Below the pieces are notes generated by a model, which was given only the letters and a program-made list of their open reading frames with translations, searched no databases and was not told where the DNA came from. From an uncultured Poribacteria bacterium (GTDB lineage Bacteria > Poribacteria > WGA-4E > WGA-3G): 64,000 bases of DNA. Position numbers and translations under genes: made by a program. Of this stretch, positions 1 to 64,000 are shown in pieces. Numbering within the stretch: position 1 is the first letter of the stretch; every line of letters begins with the position of its first letter. The stretch is taken from assembly GCA_958296135.2 (NCBI GenBank), contig CATQHZ020000001.1, positions 1,888,001 through 1,952,000 on the forward strand, written 5' to 3'.

Positions 1-625
1 TGAGATGGCGTTCCGGATGCAGTCCTCCGTGCCCGAGCTCATTGACCTGAAGCAGGAGCCTTCCAACATCTTAGAGATGTACGGCCCCGAGGTCAACACA
101 CCCGGTACGTTTGCGCACTGTTGTATCCTCGCGCGCCGGATGATGGAGCGCGATGTACGCTTAGTCCAAATCTTCCATCGCGGTTGGGACCAGCACGGGG
201 ACCTGCCCAAGAATATCCGGAATCAAGCCCGCGACATCGACCAGCCCGCCGCCGCGCTTGTCCAAGACTTGAAGCAACGCGGCATGCTTGATGAAACCTT
301 AGTCGCCTGGGGTGGAGAATTCGGACGCACGGTTTACTGCCAAGGCAAGCTGAGTCGGGATAACTATGGGCGCGACCACCACCCCAAATGCTTCACGCAC
401 TGGATGGCAGGCGGCGGCATCAAAGGGGGTGTCGTCCACGGCGAGACTGACGATTTTAGTTACAACATCGTCAAGGACCCCGTTCATATTCGGGATTTGA
501 ACGCGACCCTTCTCCATCAACTCGGGATCGACCACGAGCGGTTAACGTTCAAGTTCCAAGGGCTCGATCATCGGTTGACAGGCGTAGAGGATAAGGCGCG
601 GATTGTCACCGAAGTGTTATCATAA
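1..625 (+). CDS. DUF1501 family protein, C-terminal part (5' end outside window)
   Basis: Motifs [36 protein letters not shown] typical of DUF1501; frame is open from the window edge. Confidence 0.85.
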
Positions 626-767
626 CCCGCGGCAGGGCTCGCAACGGCGCGGGCCCTCTTCCGTTCAGGCGGCGCGCTTTCCGGTAGGAGAGACCGCCGT
701 TACGCCTCTTGAAGACTGCCTGTGGTGCTTCGCATAAGCAGGCCACCTTTTCTTGACGCGCTCGGTA

Positions 768-791
768 TCGGGACAGAGATGTCCCTCCTAC
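768..791 (-). repeat. GTAG-type REP-like palindrome (GTAGGAGGGAC family)
   Basis: Reverse complement GTAGGAGGGACATCTCTGTCCCGA; degenerate relative at 58864. Confidence 0.6.
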
Positions 792-838
792 CAAAATAAG
801 CGGGATAAGGAGGTCCCAGCCCTTGTAGGGAGACTCAG

Positions 839-1990
839 ATGCTGATTTACCAGAATCTCGAAGATAAGATTGATGCAGCCACATTACTGGAGGCACTAGC
901 GGGTGACTATGAGAGCGTCTTTCTGACGAGCTGCACCGTTGAGGGCGTTGTTGACATCGCTTCCCTCTCGCTTGAAAAGGACGAGACCGGCGCGTTCATT
1001 CTGGATAAAGACATCGTGTGTATTCATTGCACCTTTGAAAACCTCGTCAAACTCCACAAGACCGCTTTCAAAAAAGAACTTGTCTTTAGCGAGACGGTCT
1101 TCCGAGAACCTGTCGATTTCCGGGGCTCTATGTTCCAAGGGCATTGCGATTTCGGACAGGCGAACTTCCACGGCCGCGTCAGTTTTCGGGGGGCCGCTTT
1201 CCACGACGAAGTGAACTTTTGGCAGGCAGAATTCCACGACCTGGCCGATTTCAACGAGGTTGAATTCCAGAACAACGCCGTTTTTGGGAAAACCCGCTTC
1301 CACGGCGTGGGGCATTTTATAGAGACTGCCTTCCAACAGCAGCTTGACTTCACCTATGCGCGCTTCAACGATACTGTCACCTTCGAGCGCGCAACATTCG
1401 GAATCGAAGCCGACTTTACTTCCGCACGCTTTGCCTTTGTCGCCTCCTACCGCGACATCAATTTCATGCCCAACACGGTGCGACAATGGTTTCAAAATAA
1501 GCGAACCCGCGACGCAAGCCCTCCAACCGAGTTCTATTTGGATAGCCAAAATGTAGACGAGGTCTCCAACCCGTTCTTCAAGCGGTATGTGGCAGACCAG
1601 CAGTTCATCCGCGTCTTCAAACAAGAAAGTCCATTTTGGGCGCAAGTCTGGCGATGGAGCTCGGATTTTGGGCGCAGCTTAGGGCTTTGGGCGTTCTGGT
1701 CCCTCTTCCTCGCCGTTTTGTTCTCATTCGCCTATGCAAGCGCCTGGGCACCACCGTGGCTGGCAGGAATCCGACCTGATGTGCTACACAACATCGAAGG
1801 AACAAACGCGATAACCTTCTGGAACGCCTTTTACTTTAGCGTTGTCACCTTTACCACACTCGGATTTGGGGATGTGGTTGCGCAAAACGGCTCGGCGCGC
1901 TTCCTCGTGACGCTGGAGGTTATCTTAGGCTATATCATGCTCGGCGGGCTCATCAGCATCTTCGCCAATAAGTTAGCCAGCCGGAGTTGA
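839..1990 (+). CDS. Pentapeptide-repeat protein fused to a 2-TM potassium-channel pore domain
   Basis: Repeated AxFxxxxxF units; C-terminal YFSVVTFTTLGFGDV selectivity filter flanked by TM helices. Confidence 0.85.
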   Translation: MLIYQNLEDKIDAATLLEALAGDYESVFLTSCTVEGVVDIASLSLEKDETGAFILDKDIVCIHCTFENLVKLHKTAFKKELVFSETVFREPVDFRGSMFQGHCDFGQANFHGRVSFRGAAFHDEVNFWQAEFHDLADFNEVEFQNNAVFGKTRFHGVGHFIETAFQQQLDFTYARFNDTVTFERATFGIEADFTSARFAFVASYRDINFMPNTVRQWFQNKRTRDASPPTEFYLDSQNVDEVSNPFFKRYVADQQFIRVFKQESPFWAQVWRWSSDFGRSLGLWAFWSLFLAVLFSFAYASAWAPPWLAGIRPDVLHNIEGTNAITFWNAFYFSVVTFTTLGFGDVVAQNGSARFLVTLEVILGYIMLGGLISIFANKLASRS

Positions 1991-2005
1991 CGCTTGTCTT
2001 AAACA

Positions 2006-2069
2006 GTAAGGGCGGATGTCTATATCCGCCTGGGTGCTGCAGCGGATAGTCAACGACATCCGCACTTAC
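2006..2069. repeat. Inverted pair of GTAA-type REP-like palindromes (BIME-like)
   Basis: GTAAGGGCGGATGTCTATATCCGCC at 2006-2030 and opposite-strand GTAAGTGCGGATGTCGTTGACTATCCGC at 2042-2069. Confidence 0.75.
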
Positions 2070-2087
2070 AAAAGGATTTTCAACGGA

Positions 2088-3236
2088 ATGCGCTCAAACC
2101 AATTAACGGCAGTCATTGTCGGCGCAGGCTGGTCTGCCGAAGGACACACCAAGGCTTTTCAACACTACGGCGTTGAAGTCCTCGCCTTATGTGCTCGCAA
2201 ATTTGATATCGTGCAAAAGCACGCAGACCGGTTAGGTATCCCCGAAGCCTCAATTGATTGGCGCGAAAGCCTGCTCAAACACCGACCGGATATCGTCGCC
2301 ATCACGACTCCTGCAATTTTGCGTACAGAACCGATTGAATTGGCAGCACAACTCGGCTGCCATATTATCTGCGAAAAGCCGTTGGCTCTCACGGCAACCG
2401 AGGCAGGAAGACTCTACGCACTCGTCAAAAATGCCGGCGTGAAGCACGCCTTCGCCGCAACGCATCTGTATGACCCGAGTGTGGCGTATGTCCGGCACCT
2501 GATTACGCAGCAACAGAGCATTGGCGAACTCAAAGAGGTTGACATCGGCTACACCCGCCGACTCCCTGGCACCCCTTCTAACAGGGTGAAGCCGTGGAAT
2601 TGGATGAGCTCCCTCGCGCACGGCGGCGGCGCGCTCAATAATGGGCTCACGCATCAACTCGGCATGCTTGAAAAGATGACTGGGCTGACAGTCGTCTCTG
2701 CCATCGGCGAGGCGCGCTTCGCACCCAGAAAAGCACCCATCGTGCCAGAAATCCGCGACTTTCGGGTGTGGCGAAGCAGAGAGATTACGGCAGAAGAGGC
2801 CGCCAAACTAGAATGGCGCGAATGCGACGCAGAGATAGGATATTCGGCACTCTTTAAATTAGGAAAAACAGAGAATCCTGTCCTTGTGACGATGCGGGCG
2901 AAGCCCGGTGTGCCGACACAATCCCCTACCGGCGGCTGGTATTTCTACGGGACAGAAGGAACACTTGTCGGACGTGGCAGACATATCTTATCCCCGATTA
3001 CAAAACACAGCGGCGATGAAGTGGAGGAATTGCCTATTCCGCAATCATTTTCAGACACCCTCCCGCGCATCGGCGACGACATCCAAAATAAGTGGACCGC
3101 GCTCGTCCGCGACTTCCTCGCTGACATTGAGGCTCGCCCACACGAACCGTATTTAACGCTTCACGATGGGTGGCGTTATCAAGTCGCAATTGAGGCAATC
3201 CGGGGAAGTGTGGGGTGGACAGAGGTCCCTGTCTAA
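2088..3236 (+). CDS. Gfo/Idh/MocA family oxidoreductase
   Basis: Rossmann IVGAG and CEKP motifs; start moved to ATG 2088 because ATG 2016 lies inside a REP. Confidence 0.85.
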   Translation: MRSNQLTAVIVGAGWSAEGHTKAFQHYGVEVLALCARKFDIVQKHADRLGIPEASIDWRESLLKHRPDIVAITTPAILRTEPIELAAQLGCHIICEKPLALTATEAGRLYALVKNAGVKHAFAATHLYDPSVAYVRHLITQQQSIGELKEVDIGYTRRLPGTPSNRVKPWNWMSSLAHGGGALNNGLTHQLGMLEKMTGLTVVSAIGEARFAPRKAPIVPEIRDFRVWRSREITAEEAAKLEWRECDAEIGYSALFKLGKTENPVLVTMRAKPGVPTQSPTGGWYFYGTEGTLVGRGRHILSPITKHSGDEVEELPIPQSFSDTLPRIGDDIQNKWTALVRDFLADIEARPHEPYLTLHDGWRYQVAIEAIRGSVGWTEVPV

Positions 3237-3290
3237 AGCAGGATGGGCAAGATTCACAGGATTTTCAGGTAATGAAAATCTCCCCATTCA

Positions 3291-3600
3291 CGTAGGGCGG
3301 GGGCCTGTCCCCCGCGAATCTTAACCGCCACTCTCACCGTAGCGCGGGGGGCCTGTCCCCCGCGAATCTTAACCGCCACTCTCACCGTAGCGCGGGGGCC
3401 TGTCCCCCGCGAATCTTAACCGCCACTCTCACCGTAGCGCGGGGGCCTGTCCCCCGCGAATCTTAACCGCCACTCTCACCGTAGCGCGGGGGCCTGTCCC
3501 CCGCGAATCTTAACCGCCACTCTCACCGTAGCGCGGGGGCCTGTCCCCCGCGAATCTTAACCGCCACTCTCACCGTAGCGCGGGGGCCTGTCCCCCGCGA
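3291..3600 (+). repeat. Tandem array of a 47-bp unit containing a GTAG REP-like hairpin (7 hairpins)
   Basis: Unit ACCGTAGCGCGGGGGCCTGTCCCCCGCGAATCTTAACCGCCACTCTC repeated with identical linkers. Confidence 0.95.
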
Positions 3601-3673
3601 TGTTTCTGCTGCCTGAATCAGGATTTCCAGGATTAGGGGGCCCCTTGAAGAGGCAAACTGATTTTTATCGTAT

Positions 3674-3837
3674 CGCGTGGGCCTGTCCCCCGCGATAACT
3701 CGGTCAAACCGAAAAACGTCCGCAGCCCAAAGACCGCGAACGTTTTTTGAAACGATCCAACATGGCGAGGGACAGGCCCACGCCCTACGGGGAAAGGGAG
3801 AATCGATGCACGGCGAGGGACAGGCCCACGCCCTACG
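3674..3837. repeat. Three further REP-like copies of the GGGCCTGTCCC family
   Basis: Copy near 3675 on the + strand; GGCGAGGGACAGGCCCACGCCCTACG near 3764 and 3812 (reverse orientation). Confidence 0.8.
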
Positions 3838-5221
3838 ATTCTTGTGTTTCACTTTCGCCTTCTTCTTCATGCATAATTTCCTGCAAGCCCGTTGCTATGC
3901 GGAAAGCGATGATGCAGATGCCGATCGAGATGGCAAACAACCACCGATACCCGATGTAGGGTGCAAGGATACCGCCGATAAGCGGCGCGAAACTGGCTGG
4001 CAGCAGCAACGTGTTCATAAACCCGATGTAACTCGGACGGTGGCGCGGCGGCGCGATGTTGAGCATATACGACATGAACCCTACCATCATGCCGTTGCCT
4101 AAAATGCCGCCTACCGTGAAAATCAGGAAAAAGGCGGGCAGTTGCAAGGCGGGAGGCACGATTCCTGACGAAAAGGCTAACGCCGGCGGAATTACCATCA
4201 GTCCTGCCGTGATAATGAGGAGCCACCGTACACCATATTTCTCGCCGATATGCCCCCACAGTGTATTTGAAACGACACCGCTCAGTGCCGAGCAGACGAT
4301 GAAAAATCCGATAGTTGCCTCCGAGACGTTCAGTTCATTCAGCGCGTAAGGGATATAGAACGGCGATGCCATCCCCGAAAAATGCGCACCGATGCGGAAA
4401 AAGATGAACTGCCGGTAATTTGCATCGGTGCGTAGGAAGTGTGGCCCCTGCTTCAAGTGCCTAGACAAAGGTTGCCGTGTGGATTGAACGGGATGAATCG
4501 GTTCGCGCACTCCGAGGAAACTGACAAACGAGAGGAAGGCGGCACTTACCGAACAAATAAACAGAAAGGCGTAGTTGTAAGGAAACCCGAGGTCGGTGTC
4601 CACGTGGCATATCGTGCAGATGAAATACATGGTGAGCGTTTTGAAGCCGCGCGTGACTGCCCCGAGGATGCCGGTAAATTCCGCCTCGTTTCCGAGCACG
4701 GCGCGCACCAGAAACCCTACCCAGATGGCGAAAAAACCACCGTAGAGTTGGCGCAGGCTAAAAAACCGGGCGCGCCGCTGCGGTTCGATAGCTTTAGAGA
4801 CGATGTCCATGTAAGGCAGCGTCGAAACGCCCATTGCGGAGGAGGAGAGGAAATAGAATCCTAAGAAGCATCCGGCGAGGAGCATCGGATTCTGCTCACC
4901 GATGGTGATGGTGCAGAAAAACACCGCGAGCCATGCCAGAACGCGCACGCTCATTCCAAGCGCGTAGAACGGCATCTTGCGCGGACGATGTTCCAACAAG
5001 TTGGAGATGAGCAGTTGCGGCCACATCCAACCGGCTGTCATCATCGAGCCTGTCAACCCGACGAGCAGCGGGGAACCACTTAATTTATCGATGAACGCAG
5101 GCAGCACCGTTGATGCGTCCGCGAAGGCGAGGTTGATTCGCATGAAGGTGCCTTGCAGCAACGCAAATCGGAAATTCCGCCGGAGGTTCTTCTGTTGTGG
5201 TGGAAAGCGATGGCGATTCAT
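3833..5221 (-). CDS. MFS transporter
   Basis: 462 aa with about 12 hydrophobic segments; WGHIGEKYGVR MFS loop motif. Confidence 0.85.
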   Translation of the reverse strand: MNRHRFPPQQKNLRRNFRFALLQGTFMRINLAFADASTVLPAFIDKLSGSPLLVGLTGSMMTAGWMWPQLLISNLLEHRPRKMPFYALGMSVRVLAWLAVFFCTITIGEQNPMLLAGCFLGFYFLSSSAMGVSTLPYMDIVSKAIEPQRRARFFSLRQLYGGFFAIWVGFLVRAVLGNEAEFTGILGAVTRGFKTLTMYFICTICHVDTDLGFPYNYAFLFICSVSAAFLSFVSFLGVREPIHPVQSTRQPLSRHLKQGPHFLRTDANYRQFIFFRIGAHFSGMASPFYIPYALNELNVSEATIGFFIVCSALSGVVSNTLWGHIGEKYGVRWLLIITAGLMVIPPALAFSSGIVPPALQLPAFFLIFTVGGILGNGMMVGFMSYMLNIAPPRHRPSYIGFMNTLLLPASFAPLIGGILAPYIGYRWLFAISIGICIIAFRIATGLQEIMHEEEGESETQES

Positions 5222-5322
5222 CCAAAAACCTCGCTCAGAAAAGAAACCGAATTTGCTGCAACCATACGAAAAACTTGTTTGGACATGCTTTTTTCTTTTT
5301 TCCTAGAAGTGTTATTTTTCAT

Positions 5323-5351
5323 TTGACACGATTTCGGCAATTAGGTTTAAT
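5323..5351 (+). promoter_or_regulatory. Putative sigma70 promoter
   Basis: TTGACA-17 nt-TTTAAT. Confidence 0.5.
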
Positions 5352-5543
5352 TGATTTTTTCTGGACAAACGACAGGAATTGTGCTACATTAAGAATGAAG
5401 CCATTTAATTTTGAGTTCTCGCCTCCCAAATTGAGAATGGGAGGGCTCCTCCCGCCATCGTAGTTCGGGCTCTCCCGAACTAGAAGGGTTTGAGCTCAGA
5501 TGAAGATTAAAGAAATAAACGGCTAATTTTCCCGACAGAAACA

Positions 5544-5568
5544 GGCGGATATAGAAACCCGCCCTTAC
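5544..5568 (-). repeat. GTAA-type REP-like palindrome
   Basis: Reverse complement GTAAGGGCGGGTTTCTATATCCGCC, same family as 2006, 9202 and 9791. Confidence 0.8.
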
Positions 5569-5664
5569 AGTCACAAGGCATGCACGCTTCCCGAAAATTA
5601 TCCGATTTCATACTGAAACTTCAGGCGAGCTCAAACTACAAATTTGGAATAAAAGGAAAAGACT

Positions 5665-6618
5665 ATGGAACCTCTTCGGATTGGATTTCTTGGTGCCGGC
5701 GGTTTCGCTCGGCACACCATTTATCCGGCGTTGCATCTCGCACCTGTCGCATTGCAAGCTGTCTGTGATGCGGACGAAGAACGCGCGAAAGATGCCGCTG
5801 GCAAATTCGGCACAGGACGATACTACACCGACCGGCACGAAATGTTTGAAAAGGAAGCCCTGGAAGCAGTTATCATCTGCATGGGGCCAGACCCGAGGCA
5901 GCCCCTCGTGCTTGATACGCTCGCCGCGGGGTATCACGTTTTCGTGCCGAAGCCGCCCGCGCCATCGCTTGCGGGAACGCTTGAATTAGCGGAAGCATCG
6001 GAAAAGCACGGCAAAACGTTGATGGTAAACTTCCAAAGACGGTTTAGCCGCGGCGTGCGCGGCGCGAAGGAGATTATGCAGACAGAATCCTTCGGACAAC
6101 TCACGCAACTTTTCTGCTCGTTCTGCAGTGGTGCATACCCGACGGTGAAAAGTTATCTGCTGGATTTCGCCATCCATCACTTCGATCTGGCGCGTCACAT
6201 CGCCGGTGCGGATGCAAAAGAAATCGCTGTCTTCCACAACGAAGTTGATGGACAAGGCGCGTTCGCCGTTGCACTGGAATATACCAACGGCGCAGTGGGC
6301 AACTTGCAATTAACGAGTCAACGCCTCTGGCAGCGCAACTATGATCACATTGAAATCACCGGCCAGCACGAGTATATCGTGTTAGACGGCTTGTGGGGCG
6401 TTCAGCATTTCACGCAATCCGGCAACACGTTCACCTCGAATTTCTCCGATGAACGGAACGGTGAGTTGACCGGGGACGGCATGAGTCTTACCGAGTTTGT
6501 CAACGCGATTCGGGAAGACCGGGAGCCGGTCTCCAGCATTCACGACTGCGTCGGTTCCATGCGGTTGTATGATGCTGTGCTGCAACGGAAGAAAGGCGTT
6601 ATTTCGCTCGTTGATTGA
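5665..6618 (+). CDS. Gfo/Idh/MocA family oxidoreductase
   Basis: IGFLGAGG, VPKP (EKP variant), DFAIHHFD motifs. Confidence 0.85.
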   Translation: MEPLRIGFLGAGGFARHTIYPALHLAPVALQAVCDADEERAKDAAGKFGTGRYYTDRHEMFEKEALEAVIICMGPDPRQPLVLDTLAAGYHVFVPKPPAPSLAGTLELAEASEKHGKTLMVNFQRRFSRGVRGAKEIMQTESFGQLTQLFCSFCSGAYPTVKSYLLDFAIHHFDLARHIAGADAKEIAVFHNEVDGQGAFAVALEYTNGAVGNLQLTSQRLWQRNYDHIEITGQHEYIVLDGLWGVQHFTQSGNTFTSNFSDERNGELTGDGMSLTEFVNAIREDREPVSSIHDCVGSMRLYDAVLQRKKGVISLVD

Positions 6619-8149
6619 TTGCTTCTAGCACCTCAAGACACGTCTGCCCGTTCACCAATTGGTGATAGAACTGCGCGGCGCGTCTGCCAAAATCTCGGTT
6701 CTGACTGAGACGAACCTCCGCTGATGCACCCGGCGGTGTCCACAGCGTCGCGTCCGAGAAAATGGCAGCGAGCCGCCTCTCTACGTCTGCGAGTCCCGCG
6801 CCGAACGCGCCGTTCAAAACGTTTTGTATCGTCAGATCCGGGTCCCGGATTTCATAAGTCTCTCCCGTATCCGTTATGCCAAAATATGCGCGTTCACCGG
6901 GTTGTGATACATGCGGTGTCAAAAAACGGAGAACCGTCGCAAACGAATAGGCAAAATCGGTTTTGAACTCCTCTGTCGCCGAGGCGTAATTTGGGGACAT
7001 CACGATATCTGCAGCGCGTTCGCGAAGTTTCACCGTCTCAATGATGTTAATCCGCGCGTTGTCGTCTTTGACGCGGCGGATGCGTTCAATGAACTCGCGC
7101 GTATACGCGCCCGCACTCTGTCCCGCAATCGGGATGTCAGCCTCCACAATCTCGGCGTAACCAGCCATCAGCCGTTCTAAATGCGGCGCGAATGTCGGAT
7201 GCACTGCCGCCTCGTTGACGTATTCAATGCCGGAAAGCATCCCTTTGTGCGTAATCCCCGGTACATGCACCGAATTCACCAACAGCAGTTTCCAATCGTG
7301 ATGCGGCTCAATGCTTTCTTGCGTGACGATAACGCCAAAATCCTTAAGTGCGCTGAAGGGAACTTGTAGGCGCGCTCTTCCGGCCGCGCTGCCTTTGTCT
7401 TCAATAATCAGCGGCTTTGCCGGCATTTTCTCCGCATACGTGATGAGTTCGTCTGGGATGCCGATGCGCGCGCGCGCTTCCGCCTGAATCTCCTCCGGCA
7501 CCGCGTAAACCTGCGGCACCAGCCGGTCCCCCATTTCGTTGAGGAAGCCGACGTTCGTTTTCAGCCAATCCGCGTACGCGTCACTTCGCCTCGGATACTC
7601 GTTGCACAGAATGTCACGGATGACATCGCCATTGTTCCGGAGGTTATCTGTGTTGATGACACAAAGTGTTGCATCCGCACCGTGGTGTGAAAAATAGCGG
7701 TAGAGCGTCTCGTCCAGGACATCCATCGCCAATTCACCTTGAGCAATCCCGGCTTCGGTTACGCCGATGAGGACGAGGTCCAACAGATTTTGGGTTTGCG
7801 CGTAAAACTGTTCGCGACCGGACTCTGTGGCAAGTGTCGTCGCGCCGCCGACGCTTGAAACCTGTCGGATGTCATGAATCCCCTCTACATCAAACGTGAC
7901 GACGTGATACACGCCATTCTGTCGGTTAAACGCGTCTGCTTTTTCGGTCCCGCGCGGCTGTCCGACCAAAATGCCGCCGTTGTAGAGATGCCGTTCGTTG
8001 AGGATGTGAACGAATTCGTGAGTTAGGGCGCGTTGCAGTCCGCCCGCGCCGATAGCGAGAATTCTGTTTTTTGTTGTTCGCGAGGCGTTCGATAAGCATT
8101 TCTGGTCCAATTGTGTTTCTCTCCGTATATCCATCATTGACGTTGTCAA
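6599..8149 (-). CDS. Mannitol dehydrogenase / tagaturonate reductase (UxaB)-like oxidoreductase
   Basis: IGAGGLQRA, VTEAGI, DNLRNNGD, NEMGDRLVP, KLLLVN resemble the long-chain mannitol dehydrogenase family. Confidence 0.65.
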   Translation of the reverse strand: MTTSMMDIRRETQLDQKCLSNASRTTKNRILAIGAGGLQRALTHEFVHILNERHLYNGGILVGQPRGTEKADAFNRQNGVYHVVTFDVEGIHDIRQVSSVGGATTLATESGREQFYAQTQNLLDLVLIGVTEAGIAQGELAMDVLDETLYRYFSHHGADATLCVINTDNLRNNGDVIRDILCNEYPRRSDAYADWLKTNVGFLNEMGDRLVPQVYAVPEEIQAEARARIGIPDELITYAEKMPAKPLIIEDKGSAAGRARLQVPFSALKDFGVIVTQESIEPHHDWKLLLVNSVHVPGITHKGMLSGIEYVNEAAVHPTFAPHLERLMAGYAEIVEADIPIAGQSAGAYTREFIERIRRVKDDNARINIIETVKLRERAADIVMSPNYASATEEFKTDFAYSFATVLRFLTPHVSQPGERAYFGITDTGETYEIRDPDLTIQNVLNGAFGAGLADVERRLAAIFSDATLWTPPGASAEVRLSQNRDFGRRAAQFYHQLVNGQTCLEVLEAINQRAK

Positions 8150-8152
8150 TGA

Positions 8153-9379
8153 CTACGTTTCTGATGCTGAAATTGGAGATGCATCGGCTAAAATTTCAGC
8201 ATAAAGTTCCAAATAGGCATCTGCGATGTGTTTCCAATCGTAGGGCTTTACGCGCTCGATGCTGGCTTTACCCATCGCAATGCGCTGTTCACCAGCATTG
8301 ATAAGTCTGACGAGGCATCGCGCGAGCCCATCTACATCGCCCGGGTCAAACACCTCGCCGTTAACGCCTGCGGCGACGAGTTCATCAATGCCTTGCACAC
8401 GGCTGGCGACAATCGGCAACCCTGTCCCCATCGCCTCCAGCACGACGAGCGGCATCCCTTCCGCCAGTGATGGCAAGATGAAGATATCCGCACGCCGATA
8501 CTTTTGTGGCAATTCGGCATACAGAACCGAACCTGAAAAGTGAATATGAGATGCAACACCGAGGCTTTCTGCCAATTTCACCAATTCGCCACGGTAGGGC
8601 CCATCGCCAACGATTTCGATTTCAAAAGTGGCCTCTGCCTTTTCCAGAAGGTGCGGCATCGCGCGGATAAGAAACTGGAATCCTTTGCGCGGGATAAGTC
8701 TGCCAATCGTGAGAATCCGAACGGTTTCTGGGTATGCTTCTCGCTGCACCGGTTCAAAACGCGCGAGATCCAACCCATCAGGGATGACTTTGATGTTCAC
8801 ATCCGCATCGGTTTCCTGAGCGAGTTCGCGCAAGCCTTCGCTACACGCTACCAACATCGAGGCACCGCCCCAAATCGCCCGGATAACGGGCTTGAGGAAC
8901 ATATAGAGCCACCGATAATAGGGCGGGTCTGGGTTCGGACGCGGCACATCGCGCCCGCCTAAAAACACAACATACGGCACCTTGCGAATCTGCTTTAAAA
9001 GATAGGCACCACCGCCCGCGGGAATGCCGAAAAAGACTTGGACGACATCGGGTTGAAACCTCCTCGCAAACTTCAACCCGTAAACGCTTGAACTGACAGC
9101 ATACGTCAACATTTCATGCACGGCGCAGACATCAGGGTTTTTCCGAAGCGCAGGCACCCGATGCACGTGGAAGTTACCTACCTTTTCCTCTTCCGCAGGC
9201 TGTAAGGGCGGATTCCTATATCCGCCCGCGTCTTCCGTTACAGGTAAATCTGCGAATTGCGACGTAATGAGATGCACCTCGTGCCCTGCCGCGGCGAAGT
9301 GTTTCCCTAAAAAGTAGCTTACCCAACCGCCGCCGCCGCCAATCGGTGGGAATTCATGATTGAACATCAGAATTTTCAT
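8153..9379 (-). CDS. Glycosyltransferase family 4
   Basis: MKILMFNHEFPPIGGGG start; GRLIPRKG and EGMPLVVLEAM GT4 motifs. Confidence 0.9.
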   Translation of the reverse strand: MKILMFNHEFPPIGGGGGWVSYFLGKHFAAAGHEVHLITSQFADLPVTEDAGGYRNPPLQPAEEEKVGNFHVHRVPALRKNPDVCAVHEMLTYAVSSSVYGLKFARRFQPDVVQVFFGIPAGGGAYLLKQIRKVPYVVFLGGRDVPRPNPDPPYYRWLYMFLKPVIRAIWGGASMLVACSEGLRELAQETDADVNIKVIPDGLDLARFEPVQREAYPETVRILTIGRLIPRKGFQFLIRAMPHLLEKAEATFEIEIVGDGPYRGELVKLAESLGVASHIHFSGSVLYAELPQKYRRADIFILPSLAEGMPLVVLEAMGTGLPIVASRVQGIDELVAAGVNGEVFDPGDVDGLARCLVRLINAGEQRIAMGKASIERVKPYDWKHIADAYLELYAEILADASPISASET

Positions 9380-9407
9380 GATGATTGCCGCCGCAATGTT
9401 GAGGAAT

Positions 9408-9460
9408 CGCGAGGGGAACCCTCGGCGATTCGCGCTCGCCGGGTTTTCCCTCGCGCTACA
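9408..9460 (-). repeat. Long GTAG REP-like hairpin overlapping the rimK stop codon
   Basis: Reverse complement GTAGCGCGAGGGAAAACCCGGCGAGCGCGAATCGCCGAGGGTTCCCCTCGCG; related copy at 16757-16802. Confidence 0.75.
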
Positions 9461-10400
9461 GGACATCAACGGCAAATCCGATAATTGCCGCCGCAATGTT
9501 GATACCGGTGACAGATTCAAGTTCCTCAAACCCCGGCGATGGGTTCACCTCTAGGATAACCGGTCCACCCGCCGTTTGGAGCAGGTCTACACCGGCGATG
9601 TCCAATTCCAACGCGGCGGTTGCGCGGACAGCGAGTGATCTTTCATTTTCGGAGAGGGTTACCGCTTCGCCTGATGCGCCTCGGTGGATATTTGCGCGGA
9701 ATTCGCCGGGCGGCGCGCTCCGCTTCATTGCAGCGATAACTTCGCCTCCCACCACGAGGATGCGGATATCAACGCTTCCCGTATTCAACTGTAAGGGCGG
9801 ATGTCTATATCCGCCCGCGTCCGAAATAAAAGGTTGAATTATATAATCTTGATGCAGTTCACACAGGGCATCCACCGCCGAAGTGAGGGAAGTCTGCGTA
9901 TCTAGCAACATAACGCCGCTGCCGTGCGTGCCGTAGAACGGCTTTAAAATAAACGGGTAGTCGCCGAGCTCGGCGACAGCCTCATCCAAAAACTCGGCGG
10001 CACCGACGGTGAGACTCGGCGGCACCGGCAATCCGTGTTGCGCGAGGATGCGCAAGGAACGGAACTTATGGCGCGCGGTAGCTATCGCTTGTGCGCGATT
10101 CATCACCGGGGTGCCGAGCCATTCAAAATGCGCGATGACTTCTTGTCCGTATGCCGCCGTTGAGCTGCTGATGCGCGGAATGACGACATCAATATCTTCT
10201 ACCGACGCGCCTTCATAAGTCAGGCTATTGCCGCTGCCGCATTTTGCAGTAGGCGCGCTTTGCGAGCGCGCCCCACCGATGCGGAGATAGAATCCAAACG
10301 GATCAAGAATGTGGGCAGTATGTCCGGCATTTTCGGCGGCTTCATAGAGACTTCGCGTGGAATAATTTTGGGAGCCCCGTGAGAGAATAGCGATTTTCAT
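9456..10400 (-). CDS. rimK: RimK family ATP-grasp alpha-L-glutamate ligase
   Basis: MKIAILSR, DVVIPRI, EFRANIHRG, AGVDLL, LEVNPSPGFE motifs. Confidence 0.85.
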   Translation of the reverse strand: MKIAILSRGSQNYSTRSLYEAAENAGHTAHILDPFGFYLRIGGARSQSAPTAKCGSGNSLTYEGASVEDIDVVIPRISSSTAAYGQEVIAHFEWLGTPVMNRAQAIATARHKFRSLRILAQHGLPVPPSLTVGAAEFLDEAVAELGDYPFILKPFYGTHGSGVMLLDTQTSLTSAVDALCELHQDYIIQPFISDAGGYRHPPLQLNTGSVDIRILVVGGEVIAAMKRSAPPGEFRANIHRGASGEAVTLSENERSLAVRATAALELDIAGVDLLQTAGGPVILEVNPSPGFEELESVTGINIAAAIIGFAVDVL

Positions 10401-10512
10401 TTTTTGTCTGACTTTCGGCAAGGATTTCTCTTACATCACGTTCTTCTGCGTTTCGGTTGCAACTTTGGGGTTCAAGGGTTGATTGATTTTTCGCAGTTCG
10501 GCAGCAGCAACA

Positions 10513-11934
10513 CTACCCGAACGCAGTTTTAAGCTGTCCCAGCTGTCCCACTGCTTCTATCGCATCCTCAATCTCTTTTCTAGGGACGTTCGCGATAGTT
10601 GCATGGCTGAGCGGATTCAGAATACGACTCCGATACAATTCAATCTCGCTAATGAGCGATTGGGTTAAAAAGGCAGACTTCTGATTTTCAACTTTTATCG
10701 CATCCCAGAAATCCTGACTGTCCAATTTATTCGGTTCGCTGCGGTACCTGACCGGGATACGCTTTTTATCGCAGCATCTCTTGATTGCCTCCTCAAAAGC
10801 GGTACGCAGGTAAATTGCACACGCTTTGTAGTCGTTCAAGGTGAGAAATTCCCTCGCTTTGTCAAGATACGCTTTATCTGCCACGTAGATAGGGATTTCG
10901 TATTCATCGGTTTTCGAGAAATAGAATTCGGCGTATTTCCAATCTTTTTCTGATGTCCGTTGCTTGACAACCTCATACCATACCTTATCGTAGGTGGTTA
11001 GAAAGATTTGGTGATTCGGGAAATACGCCGCCAGAATGTCAAGCACCGGCAGCCGATTTGACATATCCAAGCCGATAAGCACATCGTCCAACGCGAGCAC
11101 CTTCAAGTCGCTCTCTGGCTGAAGGAGAATTGCCGCAAAATAGATAGCGAGAGAAATCGCCGACAACTTCGCCTCATTGAGGAAAAGGTGATGTGCCGGT
11201 ATTTCCCTGTCCAAGAATTCTACCGTTAAGAGGAGCTGCTGGTTATCTAGCGTCTTGGCTTCCCGGTTGTAGGTGATGCCTTCAAACGTGAGGTTGAGGG
11301 TAACGTCGTATCCGAACTTGCGGAGGATTTCGGATGCGAGCGTTTGTAGTTCTTCTACTTTATTCGTGAGTCCCCTATTGAAACGCTCTATTTGTTCATC
11401 TAATTCCGCAATCCGTGCTGCCGCGTTTCGGCGTGGACGAGGCGCGCTTTGGAGGGCCATCCATTCACCTCCAAGGGCTTGCGCGGTTACCTGATTAATA
11501 GTGTTAGCAAGAAGACTCTCCACTAGCAATTTGAAGAGATTCACATTGTCTGATTTGCTATGGAGAAAGTGGGTTTCCAGCAGCACCTTATAGTCAAGGC
11601 AGCCTTTGGATTTTGAAGCCGCAAGAATTAGCGGATTATCTGTCTCGTTCCTAACAGTCTGCGACCACTCATAGATGGCCTCATTTGCTTTCGGATCCTC
11701 GCGCAGATGAAGTTTGATGTAGCCATCATCGGCGTTGAAGATGTTCCGGTGCCTTTCAAATGGCGACCTTTCCTCACTAGACTCCAAGAACAATTTCAAC
11801 GCGAGATACAGCGACGATTTGCCGCTTCCGTTCTCACCGTAGACGAGGAGATTCTTACCAGCCTTATGCAAGTCAATCTGGTAGGTGCCGTAGAAAGCTC
11901 TGAAGTTTTTGAGCTCGATTCCGGTAATTCTCAT
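10513..11934 (-). CDS. ABC/SMC-type ATPase with C-terminal HEPN-like domain (PrrC/RloC-like)
   Basis: Walker A GENGSGKSS, signature-like FLNEAK, Walker B VLALDD; C-terminal helical domain with RILNPLSH (Rx6H). Confidence 0.75.
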   Translation of the reverse strand: MRITGIELKNFRAFYGTYQIDLHKAGKNLLVYGENGSGKSSLYLALKLFLESSEERSPFERHRNIFNADDGYIKLHLREDPKANEAIYEWSQTVRNETDNPLILAASKSKGCLDYKVLLETHFLHSKSDNVNLFKLLVESLLANTINQVTAQALGGEWMALQSAPRPRRNAAARIAELDEQIERFNRGLTNKVEELQTLASEILRKFGYDVTLNLTFEGITYNREAKTLDNQQLLLTVEFLDREIPAHHLFLNEAKLSAISLAIYFAAILLQPESDLKVLALDDVLIGLDMSNRLPVLDILAAYFPNHQIFLTTYDKVWYEVVKQRTSEKDWKYAEFYFSKTDEYEIPIYVADKAYLDKAREFLTLNDYKACAIYLRTAFEEAIKRCCDKKRIPVRYRSEPNKLDSQDFWDAIKVENQKSAFLTQSLISEIELYRSRILNPLSHATIANVPRKEIEDAIEAVGQLGQLKTAFG

Positions 11935-13868
11935 CGTTGCTTACTCTCAATGATGCGGATCGGTTTCAAAGTATCTAAAAAGAAATGGTTTTTCCGAACC
12001 GGATGATGTTTGTCAAACAGATGCTCAAAGATTTCGCGGATAGCAGGCACTTTATCATCGCCCGGAATCTCCTCAAGTTGCGGAAGACACTCATCAAACA
12101 GCGGCTGGAAGAAGTATTTATCCCCCTGATGGAGTTCATCGGGCAGATAGAGCTCATAAACCAGCCCATCAAGGATATGCCCAAAATACGCTACCATCAC
12201 GTAGTCGCGAGCGTTGGTTAACTCAGACCCGTCTGTCGTCGGCAACTTCTTAAGATAGAGGATGTATTCAACCAACTTGTGGAGGAGCGATCTCTGCGCC
12301 GAATCCATATCCGGAATCGGAATTTGCGCGACGGACCGGGGCGAAAACGTTAAAAATGAATCCTTCCGCTTCTGTGGTGTCGTTCGCGCGTGAAACCATG
12401 AAACCGCTCGCGTATTAAGCACACCGAGGATCCACAAATCTTGTGTAGGTAGAACAAACGAAGGGCTTCCGACATAGTAGCCTTCGTCATCAAAAGCAAA
12501 CGCCGTTTCGCTCGCCATGTACGGATAAACACATTTCGGCCGCTCAAAGCGAACGGGATCCCTAGCGGACTCTAGGAGTTCGTACCATTCCCGCCGACCG
12601 ATTCTCTCTTGCAGCACATCCTTGTATTCTTCCAAGTGCTTCTTAATCGCCGGGTAAGCATTGAGCTCTATTCCCCGATGGGTGAAAATGAGCCACCTAT
12701 TGCTTGGCTTCACGCGCCAACGTTTAATATCACGCATACCTAGAAACGGCTTCAAAATATCGGCAGATGATGGATGCGCTGCAATCAACGCATCCCGTGT
12801 GGCCGGGTCTATGATAAATGCTTTGTTCAACCCGGTTATAATACCGCTAGACCGTCCCTGAACGTATTCACCCAATGGTTTGCCAGCACAACGAAACTTC
12901 TCCAACAGTTGCAAGACCGCGTGGGTGTTCCGCAATTCGCCATCAGGAGTTAAAATCTTCTGCGTCGTAGTAAGACTGTTTACCGGATATTGCCTCAACA
13001 TTGCAACAATGTCTTCCGGCACCTTGAGCCCGTTCCGATTCTCAAACATTGAAACGCTTCTATAGGTGTTATGAAAAGCCGCGGTAATATCCATGCCCAA
13101 GTTCTTGGCGGCTGTCAAGTCTGCTCTAGCTTTATCCCATTCCCGCAGACTTAACCAGCCTTCACCGCGATTGTAAAAGGCATGGGCAAACTCCGGTTTT
13201 AGTTTTATCGCCATCGTCCAGTCTTCAATAGCGCGCGGCGAAATTGCTGTTTTCGCGTGGGCCATACCACGATTGTAATAAGCCTCGGCATACCACGGCT
13301 TGAGGTGAATTGCATCAGAGTAGGCTTCAACCGCCTTGTCCAATTGTCCGAATGTCATCAAAACGTTGCCGCGTTGGAACGCTAATTCGGCGTGTAATTC
13401 TTTTTCAGACATCTCGGACGGCGGATTCGCCTGAGATTGCATTGCGGTAACCGTGCTTTGGATGCGTTCCACTACATTTTTCCACCCACGACTTTCAGGT
13501 TTCCACGCGCGAATCGGTTTGCCTTTGTCAGGGAGAACCGGGAAGTCACTGAGTGGATGACGGAGCCAGTCACATTCCTCAATGATAATGGGAATGACGC
13601 GCATATTTGCGTTTAATGCCGCTGCCAACTCCTCGTTGCAATTTTCCGAAGCCAAGCTAGCAGCGGAGGTCAAGTAGAGCAGCAGGTTCAGCTTCGCGAG
13701 GCTGCTGAAAATAGCGTCGCGCCATTTGTCGCCGGCAGCGATTTCGGTATCGTGCCAGAGGCTTATCAAACCCTCGCGCTCTAGGGCAGCAAGGTGCGCT
13801 ATCAATTTATCCTTTGCCGCGGTATCTTTATGCGAGTAGGTGATGAAGATCTTTACCGGCTTGCTCAC
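11931..13868 (-). CDS. TIR - TPR - type IIG R-M target-recognition (TaqI_C-like) fusion protein
   Basis: TIR motifs IFITYSHKD, WHD, SENCNEE; TPR motifs AYYNRG/AFYNRG; GIITGLNKAFIID, KPFL..RDIKRW, WYEL, LGVLN, LVYELY typical of the Eco57I/TaqI C-terminal region. Confidence 0.8.
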   Translation of the reverse strand: MSKPVKIFITYSHKDTAAKDKLIAHLAALEREGLISLWHDTEIAAGDKWRDAIFSSLAKLNLLLYLTSAASLASENCNEELAAALNANMRVIPIIIEECDWLRHPLSDFPVLPDKGKPIRAWKPESRGWKNVVERIQSTVTAMQSQANPPSEMSEKELHAELAFQRGNVLMTFGQLDKAVEAYSDAIHLKPWYAEAYYNRGMAHAKTAISPRAIEDWTMAIKLKPEFAHAFYNRGEGWLSLREWDKARADLTAAKNLGMDITAAFHNTYRSVSMFENRNGLKVPEDIVAMLRQYPVNSLTTTQKILTPDGELRNTHAVLQLLEKFRCAGKPLGEYVQGRSSGIITGLNKAFIIDPATRDALIAAHPSSADILKPFLGMRDIKRWRVKPSNRWLIFTHRGIELNAYPAIKKHLEEYKDVLQERIGRREWYELLESARDPVRFERPKCVYPYMASETAFAFDDEGYYVGSPSFVLPTQDLWILGVLNTRAVSWFHARTTPQKRKDSFLTFSPRSVAQIPIPDMDSAQRSLLHKLVEYILYLKKLPTTDGSELTNARDYVMVAYFGHILDGLVYELYLPDELHQGDKYFFQPLFDECLPQLEEIPGDDKVPAIREIFEHLFDKHHPVRKNHFFLDTLKPIRIIESKQR

Positions 13869-13907
13869 GACTTTTCCTCCGCTGGGGTGCTAATTTGCGT
13901 TGGAGGC

Positions 13908-13936
13908 ATGATAACCTATTCGCGCAGAAATGTCAA
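13908..13936 (-). promoter_or_regulatory. sigma70 promoter of the TIR/ATPase operon
   Basis: TTGACA-17 nt-TATCAT on the minus strand; GGAGGA SD before GTG 13868. Confidence 0.7.
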
Positions 13937-14040
13937 CAAGAATTCACGGCGGCGATAAACATAACGCTACGGTTCAAGATAGGCAAGCACTTGCAGGATA
14001 AAACTCGCTGCTTATTCTCCGTTTCATGATAGCATCCATA

Positions 14041-14838
14041 TTAAGCTGAAGCGGCCTGATACATCTCCCGCATTACTATCAGGATATCCCGCGGCGCACC
14101 GAAAGTATCAGTGAGATAGCGTTTTTCTGCCTGCGTTCTGATGTCTTCGGGGATGCCATGCAGTGCCTCGGCGATAGGACCGGCGATGGCGGCGAGGGTA
14201 TCCGAATCGCCACCGAGAGAGATGGCGTTACGCACCGCATCCTCAAAACTCACGGATGCCAGCGCGCACGTGATTGCCGGTGGTACCGAGCCCTGGCAAG
14301 TCACGTCAAACTTGTACCAGGGTCGGATTTCGTCCACTGTCTGGGACAAGTCGTAGTCATATTTGGAGGTGATAGCCTCGCGGATGCTATCTACATTTTC
14401 GCCCTGATACGCGAGCCAAATCGCATGAGTTGTCGCTCGTGCGCCCTTTATGCCTTCCGGATGATTGTGCGTAATCGCAGTCACCTTGTCGGAGGCGGCA
14501 AGGGCTGCATCCAGATTATCGCGGTTGAGGAACGCCGCAGGCGAGACGCGCATGGCAGCACCGTTTCCGAAACTGTCATAAGGCTCAGGCACATCGCGAT
14601 AAATCCACTTCCCAAACATGCCGCCGTAGCCGCCCCGCGGATGACAGCGGCACCACTTCTGCATCGTCGCCGCGGGCGGGAGTTCGTGTAGCAGTATATC
14701 CGCTACCGCTGCTGTGCAAATCGAATCGTCCGTGAACCGGCAGTCTGTGCCAAAGAAAGGAAAATCCTTGGTTTTGATCTGATGCCTGCGTCTCTCATAT
14801 ATTGAGCCGACAATGTCGCCGATAATCGCGCCTATCAC
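14041..14838 (-). CDS. ADP-ribosylglycohydrolase (DraG/ARH family)
   Basis: GAIIGDIVGS, FTDDS, SFGNGAAMR, THNHPEG, GGDSDT; GTG start at 14838 with GGAGGA SD. Confidence 0.9.
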   Translation of the reverse strand: MIGAIIGDIVGSIYERRRHQIKTKDFPFFGTDCRFTDDSICTAAVADILLHELPPAATMQKWCRCHPRGGYGGMFGKWIYRDVPEPYDSFGNGAAMRVSPAAFLNRDNLDAALAASDKVTAITHNHPEGIKGARATTHAIWLAYQGENVDSIREAITSKYDYDLSQTVDEIRPWYKFDVTCQGSVPPAITCALASVSFEDAVRNAISLGGDSDTLAAIAGPIAEALHGIPEDIRTQAEKRYLTDTFGAPRDILIVMREMYQAASA

Positions 14839-14918
14839 GTTTCCTCCGCCGCCGTGGATGCCTCCGTTACGAGGCTCTAGCGGATTTTGTCCCAAAGACA
14901 AGAACGTTTGGGAATTTC

Positions 14919-14945
14919 GTAGGCGCGGTGTGCACCCGCGCCTAC
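14919..14945. repeat. GTAGGCGCG-family REP-like palindrome
   Basis: GTAGGCGCGGTGTGCACCCGCGCCTAC. Confidence 0.85.
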
Positions 14946-14970
14946 GGGGTTCCTCCTGCACAAGTCAGGA

Positions 14971-16629
14971 TTAGACCTCGGAATAAACCCAGATTTGGAG
15001 TGCCTTCTCGGCGAGTTCCTCTGCCCTTTCTCGGATAGTCTCTTCGTCCCACTTCTCCGCTCGGGCAAGGCTACGATTCAAGCGCAACGGGCTATCGCGA
15101 AATCCGTCTTTCATATACTGCTTCTCGCGGAAGGAGCGATTGCCCAACTTTGAATTGGAACCCGTAAAGGTGAGGTTCCCGATCGTGTGGAGGTACTTCT
15201 CCTGCGTTTCTCGGAAGTTTCCGCCAAGTTCAGCTTCCCATGCCTCAGACAGTGTTTGCGGCATCACGTGCTCGGTTGAGTACTCCGAAACGTTAACGGG
15301 TTCTCTACGTTCATAGTTTTCCAATTTGCGCAGCAGATACTCGCGCCTGTCAAAATTATAGACATCTTTAACCATCAATTCCCGCCGGAACTCGGAGTTG
15401 GCTGGATAACGTCTGTAGGCGGACATTCTCAAGAAAGCGGCCTTCACACTTTGAAGGTAATTGCTTTTGTCAATTTCCTTCGTCAGTCCCGCGAAGGTCT
15501 TATTCAAACTGTTCGTTGGAATACCACAGATAGCGCGCCGGAAGACGTAACTCTCCACCAACCGAAGAATCTCAATCAGTTCGGATTTTTCGATACGGCA
15601 TTGCGTCCAATCCTCATAGACTCCAAGTAAGAACGGAAACGCTACTTCAACGCCAAGGTCCAGAATATCCGCAAAACAATCTCGGATTTCCTGATCTTCT
15701 TCTTGAAGCAAAGCAATACGAACATAGTGCCTTGAATAGCGCGCAATTGCCGCAACCGCTTCTAACGCGTCCTGAGATTCTATGCTAGGAACATGCACTT
15801 TGAAACTCTCGTAAACGCTGCGAATGTTTGGGATCTTCCCTGTCATTAACGTGAGATAGTCTCTTATGAACCGGTCAAACCGCTTGGAGTATGCGTCCCC
15901 AAAACGTTGCTCCATAGGAAACCAATACTCTTCGTAAAGCATCTTCTGGAGATCGGTATCCTGGCCCATAAGCACGTAGTTGCGTATGAGATCCGCTTGC
16001 GATAGGCTGAGTCCAGTGGAATTGAGGCTCTCAAAGATCAGTTGCGGATTATCATGTCCACGCTCTAGCGCGATGTCCACAATCATTAACTTTTTAATGC
16101 CCTCGTATACTACGCCAAGTTCAGCTCTTTCAAGCTTGACTTTAAAAAAGGCGTAGTTCTCCACCAAGCGATGTGAAGCATCTGCGGGTTCTCTACGCTC
16201 CAACAACTGGATCAGCGTATCCTTGTCATGGCGCGTTAACAGTTGTTTGTAGCGCAGTTCGTCCTCTTCATCGGCGTTAAAAAGATAATAATTTGAGAGT
16301 TGTCTGGGACTTATGCCAATGTCACTACGCTTTTCTTCAATTGCTTTACCGAGTCCCAAAAGCAAAAGAGATAGGGTAGTTAACCGTTGTTGCCCATCAA
16401 TAACCAGAAATTCTGGCACCGTTGAAATGTTCCCAACCCCCGGTTGCATGTAGACGATTGAACCGAGAAAATGAGACGTAATCCCCGGATTTGCTCCGAT
16501 GCGCATGATGTCATCCCACAGCCGTTGGCAGTGCTTCTTTTCCCAACTATATCTGCGTTGAAAGATGGGAACAAGAAACTGCTTCGGTCCTTGAAGGAAT
16601 CGCAAAAAACTTGTTTCGTTTGCTTTCAT
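14971..16629 (-). CDS. gmrSD: GmrSD-type (DUF262 + DUF1524/HNH) modification-dependent restriction endonuclease
   Basis: VPIFQRRYSW, DGQQRLTT, IFESLN; C-terminal EHVMPQ and GNLT; start MKANET at 16629 with GGAGGA SD. Confidence 0.85.
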   Translation of the reverse strand: MKANETSFLRFLQGPKQFLVPIFQRRYSWEKKHCQRLWDDIMRIGANPGITSHFLGSIVYMQPGVGNISTVPEFLVIDGQQRLTTLSLLLLGLGKAIEEKRSDIGISPRQLSNYYLFNADEEDELRYKQLLTRHDKDTLIQLLERREPADASHRLVENYAFFKVKLERAELGVVYEGIKKLMIVDIALERGHDNPQLIFESLNSTGLSLSQADLIRNYVLMGQDTDLQKMLYEEYWFPMEQRFGDAYSKRFDRFIRDYLTLMTGKIPNIRSVYESFKVHVPSIESQDALEAVAAIARYSRHYVRIALLQEEDQEIRDCFADILDLGVEVAFPFLLGVYEDWTQCRIEKSELIEILRLVESYVFRRAICGIPTNSLNKTFAGLTKEIDKSNYLQSVKAAFLRMSAYRRYPANSEFRRELMVKDVYNFDRREYLLRKLENYERREPVNVSEYSTEHVMPQTLSEAWEAELGGNFRETQEKYLHTIGNLTFTGSNSKLGNRSFREKQYMKDGFRDSPLRLNRSLARAEKWDEETIRERAEELAEKALQIWVYSEV

Positions 16630-16756
16630 AATCCTCCCTCTATCGTTAGGATTTAGAGTTGAAATGCCTTCAACCCATAATATATTATACGATATGTCCA
16701 ATCGAAAGTCAAATTTATTTTCCCGCGGAGCAGGTTTGGGCTCGGTTGGAGCATAG

Positions 16757-16802
16757 CGAGGAAACCCTCGGCGATTAGTGCTCGCCGGGCCCTCGTCCTA
16801 CG
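16757..16802 (-). repeat. Long GTAG REP-like hairpin
   Basis: Similar to the 9408-9460 element (shared CCCTCGGCGATT...CTCGCCGGG). Confidence 0.7.
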
Positions 16803-16886
16803 GTAGGAGACGTAGTCGATTGGGAAATAAAAAAGCGTTGCATTTTTATGCAAATTCGGTTAACCTATATAAAATAGCACAGAACG

Positions 16887-17675
16887 ATGGAGGACACCAT
16901 GGAATACTTAGCATACGGAAAAACGGGTTTGGAAATATCGCGGCTCTGCCTCGGCGCGGGGCATCTCAACCATACCTGCGACAGTTACGCATCCGGTGGT
17001 GCACTGATGCTGAAAGCACTTGACGAAGGCATCACCTTTTGGGATACCGCCGAAGGATATGGCACGCAGCCGCATCTCGGTGAGGCAGTGCAGCAGATTC
17101 GCCGGGAAGAAGTTGTCATCCAAACGAAGACAGGCGCGAAAGATTACGACGGTGCCGCGCAAAGCATCGCGCGTTCCCTTCGCGAACTGAAAACCGAGTA
17201 TCTGGATGTCCTGCTGTTGCATGGTATCGCCACGCCGGAAGACTTAGCATCGCGAGAAGGCGCGCTTGAGGCGTTCCGCGATGCCAAAACGGCTGGCAAA
17301 ATCCGGATTATCGGGTGTTCCACGCACATTTACACCGGCCCTGTCATGGATGCAGTTATCGCGCATCCGGAACTTGATGTCATCCTCACTACTGCGAATA
17401 AGGAGGGGCGGATGTTAGAAGGTGGGCCGTTTGCACAGCATCTAGACTACATCCAGCGTGCCTACGACGCGGGGAAAGGCATAAGCATCATGAAGGTTAT
17501 CGTCGCGGGCGATATTCCGGAGGCGGATATGCCGGAATGGATCGAGTGGGGTTTCAACCTTGAGACAGCACACGCGATCAACCTCGGCATTACCGATTAC
17601 CGGCATATCACGCTGGATGTCGGGCTCGCCCGCGCCAGCGCAAGGCGGCGTTTGACGCAGCGCAAGGCGGCATAG
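16887..17675 (+). CDS. Aldo/keto reductase
   Basis: GKTGLEISRLCLG, WDTAEGY, YLDVLLLH, GKIRIIGCSTH. Confidence 0.9.
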   Translation: MEDTMEYLAYGKTGLEISRLCLGAGHLNHTCDSYASGGALMLKALDEGITFWDTAEGYGTQPHLGEAVQQIRREEVVIQTKTGAKDYDGAAQSIARSLRELKTEYLDVLLLHGIATPEDLASREGALEAFRDAKTAGKIRIIGCSTHIYTGPVMDAVIAHPELDVILTTANKEGRMLEGGPFAQHLDYIQRAYDAGKGISIMKVIVAGDIPEADMPEWIEWGFNLETAHAINLGITDYRHITLDVGLARASARRRLTQRKAA

Positions 17676-17692
17676 AGGAGGTTCCGAAAACC

Positions 17693-18754
17693 ATGCGCGC
17701 AATTATGTGTCGCGAACCTTGGGATTACCGCCTTGAGGAAGTCCCTATGCCGCACGCAGGGCCCGGCGAAGTCGTCGTCAAAGTGAACGCCTGCGGCGTT
17801 TGCGCCAGCGACATTAAGTGTTGGACCGGCGCGCCGCTTTTCTGGGGCGATGAACACCGGGCACCTTATGTGGAGGCTCCTGTCATCGCCGGGCACGAAT
17901 TTATCGGTGAAGTCGTTGAACTCGGCGAAGGCGCGGGCGAAAAATATGGCATCCAGATTGGTGATACCACCATAGCGGAGCAGATTGTCCCGTGTTGGGC
18001 GTGCCGCTACTGCCAGACTGGGAAGTATTGGCTGTGCCAAGTCCACAACATCTACGGTTTTCAACCGGTTGTCAACGGCGGCATGGCGGACTATATGAAG
18101 TTCCCCGCGCGTTCGCTTGTCCACAAAGTGCCATCAAATATGCCGGCAGCGCACGCGGCGATGATTGAACCGCTCGCCTGTTCTATTCACGCCGTGCAGC
18201 GCGGGGAGATTGAGTTTGGCGATGTCGTCGTCATCGCCGGCGCAGGCACACTCGGCCTCGGGATGATAGGCGCAGCTAAGTTGAAAAACCCCGGCATGCT
18301 CATCGCTATCGATTTGATACCGAAGCGGTTAGAAATTGCGAGAAAGTTAGGCGCAGACCTGGCTATCAACCCCGCAAAAACGGACGCTGTCCAGCAAGTC
18401 TTGGATTTGACGGAAGGCTACGGATGCGATGTCTACATTGAGGCAACAGGGCATCCGCACGCGGTAGAGCAGGGGCTCCGCATGATTCGGAAGGCTGGCA
18501 CCTTCGTGGAATTCAGCGTCATGCGCGAGCCGGTGACGGTAGACTGGACTATCATCGGCGATACGAAGGAACTGAACATCCACGGGGCACATCTGGGGCC
18601 TTATGCCTATCCGCTTGCGATTGACTATATCCACCGTGGAGCAATCGATGTAAGTCTTATCGTGACGCATCAATTGCCGCTAGAGGAATACCTCACAGCA
18701 TTTGAGATGGTTCGGAAAGGCGCGGATTCGATTAAGGTGCAGTTGGTGCCGTAA
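17693..18754 (+). CDS. Zn-dependent (MDR) sugar-alcohol dehydrogenase
   Basis: CASD, GHEF, structural Zn CxxCxxC...C, GAGTLG. Confidence 0.9.
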   Translation: MRAIMCREPWDYRLEEVPMPHAGPGEVVVKVNACGVCASDIKCWTGAPLFWGDEHRAPYVEAPVIAGHEFIGEVVELGEGAGEKYGIQIGDTTIAEQIVPCWACRYCQTGKYWLCQVHNIYGFQPVVNGGMADYMKFPARSLVHKVPSNMPAAHAAMIEPLACSIHAVQRGEIEFGDVVVIAGAGTLGLGMIGAAKLKNPGMLIAIDLIPKRLEIARKLGADLAINPAKTDAVQQVLDLTEGYGCDVYIEATGHPHAVEQGLRMIRKAGTFVEFSVMREPVTVDWTIIGDTKELNIHGAHLGPYAYPLAIDYIHRGAIDVSLIVTHQLPLEEYLTAFEMVRKGADSIKVQLVP

Positions 18755-18764
18755 AAACGGGTAG

Positions 18765-20813
18765 TTACGTACCCAGCATTTCCACGAACGCGTCCACTTC
18801 TGTTGTCGGAACTTGACAAGCATAATTCTCACAGACATAAGCCATCGTGCCGTTATCTACCTGCGTTTTGCCAGCAAGGAGCGGTAATTCCGACGAAGAG
18901 TCAGTCGCGGCGACAATTTTGTTCGGTAAATACTGTCCATGCAACGCCGTTAACATCGCGTCTGGTGCCTGTCCTACAATCGCAATCTCTTTCGGGGTTG
19001 ACAGTAGGAACGCTAGTTCACAAAGCAGCTGTCCGGAACCTGAGGGCATCGCCTCCATCTGATGGAAGTAGAGTTTCAGCGTTTCCACCGCTTTTTCGTG
19101 GAATTCGGGTTTATCTAAGTGTTTGGCAAGCCGCAATAGGCTGTGAATCGCCATGGAGGCACCAGATGGCGTGGCACCGTCGTAAGCCGATTTGGATTGC
19201 ACGATAAGCGTCTCGTGTGCTTTCCCAGTGAAGTAGAAGCCACCGCCGCTCTCATCGCCGAACTGCTCAATCATGAGATGTGCAAGGCGTTCGGCTTCGG
19301 CAAGCCAGCGCGGTTCAAAACTTGCCTCGTAAAGCGCAACGAGGCCGGCGATAAAATAGGAATAATCCTCAAGGTAAGCGTTGAGGTGGCTTTTGCCAGC
19401 ACGATACGTGCGCAACAAGAGGCCGTTCTCTTGTGAGAGCGTCGTCAAGACGAACTCGGCGGATTTTTCGCACGCCGTAAGGTATTCAGATTTACCCGTG
19501 AGTTGGTAACCCATCGCCATGCCGCGGAGCATGAGCCCATTCCAACTGGTCAGGATTTTGTCGTCCAGCCCGGGTTTAATCCGTCTCTCTCTGGCAGCAA
19601 AGAGTTTCTGCTTGCCATCGGCGAGAATCGTCTCCAACTCACTCAATTCCATCCGCAGTTTTCCGGCGAAAATGTCCTCTGGCGTTTGGACGTGGAGGAT
19701 ATTTTCCCCTTCAAAGTTACCCTGCGGCGTAATGTCGTAAAACTCACAGAAGATAGCCGAGTTCTCTTCGCCGATGATGTCTTCCACTTCGGAGGGCTCC
19801 CAGACAAAGAACTTGCCTTCCACGCCTTCGCTATCAGCGTCTTGCGTGGAATAAAAGCCGCCGTTTTCCGCGTCATACATCTCCCGCAGCACGTAATCAA
19901 GCGTATCCGTTGCGATGTCGCGATAGAACGGTTTCTGCGTCGCTTGATACGCCTCAAAATAGGCGACGACAAGTTGCGAGTTATCGTAAAGCATCTTCTC
20001 AAAGTGCGGGACGAGCCAGCGTGCATCGGTGGCATAGCGGTGGAAGCCGCCGCCAACCTGGTCATACATACCGCCGCGTGCCATCTTCTCCAACGTCAAT
20101 TCAACCATTTCCAAAGCCTGCAGGGCACCGCTGTGGTGCCAATAGCGGAGGAGGAACGGCAATCCCATGCTCGGTGGGAACTTGGGCGCAGTGCCGAAAC
20201 CGCCATCCTGCGAATCAAACTGCGAACGGTAGTGTTGAAAGGCGTTCTCCATCAAATGCTCAGTGAGCTCATGCTCGTGCGGGTCGACCGCCCTACTTAC
20301 CTGCGCGAGGTAGTCTGTAATCTGGTCTGCCTGCTGTAGCACCTGTGCATTTTGCTCGCGAAACGCTTCCGCGACAGCGTGCATCACCTTCGGGAATCCG
20401 GGCCTGCCGTACCGGTCTGTGGGTGGGTAATAGGTGCCGCCGTAGAAGGGTTTGAGTTCTGGCGTGAGGAAAACGGTCATCGGCCAGCCACCGGTGCGCG
20501 TCATGAACTGAACAGCGTTCATGTAAATTTCGTCTAAATCGGGACGTTCCTCCCGGTCCACCTTGATATTGACGAAAAGTTCGTTCATGACTGCGGCGAT
20601 GTCCTCATTTTCAAAGGATTCGCGTTCCATGACGTGGCACCAGTGGCAGGCAGAGTAGCCGATGCTCAACAGGATGGGTTTATTCTCGCGCTTGGCGTGT
20701 TCCAACGCCTCTTCGCCCCACGGATACCAGTCGACAGGATTGTGTGCGTGCTGGAGGAGGTAGGGGCTAGTCTCATGGATGAGGCGGTTGGTGTGTTTGT
20801 GAGTATCGTTCAT
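18765..20813 (-). CDS. Thioredoxin-domain protein, YyaL/SSP411 (DUF255) family
   Basis: [38 protein letters not shown]. Confidence 0.95.
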
Positions 20814-21149
20814 TCCGGTTTTTCTCCAACATGTAGGTGCTTTTTGTCGTCATGAGAATCTCTCCGCAAACGCCCAGGCCCCTTTCGTTTTCCATTTTCG
20901 AGCGTTGAAGGGTAAGGGGTTTTTGCTAGGGCGTTTCTTCAACTGTCTTTCTCCGCCCGACACGCAGCGCAAACGGACAGTTCTAGCAATCTGTCCTTAC
21001 CCTTCCTGCGAGAACTGAATTTTCCTGGCAAATGCTGTCTTCTTTGCCAAAATCAAAAACGTAGATATCAACAACGTCGATATCGGGTTACGCAGAGAAA
21101 CATACCTGCACAACACCCCTAATCGAACGCTTTGCGCCAGTACGAAAAA

Positions 21150-21221
21150 TAGCGCTACGGGGATTCGAACCCCGGTTTGATGGCTGAGAACCATCCGTCC
21201 TGACCCCTAGACGATAGCGCC
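21150..21221 (-). tRNA. tRNA-Glu (CTC)
   Basis: Cloverleaf GGCGCTA...TAGCGCT-A; anticodon arm GATGG-TTCTCAG-CCATC; GGTTCGAATCC T-arm; CCA not encoded. Confidence 0.95.
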
Positions 21222-21228
21222 ACAAAAA

Positions 21229-21299
21229 CTGCCCGGGAAGGACTCGAACCTTCACTACGTGGTCCAGAGCCACGCGTCCTACCATTAGACGACCGGGCA
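21229..21299 (-). tRNA. tRNA-Gln (CTG)
   Basis: TGCCCGG...CCGGGCA-G with U1-A72; anticodon arm CGTGG-CTCTGGA-CCACG; GGTTCGAGTCC; CCA not encoded. Confidence 0.95.
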
Positions 21300-21406
21300 A
21301 TTGTCGTTAATTTGGTTAAATAAAACTAAACCGAAAACCTCCGACGCGATTGACGACACCGCGTTATCTCGCCGGAAATCGGCCACTGCTGCATCATACA
21401 GTTATA

Positions 21407-21435
21407 ATTATACCCTAATAATTCCCGTTTGTCAA
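21407..21435 (-). promoter_or_regulatory. Consensus sigma70 promoter of the tRNA-Gln/Glu operon
   Basis: TTGACA-17 nt-TATAAT. Confidence 0.85.
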
Positions 21436-21500
21436 ATTTTTTTGCCGTTTCTATAAACATTGCATGCTCACAGCGTTTTAAAGGAATGGTGCCTTTTAGA

Positions 21501-22982
21501 TTACGGTTGCAATGCAATGTTGGAAAACGTATAGAAAATGTTCAGAAATCCGATGAGCACCGTCGGCACAACGAAGACGCTCAGCAACGCGAACGTGCCG
21601 GTAGAGAAGGAGACGCGCTCCGTTTCCGTATCTTCCGTGCTCTCCAGATACATCGCCTTGACAATGCGGGCGTAGTAGTAAAGCGACACCACGCTGTTGA
21701 GTAATCCGACAAACGCTAGCCAATACAGCCCTTTGTCAATGACAGCGGTAAACAACACCCATTTGCCAAAGAAACCGGCGAACGGCGGAATGCCGGTCAG
21801 CGAGAAGAGGAAAATCGCCATCGCACCAGCAACGAGTGGTGCGCGCGACGAAAGCCCGCGATATCCCTCGATCATCTCACTCCCCACCTCGTTAGCAATC
21901 AGCACGACGACGTAGAACGCTCCCAGGTTCATAAAGAGATAGACGACGAGGTAGAAGAGAATTGCCCCGATGCCTTCAGCAGTAAGGAGCACACCGCCCA
22001 TGAGCAGATACCCGCCGTGCGCGATGCTAGAATACGCCAGTAAGCGTTTGACATTCCGCTGCGGGAGCGCGGCGAGGTTCCCCACGGTCATCGTTAGCGC
22101 AGACACAACAGCGAGCATCAGTGTCCAGTCGACAGATTGCATCAGCTCTGAACTCCCGAACCCGGAATAGAAAAACCTGATGAACAGCGCGAACCCGGCC
22201 GATTTTGAGGCAACGGATAAGAACGCCGTTATCGGGATAGGCGCGCCCTCATAAACGTCGGGGGACCACATGTGGAACGGCACCGAGGCGATTTTATAGC
22301 CGACACCCGCTAAAATAAAGGTTATTGAAACAAGCACAGCGAGCGGATATACGTCGCCGGCGTTGAACATCTCGGTAAGTTTCGCGCTAATTTGCCCGAG
22401 GTCGCCCGTGCCAGTCATGCCGAACAGCAGGGAGAGCCCGAATAGCATCGTTCCCGATGCCACTGCGCCATACGTGATGTATTTGAACGCCGCTTCGCTT
22501 GAACGCGGGCTGTGCGTCAAGAACCCAGCGAGAATGTAGGAGGTGAGGCTCACCGTCTCCAACGAGATGAATATCATCAACAGGTTCGTGGAGGAGGCCA
22601 TCAGGAACATGCCGAGGGTGACAGCGAGCAACAGCGCGTAGTATTCGCCCTTGAGCTGCGCATCAAGTTCTTCGGAACGCAGCGAGAAGAGAATCGTCGC
22701 CGCCGTTGCTAACAAGAGGATGATTTTGAAGAAAATGGCGAATCTATCCAGCCGAATCATCCCGAGAAATAGGGATATGGACTCGTTGGAACCGAGCGAA
22801 GCGTGCGTGAAAAGGACTGCCCCGAAGACGCACCCTAAGCCTAGCAGTGAGAGATACGCAACGGCGACACTCTCCCTATTTTTCACCACCAGATCGAGGA
22901 TGATGACAGCGACGGCGAACACCACCAACAGTATCTCCGGGCTAAAATAGAGAAGGCTTTCGATATTTTTTAAGGCTTCCAC
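21501..22982 (-). CDS. nuoN: NADH-quinone oxidoreductase subunit N
   Basis: SSEAAFKY, VPFHMWSPDVYEGAP, KRLLAYSSIAH. Confidence 0.95.
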   Translation of the reverse strand: MEALKNIESLLYFSPEILLVVFAVAVIILDLVVKNRESVAVAYLSLLGLGCVFGAVLFTHASLGSNESISLFLGMIRLDRFAIFFKIILLLATAATILFSLRSEELDAQLKGEYYALLLAVTLGMFLMASSTNLLMIFISLETVSLTSYILAGFLTHSPRSSEAAFKYITYGAVASGTMLFGLSLLFGMTGTGDLGQISAKLTEMFNAGDVYPLAVLVSITFILAGVGYKIASVPFHMWSPDVYEGAPIPITAFLSVASKSAGFALFIRFFYSGFGSSELMQSVDWTLMLAVVSALTMTVGNLAALPQRNVKRLLAYSSIAHGGYLLMGGVLLTAEGIGAILFYLVVYLFMNLGAFYVVVLIANEVGSEMIEGYRGLSSRAPLVAGAMAIFLFSLTGIPPFAGFFGKWVLFTAVIDKGLYWLAFVGLLNSVVSLYYYARIVKAMYLESTEDTETERVSFSTGTFALLSVFVVPTVLIGFLNIFYTFSNIALQP

Positions 22983-22991
22983 ACCGTCCTC

Positions 22992-24512
22992 CTATAGATT
23001 CGCCAGCGCGTTCACTGTGTCTACGAGTTTCGTCACGGATTCGCTGAACATCTCAATCGCGAAACCGGGCCAGATGCCGAGGACAATAGTCAAGATGCCG
23101 AGGGGCACCAGCGTCAAGATTTCGCGCCCGTTAATTTCCGGCATCGACTCATATTTGGGGTTGAGTTTGCCCAAGAAGACGCGCTGAAGCGTCCAGAGGA
23201 AATACGCCGCCCCGACAACGATGCCTATCGTTGACAAAATCGTCAGCATCTTAAATTTGTCGTAAGCCCCGAGCAGGGAAAGTGCCTCTCCGACAAACCC
23301 GCTGAGGCCTGGCAATCCCAAAGATGCCATGAACGCCAATGTCGTGATGCCGGTATAGATAGGCATTCTGCTGCCCAAACCGCCAAAACCGTTAATCTCG
23401 CGGTGGTGTGCCCTATCGTAGAGAACACCAACGAGCAGGAAGAGCATCGCGCTGATAACACCGTGGTTAAACATCTGGAGAATCGCGCCGGTTACCCCTG
23501 CTTCGTTCCGGGCAGAAAGCCCTAGAATGACGAAACCCATGTGCCCGATACTGGAATACGCTACCAGTTTCTTAAAATCGGTTTGTGCGAGCGCGCAGAA
23601 TGAGCCGTAGACAATATTAATGAAGCCGAGCAGTGCGAGGCTGTTGCCCCATGTGCCAAGTCCATTGCAGAAAAAGTCCATGCCTTGCGGGAGCATCGCC
23701 ATGTTCACCCGCACCAACCCGTAAGTTCCCATCTTCAACAAGATGCCTGCGAGGATAACGCTGATTGCAGTCGGTGCCTCAACGTGCGCATCGGGGAGCC
23801 AGGTATGGAACGGAAAGATTGGCACTTTCACAGCGAATCCGATAAAGAAGCCGAGGAATACCCAAATCTGGAAATTCTGATCGGCGAGGGCGTGCCCTGC
23901 TGTGGAGGCGAGCGTAATGAGCGTCGGGATATCAAACGTTCGCGCGCCCGCGGGTCCGCTCTTGAGGTAAACCGCTATCATGGCAACCAGCATCAACACA
24001 CTGCCGAAGAGTGTATAGAGGAAAAACTTAATCGCGGCGTATTCGCGGCGCGGTCCGCCCCACACGCCGATGAGGAAATACATCGGTAACAGCGTCAGTT
24101 CAAAGAAGACATAGAAGAGGAACAAATCCAAGGCGGCGAAAAAGCCGAGCATCCCTGTTTCCAGCAGCAGGAACAACGCCATGTACGCCTTGAGCCCCTT
24201 CTCTATGTTCCGCCACGAGGCGAGCACACAGATGGGCCCTAAGAGCGCGGTGAGGAGCAGGAGCGTGACGCTGAGGCCATCAATGCCGATATGATAACGG
24301 ATGTTGAACGCCGAGATCCAAGCGACATCCAATTCATACTGCGTTCCAGAACTGCCTCTGTCATACGATACGAACAAGTAGACAGCGAGCAGGAGCGGCA
24401 CGAACGTAAAAAAGAGCGTGACGCGTTTTATTAACTCCTCGGACTCGCGCGGTAAAAGTAAAACAACAATCATCCCGAGCAACGGGACAAAAATCATGAG
24501 GGACAATAACAT
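22992..24512 (-). CDS. nuoM: NADH-quinone oxidoreductase subunit M
   Basis: KFFLYT, PFHTWLPDAHVEAPT, LLKMGTYG. Confidence 0.95.
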   Translation of the reverse strand: MLLSLMIFVPLLGMIVVLLLPRESEELIKRVTLFFTFVPLLLAVYLFVSYDRGSSGTQYELDVAWISAFNIRYHIGIDGLSVTLLLLTALLGPICVLASWRNIEKGLKAYMALFLLLETGMLGFFAALDLFLFYVFFELTLLPMYFLIGVWGGPRREYAAIKFFLYTLFGSVLMLVAMIAVYLKSGPAGARTFDIPTLITLASTAGHALADQNFQIWVFLGFFIGFAVKVPIFPFHTWLPDAHVEAPTAISVILAGILLKMGTYGLVRVNMAMLPQGMDFFCNGLGTWGNSLALLGFINIVYGSFCALAQTDFKKLVAYSSIGHMGFVILGLSARNEAGVTGAILQMFNHGVISAMLFLLVGVLYDRAHHREINGFGGLGSRMPIYTGITTLAFMASLGLPGLSGFVGEALSLLGAYDKFKMLTILSTIGIVVGAAYFLWTLQRVFLGKLNPKYESMPEINGREILTLVPLGILTIVLGIWPGFAIEMFSESVTKLVDTVNALANL

Positions 24513-24536
24513 CGAGAGTGAATCCTCCTTATCCCA

Positions 24537-24710
24537 TCATCGGGAAATCAGATAGAGAATGAAGAGCCCGGCTCCGGCAAGGAATGGATAAAGCGTTAAC
24601 CCGATTGTGGCACTCTTGGCCGGATCCGTGGCTGAACGGGGCAAGAGCCACCCGCTCAGGAAGCCAGCGAACGGTGCTAAAAACTTCAGTATTAACGACA
24701 TTAGAACCAT
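24537..24710 (-). CDS. Small hydrophobic two-TM protein (57 aa) between nuoL and nuoM, absent from the ORF track
   Basis: Translates as MVLMSLILKFLAPFAGFLSGWLLPRSATDPAKSATIGLTLYPFLAGAGLFILYLISR*; fills the gap in operon orientation; TAAGGA upstream (alternative start ATG 24701). Confidence 0.7.
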   Translation of the reverse strand: MVLMSLILKFLAPFAGFLSGWLLPRSATDPAKSATIGLTLYPFLAGAGLFILYLISR

Positions 24711-24722
24711 CCTTATCCAAGC

Positions 24723-26939
24723 CTACAAAGCCCGGAAAACCAAGATTAACACGACAATACCGGCGAGAACGATGAGCAGATAGGTCTGGATTGCACCGGT
24801 TTGGATTCGGCGAATTCTGCCGCCCATTGCCCACGTAACCTGTGCGACGCGATTGACAAGGCCGTCAACGACACGGTTATCAAAAAAGCCTGTAAAAGCG
24901 GCGAGAATATCGCGCGTCACACGGCCGATGCCATTAACGATGCCATCAACGACAGTACCATCAAATTGCGCGAAGAGCCGCGCCTTCCATACCGTGAGTG
25001 CCACCAGCACGCCGTTATAGAACTCGTCAAAGTAGTATTTACGCCAGAACAGGTGATAGAGTGGCCGGAACGTCGTTGCAACCGATTCGGCAGAGAGTGT
25101 GCGTCTGTGGTAAAACAGCCACGAAAGCAGTATCCCTAATCCCGCAACAATGATTGAAAGAACCATCGCGATAGTGTGCGCGGGACTGTGGCCGTGATGT
25201 CCTTCGTCGGCGTGTGTGTCGTGCGCGCCTTCCTCCTCAGCCGCCACCGCCTCGGATACACCGAAGAGAGAAAACGTTCCCTTGGTGTCGTTAAAGACAC
25301 CGGCATGCGCGGGTGCGTGAATATGCGGTTGTTTCGGCGGCGTAACGTAAGCATCGTTAAACCATAGGACATTCACAACGGGAAAACTGAGCACTGCCAA
25401 GACGATGAGCGGCACCGTCATCACTTTTGGGGATTCGTGCGCCATGTCGTGCATCTCTTGATTGCGCGGTTCCCCGAAAAACGTCATGAAGATGAGGCGG
25501 AACATGTAAAACGCCGTAATGCCGGCGGCGAAGAGTGCCATCCCGAAAAGGACGTAGTGATGCACGGAGCTCCACTCCATCGCGCGTTCCAGCACGCCGC
25601 CTAAAATCGCATCCTTGCTCCAGAACCCGGAGAAGAGAAACGGTACGCCGGAAATGGACAACGTGGCGATGAGCATCGTAGCGAACGTTATCGGCATTTT
25701 GTGGCGAAGTCCACCCATATTCCGCATATCCTGGTCTGGGGGAATATCGGAGCCGTGAGCGTGGACAAGTTCGCTGTCTCCGTCCTCGTGTGTGTGTTCG
25801 TTCGCATCAGAATCTGCATGCGCGTGTCCGTGCGCGTCATGTTCGTCGTGGCTGTGCGCGTGCATCGCGTGGAAAGCGTGAATGACGCTCCCGGAACCGA
25901 GGAACAGCAAGGCCTTAAAAAAAGCGTGCGTGGTGAGATGAAACAGCCCCGCCACATAACTGCCGACACCAATCCCAAGCATCATATAGCCAAGTTGACT
26001 GACGGTAGAATACGCGAGGACTCGCTTGATGTCAACCCGGACAATCGCAATCGTCGCTGCTACCAACGCGGTGATGCCGCCGATGTAAGCGATAATCAAC
26101 GATGAGGTTTCAGTCAAAATCGGGAACATTCGCGCGGTGAGGTAAACGCCAGCGGCTACCATCGTGGCGGCGTGAATGAGCGCGCTCACGGGAGTCGGGC
26201 CTTCCATCGCATCGGGGAGCCAGGTGTGCAGCGGCACCTGTGCAGATTTTCCGACAGCCCCACAAAAAATCAGGACACCCGCGATGGAGAGCCATACCAT
26301 ATCTCCCGTGCTCAAGTTGGCTGCGAGTGCGAAGATGCCATCTTCTCCGTAAAGTGCCAGCGTGCTGAATTTAGTGAAGAGCATCATCATGCCGATGAAC
26401 ATGCCGATATCGCCGACGCGCGTCGTCAGGAACGCCTTTTTACACGCATTCGCCGCCGAGTCCTTTTCAAACCAGAAACCGATGAGGAGATAGGAACAGA
26501 GCCCCACTAACTCCCAACCGATATAGATGCCGAGCAGGTTATCCGAGACGACTAGGAACAGCATGGAAAACGAGAATAACGAGAGGAAGGCGAAAAATCG
26601 CGGGTACCTCGGGTCGCCGTGCATGTAGCCCATCGAGAAAATATGGACGAGGCTGCTCACGAGGGTGACAACAATCAACATGATTGCTGTCACGCTGTCA
26701 AGGTAAAATCCCATAGAGAAGCTGATTTTTCCGATGGAAATCCACTCAACAGTGTGCGGCTCCGGGTGAGGGACTACCTGTTGCAAAAGCAGGAGCGAAC
26801 AGACAAGCGCGAAGAGCATCGCCGCGGTGGACAGATAGTCCTGCCGGGGGACGCTTCGTCTCGCTAGTGACATGAGCCCGAAGAACGCGAATGCGGCAAG
26901 CGGGCAAAGTAAAATGAGACTGATTAAAGGGACGATCAT
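24723..26939 (-). CDS. nuoL: NADH-quinone oxidoreductase subunit L with His-rich insertions
   Basis: KSAQVPLHTWLPDAMEGPTPVSALIHAATMV, AYSTVSQLGYM. Confidence 0.95.
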   Translation of the reverse strand: MIVPLISLILLCPLAAFAFFGLMSLARRSVPRQDYLSTAAMLFALVCSLLLLQQVVPHPEPHTVEWISIGKISFSMGFYLDSVTAIMLIVVTLVSSLVHIFSMGYMHGDPRYPRFFAFLSLFSFSMLFLVVSDNLLGIYIGWELVGLCSYLLIGFWFEKDSAANACKKAFLTTRVGDIGMFIGMMMLFTKFSTLALYGEDGIFALAANLSTGDMVWLSIAGVLIFCGAVGKSAQVPLHTWLPDAMEGPTPVSALIHAATMVAAGVYLTARMFPILTETSSLIIAYIGGITALVAATIAIVRVDIKRVLAYSTVSQLGYMMLGIGVGSYVAGLFHLTTHAFFKALLFLGSGSVIHAFHAMHAHSHDEHDAHGHAHADSDANEHTHEDGDSELVHAHGSDIPPDQDMRNMGGLRHKMPITFATMLIATLSISGVPFLFSGFWSKDAILGGVLERAMEWSSVHHYVLFGMALFAAGITAFYMFRLIFMTFFGEPRNQEMHDMAHESPKVMTVPLIVLAVLSFPVVNVLWFNDAYVTPPKQPHIHAPAHAGVFNDTKGTFSLFGVSEAVAAEEEGAHDTHADEGHHGHSPAHTIAMVLSIIVAGLGILLSWLFYHRRTLSAESVATTFRPLYHLFWRKYYFDEFYNGVLVALTVWKARLFAQFDGTVVDGIVNGIGRVTRDILAAFTGFFDNRVVDGLVNRVAQVTWAMGGRIRRIQTGAIQTYLLIVLAGIVVLILVFRAL

Positions 26940-26954
26940 AAACCCTTTCCTTTT

Positions 26955-27263
26955 TTAACCTTTTAAGGTATCCACCTCGTTGGGGCGAATGCTACCGAAT
27001 TCGCGGTAGATAGCGAGGATAATCGCCAGAAAGACGGCCGCCTCCGCGGCGGCGAGCACGATGCCAAAAATTGCGATTATCTGGCCATCAATGTTTTCAG
27101 GCGGCGTGACGAAGCGCGAAAACGCCGCAAAATTCAGATTACACGAATTAAGGATGAGCTCGATGCCCATCAAAATGCTGATGGCGTTCCGGCGGGTGAG
27201 CACGGCGAAGATGCCGAGCGTGAACAGCATCGCACTGATGACTAAGTAGTGTTGTAAGGACAT
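26955..27263 (-). CDS. nuoK: NADH-quinone oxidoreductase subunit K
   Basis: RRNAISILMGIELILN, AAAEAAV. Confidence 0.95.
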   Translation of the reverse strand: MSLQHYLVISAMLFTLGIFAVLTRRNAISILMGIELILNSCNLNFAAFSRFVTPPENIDGQIIAIFGIVLAAAEAAVFLAIILAIYREFGSIRPNEVDTLKG

Positions 27264-27303
27264 ATTTTCTATAGACTCCGTGAATCGTGCTCAGAAGATT
27301 CTC

Positions 27304-27822
27304 TTATTCTCGGACTTCCTTCCGGGAAATCAGGGCCGCCCCAATGAGCGCGACTAACAACAATACAGAGACTACCTCAAATGGCAGCAGAAACTGCCCA
27401 TTCAAAATCAGCGTCCCGATGCTCTCCGTTGTGGGTTGAAGTTGCGTGCCATCGTCGGCAACGTTCTTCCACTGTGGCGTATTGGCGATAACAGCTAAGA
27501 GCAGCATCAGCAGGGCTATCGCGACGACTGCGCCAAGTAGGAGCTGCCCGCGTTCAATATGGATGCGCATTTCCAACCGGCCGCTCGTCATCATCACGCC
27601 GAAGAGGATGAGCACGAGAATCCCGCCGACGTAGACAATTACCTGCGTGGCGGCGAGGAAATCTGCCTGCAGAAAAACGTAAAGCCCGGCGACACCGAAC
27701 AGCGTCACCATCAGCGAAAACGCCGCGTGGACGATGTTCCGCACCGTGACGACGACGATGCCAGATGCGACTGTCAACAGCGCGAACCCGTAAAAAATTA
27801 AGGTTTTAAGCGTGAATTCCAT
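27304..27822 (-). CDS. nuoJ: NADH-quinone oxidoreductase subunit J
   Basis: QVIVYVGGILVLILFGVM, LPFEVVS. Confidence 0.95.
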   Translation of the reverse strand: MEFTLKTLIFYGFALLTVASGIVVVTVRNIVHAAFSLMVTLFGVAGLYVFLQADFLAATQVIVYVGGILVLILFGVMMTSGRLEMRIHIERGQLLLGAVVAIALLMLLLAVIANTPQWKNVADDGTQLQPTTESIGTLILNGQFLLPFEVVSVLLLVALIGAALISRKEVRE

Positions 27823-27825
27823 TTG

Positions 27826-28542
27826 TTACCCTGCCGCTGCAGCGTCCTCCGCTTCATCTTTACCGTACATCTCCTGCTTGTCAAAGCGGAAGATGAGCTC
27901 CGTACGGTCGAACGTGGAATACTCCACGCCTTCCAGCGAATCCTTCATCGTGAGGCACTCTGTCGGGCACACCTCGGTACAAAGCCCGCAATACATGCAG
28001 AGGGACATGTCGATGTCAAACTGACCGAGGTAGAAAACGACTTTGTTTCGGGTGACGATACGCGAAACTTCATCGCTTGAAAAGGTTTGGGTGCGGCTCG
28101 TGGCCCCCGATGCTTCAAACCGGTCGGCGACGACTTGCGGCCCTTGGCGCGAGGTGATGTTCGTGACTGTGAACGATTCGCCCGGTTTCACCTTCTCGCT
28201 GCCCTCAATGATGCCGATGACTTCGCGCCCATCTTTGAAATGCACGACGTTCATGCTATCCCAGAGTTGTTCGCCCTTCGGCAGTTTCGTGCCGGTTATC
28301 ATGATGCAATCGACTGGACAAATCATCTCGCATTTTTTGCACCCGATGCAATCCTCGATGCGGTTATAGAGCTGCCCGCGATATCCTTTTGGAATCTCCC
28401 GGACGTTCCGCTTCTTCTCATAATCGTGCTCATACGGGTATTGATGTGTCACTTCCGGTTCAAAGAATTGCCGAATCGTCACCCGCATCCCGACGAGCAC
28501 CGTCCAAACGCCCCTGTAAATGTTTCGTATGTATTTCTGCAT
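27826..28542 (-). CDS. nuoI: NADH-quinone oxidoreductase subunit I with internal insertion
   Basis: THQYP, CIGCKKCEMICP and CMYCGLCTEVCP 4Fe-4S motifs. Confidence 0.9.
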   Translation of the reverse strand: MQKYIRNIYRGVWTVLVGMRVTIRQFFEPEVTHQYPYEHDYEKKRNVREIPKGYRGQLYNRIEDCIGCKKCEMICPVDCIMITGTKLPKGEQLWDSMNVVHFKDGREVIGIIEGSEKVKPGESFTVTNITSRQGPQVVADRFEASGATSRTQTFSSDEVSRIVTRNKVVFYLGQFDIDMSLCMYCGLCTEVCPTECLTMKDSLEGVEYSTFDRTELIFRFDKQEMYGKDEAEDAAAAG

Positions 28543-28566
28543 GATGAAATTCTCCCGGTAAAAATT

Positions 28567-29823
28567 CTAAGCCGAACTCGGCTGTGCCTGCGATTTCTGC
28601 CCGAGGCTTCGGCCAACGAACACATACGCTTGGACAAGCCCTATTGAGATAATCGCGATGCTGATGCCGGTGCTGAGCGGTGTATCCTCTGGAAAAATGA
28701 GTCCCCATATCCCCGTGCCTAAAATGTTAAAGAAGGCGATGGGGATGAAGTATTTCCAACACAGATTCATCAGCTGATCGACGCGGAGGCGCGGGAGCGT
28801 CCAGCGCAGCCACATCATGAGGAAGACTAAGCCCATCGTTTTCATGACAAAACCGGGGAGTCCACCGAGGATGTCAAACCCGCCGCCAAAAACGGCTAAC
28901 TCTGGCAAAATCCCTTCCCAGCCGCCGAGGAAGAGCGTCACGGCAATCGCGCTCACGGCGAACATATTGGCGTACTCGGCAATAAAGAAGAGCGCGAACC
29001 GCATGCCACTATATTCCGTGTGGAACCCCGCAACGATTTCCGACTCCGCCTCCGGCAAATCAAACGGCGTGCGATTTACCTCGGCGATAGACGAAATAAA
29101 GAAGATAAAAAACGCGAAAAACGTAAACGGTGTGCGGAAGATGAGCCAATCCGAGATGCCGCCAGACTGGTTTGCCACAATCGCTTCCATGCTTAGGCTC
29201 TCAACGAGCATCACGACGGTGAGGATAGAAAGCCCGAGCGGAATTTCATAACTCACAATCTGTGCCGCCGAACGCAGCGAACCTAACAAGGACCACTTGC
29301 TATTCGAGGACCAGCCCGCCATAATAACACCCATGACTATCACAGACGATATCGCCATGATATAGAAGATGCCGATGTTAAAATTGCTGACGAGGATGTT
29401 CTGTCCGAACGGAATCGCGGCGAACACTGCAAACGAGCACGCGAAAATGACGTAGGGCGCAAGCAGAAAGAGGAGTTTATCGCCTTGTGGGGGGATGTAA
29501 TCCTCTTTAAAGAGGAGCTTCACGCCATCTGCAAGCGTTTGCAACAGTCCCCACGGGCCGACACGCATCGGACCTGTGCGGTTCTGAAACCGGGCGGCGA
29601 CTTTCCGCTCGGCGAGCACCAGCACCAACGGTAGCAACGGCACCACCGCAGCGAAAAGGCCTGCACATCCAAGCATGACGAGCACCATACCGAATTCCAC
29701 AGGGAAATGCGCTGCTGCCTCTTCTGGTAAGCGCGGAATGATGACGTTCCGAACAAACTCTTCCGCCCAATTTCCACCGGCGGAGTCCTGAGCAAAGAAA
29801 CCTTGAGATAAAATGTCTGGCAT
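28567..29823 (-). CDS. nuoH: NADH-quinone oxidoreductase subunit H
   Basis: ERKVAARFQNRTGP, RTPFDLPEAESE, RWTLPRLRVDQ; ATG 29823 has an AGGAGG SD. Confidence 0.95.
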   Translation of the reverse strand: MPDILSQGFFAQDSAGGNWAEEFVRNVIIPRLPEEAAAHFPVEFGMVLVMLGCAGLFAAVVPLLPLVLVLAERKVAARFQNRTGPMRVGPWGLLQTLADGVKLLFKEDYIPPQGDKLLFLLAPYVIFACSFAVFAAIPFGQNILVSNFNIGIFYIMAISSVIVMGVIMAGWSSNSKWSLLGSLRSAAQIVSYEIPLGLSILTVVMLVESLSMEAIVANQSGGISDWLIFRTPFTFFAFFIFFISSIAEVNRTPFDLPEAESEIVAGFHTEYSGMRFALFFIAEYANMFAVSAIAVTLFLGGWEGILPELAVFGGGFDILGGLPGFVMKTMGLVFLMMWLRWTLPRLRVDQLMNLCWKYFIPIAFFNILGTGIWGLIFPEDTPLSTGISIAIISIGLVQAYVFVGRSLGQKSQAQPSSA

Positions 29824-29863
29824 CTGACCTCCTATAAACAAACAGTTTCGGAAGCATTCGCTT

Positions 29864-31129
29864 CTACCGATCGACCTCGCCCATCACAATGTCGATACTA
29901 CCGATGATAGCGATGATATCCGCAACCATGAGCCCGCGGCTCAACTCCTGCAGCGCGCTCAAGGCACTGAAGCAAGGCGAGCGTCCCTTGACACGAACCG
30001 GTTTCGGTGTGCCATCGCTGATGATATAGAAGCCAAGCTCGCCGCGCGGTGCCTCGCTGCGAAAGTAGATCTCGCCCTTTGGCGGCCGGACAGCTTTTAA
30101 ATCCGCCATCACGGGGCCAGCGGGGAGCCCTTCCGCCAGAATCTGCCGCACAATCCGCACCGATTCTTTCATCTCGTCCATCCGAATTTTGTAGCGGCTC
30201 CAGCAATCCCCGACGACTGCCCCCAACTCCGGGACATCTCTCGCGACAGGCACGTCGAAATCAAATCTATCGTAGATGGAATAAGGCTCGTCTCTCCGAA
30301 GATCCCAGTCTACCCCGGAGCCGCGAAGATTCGGGCCTGTGGCACCATAACTGAGTGCCATCTCAGCGGACATGATGGCTACCCCGGTCGTGCGTTCACT
30401 GAAGATGCTGTTTTTCGTGAGGAGTTCGTTGTATTCGTCGATGAGCGGCTCGAAATAGTCCAGAAAACTTTCGATTTCGTCCAAAAAATGCTGTTCCGCC
30501 ACCGAGCCGGGCTCTATCGGGATGATTTCCGATACGCCGCCGATGCGGATGTAGTTATAGGTGAGTCGCGCGCCGCACACCTTCTCAAACAGCAGGAGCA
30601 GCCGTTCCCTGTCGCGAAAGGCGTAGAGAAACGGTGTGAACGCGCCGAGGTCCATCCCGTAGGTGCCAAACGAGAGCAAGTGGCTTGCAATGCGATTCAG
30701 TTCGCAGATGAGCACCCGCAAGTATTCGGCACGAGCCGGCACGGCAAACTTCCGTTTTTCGTCCGCTTCCAACAACTTTTCAACGGCGAGGCAGAACCCC
30801 CAATTCTGGTTCATCGCCGCAACATAATCCATTCTGTCGGTGAACGGGATAATCTGCGGATAGGAGAGGTTCTCCGAGTGTTTCTCAAAACAGCGGTGGA
30901 GGTACCCGATGTGCGGAATAGCCTCGCGCACCACTTCGCCTTCAAGTTTGAGCTCCAGCCGTAAAACGCCGTGTGTGCTTGGGTGTTGGGGGCCCATGTT
31001 CACCACCATCTCGTCGGCGAACGGTTTGAGCTCAATGATTTTGCTTTCTGTGTCGGGACTAGCAGTCCCATCTACTGGTTGTGCGGTTTCCATAGTGTCG
31101 CGCTCGCGCCGCGAGATGCCTATAGACAT
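29864..31129 (-). CDS. nuoD: NADH-quinone oxidoreductase subunit D
   Basis: NMGPQHPSTHGVLR, GYLHR, EAPRGE, GEVDR terminus; exact start uncertain (31129 or 31093). Confidence 0.9.
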   Translation of the reverse strand: MSIGISRRERDTMETAQPVDGTASPDTESKIIELKPFADEMVVNMGPQHPSTHGVLRLELKLEGEVVREAIPHIGYLHRCFEKHSENLSYPQIIPFTDRMDYVAAMNQNWGFCLAVEKLLEADEKRKFAVPARAEYLRVLICELNRIASHLLSFGTYGMDLGAFTPFLYAFRDRERLLLLFEKVCGARLTYNYIRIGGVSEIIPIEPGSVAEQHFLDEIESFLDYFEPLIDEYNELLTKNSIFSERTTGVAIMSAEMALSYGATGPNLRGSGVDWDLRRDEPYSIYDRFDFDVPVARDVPELGAVVGDCWSRYKIRMDEMKESVRIVRQILAEGLPAGPVMADLKAVRPPKGEIYFRSEAPRGELGFYIISDGTPKPVRVKGRSPCFSALSALQELSRGLMVADIIAIIGSIDIVMGEVDR

Positions 31130-31223
31130 TGCAGTCCTAACGGACTGCTTCTGGCGGTGATGCTCATCGCTCCTCTGTGCCTTAAGTCTGTGATCGGTGC
31201 CTATCAATTTTTACTACGGTAAA

Positions 31224-31252
31224 ATTATACCATTTTTACGGTTAAATGTCAA
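31224..31252 (-). promoter_or_regulatory. Consensus sigma70 promoter of the nuoD-N operon
   Basis: TTGACA-17 nt-TATAAT with extended -10 TG. Confidence 0.8.
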
Positions 31253-31456
31253 ATTTTAATAACCGATTTTTCCGATTTGCCATATTCAACAAAAAGTGCA
31301 TCCGCGATTTCTGTAAGCGTTTCATCCGATGTTCGGGCTCGCCCAAGCCCGAACTACAGACAGGGAGAACTGAATTGTTATAAGAAAAACCATCGCGAGA
31401 TGCAGTGCGTGGGCGGAACGTTTGTATCCGCCCATAGAACCATCGCGCCCGACGCG

Positions 31457-31699
31457 CTACATTAACGCTTCTTCAACAACCTCGGGGAGCACGACTGTAC
31501 TCGGATCAACATCGATGGGGTATTCAGTGCCGTAAGCCGCCACGAGTTCATCAAAGGTGACGTTGTCAACGCGCACCAACTCATCGCCGGGGTGGACAAG
31601 CCACACGCCATAACACCCATCGCAACTGACAAGAGCTACGTCCACTTGTTCGATCGGGAACTGCGTCAGCGGGTTGTTGCAATCAGGACAAGGTAGCAT
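31457..31699 (-). CDS. Small zinc-ribbon protein (zf-TFIIB-like)
   Basis: CPDC...CDGCYGVWL; AAGGAGGA SD. Confidence 0.75.
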   Translation of the reverse strand: MLPCPDCNNPLTQFPIEQVDVALVSCDGCYGVWLVHPGDELVRVDNVTFDELVAAYGTEYPIDVDPSTVVLPEVVEEALM

Positions 31700-31732
31700 G
31701 TCACTCCTCCTTTGCGGGGAAATACCCCGCGG

Positions 31733-32920
31733 TTAGCCAGCGGCTGGCGCGAAGGTTTCAGGGTTCTCCGCCGCCGCATCGTAATCGTCAATAAGTTGCG
31801 TAATGCTCGGATTTTCGCCACAAATCGGGCAGTCTGCGTCGCGGTAAATTTTCACCTCACGATACGTCATACCGAGTGCTTCATAGAGAATCAACCGGCC
31901 GATGAGTGGTTCACCGATACCGATAATGTATTTAATCGCCTCGGTCGCCATCATGACACCAATTATGCCCGGGAGCACGCCCAGGACACCCGCCTCGCTT
32001 CAGCTTGGCACCATGCCGGGGGGCGGCGGTATCGGATACATGCACCGATAGCAGGGGCCCTCGTTCGGTTTAAAGAGAGAAACCTGCCCCTCAAATTGGA
32101 AGATGCTGCCATGGACGATGGGCTTATTCATCAATACGGCTGCATCGTTGACGAGGTAGCGCGTCGCGAAGTTATCGCAGCCATCAACAATCACGTCGTA
32201 TTCTGCGAAGATGTCCTCAACGTTCTCCGCGGTCAAACGGAGATTATACGGCGTGACATCAACGTCCGGGTTGAGCGACTTAATCGTAGTCGCGGCGGAT
32301 TGGACTTTCGGTGTGCCGACAGCCTCCGTGCGGTGGAGGATCTGGCGTTGCAGATTGCTCAACTCAACGACATCCGAATCGATGATGCCGAGGTGCCCGA
32401 TACCGGCAGCACCGAGGTAAACTCCCGCCGGTGAACCTAAACCGCCCGCGCCGACGAGCAACACTTTGGCATCAAGCAATTTGGATTGCCCCTTCTCGCC
32501 GACTTCCGTGAGCATAAAGTGCCGGCTATACCGGTCGAGTTGTTCGTTGCTCATCGACTTGTCTTGTGCGGTTGCGTAGCCGGCGGCAGCCCAGTCTCGG
32601 TAGCCGCCGGCCATGGAGACGGTATCCGTATATCCCATTTCGCGCAGCGATTTCGCGGCGAGGAGAGAACGGAGCCCCGCGGCGCAGTAGACAATAACCT
32701 TCTGCTCCCGGTCTGGGATGTAATTCTCAACAGAAAATTCAAGCATCCCGCGGGTGACATGAACAGCATCGGGGATATATCCGGCGCGATATTCGTCTTC
32801 ATCGCGGACATCCAGAAGCACGAAGTCACCGCCGTTCTCCTGATTCGCCTGCACCTCGTCCACGGTCACCTCGGGGATTTCTGTTTTTGCCGCCTCAACG
32901 ATTTGTCTGTAGGATTTCAT
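31733..32920 (-). CDS. moeB: Rhodanese-MoeB/ThiF adenylyltransferase with in-frame UGA (probable selenocysteine) at 32000-32002
   Basis: Rhodanese YCAAGLRS; RYSRH, GAGGLG, SNLQRQ, CYRC; ORFs 32000..32920 and 31733..31978 are in frame across VPS-TGA-SEAGVLG. Confidence 0.85.
31967..31987 (-). promoter_or_regulatory. Putative bacterial SECIS element
   Basis: GUCC-U(bulge)-GGG-CGUGCU-CCC-GGGC hairpin beginning 12 nt after the UGA. Confidence 0.6.
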
Positions 32921-33022
32921 AAAATTTCTCCAAGCGGGCAGATATGGAAATCTACCCGGACGATTTTCACTCTTGTAGGCACTTCTTCACAATTTTGGAC
33001 TGCTATCAAAACTCCTGAAGAC

Positions 33023-33051
33023 ATTATAACACAAATCCATGATATTGTCAA
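33023..33051 (-). promoter_or_regulatory. Consensus sigma70 promoter of moeB
   Basis: TTGACA-17 nt-TATAAT. Confidence 0.8.
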
Positions 33052-33095
33052 AAATTTTTAAGGTGCCGCATTAGGATGTCAAATTCAGAAATTTA

Positions 33096-33125
33096 TTGAC
33101 AATATCGTTGCGAATGTGTTAAACT
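33096..33125 (+). promoter_or_regulatory. Divergent sigma70 promoter of the PHP hydrolase operon
   Basis: TTGACA-18 nt-TAAACT. Confidence 0.6.
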
Positions 33126-33202
33126 TTTTAAGATGAGGAACCGTGCAAGTTATGCGAAAAAAACGCGGGTAGCCTCTAATAGAAAGAAATAAGGAGTACC
33201 CA

Positions 33203-34090
33203 ATGTTTAATATAAATCCTTTTCAGCAGCCGGGGCAGTGGTATCGCGGAAATACGCATACCCACAGCACCGAGTCCGATGGGAAGTTGCCAATCGCCGA
33301 GCGGTTCGCCGCGTATCGCGAGAGGGGCTACGACTTCCTCGTGTTGACAGACCATCGGAAAGTGAACGATGTGCGACGCTACAGCACTTCGGACTTTTTG
33401 GCGATATCAGGGAGCGAGGTGCATCCACAGAATCCGTATGGCGGCGCGACGTATCACATCGTCGCCATTAATATCCACGAGCCGGTGAATTGCGCAAAGA
33501 TGCACCCGAATGCTGTGCTTGACGACATTAAGGCACAAGGCGGCGAGGCAGTCCTCTGCCATCCCTATTGGTGTGGGCACACGATTTCAGATTTCCTGCC
33601 GTTGCGCGGCTATTTCGCCGTTGAAGTCTACAACGATACCTGCATGGGCATCGGCAAGGGGTTTGCGGAGCAGGCCTGGGATGACCTGCTGGACAGAGGC
33701 GGTCCGGTGTTCGGCATCGCCGCGGACGATGCACACGGGATAACCCACGACTGCTTCCACGGGTGGGTGATGGTGAAATCGCCGGATCTTACGCTTGAAA
33801 ATATCATGGCAGCACTGCGCACCGGGGCTTTCTATTCAACGCTCGGACCCGAAATCTCGGACATCAACATAAATCATGTCGATAAAGAGATAACCGTGAA
33901 ATGCTCATCCGCGCAATCAATTGTCTTCAAGGCGGAATGTCATAGCGGGCGGCGCGTCCTCGCACCGGAAGGGGAGGGCTTGACTGAAGCCGCGTATCAA
34001 GTCCCCGAGGCCGCGAAATACGTTCGCGTCGAAATAACGGATGAAACAGGGAAGAAGGCCTGGTCGAATCCGTTCTTTTTTAGTCTCTAA
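33203..34090 (+). CDS. PHP-fold metallohydrolase (CehA/McbA-like)
   Basis: GNTHTHSTESDG, LTDH, HPYW, DDAH, AWSNP. Confidence 0.85.
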   Translation: MFNINPFQQPGQWYRGNTHTHSTESDGKLPIAERFAAYRERGYDFLVLTDHRKVNDVRRYSTSDFLAISGSEVHPQNPYGGATYHIVAINIHEPVNCAKMHPNAVLDDIKAQGGEAVLCHPYWCGHTISDFLPLRGYFAVEVYNDTCMGIGKGFAEQAWDDLLDRGGPVFGIAADDAHGITHDCFHGWVMVKSPDLTLENIMAALRTGAFYSTLGPEISDININHVDKEITVKCSSAQSIVFKAECHSGRRVLAPEGEGLTEAAYQVPEAAKYVRVEITDETGKKAWSNPFFFSL

Positions 34091-34107
34091 CTTGCAGGTT
34101 ATCGCTG

Positions 34108-35148
34108 TTGAAACGGACGATACGGAAAATCCTCGTGTGTCAAACGGGCGGTTGGATAGGTGACATGGTGCTGCTCACCCCGGCGTTGCGCGCACTGAAA
34201 CAGGCATATCCCGCGTCACATCTCACCCTTTGGTTGCGTCCTCGCGTCGCCGATTTGATGGAAACGCATCCTTATGTTGACGCGTGCCTTGTGGATACGA
34301 AAGCAGCGGGGAGGCTCCGGTCGCTGGCGCGTTTAGTTCAGCAGCTCTGCGAAGGTAATTTTGACGTTGCGGTTGTGCTGCATCCTACCTCGTATCGGAA
34401 CGCGCTCATCCCTTTTCTCGCTCGCGTGCCGATACGTATCGGGACTAACGTCAGCGGGCGCGGCATCTTGCTCACCGCAGCTTGTCGCGATAACAAGGAT
34501 GTGCATGAGGTGCACCGTTACCTGCGCGTTCTACAACTACTTGGAAGTGACATCACCTCGTCGGACGATAGTTTAACGTTCTGGCACACTGACACGGATA
34601 GGCAGGCAGTCCAACAACTCCTGCACGACACGCACAAGCGGCTCATCGGCATCAATTTAGGCACAACATGGGAAACGAAGCGGTGGCGTGTGGAGAATTT
34701 CGCGGCGGTTATCCGGCAGATTGCGCAGATGCATCCGGATGTAAAAATCGTTTTAACAGGTTCTGCGGCTGAACGTAAAATCGCAGCGGTGTTGCACTGT
34801 CCAGGGACAACCTTGAATCTCGTTGGAAGAACGCCACTCTTGCAACTCGGCGCGCTCATCGAACGGTTCGCTGTCTATCTGACTTGCGATAGCGGCCCAA
34901 TGCACATCGCCGCTGCTGTTGGCACGCCGACTGTATCTCTCTTTGGGCCCACTGCACCGGCACGCCATGGGCCATACGGAAGTGGACATATCGTGCTTGA
35001 GAAACCGGTGTCGTGCCGGCCGTGTTACAAACGCGCCTGTCACCGAGAAGATGCGCCGCGCCTCTGCATGACAGACATTCGCGCCGCCGATGTAGGCACC
35101 GTGTTAACAAAATTTTTAGACAAGGCTCACGAGGAACGCTCTCGGTAG
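34108..35148 (+). CDS. waaF: Glycosyltransferase family 9, LPS heptosyltransferase II-like
   Basis: WIGDMVL, KRW, DSGPMHIAAAVG, FGPT. Confidence 0.8.
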   Translation: MKRTIRKILVCQTGGWIGDMVLLTPALRALKQAYPASHLTLWLRPRVADLMETHPYVDACLVDTKAAGRLRSLARLVQQLCEGNFDVAVVLHPTSYRNALIPFLARVPIRIGTNVSGRGILLTAACRDNKDVHEVHRYLRVLQLLGSDITSSDDSLTFWHTDTDRQAVQQLLHDTHKRLIGINLGTTWETKRWRVENFAAVIRQIAQMHPDVKIVLTGSAAERKIAAVLHCPGTTLNLVGRTPLLQLGALIERFAVYLTCDSGPMHIAAAVGTPTVSLFGPTAPARHGPYGSGHIVLEKPVSCRPCYKRACHREDAPRLCMTDIRAADVGTVLTKFLDKAHEERSR

Positions 35149-35171
35149 GCGCGGTTTCAAGCCGCGCCTAC
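35145..35171. repeat. GTAGGCGCG-family REP-like palindrome containing the waaF stop codon
   Basis: GTAGGCGCGGTTTCAAGCCGCGCCTAC. Confidence 0.85.
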
Positions 35172-35215
35172 CGGACCTGATGGATTCAAGCCTGTCCTAT
35201 AGCATAGGAGCATCA

Positions 35216-35968
35216 ATGAAAAACATCCGCGCACTGATTTTTGATTTCGGTGGAACTTTAGATGGAAACGGCATCCATTGGCTCGAACGAACGTATCAAT
35301 TCATACACAAACATCACCCCGAAATCACGCGGGAAACGTTCAACACGGCGGATAAAGCCGCCGTTGCAGCATTTGCCCTCGGCGACACCTCCGTTGTAGC
35401 CCCGCAGTATCAAAGCGGTTCCATGATCCCAGTCAATGGCATGGCTGCCGATGGTGCAGCAGCGCGTTGCACGCTGCGAGAAACCAGCGAAACGATTGCG
35501 GCTGGTATTTACCAACGCCTCGGACTGCGTGAGGACTTGAAAGATGCATACGTCGAAGGGTTCTGTCAAGATGTCGCGGAGAATCTTGAGGAAAATCGGC
35601 GGTGGCTGGAAACCCTGCACGGCACGTATCAATTGGGTGTCATCAGCAACAACTTCGGCAATACGCGCGGCTGGTGCGACGAATATGACCTCTCGCCGCT
35701 GCTAGACGTGATTGTCGATTCAACTGCCCTCGGCGTGGCGAAGCCAGACGCACGCATCTTTCAGCATGCACTATCGGAACTCGGCGTTTCGCCAAACGAG
35801 GCAGTGTATGTGGGCGATAGTTTCGTCCCCGATATGATGGGAGCTAAAGCCGTCGGTATGTGGACGGCATGGCTCATCGGGGACGAACCGAAGGCCTGTC
35901 CAGACCCGGCCATGGTGGACGTGCGGTTGCACCATCTCCACGAATTGGAAACGTTTCTGGACGCGTAA
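35216..35968 (+). CDS. HAD family hydrolase
   Basis: FDFGGTLD, ISNN, KPD, VGDS; AGGAG SD before ATG 35216. Confidence 0.85.
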   Translation: MKNIRALIFDFGGTLDGNGIHWLERTYQFIHKHHPEITRETFNTADKAAVAAFALGDTSVVAPQYQSGSMIPVNGMAADGAAARCTLRETSETIAAGIYQRLGLREDLKDAYVEGFCQDVAENLEENRRWLETLHGTYQLGVISNNFGNTRGWCDEYDLSPLLDVIVDSTALGVAKPDARIFQHALSELGVSPNEAVYVGDSFVPDMMGAKAVGMWTAWLIGDEPKACPDPAMVDVRLHHLHELETFLDA

Positions 35969-35973
35969 ATCGC

Positions 35974-36000
35974 GTAGGCGCGCTTTCAAAGTGCGCCTAC
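35974..36000. repeat. GTAGGCGCG-family REP-like palindrome between convergent genes
   Basis: GTAGGCGCGCTTTCAAAGTGCGCCTAC. Confidence 0.85.
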
Positions 36001-36008
36001 TGAAGAAA

Positions 36009-36602
36009 CTACATCTCTCGGTGCAGGCCGATAACCTTACCGAGGATCCGCACGTCATTCACCGGAACGACGCGCGGTTCGTGGTTAGGGTTCTCCGGGT
36101 GCAGGTGCACCCGCTCACCGTCGATGAAGAAGCGTTTGACGGTAGCCTCGTCTTCGATCAGCGCGACGACAATATCACCCGGGTCCGCGTCCGCCTGTCG
36201 TTTGACGATAACGAAATCGCCTTCAAGGATGCCGGCATCGATCATGCTAGAGCCGATGATGCGCAGCGCGAAGCACTCATGGTTATCCACCATCCGCAGC
36301 GGCACCGGCAACGAGCCCTCGATATTCTCGGAGGCGAGGAGCGGTGAGCCAGCGGCGACGCGCCCAACAATCGGCACCTCTTTAATCTGCCGGCCGGGGA
36401 TCGAAATCGCGCGCGGTTTGCCGGGAACCCGCTGGATATACTTCTTCTTCTCTAGCGCGCTGAGATGGTCATGCGCTGCTTTCTCGGAGAAGTTGAACTC
36501 CGAACCGATTTCCCGCACGGTCGGCGGGTAACCATCTCTATTGATGCAGGTCCGAATGTAGGCGAGAACCTGCCCTTGCCTGGTCGTCAAGCGTTTAGAC
36601 AT
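36009..36602 (-). CDS. lexA: SOS repressor LexA
   Basis: GYPPTVREI wHTH, VAAG cleavage site, SM serine and ATVKR lysine. Confidence 0.95.
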   Translation of the reverse strand: MSKRLTTRQGQVLAYIRTCINRDGYPPTVREIGSEFNFSEKAAHDHLSALEKKKYIQRVPGKPRAISIPGRQIKEVPIVGRVAAGSPLLASENIEGSLPVPLRMVDNHECFALRIIGSSMIDAGILEGDFVIVKRQADADPGDIVVALIEDEATVKRFFIDGERVHLHPENPNHEPRVVPVNDVRILGKVIGLHREM

Positions 36603-36891
36603 TGTGTGAATCTCCTTTTATACGTAAACTAGACTCTATCTCATAAATACCGGAAGACGCGCTCTCGCGACCGCGATTCCTTTTTATTTCACTGCATTTA
36701 TTATTATACTATACGAAACGAAAGTTAACAAAGCAAGAAAAATCGACCTAAGGGGCATTTGCAACCAAATCGCGTTTCTAACGTCTTATATTTTAGCGAA
36801 CAAGACTTCCACAGAACAAGTCCTGTAGACGCGGTTTCAAACCGCGCTTATCCGAAGATGCGTCAGTCCTATATTACTAAGGAAACAGATT

Positions 36892-37518
36892 ATGAAGACA
36901 TTCGTTCTGAGAATCAGCCTGATATGCGCGTTCATTGCTGTCACCGTGCTCTCTGTCTCTAGCAAAGACGAGCCGGAGCCCGTGCAACTTGATGCCATCG
37001 TCAAAGATTTTCGTCTTGAGGATGCAGCGGGTAAAATCCATTCTTTGCAACAGTTGAGCGAGGAGAAAACAGCCACCGTAGTGCTGTTCCTTGCGACGCA
37101 GTGCCCGATAGCCACCGATTACGCTGAACGCATCGTCGCTTTGTTTGACGCGTACGCCGAAAAGGATGTGCAATTTGTCGGCATCAATTCAAACAAGCAG
37201 GAACCTGTTGAAGAAATCGCCGAATACAGCGAAAAACACGGTTTTGACTTTCCGGTGCTGAAAGACTCGGGCAACAAAATCGCTGACTATTTCGCCGCGC
37301 GCAGGACCCCGGAGGTGTTTCTGCTGGATAAGGAACGCATCCTCCGCTATAGGGGCGCGATTGACGATAAGCGGGACGAACCGACGAAGCACTATCTGCA
37401 AACCGCGCTAGATTTGGTAATCGCGGGACAGGAGATTCCGGAAAAATCGAAAAAGACTCGGGCTGTTGGATGCACGATCAAACGGGTCCGGAAAACGGGT
37501 GTGGATAGAACGCCTTAA
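36892..37518 (+). CDS. Exported redoxin (AhpC/TSA thioredoxin-like) protein
   Basis: Signal peptide; TQCP, TPEVF, YRGAIDD, GCTIK. Confidence 0.85.
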   Translation: MKTFVLRISLICAFIAVTVLSVSSKDEPEPVQLDAIVKDFRLEDAAGKIHSLQQLSEEKTATVVLFLATQCPIATDYAERIVALFDAYAEKDVQFVGINSNKQEPVEEIAEYSEKHGFDFPVLKDSGNKIADYFAARRTPEVFLLDKERILRYRGAIDDKRDEPTKHYLQTALDLVIAGQEIPEKSKKTRAVGCTIKRVRKTGVDRTP

Positions 37519-37553
37519 CACTGAAACCGTCCACGCCACCGTAGGAGCATAAA

Positions 37554-40055
37554 ATGCGTCGATTCTTCAATGCCATTTTTCAAGGCTTGCTTGCGCTGTT
37601 TTTCAGTGCCTGCATCCTTGTGTTTATCGTCATTTTCGTCGGCATCGGATTTGGATGCGGCGTGATGCTGGCCTGCTGGCAAGATATGTCCAACCTCGAT
37701 CTGGTGCGGCTAGAATACAAGTCAGATAAGAAGACATGGCGGCAACACTTGGAAGTCTACTCCTCTGTCTGCGAAGTCCAGGAAGCGGATAACGTCGATT
37801 TCCTCATAGATAAATTGGAACGCTTGGAATACGAGCAGGTCGGCGAGATAATCCCCAGATTGAGCTCGCCGGGGGAATACTCGACCAAGTTGAACGCGGA
37901 AAAGAGCGGCACGGTCCGCATCCATCTGCGCGAGTTTGAATACCCGCGCCTTACCCCGGAAGTGGGGCAGGTTCAAGTCTCGGTGAAAACGGGCAAAATT
38001 GTCGGCATCCGCAATTCAGAGGGCTCCCCACGCCAGCATTTTTATCTTGAACCGGAACTGATAGACGAATTTTCCGATGAAGAAGGCGCGACCCGCCGCC
38101 TTATCCCTCTGATAGAAATGCCGGAGAGACTCTATGGTGCCTTCATCGCTATTGAAGACCGGCGGTTTTACAACCACTGGGGGATTGACATCATACGCCT
38201 CAGCGGTGCTGCCAGCAGATGGCTCTTGATGGGAAGACGCTTGAGTGGCACAAGCACCCTGACGCAGCAACTTGCACGAAATATCTACTTGGGACGTGAG
38301 CGCGAACTTATCCGTAAAACGCGAGAAATGTTACTCGCCGTGCGCATTGAGAAAATGTTCTCCAAAGATGAGATTTTAGAGCGGTATCTCAACTACGTTG
38401 ACTTGGGTAGGTATCGTGGGAAAACGTTCCACGGCGTTCAACGGGCCGCCATGGGCTATTTTGGAAAAGAGGTTTCGGAACTGGCCTTCCACGAATGCGC
38501 CGTGCTGGCGGCACTGCCGAAGGGCCCCAGCGATTATTCCCCAATTTACAGCCCGCAAAAATCCAAACAGCGGCGCGATACGGTGTTGCAAGCAATGCTA
38601 AACGAGGCGTTTATCACCGATTCCGAATACCTCGCGAGCATCAACGCGCCACTCATACAACAGAATCCGCACAACAGCAGTTCCAAAAAGACATGGAAGG
38701 AAGCAGGACACTTCCTCGCTTACGTGCATCAAGAACTCATCAAACTCGCCGACAGCATTCATCTCCCGGATACGGGAGATAGATACCTTTATCTGAAAGA
38801 TGAATTGTATAGCGGCGGGTTGAAAGTCTACACCACTATAGATATGTCCATGCAAGCTGTCGCCGAAAAAGCCGTGGCAGACCATCTCCGGTATATGGAT
38901 GGAAAGTGGAGCCGCCTTCCGAATTACGATGTAAATAAGAGGAACCCGAACGGCCTCAACCCGATCAAGGATTACCTGCAATCGGCACTCATTGCGTTTG
39001 AACCGAAAACAGGGCACGTGAAAGCGATGGTGGGAGGCCGCGATTATAACATCTTTGGGAAGAAGATTAACTTCTACAATCGTGCCATCGGCACTGCTAA
39101 ACGGCAACCCGGTTCCGCCTTTAAACCGATCGTCTTTGCCTCTCAGCTGGCGGGACCTAACCCTATCTTAACACCCGGAACGCCGATAATTGATGAACGG
39201 TGGGGAATTGTCCCCGCACCTGGGCAGTCTACGTGGTATCCTCGTAACTACAGCAAGACGTTTAAAGGCGCGGTCAACTTGCGAGAGATTCTCACTGCTT
39301 CAATTAACATTCCAACGGCGCGAACTGTGCTGGAAACACCGATTGGCAAAAACGGCATCTGGGAGGGGATTAACCGCATCGTCTCACTGGCCAAAAAGAT
39401 GGGGATTCAGAGTTATCTGGACCCGAAACCCGCGCTCACCTTAGGTTCATCGGGGATGACGGTGCTTGAGCTGACCTCGGCGTACGGCATCTTCGCGAAC
39501 AGCGGCATTAAGACGGAGCCTGTTCACATCCAATATATAGTCAACTCGGACGGGAATCTTATCTATCCGCCGAAGGGGCATCAAGTGGAACGCCCCCGCG
39601 CCTTAGATGAAGGCGTTGCGTATCAGATCACTTCCTGCTTGCAGAGTGTGATGACGAATGGGACAGGTAGGCGCGCAGGAAACATGGGACTTACTCGGCC
39701 ATCAGCCGGCAAGACAGGCACGACGAATGATTACGTAGACGCGTGGTTCGTCGGTTATACGACAGATATGGTTGTCGGAGTCTGGGTGGGATTCGATGAA
39801 CCGATAAAACTGAATCGGCATAACTACAACCAGCAAGGTGCTTGGGCGGCACTGCCTATCTGGGCCCGCTTCATGATTGACGCGTCCCGGGGCCCCGAAA
39901 AGGAATTCTCTGTGCCGGATAACATCGTCTTCCGAGAGGTGGACAAAGTTACCGGAGGCTTGCGGCGCGTCGGCAAGTGCCCAGAGAAAAATATCAGTAA
40001 CGAACCGTTTATCAGGGGACAGGAGCCGCAGCATCTTTGTCCAAAGCACCGGTAG
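37554..40055 (+). CDS. Class A penicillin-binding protein (PBP1a/1b-type)
   Basis: EDRRFYNH and [10 protein letters not shown] transglycosylase motifs; SAFK, SIN, KTG transpeptidase motifs. Confidence 0.9.
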
Positions 40056-40137
40056 GTGCGAACTCCTGCTCGCAATATATCTTACCCAAATGCCGGCGGG
40101 TAAGCTCGCCGTGCTCAGGTTTAAACAAGGAAATCGC

Positions 40138-40587
40138 ATGAGAGCCGTTATTCAACGCGTCACATCTGCCAGTGTCACGGTAGCGGGTGAGCTTGTCTCT
40201 GAAATCGGAGAGGGGTTGCTCATCTTCCTCGGCATTGCCCATGACGATACTGAAGCCGAGTTGGACTATATCGCGAACAAGGTTATCAACCTGCGCATCT
40301 TTGAAGACAGCGAAGGCCGGATGAACCGTTCGCTTTTAGAGACAGGTGGTGCCGCGCTAGTGGTGTCACAATTTACGCTATACGGCGATTGCCGGAAGGG
40401 GCGGCGGCCGAGTTTTATCAATGCCGCGCGCCCGGAACAGGCGAAGGCATTGTATGAGCAGTTCATTGATGTTCTTGCATCGCGGCACATCCCGACACAA
40501 GGCGGCACCTTCCAAGCGATGATGGATGTGCAATTGGTGAATGATGGGCCTGTCACGATTTTGCTGGATAGTCGTAAGCAATTTTGA
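40138..40587 (+). CDS. dtd: D-aminoacyl-tRNA deacylase
   Basis: [20 protein letters not shown]. Confidence 0.95.
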
Positions 40588-40687
40588 AAAGGCTTGACAT
40601 TTGTCAGAAAATAGGGCTCGGTGCAGTGGCGAGAACTCTATGAGAATCTAGCAGAACCTACCCTAATCTATCGATGTGCATTTTGAC

Positions 40688-40716
40688 TTGCATTCCGCTT
40701 GATTTTGTGGTATAAT
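40688..40716 (+). promoter_or_regulatory. sigma70 promoter inside element 1
   Basis: TTGCAT-17 nt-TATAAT with extended -10 TG. Confidence 0.75.
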
Positions 40717-40818
40717 ATAGTTACCGTTGTGGGCGAGACATCCAAGCACGGCTTCCCGCCGTGTCTCTCGCCCAACCTACCTTGGATGGAGGTTAACCAA
40801 CGGCGAACGGTGATGCCT

Positions 40819-41932
40819 ATGAGATTGAAAACGCATTTAATGGTGTTGGACCCGAATAATAAGCAGGCGACGCTGCTTGCAAAGCACTGCGGCTATGCCC
40901 GCGTAGCCCGTAACCATGCGCTCTCGGAATTCAAGGCAGGACTCGACCGCGATGAATTCCTATCCGATAGGGACTTGCGCAAAAGATTCAACGCCGTGAA
41001 AGACGAACGCTACCCGTGGTGCCGCGAGCTCAGTCAAAATGCATCGAAGAATGGGATTTGCACTCTCGGTGATGCAGTGAAACGCTGGGTCTCTAAACAG
41101 AACCGCTTCCCGCGCTATAAGCACCGATCTGGTAGGATTTCCTACCAAGCTGACAACGGCGCAGGCACGGTGAAGGTGGAGAAAAAGCGTGTGAACCTTC
41201 CGAAGATTGGCTGGGTTCGCCTGCGTGAGAAGTTGCGTTGGCATGGCGAGATTCGGCGGTGTGTCGTCTCAAAACGTGCGGGCAGGTGGTTTCTATCGGT
41301 TCTCGTGAAGGTGGTTTCCGACAGTGCGCCACGTGTGCGTTCTCCGCGCGGTCCTGTGCGTGTGGTTGGTGTTGATGTTGGCATCAAGACACTTGCCGTG
41401 ACATCCGATGGTGTTGAGTTTGAAAACCCGAAGGCACTTTACCGCTATCTGCGGAAGTTGCGGCGTGCGCAGCGTCAATTATCTCGTTCGGTTTACCGAA
41501 GCAGGAATTGGTATCGGAAGCAGTTCCGCGTGCAGAAGAGTCACTATCGTATCTGCTGTCTCCGTGAGGATGCACATCATAAGGAAAACCAGCACGGCGA
41601 TTGTAAAGTCGGCTGACGTTCTCGGCATCGAGCGTCTACGCGTGGCAGGCTTGTTAAAAAACCGCCGTCTTGCAAAGGCGTTGAGCGATGCGTCATTAAG
41701 TAGTTTCCTGACGATGCTTCGGTATAAAGCAGCGGCACACGGCGTTGAGATTATCGAGGCACCGTCGAACTTCCCATCGTCGAAGACGTGCAGTGCTTGC
41801 GGGAATAAGAAGACGAAGTTGTCCCTCTCGGAGCGGACATATCACTGCGAGGCATGTGGCGTGGGTATCGACCGCGACTGGAATGCCGCGCATAATTTAA
41901 GAACCCTCGCCGCGAGCTTGACGGAGAGGTAA
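40819..41932 (+). pseudogene. tnpB: RNA-guided nuclease TnpB, frameshifted at about 41581-41587
   Basis: HTH, GVDVG in frame 1; GIERL, Zn finger and DRDWNAA in frame 2; 4 extra nt relative to the second tnpB copy (DAHHK-ASTAIVK). Confidence 0.85.
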
Positions 41933-42081
41933 AACGGCTGCGGAGCGACTATAAGCCCTCATAGTAGGCACACCTCGTGTGTCTCGGAGGCACGCCGCAT
42001 TGAAACAGCAACTACGACAGATAAGAGGACAGGTTAGATTAGAATAGATTTGTCCAGATTATCATAAGTTCTAGGGAGCGG
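41901..42081 (+). ncRNA. Putative TnpB omega/reRNA scaffold (element 1)
   Basis: Sequence shared with 44306-44493 (GAACCCTCGCCGC..TTGACGGAGAGG, AAACG.CTG.GGAG, GAA.CAG.AA); GCTG/CAGC versus CCTG/CAGG covariation. Confidence 0.6.
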
Positions 42082-42088
42082 TAGACTA

Positions 42089-42952
42089 ATGAAACGTTGG
42101 ATCGACACCATAAAACAAGGCGACTGCATTCAGTTGATGGCGGAAATGCCGGAGGAATGCATCGACCTGCTCATCACGGATCCGCCGTTCGCCATTGATT
42201 TCAAAGCGATTCGACATAACTACAACCGAAAAGGAGAACGTGTTCTTCAAGGTTACAACGAAATTGAAGGTAACGATTACCTCGCGTTCACGCTTGAGTG
42301 GCTCTCACAAGCGACGAGGGTGCTTAAGGATTCTGGTAGCATGTATATCTTCTCCGGATGGAATCATCTGAAAGAACTGCTGATCGCCATCGATTTTTGC
42401 GAGCTGACAACCGTTAACCATCTGATTTGGAAATATCAGTTCGGTGTGGTAACACGGCGAAAATACGTCACGTCGCATTACCACTGTCTTTTTGTTTGCA
42501 AAGAGGACAGGAAGCGGCAGTTCCATCCCTTTTCCCGTTTTGATCAGGATGCCAAAACCGAAACCGGCGGTTCGGCACACTACAGAGACAAAGAGGATGT
42601 TTGGGAAATCAAGAGAGAATATTGGCAGGGCGCGGTGAAAACGCCGACAAAACTGCCCGCCGAGCTCATTGAGAAAATCCTCGATTATTCCAGCGAGAAA
42701 GGCGATGTGGTTTTGGATCCGTTTTTAGGTTCGGGCCAGGTTGCTGTCGTCAGCAAAATGAAAGGACGACATTACGTCGGATTTGAGATTGTGCCGGCGT
42801 ATTATGAATTCGCACGAGATAGACTCAAATCCGGAAAATATCTAATTCAGCACGCAGAAAAAGAGGCAGAGGGGCTAGCACTGTTCAACAAGGAGGACGT
42901 TCCTAGCTTCCGAAAATCGAGACACATCGTGATAAAAGCGGATTTATCGTGA
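42089..42952 (+). CDS. Orphan beta-class N4-C/N6-A DNA methyltransferase
   Basis: GDC, catalytic TDPPF preceding SAM-binding DPFLGSG; no adjacent nuclease gene. Confidence 0.9.
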   Translation: MKRWIDTIKQGDCIQLMAEMPEECIDLLITDPPFAIDFKAIRHNYNRKGERVLQGYNEIEGNDYLAFTLEWLSQATRVLKDSGSMYIFSGWNHLKELLIAIDFCELTTVNHLIWKYQFGVVTRRKYVTSHYHCLFVCKEDRKRQFHPFSRFDQDAKTETGGSAHYRDKEDVWEIKREYWQGAVKTPTKLPAELIEKILDYSSEKGDVVLDPFLGSGQVAVVSKMKGRHYVGFEIVPAYYEFARDRLKSGKYLIQHAEKEAEGLALFNKEDVPSFRKSRHIVIKADLS

Positions 42953-43005
42953 TAAACGCCAACATAAGTGCTATACGAAGTGTTACCGTGTTGGGCTCGG
43001 TCGAG

Positions 43006-43095
43006 CGTGCAGTGTTATTCGGGAGACCGAATAACACCTCTTCGGCTCAGCAGATCGTGCAGTGTTTTTTGTAATAACAAAAAACACATCTTCGG
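43006..43095. repeat. Two 40-nt hairpin units at 50-bp period
   Basis: CGTGCA-GTGTTATTCGG-GAGA-CCGAATAACAC-CTCTTCGG and CGTGCA-GTGTTTTTTGT-AATA-ACAAAAAACAC-ATCTTCGG. Confidence 0.85.
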
Positions 43096-43246
43096 AAACC
43101 GGTTTGGAAACCTTTGCAAACCTGCCTACACGAGCTGCAGCAGCGTGTATTCACGCTCGCCTACACGCCCGCCCGCCAATGATATCACCGCCAGCGCATT
43201 GCCCACCCTAGTGATATAGGCGAAACACGGCACACGGGAACACCTC

Positions 43247-44326
43247 ATGAAAACGCACAATATTGCACTGCGCCCGACAGCGGCACAGGTTACCCAATTC
43301 CATCAGCACGCGGGCTATCGCCGATTTGTCTATAACTATGCTCTGTCCGATTTCAAAGCGGGCTTAGCCGAAGGCGAATGGCGAAACGGCCGCACGTTGC
43401 GAACTCGGTTTAATGCCGTGAAGGACACGCAGTTTGAATGGCAGCAACCGCTCATCGCCCGCGTAGCATCACATGCCTTCGATGATTTTAACACGGCGTG
43501 TCAACGGTGGAAAAACAAAATCGCCAAGTTCCCGAAGTATAAGCGGAAGTCGGGTAAACAATCGTTTCGCGTCGACAATAAACGCAATGCGATAAAATGT
43601 GAAGGTAAACGGCTTTACCTGCCAAAGATAGGTTGGGTGCGGACGTTTGAAGCGTTGCGGTTCAAAGGCGACGTGATGCGCGTAGTGATTAAGAAGCGAG
43701 GACATCGTTGGTTTGCATCGGTGCTCGTCGAAACCACGCCCCGAGCCAAACCCGATTTACGCGGGTTGCCTCCCGTGGGTATCGATGTCGGTATCAACAC
43801 CCTCGCCACTTGCTCTGATGGACGCACCTTTGGAAACCCACGCGCCTTGGCCCATTATCAACGTCAACTCCGCCGTGCGCAACGCGCCCTAAGTCGTTCA
43901 GTCTATCGCAGTCAGAATTGGTGGAAGAAGAAGGAACGTGTTGTCCGTATCCACTATCGTATCGCTTGCATCCGCGAAGACGCGCATCACAAGGCCAGCA
44001 CGGCGATTGTGAAAGGTGTCTCAGCAATCGGGATAGAATCTCTGAACGTGAAAGGCATGATGAAAAACCGTCGTCTTGCGAAGGCATTGTCGGACGCGGC
44101 ACTCGGGGGATTTCTCTCCAAGTTGAAGACGAAAGCACAGGCACTTGGCGTGCATATTGAGGAAGCCTCTCAGTGGTTCGCTTCCTCGAAGACGTGCAGT
44201 GCATGCGGACATAAAAAGGATACCCTCACGTTATCGGAACGTGACTATCACTGCAGCGACTGTGGATTGCGGATAGACCGCGATTTGAACGCTGCAAGGA
44301 ATTTGGAACCCTCGCCGCTGGTTTGA
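43247..44326 (+). CDS. tnpB: RNA-guided endonuclease TnpB
   Basis: RuvC D-E-D motifs GIDVG, GIESL, DRDLNAA; CSACG..CSDCG zinc finger. Confidence 0.95.
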   Translation: MKTHNIALRPTAAQVTQFHQHAGYRRFVYNYALSDFKAGLAEGEWRNGRTLRTRFNAVKDTQFEWQQPLIARVASHAFDDFNTACQRWKNKIAKFPKYKRKSGKQSFRVDNKRNAIKCEGKRLYLPKIGWVRTFEALRFKGDVMRVVIKKRGHRWFASVLVETTPRAKPDLRGLPPVGIDVGINTLATCSDGRTFGNPRALAHYQRQLRRAQRALSRSVYRSQNWWKKKERVVRIHYRIACIREDAHHKASTAIVKGVSAIGIESLNVKGMMKNRRLAKALSDAALGGFLSKLKTKAQALGVHIEEASQWFASSKTCSACGHKKDTLTLSERDYHCSDCGLRIDRDLNAARNLEPSPLV

Positions 44327-44493
44327 CGGAGAGGAGTGGGTATTACCTCTCGTATCCGAGAGGTAATACCTTAAACGCCTGTGGAGCTCGTGTCAGACTT
44401 CGGTTGCGAAGCAGTGAGTGTTGAAGCAGGAACTTTAGAAATCGGACAGACTCATACGGACTTGTCCAGATATGTCTCGATTTCAGGGAACAG
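44306..44493 (+). ncRNA. Putative TnpB omega/reRNA scaffold (element 2)
   Basis: Homologous to 41901-42081, with an extra 14-bp hairpin. Confidence 0.6.
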
Positions 44494-44500
44494 ACACCCC

Positions 44501-46141
44501 ATGCATAACAGACCTCCGACTATCGGCGAATATCTCTTACGAAAACTGCATCACTACGACATTGAACACATCTTCGGGATCCCCGGCGATTATGTGCTGC
44601 GGTTCTATCACCTCATTGAGCAGGGCCCCATCCAGCACATCGGCATGACACGCGAAGACGCAGCCGGATACGCAGCCGATGCTTACGCACGCCTCAAAGG
44701 CATGGGTGCCGCTTGTGTCACCTACTGTGTCGGCGGACTGTCAATGGTGAACGCTATCGCGGGTGCCTACGCCGAAAAATCGCCTGTCGTCGTGATTAGC
44801 GGTGCACCCGGCATCAAAGAACGCGGTAAGGACGCACTGCTGCACCACAAAGTGCGCGACTTTCACACGCAACAGCGCATCTACGAGCAGATTACCGTCG
44901 CAACCGCACTGCTGGATGAACCATTCTCCGCCTTCAACGAGATCGACCGGGTGCTTGATGCAGTTTACCGATATAAACGGCCCGGCTACATTGAACTCCC
45001 CCGCGATATGGTGGACATCCACGGCTCTCTCCATCAACGTCCCTCAACAGGCGGACACCTCAGCGACCCGGCCGTTTTGGATGCCGCCGTTGAAGACGCG
45101 CTCGATTTCATCAACCATAGCAAAAATCCGGTGATTCTCGCCGGCGTGGAACTCCACCGATTCGGGTATCAAAACAAACTGCTCAGGTTGGTGGAAGAAA
45201 AGCGTATCCCCGTGGTGGCGACACTCCTCGGCAAATCGGTGATGCAGGAGGGACATCCGCTCTACCTTGGCGTTTATGAGGGCGCGATGGGAAGGGAAAA
45301 TGTCCGCCAATTCGTCGAGAACTCCGATTGCGTCATCATCCTCGGGGCCTTCATGACAGATGTGAACCTCGGCATTTACACAGCCAACCTTGAACGCGGG
45401 AAATCCATATACGCGACATCGGAAAAGATTGCCGTGCGCTATCACGCTTATGAAGAAGTCATGTTGGACGATTTTATTCACGGCCTCACCTCACCGAATC
45501 TTCGGAAACGGAAGAAACCGAACGTGGAATGGGCAAAGCAGCCCTCCGAATCTTTTGAGGTATCTGCAGACGCGCCGTTAAGCGTGGCACGTCTGTTCCA
45601 GCATCTCAACGAATTCATGAGCGAAGGGCTGACGGTTATCGCCGATGCAGGCGATAGTCTTTTCGGCGCGTTGGATTTGCGGATGCGCCAACGCAACGAT
45701 TTTATCAGTCCTGCTTATTACACTTCCATGGGGTTTGCTGTGCCAGCATCCGTCGGCGCGCAGCTGGGCAGGCCGGACACGCGGCCTATCGTTATCGTCG
45801 GCGATGGCGCGTTCCAAATGACCGGGACAGAACTCTCCACAACGGCGCGCTACGGGCTCAATCCGATTATCCTCGTCTTAAACAACCACGGTTACGGCAC
45901 GGAACGGCACCTCCACGAAGGCAGGTTTAACGACATTCGGGACTGGAACTATAGCCGACTGCCGGAGGTATTCGGTGCTGGGAGAGGCTACCATGTCCGC
46001 ACCGAGGGCGAATTTGACGCTGCCTTCAAAGCCGCACTCGCGGAGACTGAGCACTTTGTCCTAATCGAAGTGGAACTTGAAAAGTTAGACAAGTCACCGG
46101 CATTGGCACGGTTGGCAGAACGAATGTCTGATAAAATCTAA
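44501..46141 (+). CDS. TPP-dependent alpha-keto acid (indolepyruvate/pyruvate) decarboxylase family protein
   Basis: IFGIPGDY, YAADAYAR, LLHH, GDGAFQM...NN; start at ATG 44501. Confidence 0.9.
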   Translation: MHNRPPTIGEYLLRKLHHYDIEHIFGIPGDYVLRFYHLIEQGPIQHIGMTREDAAGYAADAYARLKGMGAACVTYCVGGLSMVNAIAGAYAEKSPVVVISGAPGIKERGKDALLHHKVRDFHTQQRIYEQITVATALLDEPFSAFNEIDRVLDAVYRYKRPGYIELPRDMVDIHGSLHQRPSTGGHLSDPAVLDAAVEDALDFINHSKNPVILAGVELHRFGYQNKLLRLVEEKRIPVVATLLGKSVMQEGHPLYLGVYEGAMGRENVRQFVENSDCVIILGAFMTDVNLGIYTANLERGKSIYATSEKIAVRYHAYEEVMLDDFIHGLTSPNLRKRKKPNVEWAKQPSESFEVSADAPLSVARLFQHLNEFMSEGLTVIADAGDSLFGALDLRMRQRNDFISPAYYTSMGFAVPASVGAQLGRPDTRPIVIVGDGAFQMTGTELSTTARYGLNPIILVLNNHGYGTERHLHEGRFNDIRDWNYSRLPEVFGAGRGYHVRTEGEFDAAFKAALAETEHFVLIEVELEKLDKSPALARLAERMSDKI

Positions 46142-46159
46142 GTTTTTTTAAGGCAAACG

Positions 46160-46190
46160 CGCTAGGCGCGCTTGCAAAGCGCGCCTAGCG
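46160..46190. repeat. REP-like hairpin between convergent genes (possible bidirectional terminator)
   Basis: CGCTAGGCGCGCTT-GCA-AAGCGCGCCTAGCG. Confidence 0.8.
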
Positions 46191-46200
46191 TCGTTCCAAC

Positions 46201-48474
46201 TCATTTTCGGATGAGCATTTTGCGCGTCGCCGAAAAGTCACCGGCGTGAAGCGTGTAGAGATAAACCCCACTACTCACAGGCTCCCCTACCTCATTGCGG
46301 CCATCCCAGTAGACTTCCTGCGCTGGAGAGGCATAGTCGCCAGATGGCAGTATGCCCGGCGATAGGACGCGAATGAGTTGTCCTGTTGCGGCGTAGATGC
46401 GTACCGTGACAGGGCTCTCGTTCGCAAGCCGGAAGGGAATCCATGTTTCTGGATTGAACGGATTGGGAAAGTTTTGTAGCAGCTGATTTTGCTTCATCTG
46501 CCCCAAGGTAACGATGCGTTTCCCACGCGGTTCAACGGCAACAGCCCCTGATGGTAACAGTTGCCTCCCATCCCAAATCAGAATTTGCCCTGTCTCATGA
46601 TAGGAGAGGACAACGGAGCCGTCTTGACTCACGGCGAAATACCGTGGAATAGGTGGATGGACAAGAGGTGTGTTGGTTTGCCACTCCCAGATTTGGAGGG
46701 AGTCGTTTTGATCGGCGAAAAGATAGCGTCCATCGGGACTAAAATGCGCGGGAGAGTCTGCATCCAACAACGTTGCTATAAGTTCCGGATGCTGTTGGCC
46801 TAACCTCCAGATTTGGAGGTGCTCTCGGCCCGGCACGGCAAGCACCGTTGAGCCATCAACCTTACCAAACGCATACCTTTCCCACCCATTCGTCCAAAGT
46901 TCAGGCACGTCCCATGCATAGTGGAAGACGAAGGTATCTCCTTCGCGTTTCCATAATAGCACTTGGCGTTCTTCGTCGCCGGTGGCTGCCAAATATGCGT
47001 CATTTTCACTGAACGCAAGCCCATCGAACCATGTGGAAATCCCTCTGTCAGCTGGCACGGCTCTCCTACTCTTCTCAGGATTTTCGACATCAAAGAGGAA
47101 GATTTCTCCATAACCACGTGCGGCTACCCACCCTCCGGTTGAACTGAAGGCAATGTCAGAGTGGCCGCGGGTGTAAGGAAACTGCATCTCAATGGCACCT
47201 GTCTGAAGATTGTAGACTTGAATCCACGGATCTCTGCCGACAGCCAATTTTTGTCCATCGGGAGAAATGGCGAACATTCGGAACGTCCCACCTTCCGCGG
47301 AAATAAGCTGACGCAATTGCTGTGAAGCGAGATGCCAAACTTTAATGAAATAGGGGGATACGGAGACGAGGGTTTGCCCATCAGGGCTCAGCACAGGTGG
47401 GTAAAAACTGCCCTCAAAATCGGCCCACACCCTCAGCTGTTGCCTTGCCTCAATGTCCCACAGGACAATAGCATCTCGATAATGTAGGAGTGCGGTTTTT
47501 CCGTTCGGCGATAAGGCGAAGGCTCCCAACTTACGAAATTCTGTCCCGAACGTATCAAGTTGTTGTCCAGATGCAACATCCCAGACGCGCACCTGGTCAT
47601 CCCAACCTTTCCAAGTTTCGCCGCCCGAAGAATAGAGCGCATCTGTTTCAGTTGCAACGTATAAACGTTGGCTGCCGGGACTAAAGACGGCACCTGAAAC
47701 GTTTCCAATGCCGCTCTCTCTGTCCCATAAAAGTTCTTGCGTCTCCAGACTCCAGAGGTAAATGGAACCCGATTCCGCTCCAGTTGTTGCGAGAAACTCG
47801 CCGTTTGGACTGACAGTCGCCCCCTCTACCCAACTGCCCACATGGCTTTCAAAATGCGCTTCCAAGCGGCGAGTTTCAACGTTCCACAACTCCACATCCA
47901 GCCGTGCCGAGGTGACGATGAGATAATCCGCGTTCGGGGTAAAAACCAAGGTGTGCTCCGCGCAAGTTGCGCCGCCGCTTGCGTGGGAGTGGCACTGTTT
48001 CGATGGCCGACGTTCACCCGTCATTGTGCCGAGCCACTCACCGGTTTGCCAATTCCAGAGATGAATCTTATCGTCAAAACCGATGGCGAACAGCGTGCCT
48101 TTTGGACTGAATGCCCCGGCACCAAGGTAGGCAGGAACTTCCCACTCCGATATTTGTTGGCGCAGTTTGACATCCCAAACAGTAACGCGAGTCGTTTTTG
48201 GCTCAACACCAGGACTCAGAATGGCAAGATGTTCCGCGGATGGACTCAATACCACCTCGCTGATATCGGACTGCTCGGCAAATTCGTCAATAACCGCGCC
48301 TGTCACTGGATGGACAATCTGAAGATGCGTCCATCCAACGCGCAGGATGGTTCCATCTGAGAGAAAGGCGTGCTTTTCTGGAAACGGCTGCCCAATTGTG
48401 CCGACAGGTTCAATAGCAAGGGCAACACACGGTATCCAGATAATGCTGCAAAGCAGGAAAAACAGCGTCTTCAT
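46201..48474 (-). CDS. Secreted WD40 beta-propeller protein with C-terminal FlgD-Ig/sorting-like domain
   Basis: Signal peptide; repeated FSPDG...WD units; NFPNPFNPETWIPF...WDGRN...SGVY tail. Confidence 0.85.
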   Translation of the reverse strand: MKTLFFLLCSIIWIPCVALAIEPVGTIGQPFPEKHAFLSDGTILRVGWTHLQIVHPVTGAVIDEFAEQSDISEVVLSPSAEHLAILSPGVEPKTTRVTVWDVKLRQQISEWEVPAYLGAGAFSPKGTLFAIGFDDKIHLWNWQTGEWLGTMTGERRPSKQCHSHASGGATCAEHTLVFTPNADYLIVTSARLDVELWNVETRRLEAHFESHVGSWVEGATVSPNGEFLATTGAESGSIYLWSLETQELLWDRESGIGNVSGAVFSPGSQRLYVATETDALYSSGGETWKGWDDQVRVWDVASGQQLDTFGTEFRKLGAFALSPNGKTALLHYRDAIVLWDIEARQQLRVWADFEGSFYPPVLSPDGQTLVSVSPYFIKVWHLASQQLRQLISAEGGTFRMFAISPDGQKLAVGRDPWIQVYNLQTGAIEMQFPYTRGHSDIAFSSTGGWVAARGYGEIFLFDVENPEKSRRAVPADRGISTWFDGLAFSENDAYLAATGDEERQVLLWKREGDTFVFHYAWDVPELWTNGWERYAFGKVDGSTVLAVPGREHLQIWRLGQQHPELIATLLDADSPAHFSPDGRYLFADQNDSLQIWEWQTNTPLVHPPIPRYFAVSQDGSVVLSYHETGQILIWDGRQLLPSGAVAVEPRGKRIVTLGQMKQNQLLQNFPNPFNPETWIPFRLANESPVTVRIYAATGQLIRVLSPGILPSGDYASPAQEVYWDGRNEVGEPVSSGVYLYTLHAGDFSATRKMLIRK

Positions 48475-48523
48475 GAGAAACCTCCAAATGCCGATCCGTT
48501 TGTCTTTTAACCATAATAGCAAT

Positions 48524-48540
48524 AGCAATTTTCATGCCAA
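48524..48540 (-). promoter_or_regulatory. Putative sigma54 (-24/-12) promoter
   Basis: TTGGCATGAAAATTGCT (GG-N10-GC) 50 nt upstream of ATG 48474. Confidence 0.65.
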
Positions 48541-48639
48541 CAGAATCGCATTCAAAGGGAGGTTTCAACCGATTTTTCTGACAAAATGCGTCAGGGCTGT
48601 TCAGTTTCTGAACAGAAAATCAGACACTATGCAACTCAT

Positions 48640-49446
48640 CTATTGCGATGCGGAAATCTTCTCGCGCAAGAAACCTGTGCAAAAAGGCACTTGCGCCTCC
48701 GAAAGTCCGTGCAGCACAACCGCGCCTTCATAACCCGATTGCTTGAGCAAACTGAGATACTGCTCGTAGTCCAACAAGCCGGTGCCAGCGGCGAGATGTC
48801 CCGCTTGGCCGTCTCTGTCCAAGTCTTTCGCGTGTGCGAGCGCGATGTCTTCGCCAAGGAGGTCGAATGCCTCATCGATAATTTCGCGCATCCGCGGCAG
48901 TTCGCCTTTGTGGAAGATGTTCGCGCCATCCATCACCACCTTCAGATGCGGCGACTGCATTTCGTCAATCAAGCGACGGGCCTTCTTGGCAGAATCGACG
49001 ACGTTCGCCACTTCCGGCTCAATGGCAAGCGTGACGTTGTATTCCTGTGCCACCTCTAACGCCTGCGCCATTGACTCCACCAGATCTTGCCACGCCGATG
49101 CCGTATTATTATCGGGATGGGCGCGCCACATGCTGTCCGCATCGCGGCTGCCGGTGCAGAGTGTCATCACCGAAGTGCCAAGTGGTTCGCACGCCGCCGC
49201 GACAGAACGCAACATGTGTAATCCATCGTGGCGTTTCTGCACATTCGGATGAACCATGTTGTAAGTGCCAGACAACGCAGATACGGTTATCTGCCGAGCA
49301 TCCAACGCCTTGCGAATCTCCGCCAGCGGCGGTGCTGCTGCGGAGACGTGATATTGTAAATGGTAGATACCGTGTTTGACGATGGCATCCAGCGTTTCGC
49401 CGAGCGTTTGCCGGCGGATGGTGCCTTCCATCAGTCCGATTTGCAT
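48640..49446 (-). CDS. Sugar phosphate isomerase/epimerase (xylose isomerase-like TIM barrel)
   Basis: LAIEPE, MDGAN, HAKD, GTGLLDY. Confidence 0.85.
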   Translation of the reverse strand: MQIGLMEGTIRRQTLGETLDAIVKHGIYHLQYHVSAAAPPLAEIRKALDARQITVSALSGTYNMVHPNVQKRHDGLHMLRSVAAACEPLGTSVMTLCTGSRDADSMWRAHPDNNTASAWQDLVESMAQALEVAQEYNVTLAIEPEVANVVDSAKKARRLIDEMQSPHLKVVMDGANIFHKGELPRMREIIDEAFDLLGEDIALAHAKDLDRDGQAGHLAAGTGLLDYEQYLSLLKQSGYEGAVVLHGLSEAQVPFCTGFLREKISASQ

Positions 49447-49508
49447 GGGTTTTCTCTCCTACTGCGCGGGGGGCGGATATGAGCATCCGCCCCCAAACAT
49501 ACTTAGTT

Positions 49509-50951
49509 CTATTCTTCCGAACGCTCAGAAGATTTACCACCGAGGAGCTGTTCGATCAATTCTGCTGTCTCTGCATCATCGGTTTTGAGCCGGCGAAGAC
49601 CCTCCCTCGGTCCATAACGGTTCAAGGTTTCCATTGCGCGCTGGAGACGTTCCGGTTCCAACTGCGCCAGCCTCGCCCGATAGTTGGCTTCTGGCTCCAA
49701 CTGCTTGCGGAGCTCCGCCTCAATACTTTCGTCTGTAGGAAGTTCCGGCACCTGCGGCGTGAGCAGCTCCTCAAGTTCCGCATCGCTTAGCGTTGTCCAC
49801 TCGCGGGCCCGTTCTTGCGCGCGTTCAAATGCCTCTTGCGCAGCGCGGGCGGCTCCCTGAACCCGGTCTGGCGCGTCATCAGCAGGTTCGGATGTGGATT
49901 GCGTTGAGAGATCCAAGGGCTCTGGCATCTCTATCGCAGCACCGTCGGATGGAACAGGTTCTGCAGTTGAAGTTGGCGCGGGTTCAATGCCCATCTTCTC
50001 GCGCACCGCCTCACGCGAGGGAAGGGGAGCGTCGTTGAGAACATTGCCTTTCTCATCAACGTAGACAACTTCCCAGCCCTCCGGTTCTATGCCTCTGTAA
50101 AGCAGTTCAAACCGCTGTTTTTCAGAGAGTCGCGGTCCCACAATTTCCGTTATCTTCCCACTCTCATTCCTTGTTACCGAACTTGACATTGACGCAATAG
50201 AGGCATCTGTTCCCGATCTCTGAACATACATTCTCCCTGGAGTAGATGGAAGAACATTTTCACCTATCGTCGTCCAATTGTCCACGGAGGCATTGGATTG
50301 CTTTACCTCTCGGACGCGTTGATACTTCTGAAGTTGGCTATCAATGAACGCCATTTTCGCGGCATCCCAGTCATTTGCATCGGAACTATGTTCCTCGCGA
50401 AACAGTCTCGTGCGAATGTTCAGATAGGCCTCATAATCGTCAAAATTGTGAATGGTGGTGCCTTTTTCAAGGAGCATCTGAATCCACTCGGCGCGTGGGT
50501 GTTTCGCGTCCACTTCATCCTGCGTCCAACTGACTTTTTGGCGAAACTCCCCATTTTCGTCCTCAAGCGAGAAAGTCCCGCTCGCGCCTTCGTTCCTCAT
50601 ATCGTATTCGACATCAAACGCTTCTATGAGAGCTGCAACGGTTTGCGCCCTAGGATGTATCGCTCTGATACCGGAGAAAAGGGATGAATTTCGGCGTTGC
50701 ACTTCGGCGCGCTTCTCAAATTTCGCGCGCAGTTGGTGCCGGATGTCAGCAACCTGTGCGTCGTTCAGCGGTTCGGCATCCGGGTTCTCCTTCGCAAAAT
50801 TTTCAATTGCGTGGTTGACAGCGGTTTCTGTCTGTTCATCCACCCAGTTATCCCACCCCGCCTTGGAACTTTGCTCGGCGCGCCACACGAGGAAGGCAGC
50901 TCCCAAAACGAGCGAAAGTAACACGGCGAGGACAATGTGTCTGGCTTTCAT
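49509..50951 (-). CDS. Hypothetical membrane-anchored/exported protein
   Basis: 480-aa ORF with N-terminal hydrophobic segment, GGAG SD and Pro/Ala/Glu-rich linker; no family recognised. Confidence 0.7.
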   Translation of the reverse strand: MKARHIVLAVLLSLVLGAAFLVWRAEQSSKAGWDNWVDEQTETAVNHAIENFAKENPDAEPLNDAQVADIRHQLRAKFEKRAEVQRRNSSLFSGIRAIHPRAQTVAALIEAFDVEYDMRNEGASGTFSLEDENGEFRQKVSWTQDEVDAKHPRAEWIQMLLEKGTTIHNFDDYEAYLNIRTRLFREEHSSDANDWDAAKMAFIDSQLQKYQRVREVKQSNASVDNWTTIGENVLPSTPGRMYVQRSGTDASIASMSSSVTRNESGKITEIVGPRLSEKQRFELLYRGIEPEGWEVVYVDEKGNVLNDAPLPSREAVREKMGIEPAPTSTAEPVPSDGAAIEMPEPLDLSTQSTSEPADDAPDRVQGAARAAQEAFERAQERAREWTTLSDAELEELLTPQVPELPTDESIEAELRKQLEPEANYRARLAQLEPERLQRAMETLNRYGPREGLRRLKTDDAETAELIEQLLGGKSSERSEE

Positions 50952-51085
50952 GGTAGTTTCTCCATATAGTGGGCAAATTGCCTTGAGAAAAAAGAGCGTC
51001 CCTTATCAGCCTTTCACTTGGATAGAGTCTATTGAACCGAAAAAAGATAGTAAAATCGGAAGATTGCGAGGGACAGGCCCTCGCG

Positions 51086-52354
51086 TTACGTTTCACAGAT
51101 AGTTTTTCCTCTCCTTAACGCGCCCAGCAAAGAAACCATCTCCTCTTGAATCACTCCCTCCACAAACGGTTCCAATGCCAACCGATACGGCCCACTCAGC
51201 GCATGGTTTCGCGGGCCTGCTTCGTAGCCGCCACGCAAGCCCAACTCGTAGGCACGCTGCGTCGCAACATAGACTTCGCTGCCGTTGGTATAGCCGAAAA
51301 CGAACGTGTGTCTGAACGGCGAATTTTCATCGGCAAACAACTGATACTCCGAGAAGAGTTCGTGCGAGACGGAGAGGAAACAGAGCGCATCGCCGACAGC
51401 AAAGCCACTCATCGGAAACGGCAAAGTCCGTTTTTCACCGCTTTTGGCAACCTCTAACAGCGCGACGTAACGTTCGTCATCGGGAAATTCGGCGATAAGT
51501 TGCTCACACTCGGCAACCGAAGGTGGGGAACGAAACGGTAAATTCAGGAGAACGGAACGCGCTTTGAGCGGTGCAGATCGAACCTCTTCCGCCGTGCTTA
51601 ACGCTTGCGCTGCCGCAAAGGCGAGCGCGAGCCCGGCGACATCGCACGCGCTGAAACCGCCGCGCAACGGATACCCGTTGATATCCGCCGCGCACCCCTG
51701 CGCGAACATTAAAACGGTCTCGGGTTTCAAATCCGCACCGATGAAATTGCGCAGATGATTGACAGCGTAACCGGGGTAATCCGCACCCATCTCATCGCTA
51801 GCCCAGTGAACAATCACGGGATGCGCGGCATGCGAGAACAACACGGCGATGAGCTGCCCGTTCGCATCGTCTACACCTAACACGTCAACCCACGGCACCA
51901 CCGGCCCTTCGGGATTTGGTGCCATCGTGATATAACCGTCGTCGTTCATCAGTCGGCGGTTGTAGCCAATCTGCCCCGAGGCGCGTCCGGCGCGTAGTGT
52001 CGCCGGTTCAAGTGCCACCACTGCATCCGCTACCAATTCTGCCAGACAGTTTGCCAGCCACGCTTCGGATTCTTCGGTTATCCAGCGTCCATCAACGCCG
52101 GGCGCGTTGTGCGTGTGGCTACAGTTGATGACGATGTGCTCGGGTGGGATATCGGTGGCACGGTAGATTGCGTCTAGCAGCACCTTGTTATAGTCAAGCG
52201 GAAACTGCCCGAAGTCTGCCGTGACAATGGCGAGCCGTTTCTCGTCATCGGCAACCACCAACGCGCGGGCATAGAGTTCGGCGTAGACTTCGGGCCTGTC
52301 CTTTATTTTGGTAATGGGGGTTTCGGCGGCACCTGCCCTTAACGTGGTGTTCAT
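51086..52354 (-). CDS. Neutral/alkaline ceramidase-like hydrolase
   Basis: LYARALV, SHTHNAP, HAAHP, ADYPG, QGCAADIN, GGYE. Confidence 0.75.
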   Translation of the reverse strand: MNTTLRAGAAETPITKIKDRPEVYAELYARALVVADDEKRLAIVTADFGQFPLDYNKVLLDAIYRATDIPPEHIVINCSHTHNAPGVDGRWITEESEAWLANCLAELVADAVVALEPATLRAGRASGQIGYNRRLMNDDGYITMAPNPEGPVVPWVDVLGVDDANGQLIAVLFSHAAHPVIVHWASDEMGADYPGYAVNHLRNFIGADLKPETVLMFAQGCAADINGYPLRGGFSACDVAGLALAFAAAQALSTAEEVRSAPLKARSVLLNLPFRSPPSVAECEQLIAEFPDDERYVALLEVAKSGEKRTLPFPMSGFAVGDALCFLSVSHELFSEYQLFADENSPFRHTFVFGYTNGSEVYVATQRAYELGLRGGYEAGPRNHALSGPYRLALEPFVEGVIQEEMVSLLGALRRGKTICET

Positions 52355-52390
52355 CGTGGGCCTCCTATTTCCATTCTGCGGAGATGGCGG

Positions 52391-53449
52391 TTACGTCAAA
52401 TCCGCCAACTGCGGCATCACCTCATTCCGCAGCAAATCCATGGAATGCACCCACTGCTCCTTGGGCTCCCACTCATGTCCCATCGTGAGGAGCATGCCGA
52501 AGCCGCCGACTTCCTCATAGAGTTCGCGCAGACGGTTCGCGACATGCTCAGGGCTGCCGACAATCCACAGCGTATCTAAAAGATGCTCCAGACATGCCTC
52601 GACATCAGCAATGTCCGGATCTTGCTTGAATTTCTCCCATCCGAACAGACGGAACCAGTAATCTCGGAAATCGCGGGCGAGTGTGCCTTCGAGTGCCTCT
52701 TTGCGCGCCCGTTCGGTTGTATCGGCGACGTAGACCTCGCGGGCGATGCGCCAGGTAGAACGAGAGGGCGAGCGCCCGGTTTTTGCCGCCCCTTCCTCAA
52801 CGGCATCCCAGTGCGTTTTGATAACAGAAACCGGTGCGAGATTGATGCTCATCGGCATCCAGCCACGCTCGCCCGCTAAGATGAGCGTGTCGGATTTGGT
52901 AGAAGAGCCAGCTAGCGCAATTGGCGGGTGCGGTTTCTGATACGGCTTCATGTGGATGCTGACGATGTCCGGGCGCGTTTCAGGGATTTTGAACTCCCAG
53001 AAATCGCTTTTGTAGTGGCCGGGCTCCGGGTCCTCCCAGATTTTGAGGACAGCCTCAATGCCCTCGCGCGTCGCGCGCCGTCTGTCGCCATCAGCCATGA
53101 ACATCTCCGCGTCGCTTGGGGTGGAACTCGAGCCGACACCCCAGTGGAAACGTCCATGTGCAAGATGGTCCAGTTGCGCGATGCGATGCGCGACAACCGC
53201 GGGGTTGTGTATCGGCATGCAGGTAATCCCGGTGCCGAAGATGATGTTTTCTGTCATCGCGACCGCTTTCGCGATGAAGAGATCCGGGGATGGGATATTC
53301 TCCCACGTGAAGGTGAAATGCTCACCGATGTAGGCTTCTTTGTAGCCCATCCGGTCCAGCGTCACCATCTGCGCCATGTCATCGTCCAGCGTTTTCGTGG
53401 TGTCGCTACCGGGGGGATGCAACGGCATCGTGAAAAAACCGAGTTCCAT
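52391..53449 (-). CDS. LLM-class (luciferase-like) flavin-dependent monooxygenase
   Basis: MELGFFTMPLHPP, IGEH, LDHLAHGR, PYQKPHPP; AGGAG SD before ATG 53449. Confidence 0.9.
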   Translation of the reverse strand: MELGFFTMPLHPPGSDTTKTLDDDMAQMVTLDRMGYKEAYIGEHFTFTWENIPSPDLFIAKAVAMTENIIFGTGITCMPIHNPAVVAHRIAQLDHLAHGRFHWGVGSSSTPSDAEMFMADGDRRRATREGIEAVLKIWEDPEPGHYKSDFWEFKIPETRPDIVSIHMKPYQKPHPPIALAGSSTKSDTLILAGERGWMPMSINLAPVSVIKTHWDAVEEGAAKTGRSPSRSTWRIAREVYVADTTERARKEALEGTLARDFRDYWFRLFGWEKFKQDPDIADVEACLEHLLDTLWIVGSPEHVANRLRELYEEVGGFGMLLTMGHEWEPKEQWVHSMDLLRNEVMPQLADLT

Positions 53450-53763
53450 GAAAGTGCTCCTCTTGTAAGCGGGCGTATTCTGTCCGATGCGTGGTTGGAA
53501 ACCGCGCCTACGGGGCCCGTTTCCGCGTAACTTATTTAAAAAACGTGACAATCTAGGCAAAATGTGTTATTATATGCATGCATTTCTTGTTATGAAGGTT
53601 CCGTAATTAAGGCGGGCATTTTCGGATGGCGTGCCGCGAGAGACTGTAAAGGCGGATTTCTATAGTTTCCGCCCGTATCGCTCGCCAGAAATAACCCGTT
53701 TATTTTTTGAATCTTCATTACAAGAAATTAGCATAAACTCAAACATTTTGCAAGGAGAATTTT

Positions 53764-54960
53764 ATGAAACTCAAATTTTTCACGTTAACGGCATTCGTTT
53801 TGCTTTCCGTTCTCATCGTCTGCCTGTCAGGGTGTGAACGGGTAAGAACGGTGGTTGTGCCCGATGATACAGCCGCACCGATGGCGGATGCGACACTAAA
53901 AATCGGGGTGATTCAGCCATCGAATACCTTCTCCACCTTTAGCCAAGGTGCGGAAACTGCACGCGCTCAAATTAACGAAAAAGGCGGCGTGCTCGGCATG
54001 CAGGTGGAGTTTATCTCGCGGGATAACCAACCCGTGGCGACTGCACCCCCAACACCGGAAGCCAGCGCGATCGCGGCGACTGAACTCATTGAAATGGCGA
54101 ACGTCTTCGCGCTCCTCGGCCCGGTCTACTCTACCAATACTGTCGCCGTGGGCCCAATTGCGCAAGAGGCACAGCGGCTCTTGCTGCCCGGTTCAAGCGG
54201 TTCGCACGTACCAGAGAGCGGGAATCACGTTTTCCTCATCACCGTGCCAAACGCCTTCCAAGGCAGTGTCATGGCGAAATTCGCGATGGATGCTGATGAA
54301 CTCGGTGCCAAAACGGCGGCGACAATTCATCAGCGCGACGACGTTTACTCCGATGATCTGGTGCAGGCATTTCAAACCGCTTTTCAGGAAATGGGCGGTG
54401 AAATCGTCAGCAGCAGCACCTATACCGTCGGTGATGCGACGTTTAGCGAATTGCTGGCAGAAATTAGCGCGGTAAATCCTGACGTTGTTTTCTGTCCGAG
54501 TTTCCTCCCAGAAGTCCCACTGCTCATCAATGAGGCACGGAAGATAGGCATCAACGCGCCCTTCCTCGGCGGCAGTGCTTGGGATGACAGAGAGCGGTTC
54601 CTCAGTATTTTGGAGGATAACACCGTTTTAAATGGAAGTTACTATCCCACGAACTTCTCAGTGGCTACCCAGGATGCCGATGTGCAAGAATTCGTGCAGG
54701 GCTATATGGCACTCTTTGAGAGTCCGCCTGATGGCATCGCCGCATCAGGCTACGATGCAATGCGGCTCTTGGCATTGGCGATAGAGACAGCCGGTTCGCT
54801 GGACGCGGTTGCTGTTCGCGATGCCTTCGCCGCAGTCAGCGGTTACAAAGGGGCCACAACAATTTCGCACTACACCGAAAACCGGCACCCTGTCAAGAGT
54901 CTCGCCATCCAGACATATCGCGAGGGACAGGTAGAGCTCTACAAAATCGTGGAGCCGTAG
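53764..54960 (+). CDS. Branched-chain amino acid-type ABC substrate-binding lipoprotein
   Basis: Lipobox LSGC; INEKGGVLG, GPVYS, GYDA. Confidence 0.85.
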   Translation: MKLKFFTLTAFVLLSVLIVCLSGCERVRTVVVPDDTAAPMADATLKIGVIQPSNTFSTFSQGAETARAQINEKGGVLGMQVEFISRDNQPVATAPPTPEASAIAATELIEMANVFALLGPVYSTNTVAVGPIAQEAQRLLLPGSSGSHVPESGNHVFLITVPNAFQGSVMAKFAMDADELGAKTAATIHQRDDVYSDDLVQAFQTAFQEMGGEIVSSSTYTVGDATFSELLAEISAVNPDVVFCPSFLPEVPLLINEARKIGINAPFLGGSAWDDRERFLSILEDNTVLNGSYYPTNFSVATQDADVQEFVQGYMALFESPPDGIAASGYDAMRLLALAIETAGSLDAVAVRDAFAAVSGYKGATTISHYTENRHPVKSLAIQTYREGQVELYKIVEP

Positions 54961-55031
54961 TCTCGCTGTTGGACTGTTATGGGCGGCTTTTTATATCCAC
55001 CCGAGCCGCCCATTTTCGGAGGGAGATTCGT

Positions 55032-56075
55032 ATGACACAAACCATTCACCTGGGAGTCGTTGGCTGTGGCTGGGCAGGTTGCCAAGCCATCCGCGCCGCG
55101 AACGCGACATCTCGGTTAAACGTTATCGCCATCGCCGAACGTGACTCAAGTCGCCGGGAGCAGGCAGGCACTGACTATGCAGTTCCACATCACCACAGCG
55201 ACTATCAAGAGCTCTTGGAGAATGCCGATGTTGATGCTGTCTACCTCGCCACATCTCCTGCGGGCCGCTTGCAGCAGGTGTTGGATACATTGAGTGCTGG
55301 CAAGCACGTCTTGGTTCAGAAACCGCATGCGATTCGCGCGCCGGAAATCCTAGAGATGGAAGCGGCGGCGGCGCAATCCGGGAAAACGCTCCAATTCTGC
55401 TATTTTATGCGTCACTTTCCGCAGAATCGGCAAATTCGACGGGCAATTCAGAACGGGAAAATCGGCACGCCATACCACGCCCGCGTCTTCGGGAAATATA
55501 ACTTCATTCCCGATTTTGATGAAAATAGCCGCTGGCTGCACGTCTACGGACAAAAAGGCGGTTCATTGGGACAACACTATTCACACGAGCTCAACCTCAC
55601 GTGGTGGTGGATGGGCTGTCCGAAACCAGAGTGGGCGTTTGCATCCAGGCATGTGCTTTATCCGCAGTATGACGGACCGGAGGGGCCTGCCGAGGATTAT
55701 TTCAGCGGCCTCGTCGGCTGCGAAGGTGGGAAAACCCTCCAGATTGACTGCTCCCGGATGAGCCATTCGGATTCGGCGAGTGTTGTTGAATTTTACGGGA
55801 CTACCGGTGCAATCACGAACGGCGGCATCTCGCGATTCAAAGATGGCGAATTCATCAGAGAACCAATCGATGAACCGGTAGAAATCGAGCACGGTGAGTT
55901 ACCAGAAGAGGTCCCGGTTTTCTTCTATGAGCTCAACCACTTTGCGATGGCCATCGCGGGGGAAATCGCGCCGGATGTTTCCGCTGACGATGCCTATACG
56001 TTCATGAAAATTTTGGATGCCCTCTACGACAGCGCGAAGAGTGGGGAGAAAGTTTATATCGCTCATCAACGGTAG
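55032..56075 (+). CDS. Gfo/Idh/MocA family oxidoreductase
   Basis: GVVGCG, DVDAVY, GKHVLVQKP. Confidence 0.85.
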   Translation: MTQTIHLGVVGCGWAGCQAIRAANATSRLNVIAIAERDSSRREQAGTDYAVPHHHSDYQELLENADVDAVYLATSPAGRLQQVLDTLSAGKHVLVQKPHAIRAPEILEMEAAAAQSGKTLQFCYFMRHFPQNRQIRRAIQNGKIGTPYHARVFGKYNFIPDFDENSRWLHVYGQKGGSLGQHYSHELNLTWWWMGCPKPEWAFASRHVLYPQYDGPEGPAEDYFSGLVGCEGGKTLQIDCSRMSHSDSASVVEFYGTTGAITNGGISRFKDGEFIREPIDEPVEIEHGELPEEVPVFFYELNHFAMAIAGEIAPDVSADDAYTFMKILDALYDSAKSGEKVYIAHQR

Positions 56076-56111
56076 GCGCGCTTTAGTAGCGCGCTGTAAG
56101 GAGAGCACATT

Positions 56112-57059
56112 GTGAAAGCCATTGTGACAAGACTTTTGCCAGATAAACGACGCGAGAAGGTTGTCGTTACTGACTGGCCAGAACCTGCACCGCCTGTCGG
56201 CAACGAAGTGCTCTGCGAGGCCGTCTACACAGGGCTCACCAACGGCACTGAACGCAACCAAATCATCGGCGGCAACTATTCGGCCCCGGATGAACGCTTG
56301 CCAGCAGGCGGCGGGTATCAGAACGTCGGCCGTGTCACTGAGACGGGCCCGGACGTAACCCAACTCCAGCGCGGTGCGCTCATCTACGCTAGCAAGGACC
56401 ACGTGGAAAGGTTCACCATTGCAGAAGATGGACTCCTGCTGAAATTGCCAGCGGACATTGAACCGGCTGAAGCAGCCCTTTTCGGTATTTCCGGCGTGGC
56501 GATGCACTGCTGCCGCCGCATTGAGCCGCGCATCGGCGAAAAGGTGCTAATCATTGGACAAGGATGCATCGGCATGTTTGCGGCGCAAATCGCCAACGCT
56601 ATGGGCGCGCGTGTCACGGTGTGTGATATTGAAGAATCTCGCCTAGCCCAAGCAAGACAACTCAGCGCAGCAGAACAGGTTCTCAATACCAGCGGCGATG
56701 GTTGGGAAACCCAGATAGAAGCCGACGCTTACGATGCTGTCATGGACTTCGCCGGTGCCCCTGACATGGTAACATCAATGATACGTGCCTGCAAGCCGCG
56801 CGGACGAGTGCTGTTAGTCGCTGGACGATTTGACGTGAACTACACCTTCAACGTCGGGCAACACAAGGAGATCGGCGTTTTGCAGTGTAGTCACTTCACA
56901 TGCGATGATTTGGAAAACGTCTGTCGACTTCTTCGGCAAGGCACTTTCAGCATCGCGCCGCTCATCCGGCATCGGGTGCATGTCGACGAAGCACCGCAGA
57001 TATATCGGTGGCTCCGCGATGAACCGATGCGTTTGTTGGGCACAGTCTTTGAATGGTAG
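56112..57059 (+). CDS. MDR-superfamily (zinc-binding-like) dehydrogenase
   Basis: GTE, GYQNVG, GQGCIG. Confidence 0.8.
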   Translation: MKAIVTRLLPDKRREKVVVTDWPEPAPPVGNEVLCEAVYTGLTNGTERNQIIGGNYSAPDERLPAGGGYQNVGRVTETGPDVTQLQRGALIYASKDHVERFTIAEDGLLLKLPADIEPAEAALFGISGVAMHCCRRIEPRIGEKVLIIGQGCIGMFAAQIANAMGARVTVCDIEESRLAQARQLSAAEQVLNTSGDGWETQIEADAYDAVMDFAGAPDMVTSMIRACKPRGRVLLVAGRFDVNYTFNVGQHKEIGVLQCSHFTCDDLENVCRLLRQGTFSIAPLIRHRVHVDEAPQIYRWLRDEPMRLLGTVFEW

Positions 57060-57156
57060 GCGCGCGTTGTGAAGGACAGATGTCTCTAGCTGCCCGCTAC
57101 GGAATAGAACGGGCGGAGATAGAAATCCGCCCTTAAACAGTAAGGAGAAAGACTTC

Positions 57157-58122
57157 ATGTCAAACGTTAGATTAGGTTTTATCGGCACGGGCGGCAATAT
57201 GAACCGCCATCTGCGCGAATTGACAGAGATTGGTGGCACGAAATTTGTCGCCTTTTGCGATATTGTCGTTGAAAAGGCGGAGAAAGCCGTAACGCACTAC
57301 GGCGGCAAGGCATACGCCGACTACAACCAGATGCTGGCGCAGGAGGAATTAGACGCAGTTTACATCTCCATTCCGCCGTTCGCGCACGGCGCGCCGGAGA
57401 AAGCTGTCATCGCCGCGGGACTGCCGATGTTCGTCGAAAAGCCGGTGCACATGGATGCCGACGAAGCGAAGGAAATCGCCGCGCAAATTGAGGAAAATGG
57501 CATCATCACCGCGACCGGATATCAGGAACGTTACCTTGATATTATTGACAAGGCGCAGGAGCTCCTCGCCTCCCGACGCGTTGGGTTTTTCATGGGCTAC
57601 TGGATGGGCGGCATGCCCGGCGGCTGGTGGCGCGATAAGTCAAAATCCGGCGGGCAACTCATGGAGCAAACAACGCACGAGTTTGACATGGCGCGTTATC
57701 TGTTCGGCGAGGTGAAGACTGTCTATGCCGTTGCGCGCAACGGGCTGGTGCCGGATGCCGATTACGATATTGAGGAAGCATCCGCTGTCTCATTGCAATT
57801 TGAGAGCGGCGTTTTCGGTGTCATGTTCTCCGCCTGCTTCACCACGACAGGCCTCATCCGTTCCGGGTTAGATATCTTCTGTCAGGACGGTTCGCTGGAA
57901 TATCGCCTCCGGCGCGCCCTAGTGCTCTCCACGGCGGAAGGCGAAACTCGGTGGGAGCCGCAGAATAATTGCACCATCGACATGGACAGCACCTTTATTG
58001 AAGCTGTCCGCACCGGGGATGGCAGCAACATCCGTTCGCCCTATGCGGATGCCGCCAAAACGGCGATTCTGTCCATCGCAGCGAATCACTCTTTGGCTAC
58101 CGGGGAACCTGTTCATTTGTAG
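57157..58122 (+). CDS. Gfo/Idh/MocA family oxidoreductase
   Basis: GFIGTGG, VEKP, SGGQLMEQTTHEFD. Confidence 0.9.
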   Translation: MSNVRLGFIGTGGNMNRHLRELTEIGGTKFVAFCDIVVEKAEKAVTHYGGKAYADYNQMLAQEELDAVYISIPPFAHGAPEKAVIAAGLPMFVEKPVHMDADEAKEIAAQIEENGIITATGYQERYLDIIDKAQELLASRRVGFFMGYWMGGMPGGWWRDKSKSGGQLMEQTTHEFDMARYLFGEVKTVYAVARNGLVPDADYDIEEASAVSLQFESGVFGVMFSACFTTTGLIRSGLDIFCQDGSLEYRLRRALVLSTAEGETRWEPQNNCTIDMDSTFIEAVRTGDGSNIRSPYADAAKTAILSIAANHSLATGEPVHL

Positions 58123-58170
58123 AGATACCGGTGCCATAGGTGCACTATCGGTTTTGTAGGATTCATAAAA

Positions 58171-60543
58171 ATGGAACACCACATCACCCTTCCCATCACC
58201 GGGATGCATTGCGAAAACTGCGCCTCACTTATCACGCGGAACCTAAAAAAGATGGAGGGCATTCTGTCCGCGGATGTCAGCATCGCTACGGAGCAGGCGG
58301 CCGTCACATTTGATGCGGACTCCGTAAGCGAGGACGCTATCGTCGACAAAATCCGCGCCCTCGGATTTGACGTTGTCGATGCAGACGCGGAATCAACGGC
58401 GCGCGCAGCGGAATTCCAGCGACAAAAGTTGCAATTCACCGTCGGCGTGGTTCTCACGCTACCGCTTTTCCTGCTCAGCATGGGGAGAGATTTTGGGGTT
58501 ATCGGCGGCTGGGCACACGCGCCGTGGGTTAACGGACTCATGTTCGCCTTGGCGGCACCGGTGCAGTTTTACGTCGGTTGGGACTACTACGTCGGTGGAT
58601 TTAAGGCACTGCGCAACCGGGCTGCCAATATGGATGTGCTCGTCGCGATGGGCTCCTCTGTAGCGTTTCTTTATAGCGTCGCTGTCATGCTTGCCGGGTT
58701 CGCGGGGATAGGCGCGCTCGGCATGCATGTCTATTTTGAGACAGCAGCGGTGATTATCGTGCTGATTAAATTAGGGAAATTGCTGGAGGCACGCGCCAAA
58801 GGACAGACGAGCGCGGCTCTCAAAAAGCTGCTAGGGCTATCGCCAAAAACGGCGTGTCTCCTGGTAGGAGGGACCTCTGGTTCTGACAGAGAAGAACAGC
58901 AAATCCCTATCGTGCAGGTTGCAGTGGGACATCTACTCATCGTGCGCCCCGGCGAGAGCATTCCTGTCGATGGTGTCGTGCGCGAAGGCGAAAGCGCGGT
59001 TGACGAAAGCATCTTCACCGGCGAAAGCCTCCCGGTAGATAAAAAACAAGGGAGTGAAGTAACCGCGGCAACGATTAACCAAAGCGGCATGCTGACGATT
59101 GAGGCGACGCGCGTCGGTTCGGAAACCGCCCTCGCGCGCCTCATCCAACTCGTGCAGGCGACGCAGCAGAGCAAGGCACCCATCCAACGCGCCGCCGATG
59201 CCGTGGCGAGTGTCTTTGTACCAATCGTTATCGGAATCGCCTTCGTGACATTCTTCGCGTGGTGGCTCTTGGTTGGGGCGGGATTTACCCCGGCGATGCT
59301 CCGACTGGTAGCAGTGTTAGTCATCGCGTGTCCGTGTGCATTAGGGCTTGCTACGCCGACAGCCGTCATGGTAGGCACCGGCATCGGTGCGCAGCGCGGC
59401 ATCCTCTTCAGAAATACCGAAGCACTCGAACGCGCGGGGGCGTTATCAACTGTTGTCCTTGACAAGACCGGCACCTTGACACAAGGAAAGCTCACGCTTA
59501 CGGACATCATCGTGCGGGAGGGAGCGCGCTTGGAAAGCGCGCCTACCGGGCAAGAGGAGCATCGAGACAGGAGGGCTCTCCTACGGCTTGCTGCTTCTGC
59601 CGAGCGTGGGAGTGAGCATCCTATCGGCAAGGCAATCGTCCGCGCCGCCGCCGAAAGCGGGATTGATACCGTCGTGCCTCCCCAATTCACGGCAGTCGCG
59701 GGGCACGGCATCATAGCACAATTAGAACTCCCCAATGACAGAGAATCCGAGCCCGTAGGCGCGCTTTGCAAGGGCACTAACGTCATTATCGGCACCCCCG
59801 CGCTCCTGCACCAACACGGAATTTCCACCGTAGGAGAGCCCTCCCGGTCTCGATTCAGCGAAGAGCCCTCCCGCTCTCAACTCGCCTTAGAAGCAGAACG
59901 CTTGCAAACTGAAGCAAAAACTGTGCTTTGGGTAGCCATCAACGGACAAACCGAGGGCCTCATCGCCGTTGCAGATACGCTGAAGCCGGAGGCGAAAGAG
60001 GCAGTTGCAGAACTCCGCCACCTCGGTTGCACGGTGACAATGATGACCGGGGATAACCACGCAACCGCCGAGGCCATTGCCAAAGCCGCCGGGATTGACG
60101 ATGTCATGGCGGAACTTTTGCCGGAAGACAAGGCATCCGCGCTGGAGAAAAAACAGACTGAAACTGATGGCCTTGTTGCCATGGTAGGCGATGGCATCAA
60201 CGACGCGCCCGCGCTCGCGCAAGCAGATGTCGGCATGGCACTCGGCACTGGCACCGATATCGCCATGGAAACAGCAGCTCTGACGCTCATGCACGGCGAG
60301 CTGCGCGCAATTCCTGAAGCGATTCGCCTCAGCCGCGCCACGATGCGCACGATTCGACAGAACCTCTTCTGGGCATTTTTTTACAATGTGCTGTTAATTC
60401 CCCTCGCAGCGGGGGTGCTGTATCCGTTAACCTTCCTGCCGATGATGCTCCGCGAATTGCATCCGATGCTAGCGGCGTTTGCGATGGCGTTTAGCAGTGT
60501 CTCGGTGGTGCTAAATAGTTTGCGTTTGCAATGGAGAAAGTGA
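58171..60543 (+). CDS. copA: Cu(I)-translocating P1B-type ATPase with several in-frame repeat insertions
   Basis: GMHCENC metal-binding domain, [29 protein letters not shown] and MAFSS. Confidence 0.9.
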
Positions 60544-63500
60544 TGATAACTTACGGAACAATCGTTGAATCCGAACTCTGGCCAGAACCGGTTCAAGTTA
60601 TTGCCTACCAGCGGCTTCCCGATGGAGATGTCCATATCGTCGGTAGATTGACGCATTCGCAACGACAGATTAACCAGGAGCTCACGTCGGAGGAGGCAGC
60701 AACGTTGAAAACCGCCTCGGCACAACTGGATTGGACAGCGGATGCGCGACACGCCTTCCTCAGCCTCGAAGCGAAACGTTACCGATACGCTGCCCTCTAC
60801 GCTCCGACTTTAGCGGTGAGTATTTCCAAAGTGGATCCGCTCCCGCATCAGATCGAAGCAGTGTGGCAGGTTCTGAAACAGACGCGCATCCGCTTCCTCA
60901 TCGCCGATGACCCGGGTGCCGGCAAGACGATTATGGCGGGGCTCATCGCGAAGGAACTCAAACTCCGCAATCAAGCGCAACGCATCTTGATTGTCGCCCC
61001 CGGACATCTCGTCGCGCAGTGGAGATACGAACTGAAAAATCGGTTTGAGGAGAATTTCACCGAAGTCACGCGCGCTTATGTCAACGCGCGTTCACAGGAA
61101 AACGTTTGGGCGCGCGAACATCAACTAATCACCTCCATGGATTTCGCCCGGCAGGAAGACATCCGCGATGCCATCGCGAACGCGCATTTTGACCTGGTTA
61201 TCGTAGACGAAGCGCATAAGATGGCTGCCTATCAGTATGGCGACAAAATTGAGAAAACGAAGCGGTACCAGTTGGGCGAATGCCTCTCTCGCCACACCAC
61301 GCACCTCCTCTTCCTCACAGCAACACCACACCGGGGCGATTCCGAAAACTTCCGGCTTTTCCTCGATTTGCTTGAGCCCGGCTTCTTCGCCGATGCCGCC
61401 CAAATTCAGGAATCCATTCGGCAACAAGACAATCCCCTCTTTATCCGCAGAATAAAGGAAACCCTCAGGGATTTTGAAGGGAAACCCCTCTTCCTGCCGC
61501 GTCATGTAAAGACGCACCCGTTCCATATCGGTTCAGAGTCCGAAGCCGAGATGAACCTCTATAATGCCCTCTCGGATTACATCAGAGAGCAGTATAACCG
61601 CTTTTCCGAGGAGTCACAAAAGCGAAACAACGTCGCCTTCGCCTTAGTCATCTTACAGCGGCGGCTCGCCTCCAGCACGCAGGCACTCTGTTTATCCCTC
61701 CAACGCCGAAAACAGCGGCTCATAGAACTGCGCCAGAAAGCCGCAATACTAGCGGATACCGTGCCAAACCAACAGGCCCTCGACGAAGCGGAAGACCGGG
61801 AGGAAACCGAACGGTGGGAGCTTGAGGAGAAGTGGGAAGTCCTCTCTGTCGCCGGGAACCGCGAAGAACTAGAAGACGAAATCGATACGCTAAACCGCCT
61901 CAAACGCGACGCGCAACGGATTATTGACAACGAAAGCGAACTCAAACTTAAGGCACTCCGAGAGGCACTTGATGAACTGAACCGGGACTACCCGAATCAG
62001 AAAATTCTCATCTTCACCGAGTATTTTGATACGCTGGATTACCTTGAGCAGAAGGTAAAGACGTGGGGGTTTTCTGTCTCCGTCATCCACGGAAAAATGC
62101 AGCACGAACATCGGATAGCGGCACAGGAAACGTTCCGCAACGAAACGCAGCTCCTCCTCGCAACCGAAGCAGCGGGCGAAGGCATTAACCTCCAATTCTG
62201 CCACCTCATGCTCAACTATGATCTGCCGTGGAACCCGAATCGGTTGGAGCAGCGGATGGGGCGTATCCACCGATACGGACAGAAAAATGAAGTCCATGTC
62301 ATTAATCTCGTGTCCACCGATACGCGAGAGGGAGCCGTCTTTAACCGTCTTTTTGATAAACTAGAAACGATTCGCGCCGAGCTCGGCAGCGACAGGGTTT
62401 ACGATGTCATCGGCGAACTCTTCCCGAAGAAGAATCTGGCACAGCTCATTTTGGAAGCCGCAACGAACGCGCGCGGCCATAACCAACAAATCATTGACGA
62501 AATTGAAACGACGCTGGACAAGGCGCAACTCAACTTCCTGAAAGAGTTCAATCAGGATACGCTTGTTTCGCCGTTCATTAACCTACCGCAGGTGAAGGAG
62601 CTCCAGCAGCAGTCGCGCGAACACGGCCTCATCCCGGAATACACGCGCGAATTCTTCCGGAAAGCATTTGAAACCCTCGGCGGTGAACTCCGGCCCCGCA
62701 GAGACGGATTTTTCACGGTCCCACGCATCCCTGCCGAAATCCGGAGAATTGCACAGAAAACACCCAACGCCAGTAGGAGAGACCTCCGGACCCGAAAAGT
62801 GACGTTCGACAAATCCCTCGCGCAGACGGACCCAACGGCAGAATTCATCTCGTTCGGGCACCCCCTCTTTGAGGCAGTCATCCAATGGGCAGAGCAAACT
62901 CTCGCCGATGCCCTCAAAACCGGTGCCTGCTTTGAAGACCCGGGTGGCAAATTCAATGGCGTTATCGTCTTCTACGAAGGCGAAATCCGAGACGGTGCAG
63001 ACGATGTCGCCGGAAAACGGCTCTTCGCCTTCTACCTCCCCGAAAACGCCGCCGGTGTGGAAACGCTTAATCCGACACTTATCTGGGACTTCCAAGAGGC
63101 AGAACCGACTCCGGAAACAGAACCAATGCAGATAGCAGAACTTGATGCAAAGGTAGGCGCGCAACTCCGTCAGCAGCTTAAGGAGTATCAGGACCAGCTT
63201 ACCAAGGAGCGGCAACGACAGGTGGACATCAAAAGGCGATACGGGGTCGCCTCGTTGGAGCGGCTCATCATCAAACTAGATGGCAAACTGCTAAAGTTGG
63301 ATATCCGTAGCAACAACGGCGAAGATGTCCGGCTTGTCAGACAAAACAAGGAGGAACAGAAAACCCGTTACGAAGACGAAAAAGAGCGGTTGGAGAAGGC
63401 GTGTCAGCAAGAAGTGACGCTTTCCAGAAAGCCGCCTATCTTCGCCGGTGCGATTCGCGTCAGACCGGCGGCGGATGCGGATGCCGTCATGAAAACCGCC

Positions 63501-63866
63501 CCGGAAATCGAACGCATCGGCATGGAAGAAGCCACCCGCTATGAGGAAGCGCGAGGCAACACCGTTGAGGATATCTCCGCAGAGAACCTCGGCTTCGATC
63601 TTCGTTCAACGACACCGGATGGCACCATCCGATGCATTGAGGTAAAGGCACGCGCGGGCCGCGACCCGGTTGTCCTCACCCGCAACGAGTGGCACAAAGC
63701 GAAGCAGCTGCAGGGTGCCTATTATCTCTACGTCGTCTTCAATGCCGCGACAGAGCCGGAACTTCACCGCATTCAGAACCCGGCGGAGCGGCTTCCTAAC
63801 GTGATGCCTATCACGGAGGTTCGGTATCAGGTCTCGGTTTCGGAAATAGTGAGACATGGTCGATAA
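60531..63866 (+). CDS. SNF2-family helicase with C-terminal DUF3883 (PD-(D/E)xK-like) domain
   Basis: [34 protein letters not shown]; tail GFDLRS...IEVK...LTRNEW. Confidence 0.9.
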
Positions 63867-63875
63867 AAACTTAAT

Positions 63876-63904
63876 TTGACAAATTAGGATTTATATAGTA
63901 TCAT
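63876..63904 (+). promoter_or_regulatory. sigma70 promoter
   Basis: TTGACA-17 nt-TATCAT. Confidence 0.7.
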
Positions 63905-63970
63905 ATTAATGTCTCCGACTTGCCGTAAGTTGGATGCGTAACACCGTAACTCAAACCGGAGGTTTTCATT

Positions 63971-64000
63971 ATGAGAACCCATAATCTCTTTATCAGTCAT
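63971..64000 (+). CDS. Start of a probable TIR-like (DUF1863/ThsB-type) protein, truncated by the window
   Basis: GGAGG SD then MRTHNLFISH, matching the TIR first-strand 'FISH' motif; only 10 codons visible. Confidence 0.5.
   Translation, partial: MRTHNLFISH

Follow-up and report, generated by a model that had tools for sequence, protein, structure and literature searches.

A conserved gene pair of Poribacteria joins a TIR-TPR protein with a restriction-derived DNA-recognition domain to an ABC ATPase with a HEPN-like end

The window, i.e., the whole stretch of 64,000 nucleotides that was analysed, carries two tightly coupled genes that form a conserved pair, apparently without a name. Gene 1 encodes P0001, in which a TIR domain and TPRs are followed by a DNA-recognition domain (TRD), to judge by its alignments of type IIG restriction-enzyme descent, and by a helical tail. 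Gene 2 encodes P0002, an ABC ATPase with a putative HEPN domain at its C-terminus. We propose that the pair is one complex, namely a PrrC-like abortive-infection anti-phage module with HEPN and TIR effectors, a reading that we hold to be slightly better than an even bet. The features of the region are listed in Table 1.

Table 1. Features of the gene pair in window coordinates
Feature	Coordinates	Strand	Basis or remark
Promoter site, sigma-70-like, TTGACA-17-TATCAT, upstream of the pair	13908..13936	-	11/12 consensus matches
Gene 1 (P0001, 645 aa), TIR-TPR-TRD-tail protein	11931..13868	-	GTG start
TIR domain, residues 7-147	13428..13850	-	Pfam TIR_2, PADLOC ThsB1
Three TPRs and capping helices, residues 155-279	13032..13406	-	Pfam TPR families, model
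TRD, residues 300-519, type IIG / gamma-class adenine methylase type	12312..12971	-	TaqI_C
Helical tail, residues 520-645, candidate docking module for the ATPase	11934..12311	-	
Gene 2 (P0002, 473 aa), ABC ATPase with HEPN-like C-terminal domain	10513..11934	-	
Rad50/SMC/RecF-type ABC head, residues 1-353, with short coiled-coil insert (helix 172-205)	10876..11934	-	
All-helical C-terminal domain, residues 354-473, putative HEPN superfamily, DUF4145-like	10516..10875	-	

Both ORFs and their junction were found as an earlier note, made from the letters of the sequence, had described them: the stop codon TGA of gene 1 overlaps the start codon ATG of gene 2 in a 4-nt ATGA junction (...CAACGATGAGA...). 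The same note had given gene 1 its own promoter and SD sequence. The SD sequence GGAGG is present 7 nt 5' of the GTG codon, and the promoter site is a consensus match only, as the region contains no excess of such sites (2 found vs 4.4 expected). A restriction gene of the GmrSD type lies 1.1 kb upstream of the pair. This gene and that of an ADP-ribosylglycohydrolase were rejected as members of the system, both being absent from 20 of 20 other loci; the latter is a widespread chromosomal gene present in 117/176 genomes and located elsewhere in them. The Pfam and PADLOC scans of the pair and 11 neighbouring ORFs detected no methylase. At two other places of the same genome, TIR-TPR genes stand directly behind type IIG genes; the genome also encodes several type IIG enzymes and is rich in TPR and ankyrin proteins.

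The domain boundaries of P0001 were placed by Pfam, PADLOC and AF2/Foldseek. The Pfam family TIR_2 matched residues 7-103 (E 3.3e-14), and the PADLOC ThsB1-type TIR matched residues 6-147 (E 4.9e-27) at the level of the domain only. The putative catalytic glutamate of the TIR domain, E80 in the motif C-N-x-E-L, was invariant in all 81 of 81 aligned relatives. The Pfam families TPR_11, TPR_1 and TPR_2 matched residues 160-227 (E 1e-11 to 4e-14), and the AF2 model placed three TPR pairs with capping helices at 155-279 (helix pLDDT 75-95). Therefore, the retained catalytic residue and the count of about three TPRs, both proposed in the earlier note, were confirmed. The number of repeats differs among the relatives, which are 645-1119 aa long. 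The AF2 model of the entire 645-aa protein had a mean pLDDT of 65.7 with a poor TIR part (mostly below 55), and its use was confined to the helices of the TPRs, TRD and tail and to a single Foldseek run.

The search with Pfam identified TaqI_C at residues 375-518 (E 4e-10). The REase_MTase_IIG models of PADLOC matched P0001 by their C-terminal ends only, residues 301-493 corresponding to model positions 850-1060 of 1148 (E 2e-23). The PDB sequence matches of the TRD were the C-terminal parts of M.BseCI (E 2.8e-11) and CamA (E 1e-8), both in entries that are complexes with cognate DNA, and CamA and M.BseCI were also the best Foldseek matches of the P0001 model. The stretch of P0001 from residue ~290 to residue 645 aligned over its whole length with the last ~350 residues of type IIG enzymes that have the same ATPase as partner, at 30-37% identity. 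These enzymes carry an Eco57I methylase domain, which is missing from P0001, and the N-terminus of P0001 is a TIR in place of the endonuclease domain. Since no Eco57I, N6_Mtase, MmeI or nuclease family of Pfam was detected in P0001 at E <= 0.1, the previous description of a type IIG specificity region devoid of nuclease and methyltransferase motifs proved correct. Judging from these alignments, we conclude that the TRD part is indeed derived from type IIG enzymes, namely from those partnered with an ATPase.

The catalytic motifs of the ABC head of P0002, i.e., Walker A (G33-x-N35-G36-x-G38-K39), L252-N253-E254 and Walker B (D283-D284), were invariant in 57/57 sequences, and matches to ABC heads filled the lists when the ATPase model was used with Foldseek and VIA. 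In the model of P0002, the C-terminal domain is all-helical and N440-x3-H444 is found at the start of helix 441-449. R377, E381 and H444 were invariant in 59/59 members of the ATPase family, N440 was conserved in at least 90% and R435 was the majority residue. The earlier note had described an ABC ATPase ending in a HEPN-like domain with an Rx6H motif. The HEPN assignment was retained. P0002 does have both R437 and H444, but the family as a whole does not conserve R437, and the family-invariant residues take the place of Rx6H as the motif; the spacing in P0002 is R-x4-N-x3-H vs the canonical Rx4-6H. Pfam DUF4145 matched 24 and Pfam HEPN 14 of the 59 family members, and the P0002 copy alone gave DUF4145 at E 0.054, below the Pfam cut-off. 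The hhalign comparison of the C-terminal domain with 20 genuine DUF4145 domains yielded Prob 88.2% and E 2.9e-6 over 99 columns. The PDB profile search with the alignment of this domain returned chance-level rows only (best E 0.048, an interferon), and the Atlas features search assigned the HEPN part to no family. Taken at sequence level, the C-terminal domain is assigned to HEPN with moderate confidence, and the placement of the ATPase among ABC-HEPN proteins of the PrrC/RloC functional class is supported.

The HMM of the tail of P0001 matched the extreme C-terminus of 45 of the 56 upstream partners of related ATPases and 0/7 of the type IIG/TRD proteins in the same genome that lack such a partner; the last 126 residues thus mark ATPase-partnered proteins only. 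The complex prediction for the P0001 tail and the ATPase gave a score of 0.82, the best of three controls reaching 0.00, with a partner pLDDT of at least 78 and an interface formed by P0001 residues 553-564, 582 and 620-635. The three complex runs scored 0.00, 0.82 and 0.83, with a contact agreement between runs of at least 0%. The score mark was reached by 58/80 solved complexes and 2/110 mismatched pairs, a calibration that is rough only because of the custom alignments. The prediction suggests that the tail may contact the ATPase. The Atlas features search with the tail pointed weakly to MmeI_C (score 0.93, 139 shared features), and the Pfam model MmeI_C had no match across this genome at E <= 1.

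The ATPase homologues were found in 88/176 genomes of the phylum, belonging to 7/31 genera, with up to five matches per genome, many of them fragments, i.e., the distribution is patchy, multi-copy and often decayed. Twenty-nine loci of the phylum were fetched, the 29th of which was interrupted by a contig end, and the TRD-tail gene abuts the ATPase gene in all 28 assessable ones. The pair was also kept in 4/4 full-length loci from other records, two of them in Latescibacterota MAGs, where it stands between housekeeping genes. The fusion is not unique to this genome, nor is the pair an artefact of assembly. A conjugative Nostoc plasmid encodes a 338-aa TRD-tail protein with the ATPase. The module also occurs in many non-sponge metagenomes together with restriction-enzyme partners. 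The search for relatives of P0001 yielded 1102 proteins at E<=1e-3 (among 8000 scored). No relative was found in 50,697 phage records. The named close relatives all come from Candidatus Poribacteria, a phylum of sponge symbionts. Among the distant relatives of the ATPase, 29/46 are encoded behind complete type IIG enzymes with an Eco57I methylase domain, and the genomic company of related ATPases comprises R-M, McrBC and RhuM genes.

The 120 nearest relatives of P0001 comprise 21 proteins with TIR, 30 with FRG and 13 with HNH heads, as well as 53 with TPRs only. FRG is placed in the ART superfamily and predicted to be an NADase in a part of PMC9503650. The HNH-like heads were not matched by the HNH family PF01844, and they gave 28.3 bits and 26.6 bits (28.1 with in-frame neighbours) with PF14279, the cut-off of which is 27.5. 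Such swapping of TIR, FRG, HNH or no head is typical of effector modules in conflict systems. As the heads vary, the core of the family is the TRD-tail protein with the ABC-HEPN ATPase, with TIR as an optional head, and since 53/120 nearest relatives carry no enzymatic head, TIR is not essential to the family mechanism. The earlier suggestion that TIR-TPR had replaced the catalytic half of an R-M enzyme thus holds for the type IIG descent of the TRD and has to be narrowed for the TIR, which is only one optional head. The comparison with the L001 orthologue, one pair only, gave dN/dS values of 0.14-0.38 in every domain and an omega of 0.15 in both the TRD and the tail. The TRD is not neutral in this pair, in which all domains are under purifying selection.

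In the proposed mechanism, the gene 1 product would be both sensor and scaffold, with its TPR array, restriction-enzyme DNA-recognition domain and helical tail, the latter binding the gene 2 ABC ATPase at its helical lobe and coiled-coil insert. At rest, the HEPN RNase and the TIR NADase would be kept inactive by the ATPase head together with its partner. The TRD/TPR part, along with the nucleotide cycle of the ATPase, would read a phage-derived cue, possibly foreign DNA or a phage protein targeting restriction enzymes. This would free both effectors: HEPN would cleave RNA, TIR would break down NAD+, and the infected cell would stop growing. That the pair serves defence, what triggers it, that HEPN and TIR are active as enzymes and that the response is suicidal are points that we infer; the role as sensor or decoy, the depletion of NAD+ and the cleavage of tRNA put forward in the earlier note may be envisaged in the same way. 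Because there is no methylase in or near the pair, a sensor that recognised DNA by its sequence alone would respond to host DNA as well, and the DNA-sensing version therefore needs an extra condition.

This problem of self-DNA is removed if the TRD and tail are a bait mimicking the DNA-binding part of a resident restriction enzyme, as a bait needs no methylase. DNA would then not be the ligand; a phage anti-restriction protein (a DNA mimic or an Stp-like peptide) would bind the bait, in place of the real enzyme or in addition to it, and binding alone would fire TIR and HEPN. The T4 anti-restriction peptide Stp, acting on EcoprrI, switches on PrrC (parts of PMC3710099 and of bioRxiv 10.1101/2024.01.29.577857), the ancestors of P0001 were restriction enzymes with the same ATPase partner, and type IIG enzymes are present in the genome. 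However, the TRD is at most 32% identical to any type IIG TRD found in the same genome and is therefore not a close copy of a resident target, and we know of no anti-restriction protein of Poribacteria phages. The conservation of the TRD, which is like that of a working domain, is compatible with either model. We regard the bait as unlikely. It is quite improbable that TIR makes an ADP-ribose-derived signal on infection, with the HEPN ATPase or another protein as the signal-activated effector, as in Thoeris. ThsB of PADLOC is the best match of the TIR part, and TPR domains were proposed as receivers of TIR signals in a part of bioRxiv 10.64898/2025.12.03.692087, but no ThsA-type (SIR2/TM with SLOG/Macro) or other known signal-binding domain was detected by Pfam and PADLOC in P0002 or the 11 neighbouring ORFs, and proteins that are alike in all other parts have HNH, FRG or nothing instead of TIR, which suits an optional effector better than an obligatory signal maker.

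TIR and TPR are also "eukaryote-like" domains of sponge symbionts, and P0001 might act on the host rather than on phages. The origin of all named close relatives and the wealth of TPR and ankyrin proteins agree with this. Nevertheless, it seems very improbable: P0001 includes a DNA-recognition domain and is coupled in translation with the ABC-HEPN ATPase, an informal look gave no sign of its export, and the module is found in Latescibacterota, on the Nostoc plasmid and in the non-sponge metagenomes. The idea of a non-functional remnant, i.e., a decayed type IIG gene fused by chance to a TIR-TPR gene, is scarcely credible, as the conservation described above already contradicts it. In its favour, P0001 has lost the nuclease and methylase halves, related genomes hold many fragmentary copies, and the TIR-TPR genes behind type IIG genes would make an accidental fusion easy; yet both ORFs are intact with all catalytic residues present, omega is low in the TRD and tail, and the architecture is conserved across phyla in >1000 proteins.

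The earlier note had proposed a candidate new antiphage system. No full-length PADLOC 2.0 model fits P0001 or P0002, no name for the TIR-TPR-TRD-tail and ABC-HEPN pair was found in PADLOC 2.0 or in the papers searched, and these papers yielded no description of its architecture. The general logic of ABC-HEPN proteins backing up restriction enzymes is already published (in a part of PMC3710099), and the pair is therefore a variant and not a new kind. PrrC has long served as the model case of a suicide RNase standing behind a restriction enzyme. In the TRD-tail/ABC-HEPN family, PrrC-type logic would be attached to single-chain type IIG enzymes via one recognisable candidate docking tail. Natural "minimal" versions exist, namely the TRD-tail protein of 338 aa, forms with TPRs alone and forms with a TIR, FRG or HNH head, and they separate the sensing part from restriction and modification. 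To our knowledge, it is still unclear how the restriction enzyme keeps PrrC silent. If the predicted contact and the defence role are true, the pair would be a compact testable model of guard-type HEPN RNase activation, of how a DNA-recognition domain is re-used as an immune sensor, and of how a single complex combines NAD+ depletion with RNA cleavage. The defence catalogue of sponge symbionts would also gain a frequent system, carried by half of the searched genomes.

Among the known systems, type IIG R-M enzymes of the Eco57I/MmeI kind have the TaqI_C-type TRD in common with P0001, which lacks both their PD-(D/E)xK nuclease and their Eco57I/N6_Mtase domain and is therefore neither a restriction nor a modification enzyme. 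P0001 resembles the TIR-TPR proteins ("TIR-II", Nat Commun 2024), which gave phage defence in E. coli according to a part of PMC11350192, and Thoeris ThsB by domain order, with an N-terminal TIR carrying the catalytic Glu followed by TPRs. Unlike in these proteins, TIR-TPR is fused here to the TRD and tail and coupled to an ABC-HEPN gene, and ThsA, which stands alongside ThsB in Thoeris, is not found near P0001 among the 11 ORFs scanned. The DUF4145-like HEPN domains of R-M/McrBC operons (Anantharaman et al. 2013, PMC3710099, in part) share with P0002 the profile-profile match and the same kind of genomic company, whereas the ABC-head fusion, R-x4-N-x3-H and the extra invariant R-x3-E in the first helix distinguish P0002.

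The OLD/SMC-like ABC ATPases of Gabija, PARIS, Septu, Lamassu and MADS (MAD3) likewise use an ABC head as a defence sensor or transducer. The PADLOC model mad3 matched residues 2-317 of P0002 (E 4.3e-11), and LmuB, AriA, PtuA and GajA matched its P-loop end. Kinship with MADS was rejected, since NF047739 antiphage_MADS3 gave E 0.053 and 12.7 bits vs a cut-off of 420 and only the ABC class is shared; MADS has a MAD4 nuclease partner, whereas the partner of P0002 is a TRD protein.

RloC has a long zinc-hook coiled coil, whereas P0002 has a short coiled-coil insert only. The HEPN-like domain of P0002 appears to be closest to DUF4145 and not to the PrrC/RloC family; Pfam AAA_13 matched the P-loop stretch only (residues 16-60, 19.9 bits vs a cut-off of 36), and no PrrC model was among the best 25 of 98 PADLOC rows for the pair. 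The partner of PrrC is hsdMSR, whereas the pair is not embedded in a type I (hsdMSR) locus and P0001 derives from a single-chain type IIG enzyme that has lost the nuclease and methylase and gained TIR-TPR. In PrrC (with the type Ic enzyme EcoprrI) and RloC, an N-terminal Rad50/SbcC-like ABC ATPase precedes a HEPN RNase domain, just as the ABC head of P0002 precedes its putative HEPN domain, and P0002 is coupled to a restriction-enzyme derivative as PrrC is genetically coupled to a restriction enzyme. The catalytic triad of PrrC, Arg320-Glu324-His356 (given in a part of PMC1484252), has the same R-x3-E spacing as R377-x3-E381...H444 of P0002, a likeness of pattern and not an alignment. The second-line suicide response described for PrrC in parts of PMC1484252 and PMC3710099 is the logic that the P0001/P0002 pair likely shares.

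Four consecutive genes occupy the minus strand of the window, with housekeeping genes on either side (see the table below). Two of them encode P0001, a protein composed of a TIR domain, TPRs, a target-recognition domain (TRD, residues 300-519) and a tail (520-645), and P0002, an ABC ATPase with a HEPN-like C-terminal domain. The earlier note had given this pair overlapping ORFs, a promoter and an SD sequence, and the ATGA overlap, the promoter-like site and a GGAGG preceding the pair were all present. The GmrSD-type and glycohydrolase genes (window 14041-16701, minus strand) also precede the pair in L001, the syntenic Poribacteria relative, and only there. Neither gene adjoins any of 20 other copies of the module, and glycohydrolase genes are common on chromosomes of the phylum, being found at other places in 117 of its 176 genomes. 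On these counts, both were ruled out as members of the module.

Features of the window and of the compared loci
Sequence	Feature	Coordinates	Strand	Remark
Window	RimK gene	9456-10421		flank, same side as a glycosyltransferase
Window	P0002 gene	10513-11934	-	473 aa
Window	P0001 gene	11931-13868	-	645 aa
Window	Promoter-like site	13936-13908	-	TTGACA-17-TATCAT, precedes the pair
Window	ADP-ribosylglycohydrolase gene	14041-14961	-	9 nt after the GmrSD-type gene
Window	GmrSD-type enzyme gene	14971-16701	-	PADLOC Orf5/HEC-06, E 5.7e-176
Window	Aldo/keto reductase gene			flank, opposite side
L001	Stretch compared with window 11931-13868	8001-9941		dS comparison
L002	ATPase ORF	3823-4905		uncultured bacterium
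L149	TRD-tail and ATPase genes	4988-7434		plasmid pANSO36B
L138	Three tandem TIR coding stretches	3969-8365
L016	Type IIG and TIR-TPR genes	3135-8179		C1:988 kb
L017	Type IIG and TIR-TPR genes	2509-7232		C1:2986 kb
L017	ABC ATPase and DUF4276 genes	495-2493
L018	Type IIG gene and TRD-only array	4124-15857	-	C1:2156-2168 kb

The Pfam analysis of P0001 placed TIR_2 at residues 7-103 (E 3.3e-14), TPRs at 160-260 and TaqI_C at 375-518 (E 4e-10), and revealed no methylase or nuclease family. In PADLOC, the TIR domain was of the ThsB type (E 4.9e-27), and the type IIG models matched P0001 by their C-terminal ends only. This agrees with the architecture first read from the sequence, namely TIR and TPRs joined to the C-terminal region of a type IIG enzyme, with neither nuclease nor methylase motifs in the fusion. 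The putative catalytic glutamate of the TIR domain held up as well, since all 81 aligned relatives share E80, the Glu of C-N-x-E-L. The TRD matched the C-terminal parts of the chains of two solved methylases, M.BseCI (E 2.8e-11) and CamA (E 1e-8), whose structure entries contain cognate DNA. The same two were the top Foldseek matches of the P0001 model, which is itself mediocre.

The fusion and the gene pair recurred in other genomes of the phylum, in Latescibacterota MAGs and, in a minimal form, on a Nostoc plasmid. Among 8000 scored candidates, 1102 were related to P0001 at E <= 1e-3. Each of the best 120 of these carried TIR_2 and TaqI_C, and their lengths spanned 645-1119 aa because the number of TPRs varies; the named relatives were entered as 'tetratricopeptide repeat protein [Candidatus Poribacteria bacterium]'. 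The search with P0002 yielded 2722 cluster representatives with E <= 1e-3, 525 of them with E <= 1e-30. Its homologues were present in 88 of the 176 phylum genomes (7 of 31 genera), with at most five matches per genome, many of them fragments. The TRD-tail coding sequence ended a few bases from the ATPase start in 28 of 29 fetched phylum loci, the 29th being cut by the contig end.

The search of genome contigs with P0001 gave six loci, two of which matched the TPR part only, and the other four all had an overlapping ATPase gene downstream. These four came from the syntenic Poribacteria chromosome, from two Latescibacterota MAGs with the pair flanked by the genes of succinyl-CoA ligase and a sugar-isomerase-like protein, and from an uncultured bacterium (L002). 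The ATPase ORF of L002, with only 360 aa, is without the HEPN part, which is due either to decay of the copy or to an error in sequencing. The conjugative plasmid pANSO36B of Nostoc cf. commune encodes a 338-aa TRD-tail protein, annotated as 'TaqI-like C-terminal specificity domain-containing protein' (41% identity to residues 332-640 of P0001), overlapped by the gene of a 477-aa 'AAA family ATPase' sharing 49% identity with P0002. This copy, which adjoins TrbI/VirB10, comes from a cultured cyanobacterium and is a handy experimental source.

The start of the gene upstream of the ATPase was classified in 20 further Poribacteria loci with longer flanks. Eight carried a TIR head by our own TIR HMM and eight an FRG head; in all 5 of the latter that were checked, PF08867 lay where expected and scored above the Pfam cut-off. 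Two had an HNH_5-type finger (PF14279 in 2 of 2; 28.3 and 26.6 bits (28.1 with in-frame neighbours) against a cut-off of 27.5), and two began directly with the TPRs. In a search with the TRD-tail only, the 120 nearest proteins were classed by our own HMMs as TIR (21), FRG (30), HNH-type (13), TPR only (53) and bare TRD-tail (3), and the tail was found in all 120; their precomputed Pfam lists gave TIR in 21, FRG in 29 and HNH-type in 3. As the heads vary and the TRD-tail is constant, the core of the module is the TRD-tail together with the ABC-HEPN protein. The TIR head is optional, and the TIR, FRG and HNH domains look like effectors that were added to this core; according to PMC9503650, FRG belongs to the ART superfamily and may act as an NADase effector.

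The symbionts G105, G108, G149, G164 and G091 are unusually rich in FRG proteins: each genome has 2 to 10 FRG ORFs above the Pfam cut-off, most of them outside the module. Upstream of one module copy (L138), three TIR coding stretches in tandem, the last being its own head, form a TIR-rich islet.

Metagenome contigs were scanned with the ATPase alignment and 80 loci (26-50% identity) were kept. The upstream ORF, usually with a 4-nt overlap with the ATPase gene, was scanned in 46 of them; in the remaining loci, the contig ended too soon or no upstream ORF was present. In 29 of the 46, the partner was a complete type IIG enzyme with an Eco57I methylase, accompanied in 26 cases by TaqI_C; most were 950-1350 aa long, and one ORF had 384 aa. 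Other partners were GmrSD_N proteins (6), McrBC (2), and RhuM, SLFN/AlbA_2 and DUF2326 (one each), and five matched no family. Residues ~290-645 of P0001 align to the extreme end of the ATPase-partnered type IIG proteins with 30-37% identity (e.g., 879-1257 of 1258). The window's own genome encodes three type IIG enzymes and four TRD-only ORFs, none with such an ATPase gene, and their alignment to P0001 stops at residue ~540-574. Therefore, the tail is a mark of the ATPase-partnered proteins.

The complex of P0002 with residues 290-645 of P0001 was predicted as a single pairing using our own alignments, for which the calibration holds only roughly. The score was 0.82, the best of three controls giving 0.00; in the calibration, 58 of 80 solved complexes attained the score mark, as did 2 of 110 mismatched pairs. 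Individually, the runs gave 0.00, 0.82 and 0.83, with a contact agreement between runs of at least 0% and a partner pLDDT of at least 78. Confident contacts were predicted between tail residues 553-564, 582 and 620-635 and P0002 residues 99-109, 146-151, 173-194 and 271-275. The model supports, rather than shows, binding of the tail to the ATPase.

At two other places in the same genome, the very next gene after that of a complete type IIG enzyme (1202 aa in L016, 1220 aa in L017) encodes a TIR-TPR protein of its own (398 and 256 aa, respectively), an unfused order that could be the raw material for P0001-like fusions. Immediately upstream of the L017 type IIG gene, the genes of a 461-aa AAA_21/AAA_15 ABC ATPase and of a DUF4276 protein look like another small ATPase-based module of this island. 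In L018, four tandem TRD-only ORFs (452-501 aa) come after a type IIG enzyme of 1681 aa that contains two TaqI_C domains. This array, with direct repeats of a period of ~1.6-1.8 kb and 60-98% identity and no inverted repeats found, resembles a store of cassettes that encode alternative specificity domains.

An alignment of the C-terminal domain was made from 59 relatives of P0002: R377, E381 and H444 were invariant, and N440 and E454 were present in at least 90%. When the 59 members were scanned singly, DUF4145 matched 24 (best E 0.001), HEPN PF05168 14 (best E 3.1e-5), PaREP1 4 and HEPN_Swt1 1; for P0002 itself, DUF4145 gave an E of just 0.054. For a profile-profile comparison, 20 genuine DUF4145 domains, each above the Pfam cut-off, were taken from same-family genomes and aligned. 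The two profiles matched over 99 columns (Prob 88.2%, E 2.9e-6); in this match, R377/E381 fall on the R..E in the first helix of DUF4145, and R435-N440-H444 on its R..GN...H motif. The HEPN-like domain proposed in the earlier note thereby gains moderate support; its Rx6H motif does not, as R437 is not conserved.

PMC3710099 describes DUF4145 as a HEPN family tied to R-M and McrBC operons and already contains the principle that ABC-HEPN proteins and other HEPN domains back up restriction systems; TIR-TPR defence proteins are likewise already known (PMC11350192). The coupling of a P0002-type ATPase to type IIG enzymes by a dedicated tail, the headless forms and the TIR, FRG or HNH forms of the module were described neither in the article texts searched nor by any PADLOC 2.0 model, and an earlier mention elsewhere is possible.

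Selection was estimated by the Nei-Gojobori method on one pair, the window genes and their orthologues in L001. The dN/dS was 0.15 for both the TRD and the tail, 0.14 for the ABC head, 0.21 for the TPRs, 0.35 for the HEPN part and 0.38 for the TIR domain; in this one comparison, the TRD is not drifting. The dS was uneven along the P0001 gene (TPR 0.22, TIR 0.35, TRD 1.06), which hints at recombination inside it and suggests that its head and TRD have different histories, e.g., by recombination or domain exchange.

In the best-supported reading, P0001 and P0002 are predicted to be a PrrC-like abortive module. The TPR-TRD-tail part of P0001 would be the sensor and silencing partner and the ABC head of P0002 the transducer, with the HEPN domain (RNA) and the TIR domain (NAD+) as putative effectors. 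If DNA is the ligand of P0001, the lack of a methylase makes it necessary to explain why host DNA would set off no response. A decoy whose ligands are anti-restriction proteins would sidestep this problem; we consider it unlikely, and it is weakened because no type IIG TRD of this genome shares more than 32% identity with that of P0001. Thoeris-type signalling is improbable, and a symbiosis role of P0001 is very improbable. The pair is real, intact and conserved, and a dead remnant is the least credible of these alternatives.

The predicted PrrC-like module can be set beside PrrC itself, whose catalytic triad is given as Arg320-Glu324-His356 in PMC1484252. R377, E381 and H444 of P0002 follow the same R-x3-E...H pattern as this triad, a likeness of pattern and not an alignment.
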